From: Octopus sinensis | Taxonomy: Eukaryota | Length of the DNA stretch: 64,000 bases | Reading direction: 5' to 3' | NCBI RefSeq assembly: GCF_006345805.1 | Contig: NC_043013.1 | Location: 27,776,001 to 27,840,000 of the forward strand | Position numbers and translations under genes: made by a program | Notes under the pieces: model-generated | What the model was told of the DNA's origin: nothing | Databases searched by the model: none | What the model saw: the letters and a program-made list of their open reading frames with translations, nothing else | Shown: in pieces, positions 1 through 64,000 of the stretch | How the letters are laid out: each line of letters opens with the position of its first letter | How positions within the stretch are numbered: position 1 is the stretch's first letter

Positions 1-470
1 CCCCAACGAATATTGACGAGTCTTCTTCTTGCTTTGTTTACTCATCTTAAAAAGGGCTGACACAAATCCAAGAAAGTGATGAAGTGATGGAGATGACGAT
101 TTTTGCACTGTGAAGAAAGAAAGGGATTCAAAGCAACAATCAGCAATGGTGAGCAGAGGTGACCTGCTGCTTTTTTAAACACTTCACACTGGACAATAGA
201 TACTGAAACAGAAACAAATGCCTAACAAATGCAGATACTTCACTCGGTACGCTGATTGGTCATAGCTACATAGATTCCCATGGTTTAAGTAAAAATATTG
301 CATGGCGATGTTTTTTTTTTTTTCATTTCAACGTCCAAAGATAGGCTCAGGGTCAACAAGTGTGCGTTCAAGTCACTTGAAAAAAAATGTTCACAACCCA
401 CACTAACGCACACCCCACACTAACGCACACCCCACACCAGTTTTTTTCCACCCCACACTGGGAAACACTG
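1..470. mobile_element. End of a hAT (Charlie-type) DNA transposon or MITE, truncated by the window edge
   Basis: Ends in ccccacactgggaaacactg, the reverse complement of a CAGTGTTTCCCAG-type TIR. Subterminal cccacactaacgca repeats are present. It abuts the 3' end of a (GAT)n-tailed retroposon. Confidence 0.55.
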
Positions 471-524
471 GTCTAACCCATGCCAGCATGGAAAGTGGAT
501 CTTAGACAAAAATGATGATGATGT

Positions 525-568
<44 letters not shown>

Positions 569-2048
569 AAGATGATGATGATGATTATGATTATGATGAT
601 TATGATATATATATATATATAGTTATCATGATGCAGATAGGCAAAATAGAACTCAAAATATGAGTGTATATCTATATATACATATTTTTATTAAATTTTA
701 GTAGAAGCAACAGAGTGACTAAGGAGCTGAGAGTTTCGTACATTAACACTTATCACTTGATATATATATATATTACTCTAAAAATGGATTGTATAAGCTT
801 TCAACAATGAAATGATAAAAAATTAATAAAGACAAATGTCAATTTCTTTCTACACTGTAAGTTAATGACTTTTCTGTGTCTGATGAAATCCCATTTTATT
901 TTAATAACCATTACTAGTTTAATTATGTATAATATAATTACTACGATAGGTAAAATTTAGCATGTTAATTATGTTATGTCTGTGCTCCCCTCATCACTCC
1001 CTAAAGCTTAACAACCCCTTTGACATGCCCAGTACCACCTTGGAGGTGGTACTGCTCACATTGAGAACTTCTAGTCTAGATTGTTCCAGCAACTTTCAAT
1101 TGATTTTGCATGGTGTCCCTTCCTTTTAACCACCACATATGATTGGCTAATGTTGTAATGTTGTGCCTCTCTTGGATTTTAAAAGAGGACATGTGGTCAT
1201 TAAACCTGGCTTTAAATGGGCTCTCCATTGCTCATTTATCCAATATATTTCCATATAAATGTCTCTCTCTATTGCTATCGTTGTTATTGTTAGTGCAAAC
1301 TTTATGCATAACCCGTGTTTAGAACTCAGTGTCCATCCTTGTATATTGAAAGAGAAAGTTGTGAAGAGAACTTGAATATTATAATCAAAGTTTTCTTCCA
1401 CTGGTCTCCATAGTTACAAAGATTACAGAGTACACAGAGAAAAAACAAAACTGGAAAGTTGGTTCTGAAATTATTTGATTACATCATCTTAGACATGTGT
1501 CTGTATATAGTTTAAATATATGAATCATATATATATGTATGCATGTATATATAAGACTGTAATATACAGGTATATATAGGCATGTGTTTATATGTATACA
1601 AATATGTGTGTGTCTGTATGTACATAGATAAGTAGGTGTGTGTGTGTGTGTGTGGATGGGTGCATTTGTATACGTGTCTGTGTGTCAGTGTGTCCATGTG
1701 TATCTATACACATATATATGTGTATGACAATATCCATTACCTGAGGTGCTGTAAGATACAGCATAAAGAAAAAAAAAATGAGAAAATGTCTAAGATTACC
1801 AAATAAGCACAGAGATTGAGAAAAGAAGTTATATAATTTTACAAAATATTCTGTGTATGTTTATAAGCACACATTGACAAAACAATATGATACAGTTTCT
1901 TTGTTTACATAAAATTAATGATGTTTATGTTGATGTATAACTTTGTTTTTATTCCTTTGGAGGTAATTTTTTTGAGTATAGACATGTTCACCATGACGCA
2001 TGTTCAAACTGCAGCATTTGCAGAATTCTCCCTCACTCGCTCTTTCCT

Positions 2049-2114
<66 letters not shown>

Positions 2115-2364
2115 TTCCTTCTTTCCTTCCTTCCTTCCTTCCTTCATTTCTCATTCTCTCTCTCTCTTCCACTCTCTTCCACTCTCTCTTTATCAACTCC
2201 ACTGCATCTGCCTATGTGTATGTGTGTGTGTTTATACACACACACACATGCATACACACACACACACACATAAACACCCCATACACACATATACCCCCCA
2301 TATATATATATATACATATACATATACATATGTATACATATATATATGTATACATATACATATG

Positions 2365-2431
<67 letters not shown>

Positions 2432-2605
2432 GCATGAAACTGATTGGTAAGATCAGCCCTGATGAATATATAATACTATATATTTCAGATAATATATACA
2501 TGTATACATTATATATATCTGCATTCATATATATAGGTATTAAACTATACATATATATGTATGTGTATATAATAAGTATGTCTGTGTTTATATATATATA
2601 TATAT

Positions 2606-2775
2606 ATCATCATCGTTTAATGTCCACTTTCCATGCTGGCATGTGTTGGACGGTTTGACTGAGGACTAGGAAGCCAGGAGGCTGCACCAGGCTCCAATCT
2701 GATCTGGCAAGGTTTCTACAACTGGATGCCCTTCCTAACACCAACCACTCTGAGAGTGTAGTGGGTGCTTTTTAC
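2606..2775 (-). mobile_element. High-copy (GAT)n-tailed retroposon 3' module, probably RTE-related (family R)
   Basis: Motif gtggttggcgttaggaagggcatccagc...ccatgctagcatggaaa...gatgatgat. Further copies lie near 475, 11650, 30025, 30340, 31210, 33225, 33465, 34070, 36555, 41580, 44400, 47950 and 61020. Confidence 0.8.
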
Positions 2776-3249
2776 TTGGATAGCAATGCATTAAAATACT
2801 CATTGATTAAAGTGGATAGGAGAAATACTGAATATATTTTGTAGAGTATAATGAATTAATTCTGATGATGACATTAGTTTCTTTGCAGATCTTCATTAGA
2901 GAACGAAAATTCAATATATGATGGAAAGACAAGTTAAAGTGGCCCCATAAACAAATGAATGTATAAATACAACATGAGTTGCACGTGATTTAGCAATAAA
3001 TAGGGAGGAATTATTCTTGGATATAATTAAAAGAAAAAATTGGAAAATGAAACAAAAACATTGAAAAATGAAATAAAGTTGGAGTTAAGTGAGACAACTG
3101 TTGTTATCGTTAGGCCTAACTCATCGTAAAGTCAATACCACCATGACTGATATCCAATCTACAGTGGAGAAGGCTAGCCACTGGATTTGGTTAAAAAGAG
3201 ATGATGAGCGATGGCTAGAAGTATATTGAGTTCTTCATAACCAGCTGAT

Positions 3250-3361
3250 CTAGCAAGCGGGGCCTCATATCAGTGAGGGGGACTGGTGCGCATTGATGCC
3301 GTTGAGAGGTAGGCCCCGAAACGGCGCGCATTCTCTCCTGATGACCCCATACACTTGCTAG
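3250..3361 (+). ncRNA. Candidate permuted/pseudoknotted hammerhead-like ribozyme (copy A)
   Basis: Stem II ggggcct 3259-65/aggcccc 3311-17; GAAA 3318-21; stem III gccgt 3298-3302/acggc 3321-25; GUU site at 3303; stem I gagag 3304-08/ctctc 3333-37; CUGAUGA 3338-44; outer stem ctagcaag/cttgctag. Confidence 0.55.
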
Positions 3362-3868
3362 CTTCCGTATATACGGAGCTTTTAACTGGTAGCACTTGCA
3401 TGTGCAAGTTGTTTGCAAGATATTATTTCAGATAAAATCGTGGATAAGGGAGATAAGTCAGTATAAGTTTACGCAAAGACAAATTAATAGTGAAAGGTAA
3501 ATGTAAATGAATGAGAGATATCTTAGAGTGAGATAATTATGATGGGAAAGCTTAAAATCATGAAGGTTATTAAAATGGATAATTAAATAATTAATTAATG
3601 CTATGGGATAAAGCAGAATATTTAATCAGGGCAATACATATTAGACATTATCAGAATAGTGTAAATTTGGAGGAGAGGAGGTTAAATTTATGATAGAGAC
3701 TTACTTTTAAATATTTGGAATTAAATGTCAGATTTTCAGTCTTGTAGTTCTAGATATTCACGATATAATTGTAAGTGCAAACACCAAAGATGAATATATT
3801 GAACTTAATTGCGTTACTTAAGTAGAGTTATAGAGACATATTATCACTGTGTGTGTGTGTGTGTGTGT

Positions 3869-3905
<37 letters not shown>

Positions 3906-5074
3906 ACGCACGATACCTTAATTAGATTCTGCAAATATTAAGTGCATACATATTTGGATATAAGAGTATAAGAGTGATTGGATATTAAGTTAACTTGGCT
4001 GTAGGTTAAGTATTCTACTTGTGAATTAAGGTTTGAGTTCCATACAAGAAATTTCAAATTATAATCCTTTAGACACATTCCTAGTTATGTATTATTCTAA
4101 TTTGTCAAAAGAAACTTTTTGAAGTGTTTGCATTTATTAGAAATCTCAGATCTGACATTTAAGTTATAATCAAGTATAATTTTTTTTTTTACGTTAACAT
4201 ATTTCTCAGACTTTTGTTATATTAATATGTAGCTTGCATTTTTCAAGAAATTTGCATTGAATATTGACTACAATCCTGCATTCTTTAAATATCTAAGTAT
4301 AGTTGATTAATTTGGTGACATTCTTCTTTTCTGGGAGCAAATATGGTTTAAAAGCAATACTAAAAACCACTCTCCATCATTCCAACATAACACCTGGTCT
4401 TGGCATCTCAATTTTGTTTTGTAGACATGACCTCTGGTTCATAAATAAGTCCTTTGGTATTATATCACTGATTTAGAGGGCATGAAGTTTTAGTTCTCCA
4501 TGAGCAATTTACATTTGCTGATTTAGTGGAGTTACTTGAAAATATATTTTCTATGTTTGTTGAACAACAATAAATAAAACTAACAACCAACTTTATACAT
4601 TTAGAGTTCAACTACCTGTCAAATGTAATTAAGCAAGTACCAGTAGCAATGAATAACTGTATAAACAGTCTCTTTTCTGATGGTGTGACACCTAATAGGG
4701 TTGAGAACCAGTAAACCAGACATTTGCACATAACCATTTCAAAACACAAAACCATGCAACTTATGTACTATGGACAACAACAAAATCTCTACTCAGGGGA
4801 GATATATGATTTGGTTTAATTCACCATTTAGCAAAAATGTATGAGACAAAAAAATTACTCTCCTTAATCAAAAAACAATTCCACAAAGATTACAATATTC
4901 CTAAATTATTCAATAGAAACAATATAAAAGATTATTATTCTGCAACCATAGAAAAGAATACAGGATTCTGATGTCACCAGGGAAATGACCATCCCTGGCA
5001 TCCACACGTGCTACACTCTCAGAGACTCTCTGTAAGTATGCACTTTGATATTTTACACATAACATACACATACA

Positions 5075-5107
<33 letters not shown>

Positions 5108-5153
5108 CATATAACAACATTTACAGTACACACACATTGTTATGTTATTTATA

Positions 5154-6480
5154 TAGGGTGTGTAAGATATTTGAGGACAGATTTATGCTTATAAAAAAAC
5201 AGATATATAATTAAAGGTAATAATTTTATTTATCAAAAAATTCTATGAGGATAAAATAAACCTTCTTTTCTATAATGTTACTCAATAAAGCCACCTTCAG
5301 CTTCAACAACTGCTTCTATTTGAGGTCTAAATCACCTACATGCTCGAATCAAGTGATCCTGGTTCATTTTGGATGTTACTCCGACTATGGATTGAGGAGG
5401 CCAAATGTTAGAGGTTATGTGGTCATGAAAATTTTCAGCCATTCATTTCTGCATTATTAGAGTCATGTGTGATAGTGCAGAGTCTTACTGAAACACATAT
5501 GGCCTTCCATTGCATACACTGTCTATCCAGGGCTTAATTATTTCCAGGATCTCAATGTAGGTGGCAGAGTTAACTCTAAGGCCTTATGGAAAGAAGTAAG
5601 GAGGCATCACATGTTCTTCATTGCTGACAACCCCTAAAACCATGACAGTTACAGGAAATTTTGTATGCATAACACTTGGAACTTCAGAAGGGTCTGCACA
5701 TAACCGTCTGTCATTTCTTCAGTTAACTTTTTGATCTTGGTCAAAGTTTTACTTGTTTGAGAAAAACCAAATCAAATCTTCTGCTAGATTTTCCAGTTTG
5801 TTTAACCCTTTAGCATTTAAACCGGCCATATCTGGCCAAAAGTATTCTGCCTGTTTTATGGTCAAACTGGCCAGATCTGGTCTCTCACACCAACCCTACA
5901 ATATCGTTTTAAAAATTAACAGCTACCTCATCAAAATCTCATAGCTACAAGATAATGCATGATTAATTCAAAACAATGAAGATAAAAAAGCATTAGTTTT
6001 GGCAGAATAATGTGAACACTAAAGGGTTAAGAGCTTTTAGATCTGATGTATTGATTTTCTTTCACTTTTTCTGACAAATTGACCTTTTCTCATCATATAA
6101 GACTTATATCTGATGTCTTCATGGACAACATTTCTGACTGTGCCTTCTGACACCTGGAGATATTTTGCAATTGGCCTCATGGACTTTTTGGGATTGTCAT
6201 CAGTGGTCTGTTGAACTTGCTGGATGAATTCAGGTGTTCTGATGATTTCAGAGCATTTAGAATGCTTTTTATGCTTTGATATTGGTGATACGTTTCCATC
6301 TTCAGTCTCTAGCTCATTACAAACTTTGTAGACAAAAGATCTGGCAATTTTTAATAATTGAGATATTTCTAAATTACTATGCTCAGCCTTTATAACCACA
6401 ATAACAGCATGCCTCATCATTTCTTGAATAAGCTGAGGGTCTGCCAATATTATTTTCTGAAACAAAGATTATACAGAGTT
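5154..6480 (-). mobile_element. Decayed DD37D (maT/Bmmar1-type) Tc1/mariner transposon, interrupted by a MITE
   Basis: N-terminal HTH in ORF 6037-6465 (KSMRPIAKYLQVSEGTVRNVVHEDIRYKSY). Catalytic remnants on the minus strand at 5400-5790 (WFFSN..NFDQDQ..N.RNDR, VMVLGVVS, RPYVFQ*DSA, IWPP). C-terminus IEAVVEAEGGFIE*. Terminal TA-(T)AGGGTG at 5152. Confidence 0.85.
5806..6026. mobile_element. piggyBac-type MITE
   Basis: TTAA on both sides (5802-05, 6027-30) and termini CCCTTTAG...CTAAAGGG. It sits inside the maT transposase. Confidence 0.85.
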
Positions 6481-6514
6481 AGCAAAAATGCAGCAATGAC
6501 CCAAAAAAGGTATT

Positions 6515-6730
6515 CCTCAAATACTTTTTGAAGACACAGGAGGCTGTGACAAGGGTCCTGGATAGCTTCAGTTTGAAAAACTTCAATGGGCCTTCATGAA
6601 GTGGCTAGAGTGCTACAATAAGTGCGTTCAAGTCAGAAGATCCTACATCAAAGAAAATTAGAGTTTTGTATTTCTTTGAAATTAATTAATTTCACCTGAA
6701 ATGGTTTTAAAACTTCTGAAACACACTTTG
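6515..6730 (+). mobile_element. mariner transposase C-terminal fragment plus 3' TIR
   Basis: Reads ...EAVTRVLDSFS...FMKWLECYNKCVQVRRSYIKEN* with one frameshift, followed by an aaacttctgaaacacac TIR-like end. Confidence 0.55.
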
Positions 6731-7281
6731 TGTGTGTGTGTGTCATTATTCAGTTTTATTTCAAGATTTCTTGTCAATAAAGAGCTGGTTTCTAACCTAG
6801 AACCAAGGCTTCTTCATTGGAATTTCAAGATCATCAGAGTGTTTTTATATATATGTATGTATATGTGCAGATTTGTCTCTTTTGTTTTATGTATGTATTC
6901 TTATGCATATAGTTGCATGTCTAGACATGTTCATACATACTTAAATGATAAACTTCTGGAAAGTTTTGCAGATTTTTACTGTTCCAATAATGGATTAGAT
7001 CTATAATCTTTGAATAAGCTTCCTCCTTTTTGATTTTGAGAAGCCTAATTTCTCAAGATTGGTATTTGGCTAGTGTGTTACATATCCCAGTGCCCCAATA
7101 TTTACAGGTATAAACCTGAAATTGTAATCTGGATAGAGTGGCTGTAGATTCCTCAATAGTTCAGTGTGGGTATTTTCTTTTTTGCTGATCTTTAGTATGT
7201 ATGTGTATGCAGAAACATATATACATACTCACATACACACAAATATTTACACACATATATACACACACGCACGCATATAAA

Positions 7282-7335
<54 letters not shown>

Positions 7336-7643
7336 CACACATACACATACCAAACCATACAAAGTCACTAAGTATTCTAACTGTCAAGAATTTAAATTTA
7401 TATCTTCAAAACAATGAAAATAAATTTCGCCTCTAAGACTGTTAAAACTTCAGTGAAATCTTATTAAAAATATATGTTTGAAGGAGTTTTGGCGTTATTC
7501 ACTGCAATAGTAATATAGATATAAAAATTCAAACTTAAAAGTTTAAAGGAAGCAAGGGGGTCATAGATAAAGATCTCTCCTAAAGAATTGTTATTTGAAA
7601 TATAGGTCATGTGAGAATGTTTAAGAAAACACTGAAGTCTGGT

Positions 7644-7690
<47 letters not shown>

Positions 7691-7802
7691 TGTGTGTGTG
7701 TGTGTATATGTATATAACACATAACTGCATAAATCAGATATATATATGTATGTATATATATATGTATATGTATGTATGTGTGTGTATATACACACCCACA
7801 CC

Positions 7803-7836
<34 letters not shown>

Positions 7837-8552
7837 TATATACATACATATACATATCTATATATACATATATGTTTACCTACATATAAATTGTCACTCT
7901 TATTTCTTCATGCCATTTGTGCAATTTACATCTTTTATATCTCTGAGAAGGAGTGTCCGTGCATACACACACACACACACACACACACATACACCCTCCC
8001 CCCATATATATATATATACACACACACATATATATATTACATGTATGTTTACGTATATTTATGGGTATAAATAGACAGACAGATAGGCAAACAGACAGGC
8101 AGATAGATGAATGTATATGACTGTATGTATGTGTGTGTTATTGCTTGAGATTCTGTTCCTTTCTCAAACAAACAAACAAAACAAATAACATCAACATCGA
8201 CATCAACAACGATATAATATTTCCCCCTTGTCACCATTGACACTCTCTGCTTTATGATAGTAGCTTTGAAAGATCTATAATAAAAGTTTACAAATGCTTG
8301 GTGTGAAAGTGTTTGTTTCTTTTCAGCGAGGGAGTTCTCAAGGGAACAGTTTTCTTGAAAATATAGATATTTATAATTTTTTATTACACAAACGTTAATG
8401 ATTTATTCATGTATAATATTATTGTTTCTCAGGTCTTATTATTGTTTATTTTATTCTATTTGTTTCAGTCATTGGACTGGAGCCATGCTGGAGCACTGCT
8501 CTGAAGGATTTTTGCTAAAAAAAATCAACCCCAGAACTTATTTGTTTATTTT

Positions 8553-8995
8553 CTGGGCATGGATACATTGAAACTCCGACGTCTGACAGCTGATTTGGCA
8601 GACAGCCATAAAATTATTAACCATCTTACTAACAATAACTCTGAGCACCTTTTCAAACTCCACCTGTCTAACACCCGTGGACATGTTTACAAAGTCAGAA
8701 AACAGCACAGCTCCCATGACTTTCGAAAATATTTTTTCCAAAAGTCATGGAAAAAAGATTTGCTGAAGTATGGAACAAACTGCTGGCATCAGTTGTTAGT
8801 TGTCGGAGCACTGCATCCTTCAAAACTTCCATGCTTCCTGAGATTCGCCAACACTACACTTTCTCCCCTCCATACACACGCAAGCATGTATCACTGTTCA
8901 CTTTTCAGACATTTGTACATTACTGTAAATGCTTTATATGCACTTTTGACAAGTTGTGGTACACATGAGCACTGTATACAATAATTTCATTATTA
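8553..8995 (+). mobile_element. CR1/L2-group LINE 3' end nested in a SINE
   Basis: LGMDTLKLRRLTADL...NTRGHVYKVRK...FRKYFF...VWNKL...VVSC..TASFK matches the ORF2 C-terminal signature. It splits a family-C SINE (8450-8545 and 9000-9075). Confidence 0.8.
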
Positions 8996-9182
8996 TTTTT
9001 ATTTTTATTCTATTGATGTATTTTGCTGAACTATGAAGTTAGGAGGACATAAACAGACCATCACTGGTTGTCAAGGCCTGCTTAGTCAGGACTGACCTGG
9101 AGTTAAACCACAAGTGTAGCAGCAAAACCCTCCACCACAGCAACAATAATAAAAAAAAACATTAACAACAGCAACCATAATC

Positions 9183-11165
9183 CTTTCTACTATAGGCACA
9201 AGGCCTGAAATTTGGGGAAGGGACTAGTCGATTACATCGACCCCAATGTTCAACTGGTATTTATTTCATTGACTCTGAGAGGATGAAAGATAAAGTCGAC
9301 CTCATTGGAATTTGAACCCAGAACATAAGGATGGACGAAATGCTAAGAATTTTGCCTGGAATACTAACAATTCTGTCAGTTTGCTGCCTTAAACAACAGC
9401 GACCATAATAACAACAACAATGCAGAAATAATATCAAAAATAGCAATAACAGCAGCAACAACAACAATAACTCTTTCTAATATAGGCACAAGGCTTGAAA
9501 TTTGGGGGAGGAAGCAGGGTGGTTAGTCATTTACATTGACTTCAGTGCTTGTCTGGTACTTTACTTAGACAATTTGTTATATCGCACGTTCGAATGGCGT
9601 GCCTTCGCCAATGATGTACCTCAACTCAACTACCGAACTCTCACTTCCGACGACTTGACTCAACAGAACTCGATGTCCAGACCACCGACAGCTCCAACTT
9701 GCGCTCTACCTGACACTTCTTGTCTAGCTATCATGTCCACTATTTATACATATTAGACTAGCCTACTTATCATCTGGAGGCATCTACACAACACAACTGT
9801 AAAAGAAGGAAAGGCAAAATAATTGACTTTGGAGCTATTTGACCTTAGAACATTAAAATGGATGAAATGCCACATAGCACTTTGTCTGGTGTGCTAACAA
9901 TTTCTGCCAGCTCACTGCCTTCAAATTTTTGTCACAAGGGCAGCTTGGGGGAAGGGATTAAGTTGATTACATCAACCTCAGTGCATAACTGGTACTTAAA
10001 TTAATCGACTCTGAAAGGATGAAAGGCAAAGTTGACCTCAGCAGAATTTGAACTCAGAATGTAACAGCAGACGAAATGCGGCTTAGCATTTTGCCTGGCA
10101 TGCAAAAGATTCTGCCAGCTCGCTGTCTTATATAATAATAATAATAATGATAATAATAATAATAATAATAATAGTACTGGCTATGGAAAATGAAGAAGGT
10201 GAAGATAGTGCCAATTATTGTTGTGTCTTTGGGAACTGTATCTGAAGGCATTAAGGGGAATATAAAGGAAATTGGAATAGAGTGCTCAGTAGAACTTTTA
10301 CAAGAGGTTTGCTTCCTTGGCATGGCCAGAATAATCAGGAAAGTATTAGGTAACTGAAAAAAATGGATAGCATGGTACTGTGGGCTGCAGGTAGTAAGCC
10401 TGCTATGCATCCAAGACTCAAAGAGCTCCAACAAAACCTGTGGTAAAGAGTAATAATAATAATGATAATAATAATAATAATGATCACAATAATAAAACAG
10501 GGTGAAGGATGAAGGGGACAATACAAAGACAGATGTAAAGTGTGAAGGCTTACATATAATGAGATGATAATAATAAACAAATAATTATATATGTAGAAAG
10601 TATACATGGTATACAATAAAACAAAGAAGGAAGGTAGCAAGCTGGCAGAAACGTTAGCACACTGGGTGAAATGCTTAGCAATATTTCATCTGTATTACGT
10701 TCTGAGTTCAAATTCAACCTAGGTTGACTTTGCCTTTCATCCTTTTGGGGTTGATAAATTAAGTACCAGTTGCATACTGGGGTCGATCTAATCATCTGGC
10801 CTTCCTCCCCCCAAATTTCAAGCCTTGTGCCTAGAGTAGAAAAAAATAAAACAAAGAAGGGAAGTATGCATAGTATACAACAGTGAAAATCAGAAGGATG
10901 GTGGTGATGAGGTCCTCCTGATACAGAAAGACGTCTAGGGATAAGCAAGGAAACATACCAGGTACAAGGTTTGAAATTTTCTGGGGAGGGGTAGAGTCAA
11001 TTACATCACCTCCCAGTGCTCAACTGGTACTTATTTTATCAACCCTGAAATGATGAGAGGCAAATTTTCCCTCAGTGGGATATGAACTCAGAACACAAAG
11101 ATGAGGAAGAAATACAGTAAAGCATTTTGTCCAGTTTACTAAACGTTCTGCCAGTTCACTGCTTT
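9183..11165. mobile_element. Cluster of about 5 tRNA-derived SINEs (family M) in (TAA)/(CAA) microsatellites
   Basis: Copies at about 9183-9390(-), 9475-9920(-, interrupted), 9925-10127(-), 10630-10842(+) and 10960-11163(-). All have a B-box gagttcaaattc and a central gtcgactttgcctttcatcctttcggggtcgataaa-like box resembling Meta/Sauria-type SINE cores. Confidence 0.8.
10175..10450 (+). mobile_element. Dong/R4-clade non-LTR retrotransposon 3' end in (TAA)n
   Basis: 10178-10357 reads WLWKMKKVKIVPIIVVSLGTVS...LLQEVCFLGMARIIRKVLGN*, like the C-terminus of RLE-type R4/Dong elements. (TAA)n flanks both sides, which is the known Dong target. Confidence 0.8.
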
Positions 11166-11331
11166 ATCAACAACAACAACAATAACAAAGACAACACAGG
11201 AGGTCAACGAGACTTAATGCTCATTACACACTTACAATTTACGGAAAAACGAACCCAACAACAACAACAAAAACAAAAACACCCCTACAATTTTCTTGAT
11301 TTACTCGTTAACCGAAGTAAAAGATTGTTAC

Positions 11332-11478
11332 CTGAATCAATAACTTTGGCAGCAAGACAGAACTGGGAAGCACAATTAGTGGGTTTTCTCAATCCTGTTT
11401 GACCAAAGAATGGATGAAATTCACAGTGACGATCAGTGCCAACTCCACTGCACAAGTGGCATTGAAGTGCACCATTTC
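11332..11478 (-). CDS. Internal exon of a secreted or GPI-type Ly6/uPAR (three-finger, quiver/sleepless-like) protein
   Basis: Acceptor ttttcttttgcag, donor ag|gtaaca, 147 nt, phase 1-1 and open: (G)NGALQCHLCSGVGTDRHCEFHPFFGQTGLRKPTNCASQFCLAAKVIDS. The LxCxxC start and Cys spacing fit the first half of an LU domain. Confidence 0.8.
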
Positions 11479-12589
11479 CTGCAAAAGAAAAAAAAAAGAA
11501 ATGAAGAATTAACTGAAAATACCATGTATATTGAATGATACATTTAAGACAGTCATAGCGTTAATTGGTAAGATTAGTGAATGTTATATTATAAAAGGAC
11601 ATTTAATTGCAGAATCTTAATTGCTTTGTGATTTTTTTCCAATGATCTGACTGGGCCTGACGAAGCCTTCCAGCTTCACAGACCCCAGTTGAACCGTCCA
11701 ACCCATGCTAGCATGGAAAGCGGACGCTAAATGATGATGATGATGATGATGATGATTGTTGTTGTTAATTGTTAATGTATGTAGTCAAGTGGTTACCATA
11801 TTAGGATCATGATAATAAAGTTGTGGGCTCAATTCTTGAGCTGGTTAGTACATTAGTACGTTGTGTCCCTGAGAAAGGCACTTAATTCCATCTTGCCTCA
11901 GTCTACTCAGCTGTAATGAGTACTAGTCAAATGCACACTAGTCAAGTGCTGGTGCTGTCCTCTCTCACTCCAAGTGTCACATCCTGGATGCTCTTCTGGG
12001 TCAAGAGTAGGTGGTCTGAAGGAGAGTCTATACCTGCTCATGGCTACATAGGTATTTGTAGCAGCTCTGTGTTTGATATTGGCTTACATGCAATTATACA
12101 TTTCTCTATTTCAAAGTTGGCTCAGTCGACTTTGTGTGGTTGCACCTTTTGTGTCATTCTCTGTGAATGGTTTGAATGGACTGTTTCCTTCTGCTTTGGC
12201 ATTTATATAAAGCATGGCAGTCACCTATTTCTCACTAGATAGTTTTCCTTCCTTCGCTTTAGAACTCTCTCAGCATGTAGTTCTTTCACTCACATCAACA
12301 CTGGCTGCTCAGAAAATTATCTTGATGAGCCAGAGGACTGAACAAACACTGTGGCCTTCTTGGAGGCATTCTTGTGCACACTGCTAGTGCTACCATCGCC
12401 TCCATGTTGCTTTGGTTTGGACCAACCAACTGTCCATACCAGAAGAAGATTTAGTTTAGCCAAGTGTCACACGCTCAACTGCCAGACACAGTTATCAACA
12501 ACTAAAAGTGGAGACCATTTGGCTAAACCTTTAAAACAATTGGAGAAAGCATGATACATGTTCACTCATCATTTCATTAATTTCTTTGA

Positions 12590-13150
12590 TTCCATGTGGG
12601 GCATAGGGTACCAACAAGAGATCTCCATCTTCTGTGATCTTTGGCAATGGATTACAGTTGTTTCCCAGGTGTAACCACCTGTCAGCAATTCAGATTTTGT
12701 GACCCTTTTCCATTTGGTTTTTGGTTTACCATGCTTGCATCTCCCTTGAGGTGTTTAATCGAATATTGGAAACAGGTTTCTATAAGGTACGTCTTGGCCA
12801 ACCCCTTTTTTTCTCTTCTTCCTCTGGGTTTCAATAGGTTGCTGTGTTACCTGTTCCCAGAAAGCTTTGTTTGTGAGTCCGTTCTTGCCATCTCATCCAA
12901 TCGATGATCTGGTGACATCTATTCATAAACATTAAGATCTTTTTGATAGAAAACTATGTGACTTGCCATGTTTCACACATGAACAGCAGAACAGTTTTCA
13001 TCTTCATGTTAAAGATCCTGAATTCTGTGTTTGTTGACATGGTCTGTAATCTCCTGAATGCTGCTGTAATCATCTCAATCCTTGTCTTTATGTCCTGATC
13101 TGTTCTATCCATCTTATCAATAACACCTCCCAGGTATTTGAAACAGCAAA
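12590..13150 (-). mobile_element. RTE-clade LINE 3' fragment
   Basis: FKYLGGVID...DQDIKTRI...AAFRRL...RIFN..KTVLLF.CETW in ORF 12954-13328, with a degenerate C-terminus near 12600. Confidence 0.75.
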
Positions 13151-13705
13151 TCAAATTTGCTTGTGAGGGATGGTTGTGGTGATGGTCTTGTACACAGAGA
13201 AAAGAATAAGTACCGCAGTTGATTTGTTCAACGGTGCCCCAGCATGGCCAAAGTCTAATGACTGAAACAAGTGAAAGACAAAAGCTAAAAGACAAGTAGA
13301 AAGCCTGATATTTGGTCGTGGGGGTCACTTCCTTACAATCATAATATCTCTGGATTCCTGAATACCATCATTCTTTATACTAAGATTGAATCTTGCCAAG
13401 ATTAATTTTTCCTGATCATAGACACATATAAAACTGAAATGATAATAAAATTAGGAAAATGAAGTTCGTGTGCCAGGAAAAGAGGTGAGTTCTGGGGTTT
13501 CAGGTAAGGCTGTTCTTTGAAGAGATCAGATGTGTGTTGGAAGTCTGTGGATTTAGCTGTGAAGTGTAAGATAAAAGTTGGGTGGGGGATAAATGAGAGG
13601 ATAAGACAAAGTAAATGGTAGCTTAATGACCTAAACGACCTATGTATACCCACATATATACATACATAGACGTGAACACACACACACACATGCATATATA
13701 TGTGA

Positions 13706-13744
<39 letters not shown>

Positions 13745-13860
13745 AATGTTTATATATATATACATTTATATATATGTGTGTGTGTGTATGTATATACACA
13801 TATATATATGTATCTATCTATCTATATATATATATATATTATATATATATATATATATAT

Positions 13861-14290
13861 AACATTATTGGTGAATTGAAGAAATGGAGCTGAACGCAGA
13901 TTGAACAGAAATCGTTTTATTTCATTCTACACGTGTTTCGAAAGGCACAAATTACCAAAATCCGATTGAATAATGGGACCATATTGTGTCTTTCTCTTCC
14001 TGAAGAGAAAGACACAATATGGTCCCATTATTCAATCGGATTTTGGTAATTTGTGCCTTTCGAAACACGTGTAGAATGAAATAAAACGATTTCTGTTCAA
14101 TCTGCGTTCAGCTCCATTTCTTCAATTCACCAATAATGTTTTAAGTTCAATTATCCGCACCAACGCACGGTTGCAACACCATATGGTTGTACCTCCAACC
14201 GTGCTGTTTACTGCTGTGATTTTTGCTACTAAGGTATCGGTTAAACTTTTGATTAATCTACTACAAGATTATTCATCTTTCTATTTCACA
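13861..14290 (+). mobile_element. Penelope-like foldback element: perfect 139-bp palindrome plus tail, with a hammerhead
   Basis: Arms 13861-13999 and 14002-14140. CUGAAGA at 14000-06; stem II gaaagacacaa/ttgtgcctttc; GAAAC-ACGT-GUA at 14062-73. (TA)n on both flanks. Confidence 0.75.
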
Positions 14291-14292
14291 TA

Positions 14293-14334
<42 letters not shown>

Positions 14335-14350
14335 TGGTATATATCTGCAC

Positions 14351-14382
<32 letters not shown>

Positions 14383-15200
14383 GCGTATGTTTTACCTAAG
14401 GTAATAAATCCCAAAATCCATATCAGGAGATTTGTATGTTCTTTGAATATTCTCTGCTTTTATTGTTTTTTTATGTCCATTTTTTTCCTACTATAGTAAG
14501 TGACTAATCTTTTCTCTTTGATAATTGGATTAAAAGCCTTTGGTGGCAATAATTTCTTGGCTCTCTGCTTGTTGATGTAACTAAACTATTGGAATGACAA
14601 ACTTTTGCCTTTGTTTTTTTGTTTTGTTTTTAGATCTTTTTTTTTTAGTCTTGTTCTATAATATAGTGTTTTTTTTTTTGCTTTTAATCATGAAAAGCAT
14701 TAAGAAAAAAAGAAATTCTTGTTTTTGAAGTTTTAAGTATTTACAAATAATTTTCTGTTGTTGGCTAGTTTTGAAGGCTTTTAAGCATTTGATGTTAAAA
14801 AAAAAAACAGTGATAAAATTACTCATAAAAATAACAATAAAAATTAAAATGGAACAAAGAAAAGCAAAGCAAAATTTCCCATGATCCTCAGTGGCTCACA
14901 CATAAAGCCAATGGTTAGTTTCTAGAATTTTAATGATCCAAACTAAACAAACCAGTGCAGGAACCTCTATATGGTTGCTTGACCTGCAAGAAATAGCAAC
15001 CAGACATCTCTTAAATTACATCCTACAACATTAAAAATACACATTGTATAATATAGACCTCGTTACAATAGATCTGCATTACTTTACACCCAAGCACTAC
15101 ATTATCTAATGTATTCTTCCCTTTTTTTTTCAAGGTGGTAGTACATCAGTTGAAGGAAATTTAGCTGCTATTTCTAGCAAGTCAAAAATACAATCTAGAG

Positions 15201-15925
15201 CAGGGGTTCTCAACTATTTTTTTTTTATCTATGGACCGCTATAATTACTATTTTATTCTGGTGGACACCCATAGCCATTTGATATCTAAAAACTAGTTTT
15301 ATGGATACTTCTTTCAAAATTCCTAATTTGTTTTTTCACACATTGACTTGTGTAGGTTGAACCAATCTTTTATTTGTTTCAGTCATTTGACTGCGGCCAT
15401 GCTGGAGCACTGCCTTTAGTCAGGCAAATCGACCCCAGGACTTATTCTTTGTAAGCCTAGTACTTATTCTATCGGTCTTTCTTGCCGAACCGCTAAGTTA
15501 CGGGGATATAAACACACCAGCATCAGTTGTCAAGCGATGTTGGGGGGACAAACACAGACACACAAGCATATACATATATATATATATACGATGGGGTTCT
15601 TTCAGTTTCCATCTACCAAATTCACTCACAAGGCTTTGGTCGGCCCAAGGCTATAGTAGAAGACACTTGCCCAAGGTGCCATGCAGTGGGACTGAACCCG
15701 GAACCATGTGGTTGGTAAGCAAGCTACTTACCATATAAAATGTTCGTCAAGAAACCTAGATCTTTCTTGCAATACATAGCAATACATACATCTGAAGCAA
15801 AATATTTTCAGGGGCCCTTAAAATGATATTGTGAATCCCCAATTTACTATTTTGTTGTGTGAACCCCAACAAAAATCTTATGTGAACCTTCAGGGGGCCA
15901 TACATACCCCAGTCTAGAACCACTG
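15201..15925. mobile_element. hAT (Charlie-type) MITE containing a nested SINE
   Basis: Termini caggggttctcaac and gtctagaaccactg. Perfect 8-bp TSD atctagag at 15193-15200 and 15926-15933. Confidence 0.85.
15366..15733 (-). mobile_element. tRNA-derived SINE with CORE-like box and CR1-type tail (family C)
   Basis: The minus strand has a B-box ggttcagtccc, the box accttgggcaagtg, an internal (TG)/(TA) tract and the tail gctccagcatggccgcagtcaaatgactgaaac. Copies lie near 8450, 27570, 35400, 40975, 47660 and 63300(+). Confidence 0.85.
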
Positions 15926-16255
15926 ATCTAGAGTCTCCCAACATGATGGTGGTGCCACAGTTTGGCATGGTAGTTGAATTTTGTTCTTGTTGCATACTGG
16001 AGGTCAATCTAATTGAGTGACCCTCTCCCCCAAAATTTCAGGCCTTGTACCTAGAGTAGAACAGAATATACCGTATGCGTTGTCACACTGCAAATCACTG
16101 CATGTCAGTCTATAGTGTATACTTCTCAACATTACTTGAATGCAGACTGTCCAGAAAGTGCTGGATATTTATGTGCTACCCAGATATTCCCCAACTATCC
16201 AAGGGTTAATGCTGGTTGTGTGAGTGTTAATGTCAATGTCTGGGGAACAGCAACA

Positions 16256-16396
16256 ACAGTGTCGGTCAGGGAGTTTGACTGGGGCGGTACGTCTGTCAAA
16301 TGGTAACGCAGGTGTCCCAAGGCGAGCTCAGCGTGGACGGAAACCACATGTCGAGCAAAAGGGCAAAAGCTCGCTCGATCTCGATTTTCAGTACGA
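16256..16396 (+). pseudogene. 28S rRNA fragment (domain V, P-loop region)
   Basis: gggagtttgactggggcggtac...gtaacgcaggtgtcc...ggcgagctcag...gagcaaaagggcaaaagctcgct.gatct.gattttcagtacga matches the universally conserved LSU rRNA segment. It is an isolated 141-nt piece. Confidence 0.92.
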
Positions 16397-16755
16397 TAAC
16401 TGGTACTTAATTTTTCGACCCTGAAAGGATGAAAGGCAAAGTCAACCTTGGCGGAATTTGAACTCAGAACATAAAGACAGATGAAATAACACTAAGTATT
16501 TTGCCCATCGTGCTAATGTTTCTTATTTCTTTACTGCCCACAAGGGGCTACACACAGAGAGGACAAGCAAGGACAAACAAATGGATTAAGTTGATTATAT
16601 CGACCCAAGTGTATAACTGGTACTTATTTAATCGACCCTGAAAGGATGAAAGGTAAAGTCAACCTCGGCGGAATTTGAACTCAGAACGTAGCAGCTGACG
16701 AAATACCGCTAAGCATTTCGCCTGGCATGCCAACGATTCTGCCAGCTCGCTGACT
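16397..16755 (-). mobile_element. Two family-M SINE copies, one joined to the 28S fragment and one with an alternative 3' tail
   Basis: Central box gaaaggatgaaagg(c/t)aaagtcaacct at about 16423 and 16641. The alternative tail occupies 16523-16590. Confidence 0.8.
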
Positions 16756-16774
16756 TAAGGCATACAATATAATA

Positions 16775-17200
16775 TAGTGTGAATAGTGGTGGGCAGTATG
16801 CAGGGGATTATTGTATGAGGGGAGGATACAGCAGATTATTGTCTGGGAATCATGCAGGGGATTATTGTACAAGAAAAGAATATGATGGATTACTGTGTAG
16901 GGGATTGTGCAGTGGATTACTGTGGATGAGAATACAGTGGATTATTGTTTGGGAATCATGCTGGGAATTATTGTGCAGGAAGATAATATGATGGATTACT
17001 GTGGGGAGATTATGCAGTAGATTACTGTGGGATGAAAATACAATGGATTATTGTAAAAGGGAGGAGGTAGTAGGTTATTGTGAGACTAGAAAACTGGTTT
17101 ACTATGGAGGGAATCTGCTGTGGATTATTGTGAAGAGAGAGATTACTGTGGGTTATTGCGTAAGAGAGCATACAATGGATTATTGTAAGGAAGGGGCAGA
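16775..17200. repeat. Degenerate minisatellite with unit of about 26-27 bp
   Basis: Recurring ggatta(t/c)tgt...atgcag/atacag units. Confidence 0.75.
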
Positions 17201-18323
17201 TAACTGTTACATACATGTAGTCTTCTTCTCACTGTCTCAACCTCAGTATTTCTTTTCTTTTCCCTTCTCTCTCTTACTCTCTTCCTTTCTTCCCTCTCTC
17301 TTTCTCTTCTCCCTTCCTCTCTCACACTCTCTATCTTCACCCCTCTCTCTTCCTTTCAGATCTGCAGTTCTTAATGTTATATCTCTGAGTTCCACATACC
17401 CGTTGGGGATTATGTAGTGGATACGGCTGTATGATTACAAAGTTTGTTTTCAGTTTAATCCCAGTACAGTCTACCATAATGCTGGGTCAATCAAAGCCTT
17501 ACAATTGGAATTCTGTAACTGTGTGACAAGACTCTTGGAAGAACTTCTTTTGCATAACAACTTAATTTGGCACACAGTTCAACACCTTTAGGTGCTTTTA
17601 ATAAAGTCCGTTCAATTAAAAACATTCATGTTAGCTTTCTGGAATGAGAATATCTTCCTTATACTAGACTTGGCGGCTCCAAAGATAGGAAAGCTTCAAT
17701 GTGATGTAGACTAGTATCATCTCCAGGATCAGAGTTAATCTTTCATAAAGTAGACATCATTAAAATCTCAGAACTAAACTCTGGGATTTGTGAGTGAATC
17801 ACACAGGCTCATGGGAAAATTTTTGCTTTATATTAATTTTTGGCTTTTTTGTGGAATTCTTTTTTCTATGGCATTTCCTATCAAATAGAAAAGCTTTGAA
17901 AGTTACTCAACAACTTCAGAAACAAAAAAATATATATATTTGTAAATATTTAAAACAAAAGACTATATTTTGCCTCAATGTTTTTATAAGAAGTAAAAAA
18001 AAAATGAAAAGAAAAGAACAGAATCATATACAAAACAAGACTAAAAAAAGTCTAAAAAGGACAAAAGTTTGTCATTCCAATAGTCTGGTTACCTCTAATG
18101 ACAAGAGAATGGAGGAAATATTGCCACCAGAAGGCTTTTAATCCAGTTATCAAAGAGAATAGATTAGTCAGTCTATGGAAAAAAATATACATAAAAAAGT
18201 AGGACAAATTTGCAGACTTCAAATCTTCTGATGTGGATTTTTGGATTTATAAGCATTGGTGTGTGTGTATGCGTGCGCACACATGTGTGTGTGTGTGTGT
18301 ACATATATATATGTATATGTATG

Positions 18324-18372
<49 letters not shown>

Positions 18373-18431
18373 ATGTATATGTATATATACACACATATAC
18401 ATATGCAATGTGTGTATATATATATATGCAT

Positions 18432-18463
<32 letters not shown>

Positions 18464-19456
18464 GTATATATTTACACACACACACATATATATATGTATA
18501 TATTCAGGTATGTATAAACACATGTGCATGAATGCAGGTACAGGTATGCTGTTGGAGGATAGCTTTCAGGTGCATTTTAGATGTGAGCATGTGTTTATGA
18601 GTGTGTTGCAGCAGTAGACATGATAAAAAAAATTTATGTGCATTTGAGTAAGTGCGTATGTATGCACTGTAGAATGTGTGTCTATATCTGTGTGTGTGTG
18701 TATGTGTGTTTGTATGCATCTGTATGTGTATGTACATGTGTATATGTTCACAATGGTGCAAAGAGGCAAGTGTTTCACTTTGAATCAAAGAATATCTCGG
18801 TAAACTAATCGTTTTTAATCTTGTTAAATAATCTACTGAAATAGTTCTATTCATTCTGAGGACATTTATACCTTTAAAAAAATGTGAGTGAGGTTGTCAA
18901 GTCTGACAATCTCACTTGCATGTTGATGTTTGTGTACATGTGTGTATGTGTGTGTCTGTGTATCCAGTCTTACTTTAGTGGAATTATGGTGGTGTCACTA
19001 CAATGTCCAGTCCTTGTTGCAGCGTACTGACCCAGAGAGTTACACATGTAATGCACAAGCTGCAGGTAGGGCCTTTCATGCTGGACAAATCAAAGGCTAG
19101 TGACCAAACTAATATGGACCACTCCTTCCCAGAGGCAAAGGCAGGTTCGTGTTGGGTTAACACTTCTGTCTAGAAGAAAACTAAATCACTGAAGCATTTA
19201 TATAATGTCAAAACGAAGAGGACCTGGGAGGTGGAGGCCTTTCCTTCAGGAAATTATATGCCTGAAGCATGAGTAGAAATAGAACCCACAAAAGAGGTGG
19301 AAGAGAGATAGAAAAATAAAGGATCCAACTGTACAGAAGCAAAAGAGATATTACACTGTTAAAAGATGTGGAGAAAACTTATCAATGTCCTATGCTCCAT
19401 AAGGAGTGAAATCCATGGTAGGAGCTGCATTTCCCCAAGTGGAAAGAGAGAGAAAG

Positions 19457-19506
<50 letters not shown>

Positions 19507-20004
19507 TGTGTGTGTGTGTAGGGTTCATTTTGCCTGAGTAAAATGATTGAAGTTCCATTTTTCCATTGTGAATTGATTGTTGTTCATTTTGCTTTGGTGA
19601 AGTAATAGGGGCTAGGTTTTAATTTAATGAAGAAAATGGGTGGTCCCTTTTGCCATAGCAGAGTGATGGAAGTTCCATTTTCCCTCCAGGTGAATAGAGA
19701 TTGGGGAGGGTGTTCATTTTGCCTCAACAAATTCTGTCTGATCCCTGCAAATATGGAAAAGTGGGCATTAAATGGTTATGATGATGATGATGATGACAAT
19801 GATGACCATCATCCTCATCATCATCACGACAGTCACTCAGTAATTTGCTGTGCCAATAATTCTTCTTACATCTCTTTTAAAAAAAATTATGTTAATAGAA
19901 ATGTTAAAATGAGCAAATTTTTAACACCCCTGTTCATACTGGATATCCAAAATTAGAGGGTAACAAGGAACTTAATCCAAATTTTAGGAAATAAAAGAGT
20001 TTAA

Positions 20005-20207
20005 CCCTATTGTTACAAACCCAGCTGAAACCAGCTCTGGCTCTGGTTTTCCTAAGTTTTGAATTAAAATCTTCCACTAAACCTTACTCACAATTTATGT
20101 TCCTAACACTAGCTGAATAATAACTAAGTTATTTTACTAAATTCTGTTATATTTGAAATAACTGAAAGAAACACAGAGCATCTCAAAATAAATATGGTAT
20201 GAAAGGG
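20005..20207. mobile_element. piggyBac-type MITE of the same family as 46849-47545, in reverse orientation
   Basis: TTAA at 20001-04 and 20208-11, with CCCT...AGGG termini. Confidence 0.8.
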
Positions 20208-20737
20208 TTAATGCTTAATTTAGGCATTTTCCACCCATGAGCCACAAAGATCTGCAGGTGTGCTGCTAGATTTTGAGTTTCAATGTAACCAAAATCCTTT
20301 GAAAATCCAAATACATAAAATACTTATATGTTTTTAATATACTGCACTGATGCACATGCATTTCTTTGCAGCAAAGTGCAATACATGTCTCTGTCCCAGT
20401 TTTGAAATAATTTTACGACTTTATAATATAAAACTTTTTATGCCACATAAAGCTTTTATCAATTTATTCAGTGTGATGGGGATTAAAAAAGTTTGAAAAT
20501 TGCTGGTTAATATGTTTGAAGAGAATTTATTATTGTCTTAACGTTTACTTTTCTATGCTTGCATGGGTCAGACAGAGTATAGGAATTTTTTAGAAAATTC
20601 TGGATAAATCAGACTGTGTAGTCTTCATGCCATAATGGATATGAATGATCTTATGCTACTAAAATCAAGAATTGAACAAGAGACAGAACTTTTGCATTTG
20701 CAAGATTTACCATATTTATTCGTGTATAAGCTGCATT

Positions 20738-21008
20738 CAGTGCCAGATTTACCATTGTGCTCAGGTGGGCTTAAGCACAGGGCTCTATTGACCAGGGGCA
20801 GAGAGCATCTTCCTGCCCCTAAAATTTGATTAAGATTCCTGCCCCAGCAAATTTGACTAAGACTTGTCTTTAAAAATAATGATTGATCTGGTAAGACGTA
20901 ATATCTTAACTACTACTAAATTTCCTGAACTTGTATGTCTGACTGTCCAAGTAAGGGGCCTTATAACTTAACTAGCATAGGGTCTCATTTGCCCTAAATC
21001 CAGCACTG
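20738..21008. mobile_element. hAT-type MITE
   Basis: TIR cagtgccagattta/taaatccagcactg, with degenerate 8-bp TSD gctgcatt/actgcacc. Confidence 0.6.
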
Positions 21009-21504
21009 ACTGCACCCCTAATTTAGTGTAAAATCTTGGTACAAAATTTTTTCTCCACCATAGTTTTAGCTTTGTTACATGTATAAACAACCCCAGGTTT
21101 TTCAATTAAAATCCAGTACAAAATACATGAGTAAATGCAGTGAGTTTACTCTGCAGAAGAAGAGGTTGAGAATTCTAAATTTTATTGAATTATTACGTGC
21201 AGGATCTACTTCTGTTGAAGGAACGCAGTGTGATTGCATCATTAGTGCAGCAGGACTGCAACCTGATTGCAGCTTGGTGTCACATGACTGCTGCATGCTA
21301 GTAGTATGCCTGTAGCATGACAGTAGTACAACTTGCAACATGGCTTCAGTACAACCGCTGCACACCTTGCAACGTAACTGCAGGATGACTGCAGTATGAT
21401 GGATATCTGCACAATCTAACAGCAGAAGACATTAAAATATCTCATTTACAATTTCTTAAATTTGGAGGGACAATTTCAGTCAGTGAGTCAACAACCAACA
21501 AATT

Positions 21505-21535
<31 letters not shown>

Positions 21536-22458
21536 CCATCATCATCATCTGTAGCAGTAGTGTTGGAGATAGCATTGTCATTACTATCATCATTGTCATC
21601 ATCAGCTGTTGTCTCCTCTATTAAGACAACAAGGAGATAAGTAATCTGTAGATCTGTCATCAACTGGGATTGCATGTTTTCTCTCACTCCATTAACCTGA
21701 TCATCTATATAAATCAAACTTCCACTATTTCCTTTTATTAATGTTAATTAATAATTGCACTTAACTTTGAACGATTTAATTATTGCCTAGAGAGAGAGAG
21801 AGAGAGAGAGAGAAGAGAGGAGTAGTTATTCATATTAAATTTGAATGTACCATATTTCAAAGAAGGACACATTTCCTGATTCTACTATGTCCATTATTCC
21901 TATAAACCTTCAGTAACAATAACAGCAACATTTGTTGTACTTTAGGGAGTTAGCAATTTAAATCTTAGTTGTTGCTTAGCCCTAGGTTAGTCTTGACTGA
22001 GCAGACCTGAAGTCATTCAACTCCTGATCATGTCTTTTTTCTTTTTTTTTCAGGTGTACTTCAATCTGCACTATACTCTCTTATGTGTCCTTTCTTTTTT
22101 AAGTCACTTGGATGTGGCTTTGAAGGATTTGGTTGTTCTCTCTAGTAAGTCAAAAAACTATCTTGAAGTTTACTTACAGACTCATTTAAATCTTAATATC
22201 AATAATTGCTGCCAAGATTTCACTCATAGTTATGTTTTCTATTAAGGAAATAAAGATAAGTTTCACCCACATTGTTATCACTTGTAAGGTTTAGGACTTC
22301 CAATGACTCGTTCAAATTATTTCTACTGTATTTTCTAGCATACTGATCACCATAATATATAATGCAAACATGTAGTGAAAGCGTTAAGACATCGTCATCG
22401 TCTTTCCAAATCCTGCAGCATCTCACATGGGATTTTTGGTCATCCAAAGTCATCTTGT

Positions 22459-22710
22459 GGAGGCACGTGGCTTAGTGGTTAGGGTGTCAGCATCATGATC
22501 GTAAGATTGTAGCTTCGATTCCTGGACTAGGCGACGTGTTGTGTTCTTGAGCAAAACACTTCATTTCACGTTGCTCCAGTTCACTCAGCCGGCAAAAATG
22601 AGTAACGCTGCAATGGACTGGCATCCTGTCCAGCTGGGGAACACATACGCCATTGAAACCGGGAAACCGGGCCCATGAGCCTGGCTAGGCTTTAAAAGGG
22701 CACATTAATT
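22459..22710 (+). mobile_element. tRNA-derived SINE (family D)
   Basis: A-box tggcttagtgg, B-box gcttcgattcc, box ttgtgttcttgagcaaaacactt and atggactggcatcctgtccag. Related copies lie near 11780, 29882 and 62112. Confidence 0.8.
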
Positions 22711-23446
22711 AAAGTTATCTTGGTGTATAAGTTAATCTATGATTTATTTTCTTTTTTTGCTATAGATTTAAGTTTGAAAACTAACTTGTAGACCAGAAAA
22801 TATGATATTTTCAAGCAACTCTACAGTTTTATGGACATGTTTATGTGGGGTGCAAACCCTGTTATGTGGTTAAGGAGTTTGTTTCAATCTCATTGCACAG
22901 CATAGCACACCATGAATAAGTGTTTTCTACTATAACCCAAGGTTTACCAAAAGCCAAAAGACAAAACTGCCTACCCTTCAAGAACACAGAGATATACAAA
23001 ATGCTGAAAACGGCAGCCGCCATCATTATGGTTGTCATCTTCATTATCATTTCTGTCATCATCATCATCACCATTTTCTTTTTCTTAATTGTTATAAGTA
23101 TTTCTAATTTTAGCACAAGGCCAGCAATTTTGATGGGAGGAATCAAGTTGATTACATTGAGCACAGTACTTGACTGGCATTTTATTTTATTAACCTCAAA
23201 AGAATGAAATGCAGAATCAACCTTGGTAGGATTTGAACTCAGGATGTAAGGTGCCAGAATATTTTGCCCAATGACTTAATGATTCCATCAGTTCACCAAC
23301 TTTATGTTCTGAGTGAAAACTTTACCAAAATCAACTTTACCTTTCATCCTTCAGTGACTGATAAAATAAAATAACAATTATGAACTGGAGTTGAGTTAAT
23401 TGACTAACCCCACCTCCCTAATTTCTGACATTGAGCCTCAATTATC

Positions 23447-23560
23447 ATTCTTCTTCTTCTTCTTCTTCTTCTTCTTCTTCTTCTTCTTCTTCTTCTTCTT
23501 CTTCTTCTTCTTCTTCTTCTTCTTCTTCTTCTTCTTCTTCTTCTTCTTCTTCTTCTTCTT

Positions 23561-23632
<72 letters not shown>
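23447..23632. repeat. Compound microsatellite (TTC)n-(ATT)n
   Basis: Directly visible; it explains the poly-F/S/K/Y/N ORFs. Confidence 0.95.
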
Positions 23633-23634
<2 letters not shown>

Positions 23635-24565
23635 AGGAATTCTTGGCAATATTTCCTAGAGAATGAAGTGAGGAGATCTGAATAGAACCAAGAGCTATTG
23701 AAGAGGAAGGTCCAGGACCAGGATGAGTGGCCACAGGCTATAAAAGCTGGGCCTTTGAATTGCATGTATAAATCCTCTGATGGGGTTTTACAGTTTCTGT
23801 CAACCCGTTTTTACTACCAAGGCTTGTGTTAACCCAAGGTTATGATATAAAGACTCCTTTCTGCGGTATCCAAGATCGAATCTTAAACTTTGTGGTTGCA
23901 AAGTGAAATTCCTAAACCATTCCATCAAACAACCATGTGCCCATCTTGGAGTATATAATAAAATTACTATAATTACCCTTCTTACAAATTGCAATTTTCT
24001 TCTCCTTCAATTGGTGTTGATGTTCTTGCAAGGGTCGCTTTGACATTGTCAAGAATGTCTCGTTAAAGTAATTGTAATAATAGGAACCAAATGTTCTATC
24101 AACTGTTACAGCTTCAGTTAAACAAGATCAATGTTCGATAATTTGATTGAAATATAGTTGGGTGATTATTGCGGGCAATTTCTCATTAAATAAAGTTTCT
24201 CTTGTGTTTCCAGACATTAAGTTTTGATTTCGTTGTGAAATGATCAGCAAATACTGAGTAACGTAGCCTATTAATGTTAATTAAAAAAAGACGGTGACAT
24301 GTGTAAACTTCTAAGGGGGGAAAAGTTGATTAGTCTTTGTGAAGGAAATTGGGGGTTATTCAACCCTGAGGAAAAGATATGGTATTATGCACAGACCACA
24401 CAACCACCACCACCACCGACAACAACAATAACAATAACAACAACCCCTGCTCACACACACACACAGATATCTATGTATTGATAGACACTGACAGACACTT
24501 ATATACACATCTAAACATACACGCATACACAACTCGTATATAAGCACAAACATATTGATATATAA

Positions 24566-24596
<31 letters not shown>

Positions 24597-25015
24597 CATA
24601 TACATGCACATACAAAAATACAGACAAAAACACAAACTAATAACCAAATGAATATGCATGCATATTATGTGTTACATGCATACACATACATACATATGTG
24701 CACACAGATACACAAATGCAGGTTTACATACATGTATTAACTGGCACATATTTACACACACACAAATACATGCACACACACATGAATGCACACACCAACA
24801 TCACCCATATACACCTTCATGCATGCATGTACATAGACATATACACAGATTCTAACATACACATATGTACATATAAACCCAAACAAACACACATGCATAA
24901 ACACCTTCCTCCACTGTCCCCTATATACAGCCCCACTCCCATAACATGTATATATACACATACATATATATGTGTATGTGCATGTGTATATATGTGTTAT
25001 GTGTGTGTTTGTATA

Positions 25016-25066
<51 letters not shown>

Positions 25067-25133
25067 GTAAATATATGTATATATAAACACATACATACAT
25101 ACATATGTATATATATTAAAACATATATATATA

Positions 25134-25208
<75 letters not shown>

Positions 25209-26599
25209 TTATATACATATATATATGTACGTGTATGTACATATCATCTACATATATATATATGTGTGTGTGTGTATATATATATATATATACACATATA
25301 TACATATATATACATATAGTTATATATGTATGTGTATGTACATATACATCTACATAATTATAAATGTGTATGTGTGTGTGTGTATATATATATATTTACA
25401 TATATATGTGTATATATGTATATATGCATGTATGTAAGCATATGTAACAGACACTCAAACACATAATTATGCACATATGCAAACATATACAAAAACAATT
25501 GAACACAATTATATGAACATGTATGCATGCGAACACACATAAACCAACACTGCCATTACCAACCTCTCACGCACACACACACACACACACATGCACATGC
25601 ACACACACGCACAATCTCACCCACAGCCAGCAAAAGGCATGAGTTATGATACATAGTTTATTAAACAACATCAGGTGGGAACGATAAAGAGGTGAGCTAT
25701 CGCAATGGCTTAGCCGAAACACATGTGGAAACACCAACTTTCTCTTGCCTCGTTCCACCTTAACATCCATCGTGCCTATTGTTATTAGATTAACTCGATC
25801 AAGTCATTCTGGAAATGCTATCTTTGGAATTATCTTGTTAAAGATCTTGCTTTCTCCCTTTGTTTTCTTCTCTCTCTCTCTCTCTCTCACTTCATGTGCT
25901 CTTTCTCCTCACTTCTCTTTCTATTGCTCTCTCTGTCCCTATCTTCCACTATGTATGTGTCTCTCTCTTTCCCCATTTACAGATAGATATCTTTTTCCTA
26001 CTGCATGCATCTTACTCCATTTTTATCATTTTGCTCTCTTTTCTCTCTCTCTCTTTTGCTCTCTCTCTCTCTCTACCCTCTCTCTCTCTTTCTCTTTCTT
26101 TCTATCTTTCTCTTACTCTGATTCCTTCCCTGACTTGGATGGAGAAACAGTGATTATCGTTTTTGTCATAATAACACTGCACATTTTCTTTATTGCAAGG
26201 ATTAGCATTTAGAGATAATTGTTTATGACCTTCTTCTCATGATGGAGCTTACCGAAGCACACGTGCTCATTACACACACACACCACACACACACACACAC
26301 ACACACTCTCTCTCTCTCTCACATACACACACACACAGACACACACTTATGTGTGAGTGCATACACGCATACATTGAATCAGATCACACAATTAGGTTTA
26401 TGCATGACCAGAGCCTCTACTGACTAAAAACTTATCAGAAGAAAATGCATATATATGTATACATACATGCATTCATATATATATATATATATATATACAT
26501 GGATACATACATTCATGTATACATACATATGTGCATACATGCATACATACATATATACATACATACATTTATACATTTATACATACATACATACATACA

Positions 26600-26630
<31 letters not shown>

Positions 26631-27149
26631 GAAACATGCAAATCTGCAAATATACATACACAAACATACATACAAACAAAAATACCCTGTTGTTGATGTG
26701 GAAATTCCGATGAAGGAGCCTTTCTCTATTGGCAAGAAATCTTGAAATAAAACTGAACAATAACATACTAACACATACACACTACACATATGCATTCATG
26801 CACACACACATACACACACACTTACACAGAAGATAAAGCAAGATCCAAGGACACCGGTTGTGGTCAGCAAGACTTGTATTATTTAGATGAAGTGACAAAA
26901 AAGATGACAGTAGTGAAATTGCCATAGGAAGTGAATGACAGGAGGAAAACAAATGAAAGATTGCAGAGTCTTGCATCCTTTATATTTGGGTGACTGGCTG
27001 CAACTGATGGGGAACACAAGACAGTGTGAGCTTGCATACATAGACAAGAAGTTGTAGGAGTGAAAAAAACAGGTGAGACAGTTATGTGATGATTGATGAT
27101 GTAACACTTAACCATATATTAACAACTCTACAGCCATCATGGGGACCAT

Positions 27150-27405
27150 CTATTATCCCAGTAGTTGGTGGAGCACTGGGAGCATTAACAACAAGGTTTG
27201 AGGAATCTGTTGACACGAGGGAGAACATGAGGGAGAACATGCTTAGAAAACTGTTTTATTGGGGACAGCGAGGATTTTGGAACTGGTACTTGGATGTTAA
27301 CTATTGTGGAAGAAGACCGTGTGAGACCCTTAACAACAGAATTAGCCAGAGCAAGTCAAATTGAGAGTTTTGACAAGTGAAATGCACAATAATAAAAATA
27401 ATAAT
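27150..27405 (+). mobile_element. Second Dong/R4-type 3' end
   Basis: IIPVVGGALGALT...(frameshift)KTVLLGTARILELVLGC*, followed by a (TAA)-rich tail. Confidence 0.7.
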
Positions 27406-27775
27406 ATGATGGGCTTCCTACAATTTCCGTCTACCAAATTCACTTACATAGTTTAGGACAGCTCAGGGTTATTGTAGAAGGAACTTACTCAAGGTGACAT
27501 GTTGTGTATGCATGTGTGTGTATGTATGTGTGTGTGTATATGTGTGTGCATGTGTGCGTGTATACATTTACTTGTTTCACTCATTAGACTGTGACCATGC
27601 TGGGGCACCAACTTGAATTTTTAATCAAATGAACTGACTTATTTTTTGAGCATGGTACTTATTCTGTTGGTGTCTTTTGCCAAACTGCTAAGTCACAGGG
27701 ATGCAGAGACATCAACACTACTTGTCAAATGGTGTTGGGGACAAACACAAACAGAAAGACACATACACACGGATA

Positions 27776-27841
<66 letters not shown>

Positions 27842-28523
27842 ATGAGATTTTTCAGTTTCTGTCTTGTAAATACATTCACAAGGCTTTGGTCAGCTCAAGG
27901 ACATAGTAGAAGACACCTGTCCAAAGTGGCAGGCAGTGGGACTGAACCTGGAACCATGTGGTTGGGAAGCAAGTTTCTTACCACACACACAATGTATGTG
28001 TGTGTGTGTGCGTATGTATATGTGCGTACACACGCACACATATACACACACGCATGTAAATATTTATTCTACAAATACAGGAACTATCAAATAAATATAA
28101 TTTATCTTCTCATAATTTCAATGTGTTTGACACATATGTAACAAAATAACAAAATTAAATATATAAATAAAAAAAAAATAAGGAAAATAAATGATATTTA
28201 TTTGACATTCTGCAATTGTTGAACACTAACAAAAAATATTTGGTTAACAAATGAATATGTTGACTAAGAAACTGCATAGCAAATAATATGCATACATACA
28301 CACATACATACATTCATACATATATATATATACATACATACATACAAACATACATACATGTGCACAGACATATACATACAAACATATATGTATACACACA
28401 TATATACTTTATTATATTATATCATTATATTGCATTATATAATGGTGTGTATATATACATGTATATATATGTATATATATATACATATATATACATGTAT
28501 ATATATATATACATATATATACA

Positions 28524-28601
<78 letters not shown>

Positions 28602-28728
28602 TGCATATATATATATATGCATATACGTATACATATATATATAAATACATATATATGTATATATATACATACATACATATATATGTATGTGTATACATAC
28701 ATATATATATATATCTATATATATATAC

Positions 28729-28761
<33 letters not shown>

Positions 28762-28864
28762 TATATAATATATATATATATATATGAGGGGGGGAAACAT
28801 ACGATTTATATTTTGCATAATCATAGATATTCAATCATTTATGTAAATGTAAAGTATTTCTTAC

Positions 28865-28913
28865 CTGTTATTATCATTGACACAGACAGCAATGCTAACC
28901 ACATATGATTCAT
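28865..28913 (-). CDS. First coding (signal peptide) exon of the Ly6/uPAR-like gene
   Basis: ATG at 28913 gives MNHMWLALLSVSMIIT+G, then a strong phase-1 donor ag|gtaaga. It joins in frame to 11478 to give ...MIITGNG-ALQCHLC, a plausible signal cleavage site. Confidence 0.7.
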
Positions 28914-30494
28914 AATATATATATATATATTTGTATATATACACACAGATATATATATATATATATCAAACGAAAAACAAGATCTAAATTAAAACAATAT
29001 GTAACTGGAAGCAAACGAATCGCTCTATAGGTTTCAATATATGTGGTCAAGAAGTGGAAAATCTGCTGCAAGTTCAAACCACGATTACATACAAAATGCC
29101 TAGCTTCATTTGAAATATCTTCTATTTGCTTATCAAAGGTAGAAAGGGACAAATATGTTTTCGTTTTTTTCCTGTCTTTGGCTCCTTCAACCAAAACTCA
29201 GTAATCCCCTTTTCAATATTGACTCTTCATAATCCCTGTTTGCTTGGTTCCCCTGGCACAAGGTCTTTAATATGCATTCCACCCCACAAACCCTATTTTG
29301 TTCTTGGATTATCTTATTCTTTTTATTTTTTATTGTTGCTGTTGGTATCGTTTTTTTTTTTTTATATATAACTTGTCTTTTGAAGAAATTTTCGTGATTT
29401 TTATAAAAGTAGTTTTTGTTTATTGTTTCTCCTTTTCGCTTTAGGAAGCAAACAGAGAATCATGTTTAACTATTTACATTCTTCTCTTTGTCCTTGGAAT
29501 TGTGTGTTTAGACTTTATAGCCATTAGGAACTGACAAAGGTGAAGTTCGTGGGAGATCAAGGTTATAAGATGAAATCTATAATACATACCATTTCAAAAA
29601 AATTTACAAGACAAACAAAAAACAGCAAGTAAAAATAAAAACTAAGTTTACAAAAAAACAGGTCATGGTTATTATAGATTAAAGACAAACCAAAGTTGCT
29701 TTATTGCAAAATTTGATATTGCCAAGGGTAGGAAATAGTTCAGAGCTTTCGTTTGTAAAGTTGTTTAGCCTCAGATCATTTCTGATTAAGCAGACAGATC
29801 AATGATCAAAGCTGTGGAATAGTTAGAGTTGGTGCCACTTGGGGTAGTCTTTGAATTTGCTGTCCTCATGTCCATGAAAGTCGAGGCATATGGCTTAGTG
29901 GTTAGGATGCTGGACTTGTGATCATAAGATTATAGTTTTGATTCCTGGACCAGGTGATATGTTATGCTCCAGCTGATAAAAATAAGTATTTCCACAACTT
30001 ACCAACATCCTGCCTCGGGCAATATCATCATCATCATCATCATCATCATTTAACGTCCGCTTTCCATGCTAGCATGGGTTGGACGGTTCAACTGGGGTCT
30101 GGGGAGCCCGAAGGCTGCACCAGGCCAGTCAGATCTGGCAGTGTTTCTACAGCTGGATGCCCTTCCTAACGCCAACCACTCCGAGAGTGTAGTGGGTGAT
30201 TTTATGTGCCACTGACACAGGTGCCAGACGAGGCTGGCGAACGGCCATGCTCGGATGGTGTTTTTTATGTGCTACCGACACAGGTGCTAGACGAGGCTGG
30301 CAGACGGCCACGCTCGGATGGTGTTATATATATATGTAAAAAGCACCCACTACATTCTCGGTGTGGTGGCATTAGGAAGGGCATCCAGCTGTAGAAATTT
30401 TGCCAGATCAGATTGGAGCTTGGTACAGCCTTCTGGTTTGCCAGTCCTCAGTCAAACCATGGTAAGCAGATGTCAAACGACAATGATGAAGATG

Positions 30495-30745
30495 ATGTTA
30501 TAAATTAGAACAAACAGTAAAAAGTTGTCATTATAGTACTCAGAGTTTCAAATGTGCCAGAGCAAATAGCTATGGTACATTCTTGTCAGTTTGAGAATGT
30601 ATACATAGCTCTTTGCTCGAGCATTCGAAACTCCAAGTACTATAATGACAACGTTTTACTGCTTGTTCTAATTTATAACATATATAAATAATCTCTATTT
30701 CTCTAATATCGAGGTCTCATTCTTTTGTTATTACATCTTATTATA
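30495..30745. mobile_element. Penelope-like foldback element with decayed hammerhead
   Basis: Imperfect inverted repeat 30495-30583/30594-30681. The minus strand reads ctgacaa-gaatgt...acattt-gaaa-ctctgag-ta. A short tail follows, then (TA)n. Confidence 0.6.
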
Positions 30746-30757
30746 TATATATATATG

Positions 30758-31388
30758 GGACACAAAACTCTACTTGTGAAGACCTGTTGAGGCAAGTGAG
30801 GATCAGAATCGAAATCGATCAATGGAAATTGCAGATGTGTTACCAGTGCCGGTGACATGTCGATACTCTACTTGTGAAGACCCGTTGAGGCAAGTGAGGA
30901 TCAGAATGGAAATCGATCAATGGAAATTGCAGATGTGTTACCAGTGCCGGTGGCATGTCGAAACTCTACTTGTGAAGACCCGTTGAGGCAAGTGAGAATC
31001 AGAATGGAAATCGATCAATGGAAATTGCAGATGTGTTACCAGTGCCGGTGGCATGTAAGAGAACCTTCCGTTTCGCGACCGTTGCCAGCACCGCCCCGTT
31101 TCGTGTCCATTGCCAGCCTCGCCTGGCCCTTGTGCCGGTGGCACATAAAAAGCACCATCCGTTCGTGGCCGTTTGCCAGCTCTGTCTGGCACCTGTGCGG
31201 GTGGCACGTAAAAAGCACCCACTACACTCACAGAGTGGTTGGCGTTAGGAAGGGCATCCAGCCGTAGAAACACTGCCAGATTTGACTGGGCCTGATGAAG
31301 CCTTCTGGCTTCACAGACCCCAGTAGAACCGTCCAACCCATGCTAGCATGGAAAACGGACGCTAAACGACGATGATGATGATGATGAT
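30758..31388 (+). mobile_element. Long family-R retroposon end with three 98-bp tandem units and (GAT)n tail
   Basis: Units start at about 30767, 30865 and 30963. They are followed by gtgccggtggcac subrepeats and the family-R tail. Confidence 0.8.
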
Positions 31389-31430
31389 TATCATCAGAGG
31401 TAGCTGATTATCATCAGAGGTAACCGATCA

Positions 31431-31520
31431 GCTACCTCTGATGAGCGTAGGGTTATATAATCAGATTGTTACCTATCACTCCATTGTACACCTATCATGA
31501 AATTGGTTGGTAAGATCAGC
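31431..31520 (+). ncRNA. CpG-decayed type I hammerhead with an upstream inverted duplication
   Basis: gctacct-CTGATGA-gcg...cat(from cgc)-GAAA-ttggttgg-TA-agatcagc. Inverted tcatcagaggta copies sit at 31391 and 31411. A sister fragment lies at 2432-2500. Confidence 0.5.
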
Positions 31521-31798
31521 TATGATAGATATATAATACTATACACTTCAGATAATACACCCACTCTATTGACAGCTTTATGAGTACATCTTTTTCCTGA
31601 CTTATGGACTTTTAGACAACTTATGTATATATATGCTGGCCTTATGCTCCTTATGTAGTAATGTGGACTAACCCATGTCCATGAAAAACCTTGACAAAAT
31701 ATACATCAAATGTACCGCCCTACTCCCATAGGAAAATTCTCTCCAGGGTGGGCTGCAACCCTCATCCCATTCTCAGCTTAATTATACAACTGAATTAA

Positions 31799-32010
31799 TC
31801 CTTTTGATACCAAATTTATGCTGAAAATCACTGCCTTAGTTTCAAATAATTTCGAAAATAATGAAGAATTTAGCTGGATAACCTTGGCTGGAGTTTAGAA
31901 CCTAAATTAACATAGAATTTTGATGGAAAGTTTTAATTGAACCTATTTTAAAACTGAAGGTTTGAATCATAGAACCAGGGTTGGTCTCAGACGGGTTAGT
32001 TTCAAAAGGG
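31799..32010. mobile_element. piggyBac-type MITE
   Basis: TTAA at 31795-98 and 32011-14, with (t)ccttttga...tcaaaaggg termini. Confidence 0.75.
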
Positions 32011-34523
32011 TTAAAAGTATGCCATTATTTACCATCCTGTCAGTTTTTATTTAGGTATAGTGTATCTATGATAAACTATCTAATGTGCCTTCCTAAAAAA
32101 AACCCCCAAAAACTGAAGGGCATGACATGGTGTAGGGGCAGATTTAGCCAGTATTTCTGGTATATCAAATGACCTGTAAAGGTTCCTGTGTTGGTTCATT
32201 CATTTATACGATTGCTGGAATTTCTGCAGAGTTGGAATCTCTTTAATATTTCCAACGTTAGTTTAATTTCTTAATTTAGTTGTTTGAATAAGGATCATTG
32301 TTTTCCTACAATTACATATAAAACAGTTGGATCAATACCCTAGCTCCCAGATAGCACTCCCCACTCCACCTCTCTACTGTCCCTTATCAACATGATTATC
32401 TATAAATCTAGGAAACGAAGACCTTGTAATTTTTAAAAAAGATTTTTTCTTTGTTTTACTTTCTTTTTTTTCTTTTTTTAAAACAATATAAACCCACTTG
32501 TGTATCGTGTTTCTTTTGATCTCAGTAAATATCTAGGTTTGATGCATTTTATTCTTGGTTTGTTTGGAATTCCACTTCAATTAATCATTACAATGAACTA
32601 TAACAGAATTTATTCAATTTATTTAATTCAACATCATCATCATCATCATAATCATTGTTCATTGTTCATTGTCATTGTTGTTATCATCAGTGTTATCATG
32701 CTCCACCTCCTCTTCTTCTTCTTCCTCCTCCTCCTGATCATCATCATACTTCCAATACTCAAATATATTTATGGCTTCGTGCCAATGTAAAAAGAAGGAA
32801 AAAAAACCCTTGTTAGTAGCCATATTAGAATCACTATTGCTTTCAACAGGAAAACACAATATTTAGAGAGGTATCTCTAAAAAATTCTATTTTCCTGCAC
32901 AAATAAATGCATGATCTGGCCACATTTTGTTAACATTTCCTTTTATCACGACACTATCAAATATGATGAAGGCTATGCTAATTCACTAAAGAGGTCAGAA
33001 CAAGGCTGTATCATTGCAGAGTTGTCTCCCATACTTGTCAAATAGATGATAACACTATTAGTAATAGTCTAGTACAGTTTTTCTCTAAACACATATTTTT
33101 GCATGTTTCATCTATACTTTGGTCCAATGTAGAACATCAGTCATGTTTCCAGAAGATGTGCGTTCATGTCACATGAGTAGCTGTCAACTTTTTCGATGTA
33201 AGGGAGGTTGTTTATTGCTATTAGGACGGATATCCAGCTGTAGAAACTATTCTAAAGCTGGCACTGGAACTCACCACAGATCCCATCAAACCATCCGGCC
33301 TATTCCAGCATGGAAAGCAGACATTAAATGATGATGACAAGCTATCCTTTTGGAGATAATGTCGGGTTGTGGTAGCCTTTTCATTTTGTTTTGTTGAGGA
33401 CTTGACAACTTCTCTAGAGTTGCAGCAATAACAAAATATATCCAAAGTACTCTGTAAATGGGTTGGTGTTTGGAAGGGCATCCAACCAGATAAACTATGC
33501 TGAAATAAATTTAACGATGTGTCCGCAACACAAGCCATGAGGACAGTAACTCCAAATATGAACTAACATGGAACTTGGTGACTTGTCCAATCCAAGCCAA
33601 CGTGAAAAACAGATGTGAAATAATGATGAGGATGATGATGATGATGATGACGACGGTAATGATGATGATGTTGCCAGTGATGAATATGCTAATACTAACT
33701 TAACCTTCTGTAAATGTGTGACTTGAAACAGTATTAATGAGTAAAATAAACAGCATGTGATAACAAAGATCAAATTAGGAAACGGGTGGCATCTCTTTAT
33801 ATACAGTATTATCTTTCTCATAAAATTCATCATCATCATCATCATCATCGTCGTCAATAGCAGCAGCAGCAGCATGTCTGTAATTTCAGTGAGCAGCTTG
33901 TTTGCTGAAATTATAAACAAGGCCACTGGTTTTTGTTAGATTCACTCTTCCTGTGTTGCTTCTGACTGATGAGACACAACAATGTCAAAACACTGACTGT
34001 CCCAGGATCCCTTGTATCAATGTATTATGATCACATATGCATTGTAAAGAAGCTGTGACAAAATACAAGTGATTGGCGTTAGGAAGGGCATCCAGCTGTA
34101 GAAACTCTGCCAGATCAAGATTGGAGCCTGGTGCAGCCATCTGGTTCACCAGCCCTCAGTCAAAATCGTCCAATCCATGCTAGCATGGAAAGCAGACGTT
34201 AAACGATGTTGATGATGATGTTGATGATGATGAATCTGCTGGAGTATATATTCCTTTTGATTCTTACTGTTCACCATGCATAGCACGATTTATTAGGTAG
34301 CAAACTGGTCAGGTGAGTTGAGTGTTGTAGTGATTGTCACATATACACACATACACATGTGTGTGCATGTGTGTATCTATACGAATGTATGTGTATGTGT
34401 GTATATGTGAGCGCTTCTGTGTGTGTACATAGGCATATATACATATTCAATATGTGACAGCATGTGTATCGTTGACGACTTTCTTTCTCTATCTTCCTTT
34501 CCTTGGACCATTCCTTTTTCTAT

Positions 34524-34558
34524 GTTTCTGACGAAGAGCTCCTCTCGAAACGTTAAAT
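34524..34558 (+). ncRNA. Minimal Penelope-type hammerhead
   Basis: gttt-CTGACGA-a-gagctcctctc-GAAAC-GT-T-aaat, with the palindromic AACGTT stem III. It lies in a pyrimidine-rich pLTR-like unit (34470-34665) that ends in (TA)n. Confidence 0.65.
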
Positions 34559-35132
34559 CCTCCTTCTTTCTTTCCTTTTCTGAGTGTTCAATAACACTAT
34601 ACTTGTTCCACATCCTCGCGTCATTGCGTTTTCTATTTGTTCATGTTTGGATTAACTATATATATACATTGTTTGTGTGTGGGAGGATATGTGTGAGTCT
34701 CTGTGTGCATATGTAAGTATGTATTTGATCACTGAATACTGAAGGTTAGCTAATAAAATTTGCATGTGCAGCATACCATGAAGAACAGATCACTGATCAG
34801 CTGGTACCAAAACAGCCATCTACTACCACTTACAGCAGTCCAACAAACACATTCTGGCAGCAAACGACACGACTCTACCAGCTGCTACAAAACTCAAACC
34901 AAGATGAACAGATGAAGATTTTAAACTAATAGAGACAACACTTGAATATCATCTGAGGAAACACAACTAGATCACATTATGCAAACAAACAGTTGCATAA
35001 TCAAATACCTGTATTTTTGGAGAGCCACATTGGGTGGAAACAATTGTAGCGATTAAAAAATAACTATCCAACCATACTCCTTCTTGTTGACTTCAATTTC
35101 TTCAATGTTATATATATATATATATATATACA

Positions 35133-35395
35133 CTTTATTTGTATTATAACAAGGCTACCAATAGTTTCATGTAAAGAGGGATCTCTTAATTTTTAAGCTA
35201 ACTGTATTCTCATCCAAAATAGAGATGAGTACCAATGTTTCCATGTAGTTAGCTTGAAAAATTGTTAAAATATCCTTCTTTACATGAAATCATTGGTTGC
35301 CTTGTTAACCTACAAATAAAGAATATTTATGCATCAATGCGGTGTTGAGCCTCATTCTCACTCATCCTCACATATTAATGAATATATATATATAT
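35133..35395. mobile_element. Diverged foldback element, probably Penelope-like
   Basis: Inverted arms from 35133 (ctttatttgta...aagctaact) to 35321 (agttagcttg...tacaaataaag). Remnant gaaa(c/t)..ttggt(a/t)gcc motif, tail and (TA)n flanks. Confidence 0.55.
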
Positions 35396-35799
35396 TCTTT
35401 TATTCTTTTATTTGTTTCAGTCATTTGAATGTGGCCATGTTGGAGCACCACCTTTAGTTGAAAAAATCGACCCCAGTACTTATCCTTTGTAAGCCTAGTA
35501 CTTATTCTATCAGTCTCTTCTGCCAAACCACTAATTTACGGCGACATAAACACACCAACACTGGTTGTCAAGCGATGGTGGGGAAGGGACAAACACACAC
35601 ACACACACAAACACACACAAACACACACATATATACAACAGGCTTCTTTCAGTTTCCATCTACCAAATCCACTCACAAGGCTTTGGTTGGCCCAAGGCTA
35701 TAGTAGAAGACACTGGCCCAAAATGCTATGCAGTGGGACTGAACGTGGAACCATGTGGTTCGGAAACAAGTTTCTTACCACACAGCCATATGCATGTTT

Positions 35800-36335
35800 A
35801 GTGCCTCTCCCTTGTGTCATGGCATATTCATACCATTGACGAATCATGGCTTGTTTCTCTTCCTCAATTTATTTCTGTCTCTCGCAACATCACCCATGTC
35901 TTCCTCACTCTGCACGTTCATTCTCTTCTTCATCTAGTCGAACACCATCATTCTCTTCTTCCTCTCACTCTCCTTCCCATCAGCTCAGCCTCCACCATGT
36001 AAAGCCCCATTCCATCATCCTCTCTAAGAAAATGACCAACAAATCTCCACTATCTCTCTCTCTGATAGTATCCATCAACTGTCTCTTCACTTTCATCTTC
36101 TTCAATTCTTCCACATTTATCATCCTCTATGCCCACGAGATTCTAAGCATTTTTCTATAAAACCACATTTCTGCAGCTTTGAGTCTCTTCTCCATGACTT
36201 TGCTTATCATGCAAGACTCACATATGTTAGCAACGACCAGATGTAGCACTTCAATAGTCTTTTCTTGACTTCCATTCCAATTCTCTTTGCACAAAAATGC
36301 TCCTCATATCCATAAAAGTCTTCTTTGCTAATCCA
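35800..36335 (-). mobile_element. RTE-clade LINE 3' fragment
   Basis: IGMEVKKRLLKCYIWSLLTY...AAEMWFYRKMLRISW...WRFVGHFLR...GRRVRGR. Confidence 0.75.
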
Positions 36336-37541
36336 ATGTTTAGCATATTCATACGTATGTATATACAATATGGCAGAGGTCTTTTGCTTGCAGTCAACCA
36401 AAGAAGCATATTTGGGCTTCTTGACAAGTCTGGATATGTTACGTGATCTTTGTAAGCAAGAGGCTCCTCCAAACGGTGTCATTTGTTTCCAGTTCACTGC
36501 TTAACTATGTCTGGGTTGTGTTTGATGTTCAAACTTTTGCTTGGAAACAGGTGAGGGTTGGCAACAGGAAGGGCATCTGGCTATAGAGAATCTGTTTCAA
36601 TGAATTCCATTAGACACATGCAGGCTTGGAAAAGTGGATGTTATGGATGATGATATGGATGATGATGATGGTGGTGGTGGAGTTGATGGTAGTGGTGGTG
36701 GTGGTGATGACAATGATGATGATGATGATAACAATGATGATGATGATGATGATGAGGAGGAGGAGGAGGCAGAAGAGGATGACGATGACAATGATGACAA
36801 TGATGAAAGATGACAACAATGATGGCAACAATGATGACGATGATGTAATATTTATATCAAAATGGTGTGAGAAGTGCTATATTCAAACACAAAAATACCC
36901 AGCAGTGTTCATTATTTCCTCTTACGTAATTGTCCACCATTGCATTTTATGTGTTACAAGAATGAAAACACAAATACAAAGCAACAACAAAGAGAAGTAC
37001 TGGGTTCAACATAATCACACCAAACTCTTTAAGCTGATGCTCCAGCTGGGCGGCAGTCCAGTGATGGAAACCAGTAAATGAAGAATAAAAGAATGGCAGA
37101 GTTAATGGAACAATAAACAGCCAAGTCTGCGTATTGATCTTTCACAGGGTGACGGAGTTCAAGTTAAACCGAACAAAAAAATCCATATCATATCTTTGGA
37201 TGACAATTTGAATGTTTCTACAAAACGGAGAAAGAATGGAAGAGAGAAAGAAAGAAAGAAATAAGCAAAGGAAGAAGGGAAGAAAGAAAGAAAGAAAGGA
37301 AGAAAGGAAGAATAACAAGAAAGATTATTGTTACTTTGTCACTCCTTCTGTTTCATTACTTTTGTTCTGCTGCGTCCCTCAACTACAAAAGATGTACAAT
37401 AATGATCCAATATTAAACAAGATTAGTAATCTTATTTATACTACACGCACACACACACACACGCACCACACCACACGCACACATCCATATCTAACATACA
37501 CACACATATGTATTTATGTATATATACACAAATATATATAT

Positions 37542-37588
<47 letters not shown>

Positions 37589-37640
37589 TATATATACATA
37601 TACATATATATATAGCTATATATATATATATATAGATATA

Positions 37641-37671
<31 letters not shown>

Positions 37672-37702
37672 CATACATATACATACATGCATTACATACA
37701 TA

Positions 37703-37747
<45 letters not shown>

Positions 37748-37767
37748 GTATGTATGCATTATGTATG

Positions 37768-37834
<67 letters not shown>

Positions 37835-37981
37835 TATATATACACACATATATATACATATATATATATAGATATAGATATACATACATATATATATCTG
37901 TACATACATACATGCACACACATATGTATACATACACACACATGCACACACGCACACACATATACATACACACACCAATGC

Positions 37982-38014
<33 letters not shown>

Positions 38015-38545
38015 CTTACTTACTTACATGCATATAACTACCTATTTATCTCTTTCTTCCCCTCCGCCTCTCTCATTCTCTCTATCTATCTATCTATCTA
38101 TCTATATCTGCTTGTGTGTGTGAGTGTGTGTGTGTGTGTTTGTATTTTATGTATGTCTTAACTGAAAGCAGCACAATAAAGGCTAATTACAGAGACTGGA
38201 GCCTTTCAGTCAATATATTTCTTCATACAATCATTAAGATTGCAGCTTTTGAGTTATGACCCTGGAATTTTTAATGACTAGTAATCGGCTTATCGTGAGA
38301 AAATGGAATGAGAGAGAAAGAGTGATATGGAGGGAGATACTAGGGAGAAGAGAGAGAGAGAGAGAGAGTGATGGGGGGAAAAAGGGAGGGGGTAATATAG
38401 GGACAATGTGAGTGGCAAAGAAAAATATATACATGAGTGTAAGTGTATATATGTGTAGAGACAGAGAATGCTGAGGAAAGGATGAGAGGAGTATATATGC
38501 GTATATATACATACATATATAATATATATATATATAGACATATAC

Positions 38546-38579
<34 letters not shown>

Positions 38580-38908
38580 ATATATATATATTATATATAT
38601 ATATATATATATATGTATATGTCTATATATATATATATTTATATATGTATGATAATAATATATATCTTTTCATATATATCTGTATGTATATACAGATATA
38701 ATATATATATATCTTTTGATATATATCTGTATGTATATACACCTGTACATATCTAAATTCTAAATTCACAAACACACAGATGCTAGTGCACACAAAAATA
38801 CACATACACATATATAAATTTATGTACATTGCATGTGTGCATATATATATATATATATAGCACATATATATATACATATACACACATACACATATATGCA
38901 TGTGTGTG

Positions 38909-38939
<31 letters not shown>

Positions 38940-39225
38940 GTTTAGATAGATAGATACATACATACATACAGACACACATACGTGTGTTTATATATATATA
39001 TGTATATATATATGTATGTATGTATAAGAGAGAAAAATAGAGTCAAAGAGAGAATCTAATGGAGGGTGTTTGATTTATATATAAACACGCAAACACACAC
39101 ACACACACATATATATATATACATGTGCACATACACAATCACCAGTAAACATAATGTATGCATAGAGAAATAGTCTTACAAAGAAACAAGAAATGTGTGT
39201 ATGGTATGTCTATATGGATGATGGG

Positions 39226-39287
<62 letters not shown>

Positions 39288-39765
39288 GAGAGAGAGAAAT
39301 AAATAAAGAAAAGGTTAATCCTTTCAGCTCATGAGAAAATGTACAACAGTTAAACAATATTTAAAATATTGAATGAAAAACCTTGGATAACTTCAGTTTT
39401 TAACCTTTATTTCTGAATATGTTATTTTCCTTGGTCTATTCTTAGGTCATGAATATTTGTTAGTTGAAGTATATGAGATCTTATCTTTGAATTCAGAATC
39501 TGCAAACGCCCTGTAAAAGTATGGCACTGTCTTATCTAATATTTCTTTAGAAAAATGGAAGTTAGAAATTCTCATACTAATGTTAGCTATGAGAATTTTA
39601 AATACAGTGATGGGTGGTAAGATTACTTATTTATGTATTTAAGCTTCTCATTGGGCTTACAAAGTGTTTGTAATTGCCATAATTTTGGTCTATTGAAGTC
39701 AATCTTAGGTTAGTAACTACTATAATTAAACATGGCTAGGGGGCATTTCTTAAAGCTGTTTTGAG

Positions 39766-40142
39766 CAGTGGTTCTCAACCAGGGCCCATATGACAGCTAG
39801 GGGTCCATGTAAAATTTTGGTTGGGTCAACACAAGTAAAATAGTAAATTGGGGATCCATAGTATCATTTTAAGGGTGCATGAAAAAATTTCGATTTGCAA
39901 GAAACAGCTAAGTGTCTTTCTCTCACATTTTACATAGTTTAACATGTTGTTGGCCACTGAAACATGTTCTCTCGGAGAGTGTCATTGTAAAAGTATGCAA
40001 GTGAATGTGGCCAATATAAAATAGGAATTTTGAAAGAAATATCAAGAAAACTAGTTTCTAAACATTGAATGGCTATGGGGGTCTACCAGAATAAAATAGT
40101 AATCAAAGGGGTCTATAGGTAAAAAATGGTTGAGAACCACTG
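39766..40142. mobile_element. hAT MITE related to 15201-15925, in reverse orientation
   Basis: TIR cagtggttctcaacc/ggttgagaaccactg, with shared internal sequence. Confidence 0.75.
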
Positions 40143-40802
40143 AGCTAGTGTATGGGCTGAGTAATATCCCTCCATCATCTTGGAATAAACCAATGTTGTG
40201 GCTGGAAATTTGGTTTTCAGTATATCTTGTTTGTTTAGGACTGCCAAGTAGCATAATCAGTGCTGTTATAGGAGCACACTGAGATGTCAAATACGTCCTC
40301 TGTTTCAGATATCTTGACCTAAACCAACTCCATTTTATAAGATTAGGGTCTGTTGTGCATGCTGGATCATCTCAATGTCTGAACTATCAATGCCTGCAAG
40401 AAAGCTATATCTACAAGAAAAATTCAAGGACTTTAATATTGATACCAAATTGAATGAATCTAGTTCTATACGTATTCTTTATACAGATGCGTCCTCTGTA
40501 TAGTGAAAAGAACACTCATCCTGCTAAGAGTCACAATACCTTTTTAAATTTCAGAACTAAAATGTCCATATGATGTGTCCACCAAGACAAGTGCAGCTTA
40601 TCTGATTGGAAGAAAAGTCCCATACCAGGATGACTGCACCACATTTCACCAAACCAGGTCTCCATTTACACACTAAGCCTGATCAGTGCATATGAACATC
40701 ACACAAAACATCTACAATATGACAAACCTACAAAATACCTACAATTTAAGCATAATTATATATGTGCATGTATGTATGTATGTATGTATGTATGTATGTA
40801 TG

Positions 40803-40833
<31 letters not shown>

Positions 40834-40907
40834 GCATGTATTGCATATGTGTATTGTTCACATACATATTTGCATACATATGTGTGTGTGTGTATATGTA
40901 TATATAT

Positions 40908-40953
<46 letters not shown>

Positions 40954-41395
40954 TACACATATGTATATATATATTCTTTTATTCTTTTACTTGATTCAGT
41001 TATTTGACTGCAGCCATGCTGTAGCACTGCCTTTAGTCAAGCTAATTGATCCCAGGACTTATTGTTTGTAAGCCTAGTACATATCCTAGTGGTCTCTTTT
41101 GCAAGCTCGCCAAGTTACGGGGACATAAACACGCCAACATCAGTTGTCAAGCAACAGTGGGGGGGACAAACACAGACACACACACACACACACACACAAA
41201 TACACACACATATATATGACAGGCGTCTTTCAGTTTCCATCTACCAAATCCATTCACAAGGCTTTGGTTGGCCTGAGGCTATAGTAGAAGACATAAGTGC
41301 AAGGTGCCATGCAGTGGAATTGAACCTGGAACCATGTGGTTGAGAAGCAAGCCTCTTACCACACAGTCACTCCTATGCATATATATTCTCAATCT

Positions 41396-41439
41396 AAACT
41401 GTCCAATGAACAGAAGCGTGAAACTCTGAGTAGCAGTTT
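41396..41439 (+). ncRNA. Decayed minimal type I hammerhead
   Basis: aaactgt-ccaatga-acagaagcgt-GAAA-ctctgag-TA-gcagttt. The 7-bp stem I is intact but the core is mutated. The same gaaactctgagtagcag occurs at 45829. Confidence 0.5.
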
Positions 41440-41490
41440 TTTGTGATGTTTTTGTCATGTTTTTGGAGCTTTAATAATAATAAAGTGTGT

Positions 41491-41539
<49 letters not shown>

Positions 41540-41874
41540 ATATATATATGTATCTACGTATTTATACATATATCAACATATCATCATCATCATTTTATCA
41601 CCCACTTTTCCATGCTTGCATGGGTCAGATGGAATTTGTTGAGGCAGATTTTCTACAGCTAGATGCCCTTCCTGTCATCAACCCTCACTGGTTTCCCGTT
41701 AAAGTAACATTTCTCCCGACCAGACATGTATTTTACAGAAGATTGGAAATGAAGGACAACACCTGCATTATGGTGACATTCATTTGCATCTATCATGTGA
41801 TGTCAAGGCAAGGAAACAGTAACACACACACATATATGAAGACACACACGCACATACATACATACATACATACA

Positions 41875-41905
<31 letters not shown>

Positions 41906-41912
41906 GTATATA

Positions 41913-43191
41913 TTGAGTCATCCCATAAATAATGTGTTTTTTTCAATTGCATGGACTATAAGTCGGAGGGGTATGGGATGAACTACCTGCATAAACTTGC
42001 TATAAAAGCAGTTAGTAATTTTACCTTGTTCTTGTATTTATTCTTAGTGCAAGTTTTGAAGAGTGCAGTTCGATTTTAACAGTTATTTTTTCAAAGCTAT
42101 AATAGAAATGACAAAGGAGTATATTTGGCATTTTCTACTTTATGAGCAATAAAGGCAACAACGCAATGGAAAGTGCAAGGAATATTAATGCAGTATATGG
42201 GGGTTGGACAATAAGTGTAAGCTAGTGTCAGCAGTGGTTCCAGAAATTCCAAACCAGAAACTACAGCCTAGGAGATGAACCTCACCCTGGAGGATCTGTG
42301 GAGCTCTATGAGGATGTCCTGCAAACCCTGGTGGAACAAAATCCTGTCGTAACTATTGAGGAATTAGTAGAGAAACTTGGACTTGGTCATTCAACCATTC
42401 ATTGACAGCTGCATGCCATCAGAAAAGTCAGCAAATTGGGTCAATAAGTTCCTCATGAACTTTCCAAGTCTAATTGCATGCAGAGAGTGAATGTGTGTTC
42501 TTCTTTGCTGTCACATCTCATGAATTAAACTTTTTGGACTGAATATTGACTGGCAATGAGAAATGGGTTCCCTATAAATATGTCAAGTGCCAAAGACAGT
42601 GAGTTGGGAAAGGAGAAATACCGGCACCCAAAACTAAAAAGGTCTTCACCCATGTAAGTTGTTGTTATCTGTTGGGATATGAAAGGTTTAGTCCACTTTG
42701 AACTTTTAAACCCAAACCAAATGATAACAAAGGAGATTTACTGTGAGCAGCTTAAGTCAGCACTAGAAGAAAAATGACCATTTTTGGTTTCAAGACGAAA
42801 GGTGTTCTGCCATCAGGATAATGCTTGGCCACATACAGAAAGGATGATATACCAAAGGCTGGAACAGTTTGACTGGGAAACGATTCCCACCCACTATATT
42901 CTCTGGACATTGCCCCATCTGATTATCCTTTATTCTGCAGCCTTCAAAATCATTTGGATGGAAAAAGTATGAATTCTGTAGAGGAGGTCAAAAGAGTACT
43001 GGAGGAGTATTTTTCATCACAGACAAGTGAATTTTGGAAGAGAGGCATTGCAAATCTACCAGATAGATGGAAGAGCATTGTAGAAAATGAAGGAGAGTTT
43101 TTTATTTTAGATTAAAAACGAACTTTATCTTAATTTTGAAGAATAAATGAAGTGTAAAAAAAAAACTCGCATTATTTATGGGATGACCCAA
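41913..43191 (+). mobile_element. Full-length decayed mariner (DD34D) element
   Basis: TIRs ttg(a/g)gtcatcccataaataatg(t/c)g with TA TSDs, about 1.28 kb. The transposase pseudogene at about 42102-43115 has *VPHEL, ILTGNEKW, HQDNAWPH and YSLDIAPSDY motifs with many stops and frameshifts. Confidence 0.92.
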
Positions 43192-43269
43192 TATATATAC
43201 ATATATACATATATATATATGTATGTATACATACATATATATATATAGATATATCTACATATATATGTA

Positions 43270-43320
<51 letters not shown>

Positions 43321-43398
43321 GCATATACACACACACATATACACACATATGCGTGTGTGTGCATGTGTGTACATTTGTATGAATGCATTTATTGATAA

Positions 43399-43440
<42 letters not shown>

Positions 43441-43443
43441 TAT

Positions 43444-43487
<44 letters not shown>

Positions 43488-43502
43488 TATACACACACAC
43501 AC

Positions 43503-43560
<58 letters not shown>

Positions 43561-45524
43561 GCAAATAGCTAGAAATAGGTAGATACACAGACAGCCAAGT
43601 AAATAAGTGGCAAAAAATGTCAAGCTAGTTGGCCGGATGATCTATGCATATTTATATTTAATCATTTCAATGCAAGATTCAAAAGATGAGATACTTAGAA
43701 AGAAGACAACAATAAAATTATTTTCCATGATGAATAGGAGAGACAGGAAAAAGAACGGTTATAAATATATCCATTTGTTCCTTACCATTTTTCTTTTAAT
43801 AATCACGAAAATCATGATATTGTAGAATAAATATTTGGTTAGGCCCACCTACATAAACTGTACTCACATGAAAATGATGCTTAACATTGTATTAAATATA
43901 TCTTTTATATACATACATATATATACATACTTATATGTATACTTAATATGTATATTTCGTTTTTGGATTTGGTTTGCAAGATTCTTTATATGAGTTCGTG
44001 TGTTGAAGCATATCTTGACAATAGAGGAGATACGTGGCTGCTCTGTCATATATGAAAGTGGATGGGAGTTGCTGGAAAAAGGGATATTCACCATCTTGTA
44101 TTTTGAGGCCATGTCCTGATGAGTTGTTAGGACTTAGCTCCAATGTTCATGATGGTGAATAAAAGAGAGAGTGGGGACAGAAGATCAGGAAGGGTAAATG
44201 GGGGAAGTTTCCAATGTTGCAGGAGAAGAGAAAGAGTTGGTTAGAGATGGGGACAGAGGCGATGGTGGTGGAGGGGCTGATGTACTGGCTATACTACCTC
44301 TCATTGCTACTCCTTCACTCTCTACATCATTCAGTCAAGGGGGCTTTTTTGCCTTGTAACTTACATGGTGACTTCACAAGAGTTGGTACATGAAAACAGT
44401 ACCCGGTACACAGTGAAAAGTGGTTGGCATTAGGAAGAACAGCCAGCCATAGAAATCATGCCAAAAGCAGAGATTATCGAACTGTCCAATAGTGTGCCAG
44501 CTTGGAAGATGGCCATCAGATGATAATGATGATGATGATGACATGTGTGTGAGTGTGTGTGTGTGCGTAAGTGTGTATGTATATATACATATATTTCTTT
44601 GTTTATATGTGTATGCGTGTGTATGTTATGTGTGTATGTATGTATGGATGTGTGTGTGTGCATGTTTGTACATGCAAACACATACACACGTGTCCACCAA
44701 AAAAATCCCAAGCATTCAAACAGTTGACTCTAAAATCTATATATATGTGTGTGACTCACTTAAAGGAAATTATTACATTCTATAAATTGGCTTCCAAAGG
44801 CCAGAGAAAGAGACAAAGAGGAAAAAGAGACAGAGAAAGAGAGAGAGAGAGGAAGAAAAGAGAGAGAGAGAGAGAGAAAAAGAGAGGGAGAGAAAAAGAG
44901 AGAGAGAGATAAAGAGAGAGAGAGAGAAAGAGAGATAATGTCACAAGTTTTACCATTAAAAATTGGAATATTATTACTTTACAGTTTTCTATTTTTATAT
45001 TATAGATTGTGTTTGGTTTTATCTTTTTTTTTTGTTTTTCTTTTTTTCTTTCTCTCTCTCTTGCTTCAGCACAATGATAAAATAATGTTAGAAAACAACC
45101 GCTGTTGTCCTTTCTCAAATCTCTGAATCAATGGGCAAAGTATTGATTAGGCCGAGTCGGTGGGTTAATCACCTATTTATGAAGTCTTTGCTGACAATTT
45201 AACTTGGCGCAATTTGTGTCTGATTTTTCTGATTTTTAACTGAATGCTGAAAATCAAATCCAATAGTTTTCTAAAACTAACGACTATTGAAAAGCAGCAA
45301 ATAAATAAAAATAACAATGAAAATAAAAATATAAAATATATAGAAATATATGATTTTTTTTTCTTCTTCCAATTAGAATTTTCCATTTTTGGTCCATTTT
45401 TGTTTCGATTTTTTAAAACTTAAATCTTTATTGTTTGTTTGCTTGCTTGTTTGTTTTTTTCTTTCTTTGTTTGTTTATTCTAAGTCTATCATAATTCTTT
45501 TGTATGTATATGTGTGTGTGTGTA

Positions 45525-45559
<35 letters not shown>

Positions 45560-46848
45560 TTGGGGAGAGGTAAAAGGAGGTGAGTGGCTGTTGAGAAAGA
45601 GAGATGAGGTGTATATTTTCGAGATGTTTTCTTCATTTAATTGAAATTGAATTCCATTCAGATACATACGAATACACATGCACATGCACACACACACACA
45701 CCACACACACACACATGCACATATACCCACACACACATTTACTTATACACACACAAATTCTTATGCATGTATGTGGACATACACACACATACATATCCCT
45801 TGGTGCCAGCCAAAATGTCCAAGGCATAGAAACTCTGAGTAGCAGCATAAATGGTTTCAACCAAATAAATTTCATAAACACATTCTATGCATTCAGTACT
45901 ATTTCTGTTTAAGTCAACATATTGTGTATGTATGTATGTATGCATGTATGCATGTATGTATGTATGTATGTATGTATGTATGTCTGTATGTATGTATGTA
46001 TGTATGTATGTATGTATGTAGTATGTATGTATGTATGCATGTATGTATGTGTGTATGTATGTATGTATGTATGTATGTATGTATGTATGTATGATTGTAT
46101 GATTGTATGAATGTATGTATGTATGTACACAGTTATATATATATGTAAGTATGTAAGTATGTATATATGTATGTGTGTGTATGCATGTATGTATGTGTGT
46201 GTCTATATACATACACAGAGGCATGCATATTTACATATGTTTATAAATATACATACAAAACTCACACACATATCTATATATTTATAAATACACACACACA
46301 CCTTCACACACACACACACAAATAGGCAACAATTTGGCATCAGGATTCCAAGCAATGCCCATAATCATCTCATTAGAAGAATTCACTCTCTTTGTATTAC
46401 CATCAATAATTCTATAAGATTGTGGCACTGGAGGTAAATTGTCAGCAGCGGAATTTTGCTGCAACCAAATTAAACTAAAATGGTGACTGATGATACTGCA
46501 CAAACAAGTTCACACCCTGAGCACAATTGCTTAACGAAGGAGTCTCTGCATGGCCACTAAACCTGCTACTGCTAGAAATAGTGACCAAATTTTCTTCAGA
46601 AAGCATTTAGGCTAATTTAGTTCATAGTACACTGTGCAGGAAAAAATAGATTGGATGGTCATGGTCAGACCTTCTGGCCATAAGTTTGCTTAATCAATGA
46701 TAAGATGAAAAAACAACTATAACAAATTTTCAAGCATCAAGGTGTTTGCTATGAGATCTCTGCTAAACTAGGGTGCAAGAAAAATTATTGAACCTATTTT
46801 AAATTCATTCCAGCCTGTCAGCTATTTATGACACCAGTGGTTTGTTAA

Positions 46849-47545
46849 CCCTTTTGTTACCATATTTCTGTTGAGATGCTCTGTGTTTCTTTCAATTAAT
46901 TTTAAACATAACAAAGAATTTAGTAAAATAACTTTGTTATCATTAAGCTAGTGTTAGGAACATAAATTGTGACTAAGGTTGGTGGAAGATTTTAAGCCAG
47001 AACTTATGAAAACAAGACATTTGTACTACTGAGCCAGAAGCAATTTCAGCCGGGTTGGTATCAAAAAGGTTAAGAATTGTTTCTCTATTATACATTTTAA
47101 CCCTTTTGTTACCATATTTCTGTTGAGATGCTCTGTGTTTCTTTCAATTAATTTTAAACATAACAAAGAATTTAGTAAAATAACTTTGTTATCATTAAGC
47201 TAGTGTTAGAAACATAAATTGTGACTACGGTTTGGTGGAAGATTTTAAACCAGAACTTATGAAAACAAGACATTTGTACTACAGAGCCAGAAGCAATTTC
47301 AGCTGGGTTGGTATCAAAAAGGTTAAGAATTGTTTCTCTATTATATATTTTAACCCTTTTGTTACCATATTTCTGTTGAGATGCTCTGTGTTTCTTTCAA
47401 TTGATTTTAAATATAACAAAGAATTTAGTAAAATAACTTAGTTATCGTTAAGCTAGTGTTAGGAACGTAAATTGTGACTAAGGTTTGGTGGAAGATTTTA
47501 ATCCAGAACTTATGAAAACAAGACATTTGTACTACAGAGCCAGAC
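46849..47545 (+). repeat. Tandem array of 3 piggyBac-type MITE units (period 252-253 bp)
   Basis: Units start at 46849, 47101 and 47354 with ttaa-ccctttt...aaaaagg-ttaa plus a shared spacer. The third unit is truncated. Confidence 0.9.
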
Positions 47546-48419
47546 ACAGTGTTTATTTCAATTAATAAAGTTTTGTTTCAGCCGAGATATGTGCATCTGA
47601 ATTTAAAGGTTGAAAACCGCAAGAACTTTCTTGACAACCTTATAGAAACGAAATATATTCTTTTATTCTTTTACTTGTTTCAGTCATTTGACTGCAGCCA
47701 TGCTGGAGCACAGCTTTGAAGGGTTTTAGTTGAAGAAATAGACCCCAGGACTTATTCTTTGTAAGCCAAATACTTATTCTATCGGTTTCTTTTGCTAAAC
47801 CGCTAAGTTACGAGGACATGAACACACCAGCATTGGTTGTCAAGCAATGGCAGGGGGACAAATACATATGCACACATACACAAAGACACACTCACAAATA
47901 TATACATACATACATATATATACACACACACATACACACATATATATATCATCATCATCGTTTAATGTCCGTTTTCCATACTAGCATGGGTTGGATGGTT
48001 CAACTAGGGTCTGGGAAGCCAGGAGGCTGCACCAGGCTCCAGTCTGATCTAGCAGTGTTTCTACAGCTGGATGCTTTTCCTAATGCCAACCATTCTGTGA
48101 GTGTAGTGGGTGCTTTTTATATGCCACCGGCATGGAAGCCAGTCAAGGCGGTGCTGGCATCGGCCACATTCGGATGGTGCTTTTAACATGCCACCGGTAC
48201 AGGTATCACAACTACAATCTCCATTTGATTTTTATTTTGATGTTGATGTACTTGACTCAATAGGTCTCCTCAAGCACAGCAGGTCACCCTACAATCCAAG
48301 GTAAGCACAGCAGGCTGTCCTGCAAGCCATGAACTTACTTCTTTTGTCAGATCTTCGCAGTCACAGCATATCAAACATATATATTCATATATATCTATAT
48401 ATGTCTGTATCAGGTCACT

Positions 48420-49065
48420 TTCGAGTGCTACTGGTAACATGTAACCCAGTACAACCTGTTGCATGGTCGGGCCGTCGGCAACTAAACCGGCAACCCCACC
48501 AAGCTTGCTTGGTGAGGAGGGGGATTATTGGACACCCTGCGGGATGAAAAACAAAACCCGGCAAAGGGCGGAGAAACTCTTGAGAGTCAACGGCCATCCG
48601 ATAAATGTGTATTTTTTTTTTTCTCTTAAGGCTTAAGGCTGTATCATGTGCGGGAGACATAGAAATAATCGGACTGAATACCCGACTGAATACTATTGGG
48701 AGTGAAGGACTTCTAGCCTTTGTTAGGGCATCCTTCTAGGAGAAGGTAACTCAGGTAACTGGGATAACTCCGACATAAAACCTGCGGCTCAGTGGTTACC
48801 GATGATGTTGACTTGTTCTTCTTTTCGGATTATGGCTGCTGTTGCTTAGTGAGTGGGATTGACTCAGTGCACAGCCTTTCCTCACTTTGAAAAAATCTTC
48901 TTGCACAGGCATTGCATGGTAACAACATTGTTCATGATTGTTAATTGTGTTGTGAGTCTCAACTGAATGGCTGACTGTAGCCTTAAAAAACAAATAAAAG
49001 TCACATTCGATCACAGCACCAATAACAGTTAAGCTTTGTGCAATGGCCATACTCGATCATGAGGG
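48420..49065 (+). mobile_element. GC-richer insert resembling an RTE-type 5' UTR (non-autonomous element)
   Basis: The motif ttagggcatccttctaggagaaggtaactc resembles RTE 5' UTR boxes. Several hairpins are present and there is no credible ORF. Confidence 0.4.
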
Positions 49066-49557
49066 GGCAGCTATCATATATATATATAGAGAGAGAGAGC
49101 AATTTGCAGAAGTGCTTTGTGACCAGCAGTGTATTATCATCACATCTCATTGTCCGATTGACGCTGGGCAGTGATATGTGTAATATATTCTTACGTGTAT
49201 CTATGTTTCTATCTTGAATTTCAATTCAATGTCATTGATATTTGGTGCATCAAGACTAGATTTGAATAATTAATGAACATTTTTATGTTCGTTGAGTTCT
49301 TTGTTAAACTCTTTACACAATGAAGTATTTTTTATTATTCAGAAAGTTATTTTTATTTCTAGCAATACCTGCCTGTCTTGCCTACCTCTCTGTCTGTCTG
49401 CCTGCCTGCCTGCCAGTCTGTCTGTCTGACTGTCTTGTATCCCATGGTGTGAAACTTGAGTCTCTTCTTCCTTATTATTCAGCTTCAGCCTCTCAGTGAA
49501 TGTTGTTCTTTTCTGTGCCAGATCAATAGACCACTGCCTGCATGTGTGTGTTTACAC

Positions 49558-49599
<42 letters not shown>

Positions 49600-49715
49600 C
49601 ACATGTACACATATATTGAGAGGGAGAGAAAGATAGAGATACCTCTAGTTATATAGATATACACATATCTATGTAATATTATATATATATATATTATATA
49701 TATATATATATATTA

Positions 49716-49751
<36 letters not shown>

Positions 49752-49797
49752 TGTATGTATGTATGTATTTACATACAAAAGTTTGTGTTTATAGTTA

Positions 49798-49832
<35 letters not shown>

Positions 49833-50276
49833 GTGCATGTGTGTGTATGTGTGTACTTACATACAATAGTTTGTATTTATAGTTATGCACATATATGTAT
49901 ACATATATATACATACATATATATTCATATAGTTATATCTTTTGTTACTCTCTTAAATATTTCTGTCTATAATTTCATGTCCTACTTATATGTTGTAGTC
50001 CTTTACTTTTAGTCCATGTTTGTCTATCACATCAATGATATTTCCTATGTAGCTGGCACACCATGATAAGTAGCACAATGGAAATTAAAATCTTTTGAAT
50101 TTAAATGTGCTGAAACTGCACTTGTAGTCTGGTTTCCACAGCTGAGGAGAGGATTTCCACATTTATTTGTCCCTCATCCTCTTCTGTTGTTTACATATTT
50201 CAATTTCATTTTTCATTAATATCTGTAGTGCATACAGCCTACTAACATTTTTGCCGAGCTATCTATATATTTGCTT

Positions 50277-50653
50277 GTATGTATGTATGCATGTATGTAT
50301 GTATGTATGTATGCATGCATGTATGTATGTATGTATGTATGTATGTATGTATGTATGTATGTATGTATGCATGCATGCATGTATGTATGTATGTATGTAT
50401 GTATGCATGCATGCATGCATGCATGTATGTATGTATGTATGTATGTATGTATGCATGCATGCATGCATGTATGTATGTATGTATGTATGCATGCATGCAT
50501 GTATGTATGTATGTATGTATGCATATATGTATGCATGTATGTATGTATGTACGTATGCATGTATGTATGTATGCATGCATGCATGCATGTATGTATGTAT
50601 ATATGTATGCATGTATGTATGCATGTATGTATGTATGTATGCATATATGTATG

Positions 50654-50687
<34 letters not shown>

Positions 50688-50795
50688 TGTATGTATGCAT
50701 GCATGCATGTATGTATGTATGTATATGTGTATGTATGTATGTATGTATGTATGTAGGTAGGTAGGTAGGTAGGTAGGTAGGTAGATAGATAGGTA
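50277..50795. repeat. Long (TATG)n/(CATG)n compound microsatellite ending in (GTAG)n
   Basis: Directly visible; it is the source of the MYVC/HTYI ORFs. Confidence 0.95.
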
Positions 50796-51161
50796 GTTAG
50801 CTAGGTTTGCAGTATATATATTTGAGAAAACAAAGAAGTTTAATGAATGAAGGACTACATACAAAAGCAAGATAATATATCATAGATTTTAATAATTGAC
50901 ATTTTTGGGTGCAAATTAAATGCACACCAATAGAACATGAAAAACTATTCTGAAATTTTACAATTTTATTCATGGATAATGGTGAGGGCATCCCCACCAC
51001 TCTAACAGAGTGCAGAGTTACAAGCCATGAAAACTTGATTAAAAATTTCTGAGGGCAGCGAGAAGGGGAGGATCAGTTGATCAGAGAAGGATAGGTGAAT
51101 GAGGAGGTAAAGGGTAAATAAGAATTGTAATATGATATATATGTATGTATATATAAGTGTG

Positions 51162-51218
<57 letters not shown>

Positions 51219-51508
51219 GTATACATATACATATACATATGCACATGCACGCACACATACACACACATATATAGTTGTGTGTATATATATGAGTCTTGTA
51301 TATACATATGTGTTTAAAACAGAAAACATTTCCATGAAACATCATTATACGGAAAACTGAAAATATAAACAAAAAACAATTGAAAAATAAACCAAAACAA
51401 ACCAAATGAGTAGAACAAGGCAAGGGAGATATTTTCAAAATTTCTAGAGGGGCAATATTTGTTTTATCCTCCTATATACAAACATACATACATACATACA
51501 TACATACA

Positions 51509-51544
<36 letters not shown>

Positions 51545-51955
51545 TATATATATGTATGCATGTATGTATATGTATGTATGTTTGTATGTATGTGAGTGTG
51601 TGTGTATATATATACATATATATACACACACACATATATCTGTATGTATAGTGTGTGCGCATATATCATTTATGAATTTTTGTCTCTCTGTTTATGTGTT
51701 TGAGTTTTTCCAGAGAGAAAACACAAGAATTAAAAACAAAAATATGGAAAAAAGGTGACACAAAAAAAAATTTGATAAAATTACCCCGAACAGTATTTAG
51801 ATGGTTGAGAGAAGAAAACAAAAAAATTTTTTTTTTCTTGTGTAGTGATTGAGTGTTTACAGTAAGAGATGGAAATTTTTAACAATTCAGTTGTTACAAA
51901 ACATGAGTTAGCAACAATAATGAATTATTATTGGAATCAACAGTAGTTTATATAA

Positions 51956-51992
<37 letters not shown>

Positions 51993-52009
51993 GATAATAA
52001 CAATAATAT

Positions 52010-52099
<90 letters not shown>

Positions 52100-52667
52100 T
52101 AATAAATAAAATATATGCATACATACAAACATATATGTATGTACCTACACCTACATATATATATATACATGCATATATAAATATATATACGTGTGTACAG
52201 GACACCACAAATAGACGTAGAACTCAACGAGAAGCGAAAACGTAAAAACACCATGGAATGGACCATATATATATATATATGCATATGTTAGATATGACAC
52301 ACAAGGGAGATTACTGCTATGAAGCACTGGAGTATATTAAGAGAAAAAAATGACGCATGAAAGTGAGAGTATAACAAAAGAAATAAAGAGATACATGAGA
52401 AGGAGGAGAAGAGAAGGAGGATGAGTGAGAGGAGTAAGTAGTGTGATGCTAGACACAAATAAAGGAAAACGAACGAAGACAATCACATGATAGCCACCAC
52501 CAAAACTGACCATGTCTTACGAGTAGAGGGAAGAATTGTTAGTATGGCCACATTTCTACAAGTGCCTATATACATGGGAGTAAGCATATCTGTATCATAT
52601 ATGTTGTATGTGTATGTGTATGTGGTGTGTGTGAGTGTATACATACATGCGTACATATATGCATGTA

Positions 52668-52747
<80 letters not shown>

Positions 52748-52778
52748 ATGTGTGTGTGTGGAGATATATATAAATATA

Positions 52779-53616
52779 CGTAGTCTGATCAATAAGTATC
52801 TGCACTGTTGCTATAGTAATGAAGCTAAAGCATGCAGAGTAAAGCCACTTGGCACAGATTGACCTTGAACTCGACTGTGTATGCGCACTAAGTTTTAACA
52901 TTCTACCCCACTTCCGCTGCTTACAGCAGTACTTGGAAGGAAGGTGTGTAGTGTGATGATCACACACTACACACCTTGACAGAAAGTTGAACAAAGAATC
53001 TGCTTCAAATGCTTGCCATAATTTTGGTGATACCTGCTCAGAGGCCTATGCAAAGTTTTCAAAAAGTTTTAACCACTCTCAACGCAATCAGGTAAGTCTT
53101 TTGCACCTGAAACTCAAGTGTCTTTTTCGTCAGCTGAAAGCAGTTTTTGGCACAAACTTGGCAGAACACGTCTCATAACCAAATCTTTTGTGATTATGGA
53201 CTGAACTGAACCGTAACTAATCTGCACATCCTCTGATAACTCATGGATGGTGATTTAACAATTTCCCCTCACAGCTGCATGTACATCTGCAATGTTTTTC
53301 TCAGTTCTGTTGATTGTGAGTCTTCCAGGATATTCATCAATATCAACACCCCTCTACATACACTCTCTGCAACTTTGCATAGGCCTTTGAGCAGGTATCG
53401 ACATGACAACTTTCTATGTCATGGTTGATGTGACAAACACACACTAGACACCTTCCTTCCAAGCACTGCTGTAAACAGCTGAAGTGAGCTAGAACGTTAA
53501 GACTTAGTGTGCATGTGCAACAGAGTTGAAGGTCAATCTTTGTGAAGTGGCTTTACTATGCATGCTTTAGCTTCGTTACTATGGCAACAGTGAGGATACT
53601 TATTGACCAGATTTCA
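52779..53616. mobile_element. mariner-derived element with about 270-bp inverted ends (two 5' ends)
   Basis: TA-cgtagtctgatcaataagtatc...gatacttattgaccagatttca-TA. The inverted arms include the transposase start. The internal minus-strand fragment reads EYPGRLTINRTEKNI...ITIHELSEDVQISYGSVQSII...KFVPK. Confidence 0.85.
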
Positions 53617-53654
53617 TATATATATATGTATGTATATATATATATGTATATGCA

Positions 53655-53731
<77 letters not shown>

Positions 53732-53967
53732 GTGTGTGTGTGTGTGTGTGAGTGTGTGTATTTATTTATTTGTATTATCTATATTACAGACATATACATA
53801 CGTAAGTATATGTGTATAATTTATATATGTATGTGTGTGTGTGTGTGTGTGGGTATATATATATGAATATTTATGAATGTATCCCTCATCTCTCTCTCTC
53901 TTGGTCTTTCTATATATATATATATACACACACACATGCATATGTATACATATCCATATAATATAAA

Positions 53968-54001
<34 letters not shown>

Positions 54002-54554
54002 GTACATGTGTATGTGTGTGTGTGTGTGTGCGTCTATCTAATTTTCCTATACTGGTTTCTTATGTTGTTTTATTGTCATTGTCAAGAGTTGCCAATATTT
54101 TATATCTTCTACTTTTTCATTTGTTAGATTGTTGTTTATTTATATATTGCTTCCCACTAGCCAATTCAGTAAATGTGTCTACTTGCTGATTACAAATTTG
54201 CAAGCTGTTTTGCAAGGCTTTGTCTGGCTTTGATAGCTTTAATTATTTATTCATTGATCATTGAGTTGTACTTGATCTGATTCTGCCTGTCGACTACATC
54301 ATTCATATCCTGTTGTTGTATCTACTTAATGTATATTTCTATGTCTGCCATCATTAAAAATGTTTTTGATATATATTTTGTTGGGAGTTTACAATTTATA
54401 TCTGATGTTGCTAAATGGTGAAGCTTTACTGTGGATTACTGTTGGCATTATTGTATCTCTACTGCTATTTCTGTTACAGTTGCAATGAAGATCTCATGAA
54501 AAACTACTTAAGCAAACATATGGATGAGAGCATACACAGAATAATACTAATGAC

Positions 54555-55605
54555 ACAGATTAGCCAAACAGGATATGATGAAGAAATCAACAAGCAGAGA
54601 CAGAAATGGCCAATGAGAAACAATTGTAATGACCGTGTGAAGCGAGGTGATGCGAATGGCTCCTTAGTACATCACACGGTCAATACAATAAATATAAAAA
54701 AATAATGCATATATGTGCCAGAGGAAAAAGCGAGACACAACAGAGTAGAATGTTTAAGAGAAAGATTTATTGATATGTTAACATGTATGACTGTGTGTGT
54801 GTCATGTATACAGAACAATAGACAGGCTGTCATGAGAACAAAGTGTATGTGTGTGTGTAGGCATGGATGTATGTGTGTGCATTAAATTCAGAGAAGAATA
54901 GTAATGAAGAAGAAAATCATTGAAAGAGTCTATAATGAGAAGTTAGAAGAATGTTCATAGACACAAGAATGAGAATACCAGTTTGTAGTCAATTGTACAT
55001 TATAGTTGGAATATTGTATCAAGAAGTTGCAGCAATGATGCAGAGCCAGTTGAGGTACATGTTGTATGTGAAGTTGTGGCTGTGATGCTGCTACCTGGGT
55101 CACTTGGTACAGGAGTTCTTGCAGGTTGTATATTCACTGTTGATCCATGGTGAAGTAGTTCATGAACAGTGCAGTGTTGTAACCTGGGTGAGTTGCTTGT
55201 CGAGTTGCGTACGTAGAGAGATGTTGATGTTAGGACGAAAGGTGGCGGCGGAGATGGAGGTCACTGAATGCTGTTGGACAAAATTGATGAGTTTCAATGT
55301 AGTTGCTGTTTGTGTTGTCACTGGAACTGACTGTGTCTTGTGTGGTCAGTGGCTAGACCTCAAAATGTCTGTAACCAAAGACCTGGAGGCAATGAGAAGC
55401 TAGAGTTTTTATAAGTTGTAGGCTCAAAGTTGGGTAGAAAACAGGCTGTCACACGTGACCTTATTTGAAGGCTGTGATTGGTTGGGTCACATATTGACAC
55501 ACGCTAGAGCAAGAGACAAATTGCGCCAATACCAGCCAATCAGAGTAGTGGACACAACAGGATCCAAAATGTGGCAAAGGCTAGCTGTTATCTACTACGT
55601 TCGTA
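54555..55605 (-). mobile_element. Possible solo-LTR-like or unclassified insert
   Basis: Non-simple sequence with CCAAT boxes (about 55477-55540), minus-strand TATAAAA at about 55412, minus-strand AATAAA at about 54770, and a hairpin at 54625-54688. The ends are not defined. Confidence 0.3.
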
Positions 55606-56439
55606 TGTATGTATATATAATAGAGAGGAGAGGAATTTCACTCAAGTGTACTCTGCACAATATGCAGAGAAACTATTTCTCAAAAAAAAAAAAGAAAAAC
55701 CCTTCATGAAACAGTATATATAGATATACAACAGCAAATATGATAAATAACAATTAGAGAAATCAATGAATTAGCAAATGAAATGACAACAACCATAGCC
55801 ATCACCTCTTTAAAACAACATAAAATAGTGAGGAGGTGAAAATGATAACCAAAGATAAATGAATGAAGCTGTACCAATGTTTGTGAATCTAGAATGATAG
55901 TTCTCACCTGAAGCTTAGGAGTTGTCATTACCCATTATCCTTCTGGGATTGGTAAAATAATAGATTGATTTCAAGTCAGTTACAGGGTTTGATATAATTG
56001 ATAATATCTATGCTAGAAATTATTAATATAGTACTGTCAACAGTGCTGAAAACTGAGTCTTTTGGATTTGCTTGTGCCAAGTACATTCCTGGTATTAATG
56101 TTTGTTAATTAATATCAATTAATACTCACTCATATGCACACTTACATATATATAAATATACACATGTAATGATATGTTTGAAAGAAACTTTTGAGCAGCG
56201 TGGGTAATGAGTGATATCAATAAATGAAAACTTAGAGAAGAGATGATTTATTATCTTACATAGGTTGTATAATGAATCAATATTTCAGGAAAGTTTCCCC
56301 TTTTCAAATGGAAGGAAAAAAAATAATCAAAGAGCTTTGGAGAAACATGTTGTCTCTTGAAGTGCATTCTAATCTCTTGCAATATATGCACATATATAAA
56401 CACACACACATACACACACACTATTAAAATAAGAAGTAA

Positions 56440-56680
56440 TACAAGTCGATGGTTTGTATTTCCTTATATTTCAATATTTCAGTGTTAGGACTCCCACTTC
56501 AAGAAACTTTTAGAGAAACAGTGTCGTGAATCCCATCTCTTCATTAAATGGCCTACACAATAGAGAAGTCAGCTCACAATACCATTTCTCTGAAGATTTC
56601 CTGAAGATGTTCTAACTCCAAAATATTGAAATACAAAGTAAAAATATAAACAATCAAGTCACGTATTATTTCTCATAACT
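56440..56680. mobile_element. Diverged foldback with a decayed hammerhead in each arm
   Basis: Right arm: atttc-CTGAAGA-tgttctaactcc-aaaatatt-gaaat (56596-56632). The left arm reverse complement is gtttcttgaagtgggagtcctaacactgaaatattgaaat. Confidence 0.55.
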
Positions 56681-58036
56681 TATAATGTTTTGGCTTTATA
56701 AAAAAACAAACGATTAAAACATTTATGTATCAGACAATGCTTCATGTAAACTATGCAACTCTAAAATAAGAACATTTGGTAGGTTGGTATTTAAAAGACC
56801 ACGTGGGCCCAGAGAATAAAGTAATGTGGATGGAAGGGTATTCAATCTCCTAAGCATTGACTCATGAGGATTGTAGTGGAATATTTCATTTCACTGTTAC
56901 ATATGGAACCAAAGAACATGAGGCAAGTGTTGGCTGCCCATCAAAATTACTTTATTGAATTTGACTACATTGATTTGATACAAATTCAATAATAATATAT
57001 CTACATACTTCTACCTACCTACATAACCACCAGTCTACATACGTTCACACATACATACATAATACACACGTACATATGTACATACATATACATACTTACA
57101 CACATACACTCACACACATAATATATATATACATACATAAATACATATATACATATATATACATATATATATACATATGTATATATACATATATATACAT
57201 GCATACAGATATGTATATATATATATACACACACACACATATATTTATTGATATATTTACATATATATATATACATACATTAATATGCATGCATACATAC
57301 ATATATATATATATATACATACATACATACACACATACACACATATATATATATACATGCACACATCAAATACATGCATATAAATACATATATATATGTA
57401 CATACATATACACATATATATGTATATATATAGGTACATGTGTGTATTTGTATGTGTGTTTGTGTGTGTGTATATATATGTATGTATGTATGTATACTTA
57501 TGTACATGTATACATGCAGTTTATCGCAGTCACATATGCACCTTTCGATTTGACTCCATGTCATTATTAATAATGAAATATTACATATTAAAATACAATC
57601 ATTCATCCAATATGCATACCTGGCAAGCATTCATCTTTAATGTTACAGAAGCGGCAAAATAAACATACACATGCCTGTATGAGTGTGTATGTGTGTGACA
57701 GTGTGCCTCCAGTAGATATATACACGTATAAATATATGTGCATATATATATACATTCATATACCCACACATATGCATAACCGGTGGGTACGTTAGATACT
57801 ATGGCTGTATGACTCTCCCCAGATGCAACAAAATTTGCTTCAACACACGAATTTACATAAACAATCATGCAAACCATACAAAAATGAAGTATATATATAT
57901 ATATTGTTATATATATTTACATATATATATACTCTCTTTACTCTTTTACATATATATACACATATATATACACATATGTGTGTATTCATATATATATATA
58001 TAATATATATATATATAATATACACATATATATATA

Positions 58037-58111
<75 letters not shown>

Positions 58112-58141
58112 ATTATATATATATAATATATATATATATAT

Positions 58142-58643
58142 AGTAATTAAGGGTTTAGCAACGATTTGCCTCACCACACACCGAATTTAGAAATAGCAGT
58201 CAAAGAGTTATGGCTATTCTTTCTACTTAAAAGAGAGATCTCAGTAAAACCACAGCACTTAAAAGGCAAACAACGCAGGTAAAAGAGAAAGAAGGTAAAA
58301 GAGAAACGACAATCATTCTATATTAAGTCACCTACGGACGTACGTTTCGAAATTAAGTCATAGGAAAGCATAAAAATTAAATAATTATGCCTTACCCGAC
58401 TACTTTTCTCCTCAGCGTAGGACTCTACAATCATAAGTGCTACAATCATAAGCAGAAAGAATAGCCATAACTCTTTGACTGCTATTTCTAAATTCGGGGT
58501 ATGGTGAGGCAAATCGTTGCTAAACCCTTAATTACTTAGTATTACTTAAACCTTCCTCGAATGGGGTTTTTACATGCCGAAATCTACTTGGTGAAATTAA
58601 TGATTACTCCAAATTAATTGATTTCACCCTATATTATTATTGA

Positions 58644-58648
<5 letters not shown>
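58142..58648. mobile_element. Penelope-like element: about 87-bp inverted repeats, spacer with hammerhead, tail, in (TA)n
   Basis: Arms about 58142-58228 and 58449-58536 are near-identical in reverse complement. (TA)n lies on both sides. Confidence 0.75.
58331..58421 (-). ncRNA. Intact type I hammerhead ribozyme (Penelope-type, palindromic stem III)
   Basis: Minus strand: cctacg-CUGAGGA-gaaa...long stem II...uuuc-GAAAC-GUAC-GUC-cguagg. It has a 6-bp perfect stem I and a GUC site. Confidence 0.88.
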
Positions 58649-58684
<36 letters not shown>

Positions 58685-58751
58685 GTAAAAAAATACAAAC
58701 TGGGACAAGAACGCAAAACATTTAGAAGACGATACAAAAAACACAGACGGG

Positions 58752-58897
58752 ACATTCGAAGCCTTCAATCTTCAGTCAAGAACCGGATCATCCTCGCAAT
58801 TTCGGCTGATTAATCTTGAGATTGCTCCGACCTGGCCAGCCCCAAAGGAAAATCTAAGCCAAGCGCATTAGATTCCTTGGGAGAAAGCCTCGAATGT
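58752..58897 (-). ncRNA. Candidate permuted/pseudoknotted hammerhead-like ribozyme (copy B)
   Basis: Minus strand: ggctgg 58841-36/tcagcc 58809-04; GAAA 58803-800; gcaat 58825-21/attgc 58800-796; AUC site at 58820; tcaaga 58819-14/tcttga 58781-76; CUGAAGA 58775-69; 14-bp outer stem. Confidence 0.6.
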
Positions 58898-59339
58898 ATA
58901 CAAAACAAGGACAAGAACAAATAAGAATTCAAAAATATGTAAAAATAATAATGATAACATGAATAAGAATACGAAAATACGTAAAAACAATAATATATAT
59001 GTATATATATATATATATGTATATGTGTATGTATATGTATATATATATATATATGTATATTGTTATATATATATACATATTGTTGCATTTCAGGATGGTC
59101 ATTTATTTATTTTGCCAAATAAACACATGCACTATAAATTTGTTCTTCACTTGTTTATTACTGTTCTTATTGTGACTCATTTCCATTGTCCGGAAATCTT
59201 TTATCACACATCTGTGACCTTTTCAGTGACACTTTTCCTCTTCATGTGTGCTCTCGCTTCTCTGTTTATGGTTCTGATAATGAAATGATTTTGAACCAAG
59301 CCACCCTTGTATTTCTTACCATGATATGGGTGTAGCTGG

Positions 59340-59575
59340 TATTTCAGATAAAAATTCATCTTATTGTTCTTTGAATATATCTTCATCTATATCTTGTAAT
59401 CTTTGAGATTTTTGTCAGAGTATTGAAAAGGTGTTGGTTCTTGAACCCAAGTTGTTACCCCCAAATCAAGGGTGGAATCACAGGTACCTTGCAGTGGCAT
59501 CCATTTCAAGGGTTGGTATACTTTGCAATTCCAAAATTAAGTGCTAGACACTTCAAATCTTTCCAGACATATATT
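59340..59575 (-). mobile_element. Older CR1-group LINE fragment related to the adjacent element
   Basis: Degenerate IYVWKI/NFGI/GCHC-like segment parallel to 59940-60030. Confidence 0.45.
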
Positions 59576-59584
59576 TATATATAT

Positions 59585-60754
59585 GATTGATTGATTGATT
59601 GATTGATTCTAGTTTCAGCTTATGAGCTGTGGCCATGCTGGGGCACTGCCATTTGGTGTTGCTACTTGGTTTCACTTCATGAAGGCTTTCTAGCAACTGC
59701 TATTTGGTGCATGAGAGAGTTCGATGCAGCTGCCCTCATCTGCCCCTCCTGCCGTGAAGTTGGTTCATCTGGGACACCTGACAGGAAGAGATCCAGCTTC
59801 ATTTTAAAGACATCTGCATCCACCCCATGCAGGTCTCTTAGGTTCTTCGGGAGGATATTGAAGAGCTGTGGGCCTCGGAAGCCCAGGCTATCACAGAATC
59901 TTGTCCTACATCTTGATGGCAAGTTTGGAGTCCTAGGCACCATGCAGTGGCGCCCAGTTCTGGCATTTGCGTAACTCTCGATGCCAAAGTTCAGGACACT
60001 TCCCTCCAGGATCTTCCAGATGTATATTATGGCATATCTTTCCGCCTACGCTCCAGGGAATATAGTTTTAATCTCTTGAGTCTTTCCCAGTAGCTTACAT
60101 TCTGCATAGAGGCTATCTTCTTCGTGTAGCTACGTTGGATCGCCTCGAGCTCTGTGATCAACTTGACACTGGATGGTGACCATAACTGAGAGCAGTAGTC
60201 AAAGTGGCTTAGGACAGTGTCCTCCAGAGGCCATCATGGTTTCTTGTTCTCTTGTTCTAAAGGTTCTGAGGATCCATCCGGCCAGTCGTCTACATTTCAT
60301 TGCCAATTTAGCAACATGTACGCGAAAGGTCGCATCATCACTCATGTAAATACCTAGGTCACGCACTGATTGTGCCTCTGGGATTGCTATTCATCCGGGT
60401 CCAGTGTATTCATTGGGTATTGCATTTAGTTTTGCATGCTGATAGTATAGAGCTTGAAACTTTTCAGCATTGAACTGCATGCTATTCTTTTCGGCCCACT
60501 TGTATATTTTGTCTAGCTCACATTGCAGGTGTTTAGTGTCCTCAGGGTTCTGTATTGCCTGTGAACTTTTGTATCATCTGCATAACTTGTGATCGTGGCT
60601 CTCTGCGTGGCTGAGGGCATGTCTGAGAGGGCCATTATGAACAGTAGTGGTCCCAGAACAGTGCCCTGCGGAACACCGCTCACTATTTGCGTGTTAATGG
60701 AAGTGGCCCCATTGGCCACTACCACCTGACTTCTATCTTTTAGAAAGTCATGAA
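59585..60754 (-). mobile_element. 5'-truncated CR1/L2-group LINE (RT domain to 3' tail)
   Basis: FLKDRSQVVVANG...SGVPQGTVLGPLLFI...SYADDTKV, C-terminus LDLFLSGVPDEP...RAAASNSL, 3' UTR gtgccccagcatggccacagc...ctgaaac and an (AATC)n tail. Frameshifted. Confidence 0.92.
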
Positions 60755-60764
60755 GTATATACAT

Positions 60765-60806
<42 letters not shown>

Positions 60807-61211
60807 CTTTCTTCTGCACCAACCCTTTCCTTGTCATCGTTCCTCCTTACCCAACCTTCCCCACTGGTGCTTCCCTTTATTACCTGCACCCCCCCCCCCA
60901 CTATCTCTCCCTCTCTTTCCACTGGTGGAACCTTTTTCAGCTAGACCCCCACCCAACTCAACTCTAGAAAAAGCTCGAACCGATCGTGACCGATGCCGGA
61001 CCCCCCGGCCCCTGTGCAGGTGGCACGTAAAAAGCACCCAATCCACTCGCGGAGTGGTTGGCGTTAGGAAGGGCAACCAGCCGTAGAAACTCTGCCAGAT
61101 CAGACTGGAGCCTGGAGAGGCCTCTGGCTTCCCAGACCCCGGTCAAACCGTCCAACCCGTGCTAGCGCGGAAAACGGACGTTAAACGATGATGATGATGA
61201 TGATGATATAT

Positions 61212-61598
61212 AATGAAAATAATTAGAAAATGAAGAAAATTACAGATTAACCAATACATTGATTGGACCACGTTTACAGTTTATTTTTTTTAATACAAAT
61301 TATGAGATAACAAAATAGGTGACATATCATATCTATTATTTTATTTTGTTATCACATACTTTGTATTACAAAATAAGCTATAAATGTGGTCCAATCGATG
61401 TGTTTGTTAATCTGAGGTTTTCTCCATTTTCTGATTATTTGCATTGGTTTCTGATAAACTCTTGTTTATCCTGTTATTACTTGCACTCTACGTTCATGGT
61501 GTACCTGCACACCCATGCCCAAGGATAATATGGGTAACGGATACTGATAGTACATACGGACATTTTATCCCTTAGTCAGTTACTATAACTGTTAACTC

Positions 61599-61605
<7 letters not shown>
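61212..61605. mobile_element. Diverged foldback element plus tail before (TA)n
   Basis: Inverted arms at about 61212-61317 and 61342-61446, then a unique tail of about 160 bp and (TA)n. The layout matches 13861 and 58142. Confidence 0.55.
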
Positions 61606-61649
<44 letters not shown>

Positions 61650-61737
61650 ATAAATGTGTTGTAGGTGCTTGTTGCTTTCCGTGAGAAGAGAGGGAGAGTT
61701 ATATATACGTATACATACACGCAGACACACATATATA

Positions 61738-62040
61738 CAGGCTGCAGTGAATAAACTGTTGTCTAAATTACACAAAAATGAAAATAACACTGACATTTTA
61801 ACAGATATATTTACCAAAATTACATAAAAATATCTTGAAATATTAAAGAGTAAATTTATTTAATAAAATCGCCATTGGCTTCAACCATAGCCTCCAGACA
61901 ACTTCGGAGTCTCCTGCAGTTCTTTTGGACAGTCTCCTTAAGTTGGTGAATGCTGCCATAATCTTTGCCTATAGTTCATCTTTGGTGTTACAAGGAGTTT
62001 TGTTGGTCTGTAGCTCAACTGTGTCCCACATATATAATAA
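61738..62040 (-). mobile_element. DD37D/maT transposon 3' end
   Basis: TNKTPCNTKDEL*AKIMAAF...CLEAMVEANGDFIK*, with terminal TA-CAGGCTGCAGTGAATAAA. Confidence 0.7.
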
Positions 62041-62411
62041 GGATGCAGTTTGATCTCAACAGTATTTGAACTCAAAGTATAAAATGTTGCGAGTAAAGAT
62101 CACAAAGCATGTGGAGGTGCATGGTTTAGTACTTAGGGTGTTGGACTTATGATCGTATGATTGTGGTTTCAATTCCTGACTGGGTAATGTATTGTATTTT
62201 TGTGCCAAACACTTCATTTCACATTGCTCCAGTTCATTCAATTGGCAAAAATGAGCAATCCTGCAACAGAATGGTATTTTGTCCAGAGGAAGAATATCTA
62301 TGTCAGAGAAATCATGAAATTGGCCCTATGCTCCCTACAGAGTAGTATTGACTAGCCATTTTGTTCTGTGAGCTACAGTTTCTACCAAACCAAATAATAT
62401 TAATAATTCTT

Positions 62412-62845
62412 TCAAATTTTGGGCACAGAGCCAGCAGTTTTCAGTGGAGGATGAATTATATCAACACCAGTACACAACTGGTAGCAATTTTATCAACACT
62501 GAAAGGATGAAAGGCAAAGTCAACTTCAGCAGAATTTGAACTCAGGATGTAAAGACGGATGAAATGCCATGAAGCATTTTGTCTGGTGTGCTAATGATTC
62601 TGCCAGCCCACTGACCCCCAAATAATATTCTTTTCTACTCTAGGCACAAGACTCGAAATTTTTGAGGAGGGGAAGCAGTCAATTAGATTGACTCCAGTAT
62701 GCAACTGGTACTTCATTTATCAACCCCGAAAGGATGAAAGGCAAAGTCGACCTCAGCGGAATTTGAACTCAGAACACTAAGACAGATGAAATAATGCTAA
62801 GCATTTCACCCGGCATGCTAACGTTTCTGCCAGCTTGCTGTCTTC
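62412..62845 (-). mobile_element. Two tandem family-M SINEs
   Basis: gaaaggatgaaaggcaaagtc boxes at about 62500 and 62728. Confidence 0.8.
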
Positions 62846-63666
62846 CTCTAAATAATATTCATAATAATGATATTATAACACCAACTATTTCAGTCAACAG
62901 CTCAGTATGGTTTATTTATTAGTAACTCTATTCTATGGTCAGTAAGTTTAATGCCAATTAAATTTCTGTTGGATAACAAGAAAGCCAATGCACTTCAGAT
63001 CTGGTTGCAGAGTTGCAGCAGAGTTGTTGCCCCTTGACTTTTGAAAATGGTTTTCATTTTGCTGCAAGATTGCATGTATTTAATCTTACAACCAAATATG
63101 TTTTAATGTCAATAGATATATTAATATCTTACAAGCAGATACATTTAGGCAAACAAACTGGGGAATCGATACTCAACACACATAATACAGTGTATTTATT
63201 TAAAGCTGAAGTTTCATTCACTTGCTACACCTTCCAGCAACAAAAACATGAATGAAGGAATTCAGTTCAAGGAAATCACTGTGTCCAGACTTGGAGGGGG
63301 ATGAGTTACACCATGTTTAAAAGAAATTCCCAATCATATAGTTTCAGGTTTAGTCCCACTGCATTGGACCTTGGGCAACTGTCGTATTCAATAGTCCCAG
63401 GTTGACCTATGCTTTGTGAGTGAATTAGATAAATGGAAACTGAAGAAGCCTGTCGTGTGTGTGTGTGTGTGTATATAGTATCAGAAGCAGATTAGTGCAA
63501 AATTAAATGAAAACCTTATGTAGTCCATAACAAGTCATTAATCCACCATCAGATATGGTTTTACTGTCATACAAGGACTCTTCTATTCACATCACCATTG
63601 ACTGTCATGATTGACTGCTAGCTCCAAGTCTTTTTTTATTCTGTCTCTGTTTATTTCTTGGTGTTC

Positions 63667-63702
63667 CTTTCTGATGAAGAGCGTAGGCTCAAAACATAAA
63701 AG
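63667..63702 (+). ncRNA. CpG-decayed minimal hammerhead
   Basis: cttt-CTGATGA-a-gagcgtaggctc-aaaacat-a-aaag. Stems I and II are intact, but GAAAC-GT has decayed to AAAAC-AT. It lies in a pyrimidine-rich unit ending in (CT)n(TA)n. Confidence 0.6.
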
Positions 63703-63787
63703 ACTTTTTCACCTTCCCGAGTATTAAACTAATACACCTGTCTTCCTCTTTTGCTTTTCTGTAAATTTCAACTCTCTCTCTCTCTCT

Positions 63788-63829
<42 letters not shown>

Positions 63830-64000
63830 TAATTTATAATTATATCAAGGGTATGGATAAACCCCACCAACATGCTAATAATAGATGCCAAATGGCTCTA
63901 AAAACCACATCTGTACTTTGTTAACACAGGTTGTAAACAGACAGATGAAAAAAATGAATAGATTTCTTTTTTAAATGTCAAATGTTTGTGACCCTGAGAT

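Follow-up and report, generated by a model that had tools for sequence, protein, structure and literature searches.

Positions 3250-3361 (+) of the window, as the whole 64,000-nucleotide stretch of Octopus sinensis DNA is called here, probably hold a decayed copy (copy A) of a hammerhead-type motif that resides in the 3′ UTRs of HERO-like LINEs, and whose intact copies would self-cleave after GUC and give rise to a nicked RNA. As far as the searches reach, this would be an undescribed hammerhead variant, in which the connectivity of the type-SGC ribozymes is combined with a catalytic strand opened by two helices, and which appears to be conserved in LINE 3′ UTRs. The predicted fold is the firmest part of this reading and is very likely to be correct.

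Helices of the motif and the register of stem II

Read from the sequence together with covariation, the strand order is 5′-P4-P5-II(10.x)-P6-III-UH-I-II(11.x)-GAAA-III-P6-I-CUGAnGA-P4-3′. The 5′ strand of P4 (3250-3262, +) consists of an outer arm, where CUAGCAAG (3250-57) faces CUUGCUAG (3354-61), and an inner GGGG (3259-62), which pairs in the co-fold with the CCCC (3345-48) found just after CUGAUGA; the 3′ strand (3345-3361, +) begins directly after A9. Next come the hairpin P5 (3263-3278, +), which stands directly 5′ of G10.1 and whose strands also join an alternative rod with the core and stem I, and the 5′ strand of stem II (positions 10.1-10.6; 3279-3284, +), decayed at 3282 and 3284. 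The P6 5′ strand UGCGC (3287-3291, +), earlier labelled IIIb, pairs with 3326-30. Block S (3298-3308, +) contains the stem III strand GCCGU (3298-3302, with U16.1 at 3302), H17 (3303) and the stem I strand GAGAG (3304-08), so that the cut in copy A is predicted at 3303/3304 (H17 = U3303). Block G (3312-3325, +) comprises the stem II 3′ strand (3312-17), GAAA (3318-21) and a stem III strand reaching up to 3325 (ACGGC, 3321-25), and the stretch 3326-3344 (+), the first half of a split block C, holds the P6 3′ strand GCGCA (3326-30), the stem I strand CUCUC (3333-37) and CUGAUGA (3338-44). Stems I and II are pseudoknots as in the type-SGC ribozymes; the difference is that here the ends of the chain come in between A9 and G10.1. 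P6 is the stem I-II interaction helix of those ribozymes, with the connectivity that the excerpted text of PMC10085705 gives for its circled-I helix. Two further hairpins had been noticed 3′ of the motif, and both are found among the folds of the tail (3364-3409, +): P7 (3364-77), with 97% of cells paired, and P8 (3394-3409) are the terminal hairpins of the 3′ UTR.

The sequence words from which the preliminary description composed the motif all lie where it had placed them in copy A. A descriptor of the S-G-C helices finds exactly two sites in the window, copies A and B, at all three stringencies, against 0.053, 0.033 and 0.007 sites per window in locally shuffled windows (300 shuffles), and of 120 viral control loci whose core words match in order and spacing none passes a threshold of at least 4 for both stem I and stem III. 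A chance arrangement in a GC-rich island would fit the lack of any match to Rfam hammerhead models (threshold E<=10 for 3100-3500 and E<=0.5 for five loci), but covariance models cannot represent the strand order of the split-SGC motif, and the null rates, the covariation and the conservation after the ORF in nine loci leave this explanation with practically no probability, the homologues having refuted it. The initial proposal that the motif is a conserved class with permuted hammerhead topology is instead borne out, across several element families, by shuffles, post-ORF homologues and covariation alike. On the whole window, Rfam gave only microsatellite-driven miRNA matches among the matches listed. 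No minus-strand hammerhead was found by the descriptor at copy A, the patterns of family A and copy B occur 0 and 0 times in viral contigs, and protein scans of viral contigs gave no confirmed match.

The letters expected of a hammerhead core are retained. CUGAnGA 3′ of the stem I strand and GAAA with A15.1-U16.1 are exact in copy A, copy B and five mapped homologues, and the cleavage triplet conforms to NUH with H other than G (GUU in the window copy; GUC, GUA or AUC in homologues). Stems I, II and III surround the core with a G10.1-C11.1 pair and with covariation. In the helix map of seven copies, which includes L006 and copy B, the core words are exact, N7 varies (U, G or A among homologues), H is never G, the G10.1-C11.1 pair is present in all seven, and the linkers joining A9, P4, P5 and G10.1 measure 0-2 nt throughout. 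The five helices P4, P5, I, II and III recur at corresponding places in L006 and copy B with unrelated sequences, and at P5's position each has a hairpin that shares no sequence with that of copy A. The helix mapping thus upholds the claim that copy B (58753-58896, -; predicted cut after 58820) shares the topology of copy A, with a split-SGC architecture in an unrelated sequence family. The region of copy B (58680-58990, -) is a 300-nt T-rich element with (TA)n on both sides and no coding parent nearby; 123 query proteins gave no RLE-LINE match near it.

One strand of the preliminary model had to be moved. The 5′ strand of stem II had been taken to be GGGGCCU (3259-65), and it is placed here at 3279-84 because the homologues have it there, after the hairpin P5, which had been overlooked. 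Covariation was assessed in an alignment of copy A and eight homologues, L006 and B being left out as not alignable by sequence. With the corrected model 90.6% of cells in the nine sequences are paired and both sides are changed in 13 pairs, and neither value is reached in any of 500 shuffles (slid controls, 41-48%), in a test that ignores relatedness. With GGGGCCU, 79.4% of cells are paired, a value reached in 68 of 500 shuffles, and the 10.1-11.1 pair forms in 3 of 9 sequences. A stem II built on this upstream strand, with the rod acting as a switch, can point to seven perfect pairs in the window copy and L010 and to one double change in L004, and it could be a competing fold in the decayed copy A; its pairing is nevertheless absent in L001, L005 and L006, and it would destroy both the inner part of P4 and P5, so that as the general arrangement it is highly improbable.

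Compensatory changes support stems I-III in the S-G-C order. In P4, both sides are changed in 8 of 12 pairs (alignment of copy A and the eight homologues), and stem II, in the 3279-84 register, has double changes in L001 and L003. P5 has 90.7% of its cells paired and shows no double change within family A; neither P5 nor stem I has one inside the nine-sequence alignment, and their covariation rests on L006 and B. The natural covariation that had been read from copies A and B therefore exists, but its source is the fetched homologues; a comparison of A with B alone is weak evidence, since the two cannot be aligned by sequence.

A HERO-like LINE as host, and its relatives

Copy A belongs to a 5′-truncated, high-copy LINE of the RLE type (R2 superfamily, HERO-like), which extends over 3089-3420 (+) and holds the end of the ORF and the whole 3′ UTR, as judged from depth, loose ends and the alignment of L010 (to 3162-3412, at 77%). 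The tail of the RT/RLE ORF (3089-3229, +) consists of the final 46 codons and a stop, and translation of 3089-3226 yields 46 residues resembling the C-terminus of long RT proteins (five matches among ten candidates, best E 1.5e-9). RVT_1 is present in two of the matched proteins (P0003, P0004), and a PD..ELTVP..K motif, which we take to be the active site of the restriction-like endonuclease (RLE), is visible in the matched LINE proteins. The motif stands 74 nt past the ORF stop and ~115-117 nt short of the element end, and teleost HERO 3′ ends presumably have the same block order as the motif in copy A. In a wider protein search, named relatives were found in teleosts, lancelet and mussel at ~37-42% identity (120 of 184 relatives listed). 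An ORF with an RT followed by a C-terminal restriction-like endonuclease is the layout of the HERO clade, and the host range of that clade, as excerpted from PMC9004415, overlaps the hosts of these relatives. By both layout and host overlap, the parent of copy A would be a HERO-like LINE.

Contigs of four sequencing runs (one of which, X17, is only guessed to be RNA), mapped to the window, give the family letters and depth. Summed depth reaches ~5-8e5 across 3114-3401, compared with 43-46 on the flanks (run X1), and although it is not a copy number, this implies a very large family. The contigs of the four runs cover 3089 to ~3420, other copies run into ORF sequence before 3089, and loose ends are found at 3089 and 3418-3420 in the DNA runs; past ~3420 the flanks are heterogeneous (agreement ~0.45), so the copies of the family must be dispersed. 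On these data, copy A is a dispersed, 5′-truncated LINE insertion with the motif within its 3′ UTR, in a window of AT-rich, microsatellite-rich animal DNA. A Penelope RT/GIY-YIG or tandem retrozyme setting, which had been raised as a possibility, does not apply: the motif of copy A is single in the window and fused to the C-terminus of an RLE-LINE.

A scan of metagenome contigs returned 12 loci (L001-L012), and the motif is found behind the ORF in nine of them (L001-L006, L008-L010), 57-195 nt from the ORF stop in the loci measured. It was not found in L011 and L012, the most divergent of the 12, and the contig of L007 stops short of the site that the motif occupies in its relative L006. Identity among the carrier elements is 37-55% in the ORF C-terminus. 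L001 combines one unbroken ORF match over 53-1975 with a flawless motif, and core lesions are present in L003, L004 and L009. Since one assembly supplied six of the nine loci, and a single subfamily accounts for five of those six, the material represents ~7 independent lineages, copies A and B included. Judged by what we take to be the RNA polymerase III consensus, words resembling A and B boxes occur within the 3′ UTR, immediately before the motif (L006:1620-1700, L007:1250-1322); they could mark a SINE-like short transcript holding the ribozyme, and ARAGORN found no tRNA in six loci.

A second set of nine loci was taken from a prokaryotic genome collection (L013-L021). In five of these (L013-L015, L019, L020) the sequence holds no 3′ region, and the motif was not found in L018, in L021 or in the 83-nt tail of L017. 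L016 (4403 nt) represents a distant RLE LINE as a collapsed unit, either tandem or circular, with a 119-nt terminal overlap and 28-31% identity to the HERO-like set; the contig lies in a prokaryotic MAG and is likely eukaryotic contamination. It contains an SGC hammerhead with block C intact (L016:1175-1260, +), a 2-bp stem II and an 8-bp interaction helix, located 208 nt past the stop, between two copies of an intact ORF, and followed by a (GT)n run. This one sequence, which carries no covariation, suggests that the split form may have arisen by re-opening of an SGC-type ancestor at the same position.

Compared with its relatives, copy A appears damaged. Its stem II (3279-84) has one A-C mismatch and one wobble, and three of its letters are private (3282, 3284, 3303). 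The family majority is G at 3282 (94-97% in four runs), C at 3284 (86-95% in the three DNA runs, 39% in X17) and C at 3303 (H17; 95-99% of related-copy depth), a position at which all mapped homologues have C or A. The majority letters at 3282 and 3284 give a perfect stem II of six Watson-Crick pairs, and the one at 3303 makes the triplet GUC, so that the family is intact and copy A decayed. The U described earlier as the cleavage-site letter is present at 3303, but is private to copy A, the family reading C. The expectation that copy A would cut well is not supported: its triplet is GUU and its stem II contains an A-C mismatch, and the window copy is predicted to be unlikely to cleave strongly, whereas cleavage by intact copies is predicted to be likely.

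Folding, predicted cleavage and possible role

Without pseudoknots, the minimum free energy (MFE) fold of copy A is a rod (-46.6 kcal/mol, z -2.82), in which, for family A, the core is paired at 0.64-0.87. The idea that this rod is an inactive switch state survives in part, in that the rod is the MFE fold and is conserved in family A, but it is not the MFE fold of L006 or copy B and can therefore be at most a switch at the level of a family, not a feature of the class. The nested scaffold of P4, P5, P6 and III forms when the strands of stems I and II are held open, and the scaffold with stems I and II added is more stable than the nested MFE, the margin being 10-19 kcal/mol for six copies and 5 kcal/mol for the window copy, pseudoknot loop costs being omitted from these figures.

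In such a fold, P4 would stack on P5 and stem II on the G12-A9 core, creating a four-way junction that should leave the A9/G10.1 stack intact and the active site with normal geometry. Hammerhead chemistry is a G12/G8 acid-base transesterification, and its standard form would operate here. Stem II could close co-transcriptionally, before the competing strand of the rod emerges. Stem I lies wholly in the 3′ product and P4, II, P6 and III bridge the two products, so cleavage would amount to a clamped nick, after which these four helices (~28 bp) would still tie the ORF-bearing 5′ piece to the 3′ tail.

In the sequencing data, depth is the same over the ORF end and beyond the site, the steps around the cut site are no larger than those elsewhere, with none specific to it, and no indels or loose ends at 3303/3304 occur among those listed for the four runs. 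Inserted copies span the site, and the cut thus does not define the element end. The role proposed here is that of a reversible nick, which would break the covalent link of the coding RNA to its 3′ end and so limit expression and template supply, a proposal that is tentative and falls a little short of an even call. New insertions would then derive from uncut RNA (rod-folded or protein-held), from re-ligated RNA or from template-jumped RNA.

Copies that keep both sides of the site also fit an RNA that cuts rarely or never. This leads to a reading of the motif as a hammerhead-derived, largely non-cleaving platform for RT binding or priming, like the structured R2 3′ UTR, for which the insertions that keep both sides of the site, the sequestration of the core by the rod in family A, and a conservation of sequence in stem I and P5 beyond what pairing alone needs can all be cited. 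Such a platform is improbable when set against the retention of CUGAnGA, GAAA, A15.1-U16.1 and a non-G H17 across families with unrelated helices; with the core kept, N7 and H17 vary only in permitted ways, which is the pattern expected from selection on catalysis.

The same ribozyme might instead process read-through or tandem transcripts to RNAs of unit length, perhaps circular. L016 lends this some weight, as its contig is a collapsed unit, tandem or circular, in which two copies of the ORF enclose an SGC hammerhead, and so do Penelope-like elements (PLEs), for which a model of this kind was proposed (PMC4209133, in part) and internal RT initiation was shown in one case (excerpt of PMC11167929). 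On the other side, neither in the window nor in L001-L010 does the motif have ORF sequence behind it, the heterogeneous flanks after 3420 bespeak dispersed copies, and no back-joint appears among the joints listed. Production of unit-length RNAs, the strongest of the rival readings, is therefore considered unlikely, as is its corollary that the RT would begin ~115 nt past the junction and proceed through it, and the clamped nick is retained as the preferred reading.

Relation to known ribozymes and wider context

In the study of Eckert et al. 2023 (PMC10085705), the hammerhead was split into blocks C, G and S and the non-circular order SGC was validated, with in vitro cleavage at 0.007-0.19 per min for type-SGC ribozymes of the same connectivity. 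As far as the excerpted text goes, block C is assumed there to be uninterruptible, so that only six orders are considered, and the known alignments are stated to have no insertion of more than 1-2 nt between CUGAnGA and its stems; SGC is known from metatranscriptomes and from no genome of a known organism, the sole genomic non-circular case being a weak GCS candidate. Within the full-text literature searched, the term 'type-SGC' occurs in this one paper.

The class of copy A resembles the type-SGC ribozymes described there (the HRIMA-1 motif and variants) in the block order S-G-C and the two core pseudoknots, in the stem I-II linker (~3 nt in type-SGC; here 3 nt in five of seven copies, range 3-5 nt) and in an extra helix that connects stem I (on its 5′ side) with stem II (on its 3′ side), P6 being part of the scaffold in all seven mapped copies. 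The zero-length join of this helix to stem III is shared with some type-SGC members. Unlike type-SGC, it has a split block C, with the stem II 5′ strand upstream and P4 and P5 between A9 and G10.1, it resides in eukaryotic genomic retrotransposons, and its upstream product is predicted to be clamped by ~28 bp. An intact block C, with stem II within 0-1 nt of CUGAnGA, is not seen in any of the nine descriptor hits, all of which have 0 downstream stem II pairs. The published SGC descriptor, re-coded in Python from the excerpted supplement, gave 0 matches, and only L016 passes a relaxed version; that it misses every split copy would explain why the RefSeq search of PMC10085705 did not recover them.

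With the canonical types I, II and III the class shares the core nucleotides, the NUH rule and the G10.1-C11.1 pair. At the backbone step where P4 and P5 enter, PLE hammerheads tolerate one extra nucleotide before stem II (CChMVd-type; PMC4209133, in part), and copy A departs from both canonical and CChMVd-type forms in its non-circular strand order and in an insertion that is a two-helix junction, not one nucleotide. The hammerhead literature covered, as excerpted, documents no two-helix insertion at A9/G10.1. Within the full-text literature searched, no report was found of the split-SGC topology, of a ribozyme in Hero or of a hammerhead in RLE-LINE 3′ UTRs.

Among retroelements, an analogy is offered by the 5′ HDV-like ribozymes of R2, RTE and L1Tc (PMC6765202, in part), which likewise place a self-cleaving-ribozyme class on an autonomous non-LTR retrotransposon, R2 being of the same RLE group; the motif studied here differs in its hammerhead class, its 3′ UTR location and a predicted cut that lies off the ends of inserted copies. 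Proximity to a retroelement 3′ end and very many animal copies are shared with the hammerheads of Penelope pLTRs and animal retrozymes. From the parts of PMC4209133 and 10.64898/2026.07.22.740005 at hand, those are minimal or type-I, often dimeric, and are located in direct repeats that flank RT/GIY-YIG ORFs or in tandem arrays without coding sequence, whereas copy A is monomeric, pseudoknotted and behind an RT/RLE ORF.

Should the motif cleave, two statements in the excerpted text of PMC10085705 would be overturned, namely that block C cannot be interrupted, with only six orders as a consequence, and that non-circular forms are absent from genomes of known organisms, one weak candidate apart. 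Animal genomes would then contain very many copies of such ribozymes, which neither Rfam nor the published descriptors pick up, and the R2 superfamily, from which 5′ HDV-like ribozymes have been described, would gain a 3′ hammerhead. It would also raise the question of how a LINE inserts sequence from both sides of its own cut site, and a ribozyme that nicks without release, with free ends at A9/G10.1, may offer a new handle for RNA engineering. A broader scenario can be drawn from all parts together, although as a whole it is speculative and rather doubtful: RLE LINEs with non-circularly permuted 3′ hammerheads would predate the split of the animal HERO-like families from their distant relatives, an L016-type SGC form would have given rise to a seventh, core-opened permutation, and the clamped nick would be crossed by the RT or a ligase as a step of retrotransposition, with copies on the order of ten thousand in the genome.

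Several other features of the window may be recorded. Minimal type-I-like cores (CUGAnGA, a short hairpin and GAAAC), Penelope-like in appearance, are found at ~34490-34560 (+) and 63630-63700 (+), the second being decayed. The stretch 7004-7111 (-) weakly matches the C-terminal end of a different RLE-type LINE protein (E 1.5e-4), and the split-SGC motif was not found behind it. A frameshifted fragment of another LINE reverse transcriptase (GPLLF..YADD) occupies ~59640-60740 (-), beside a SINE-like repeat, and inverted repeats of ~85 nt, at ~58143-58230 and 58455-58540, surround ~230 nt in a MITE-like arrangement. Finally, a near-perfect 90-nt palindrome at 13956-14045 is centred on a CUGAAGA word and has a sub-threshold miRNA-family match on both strands.
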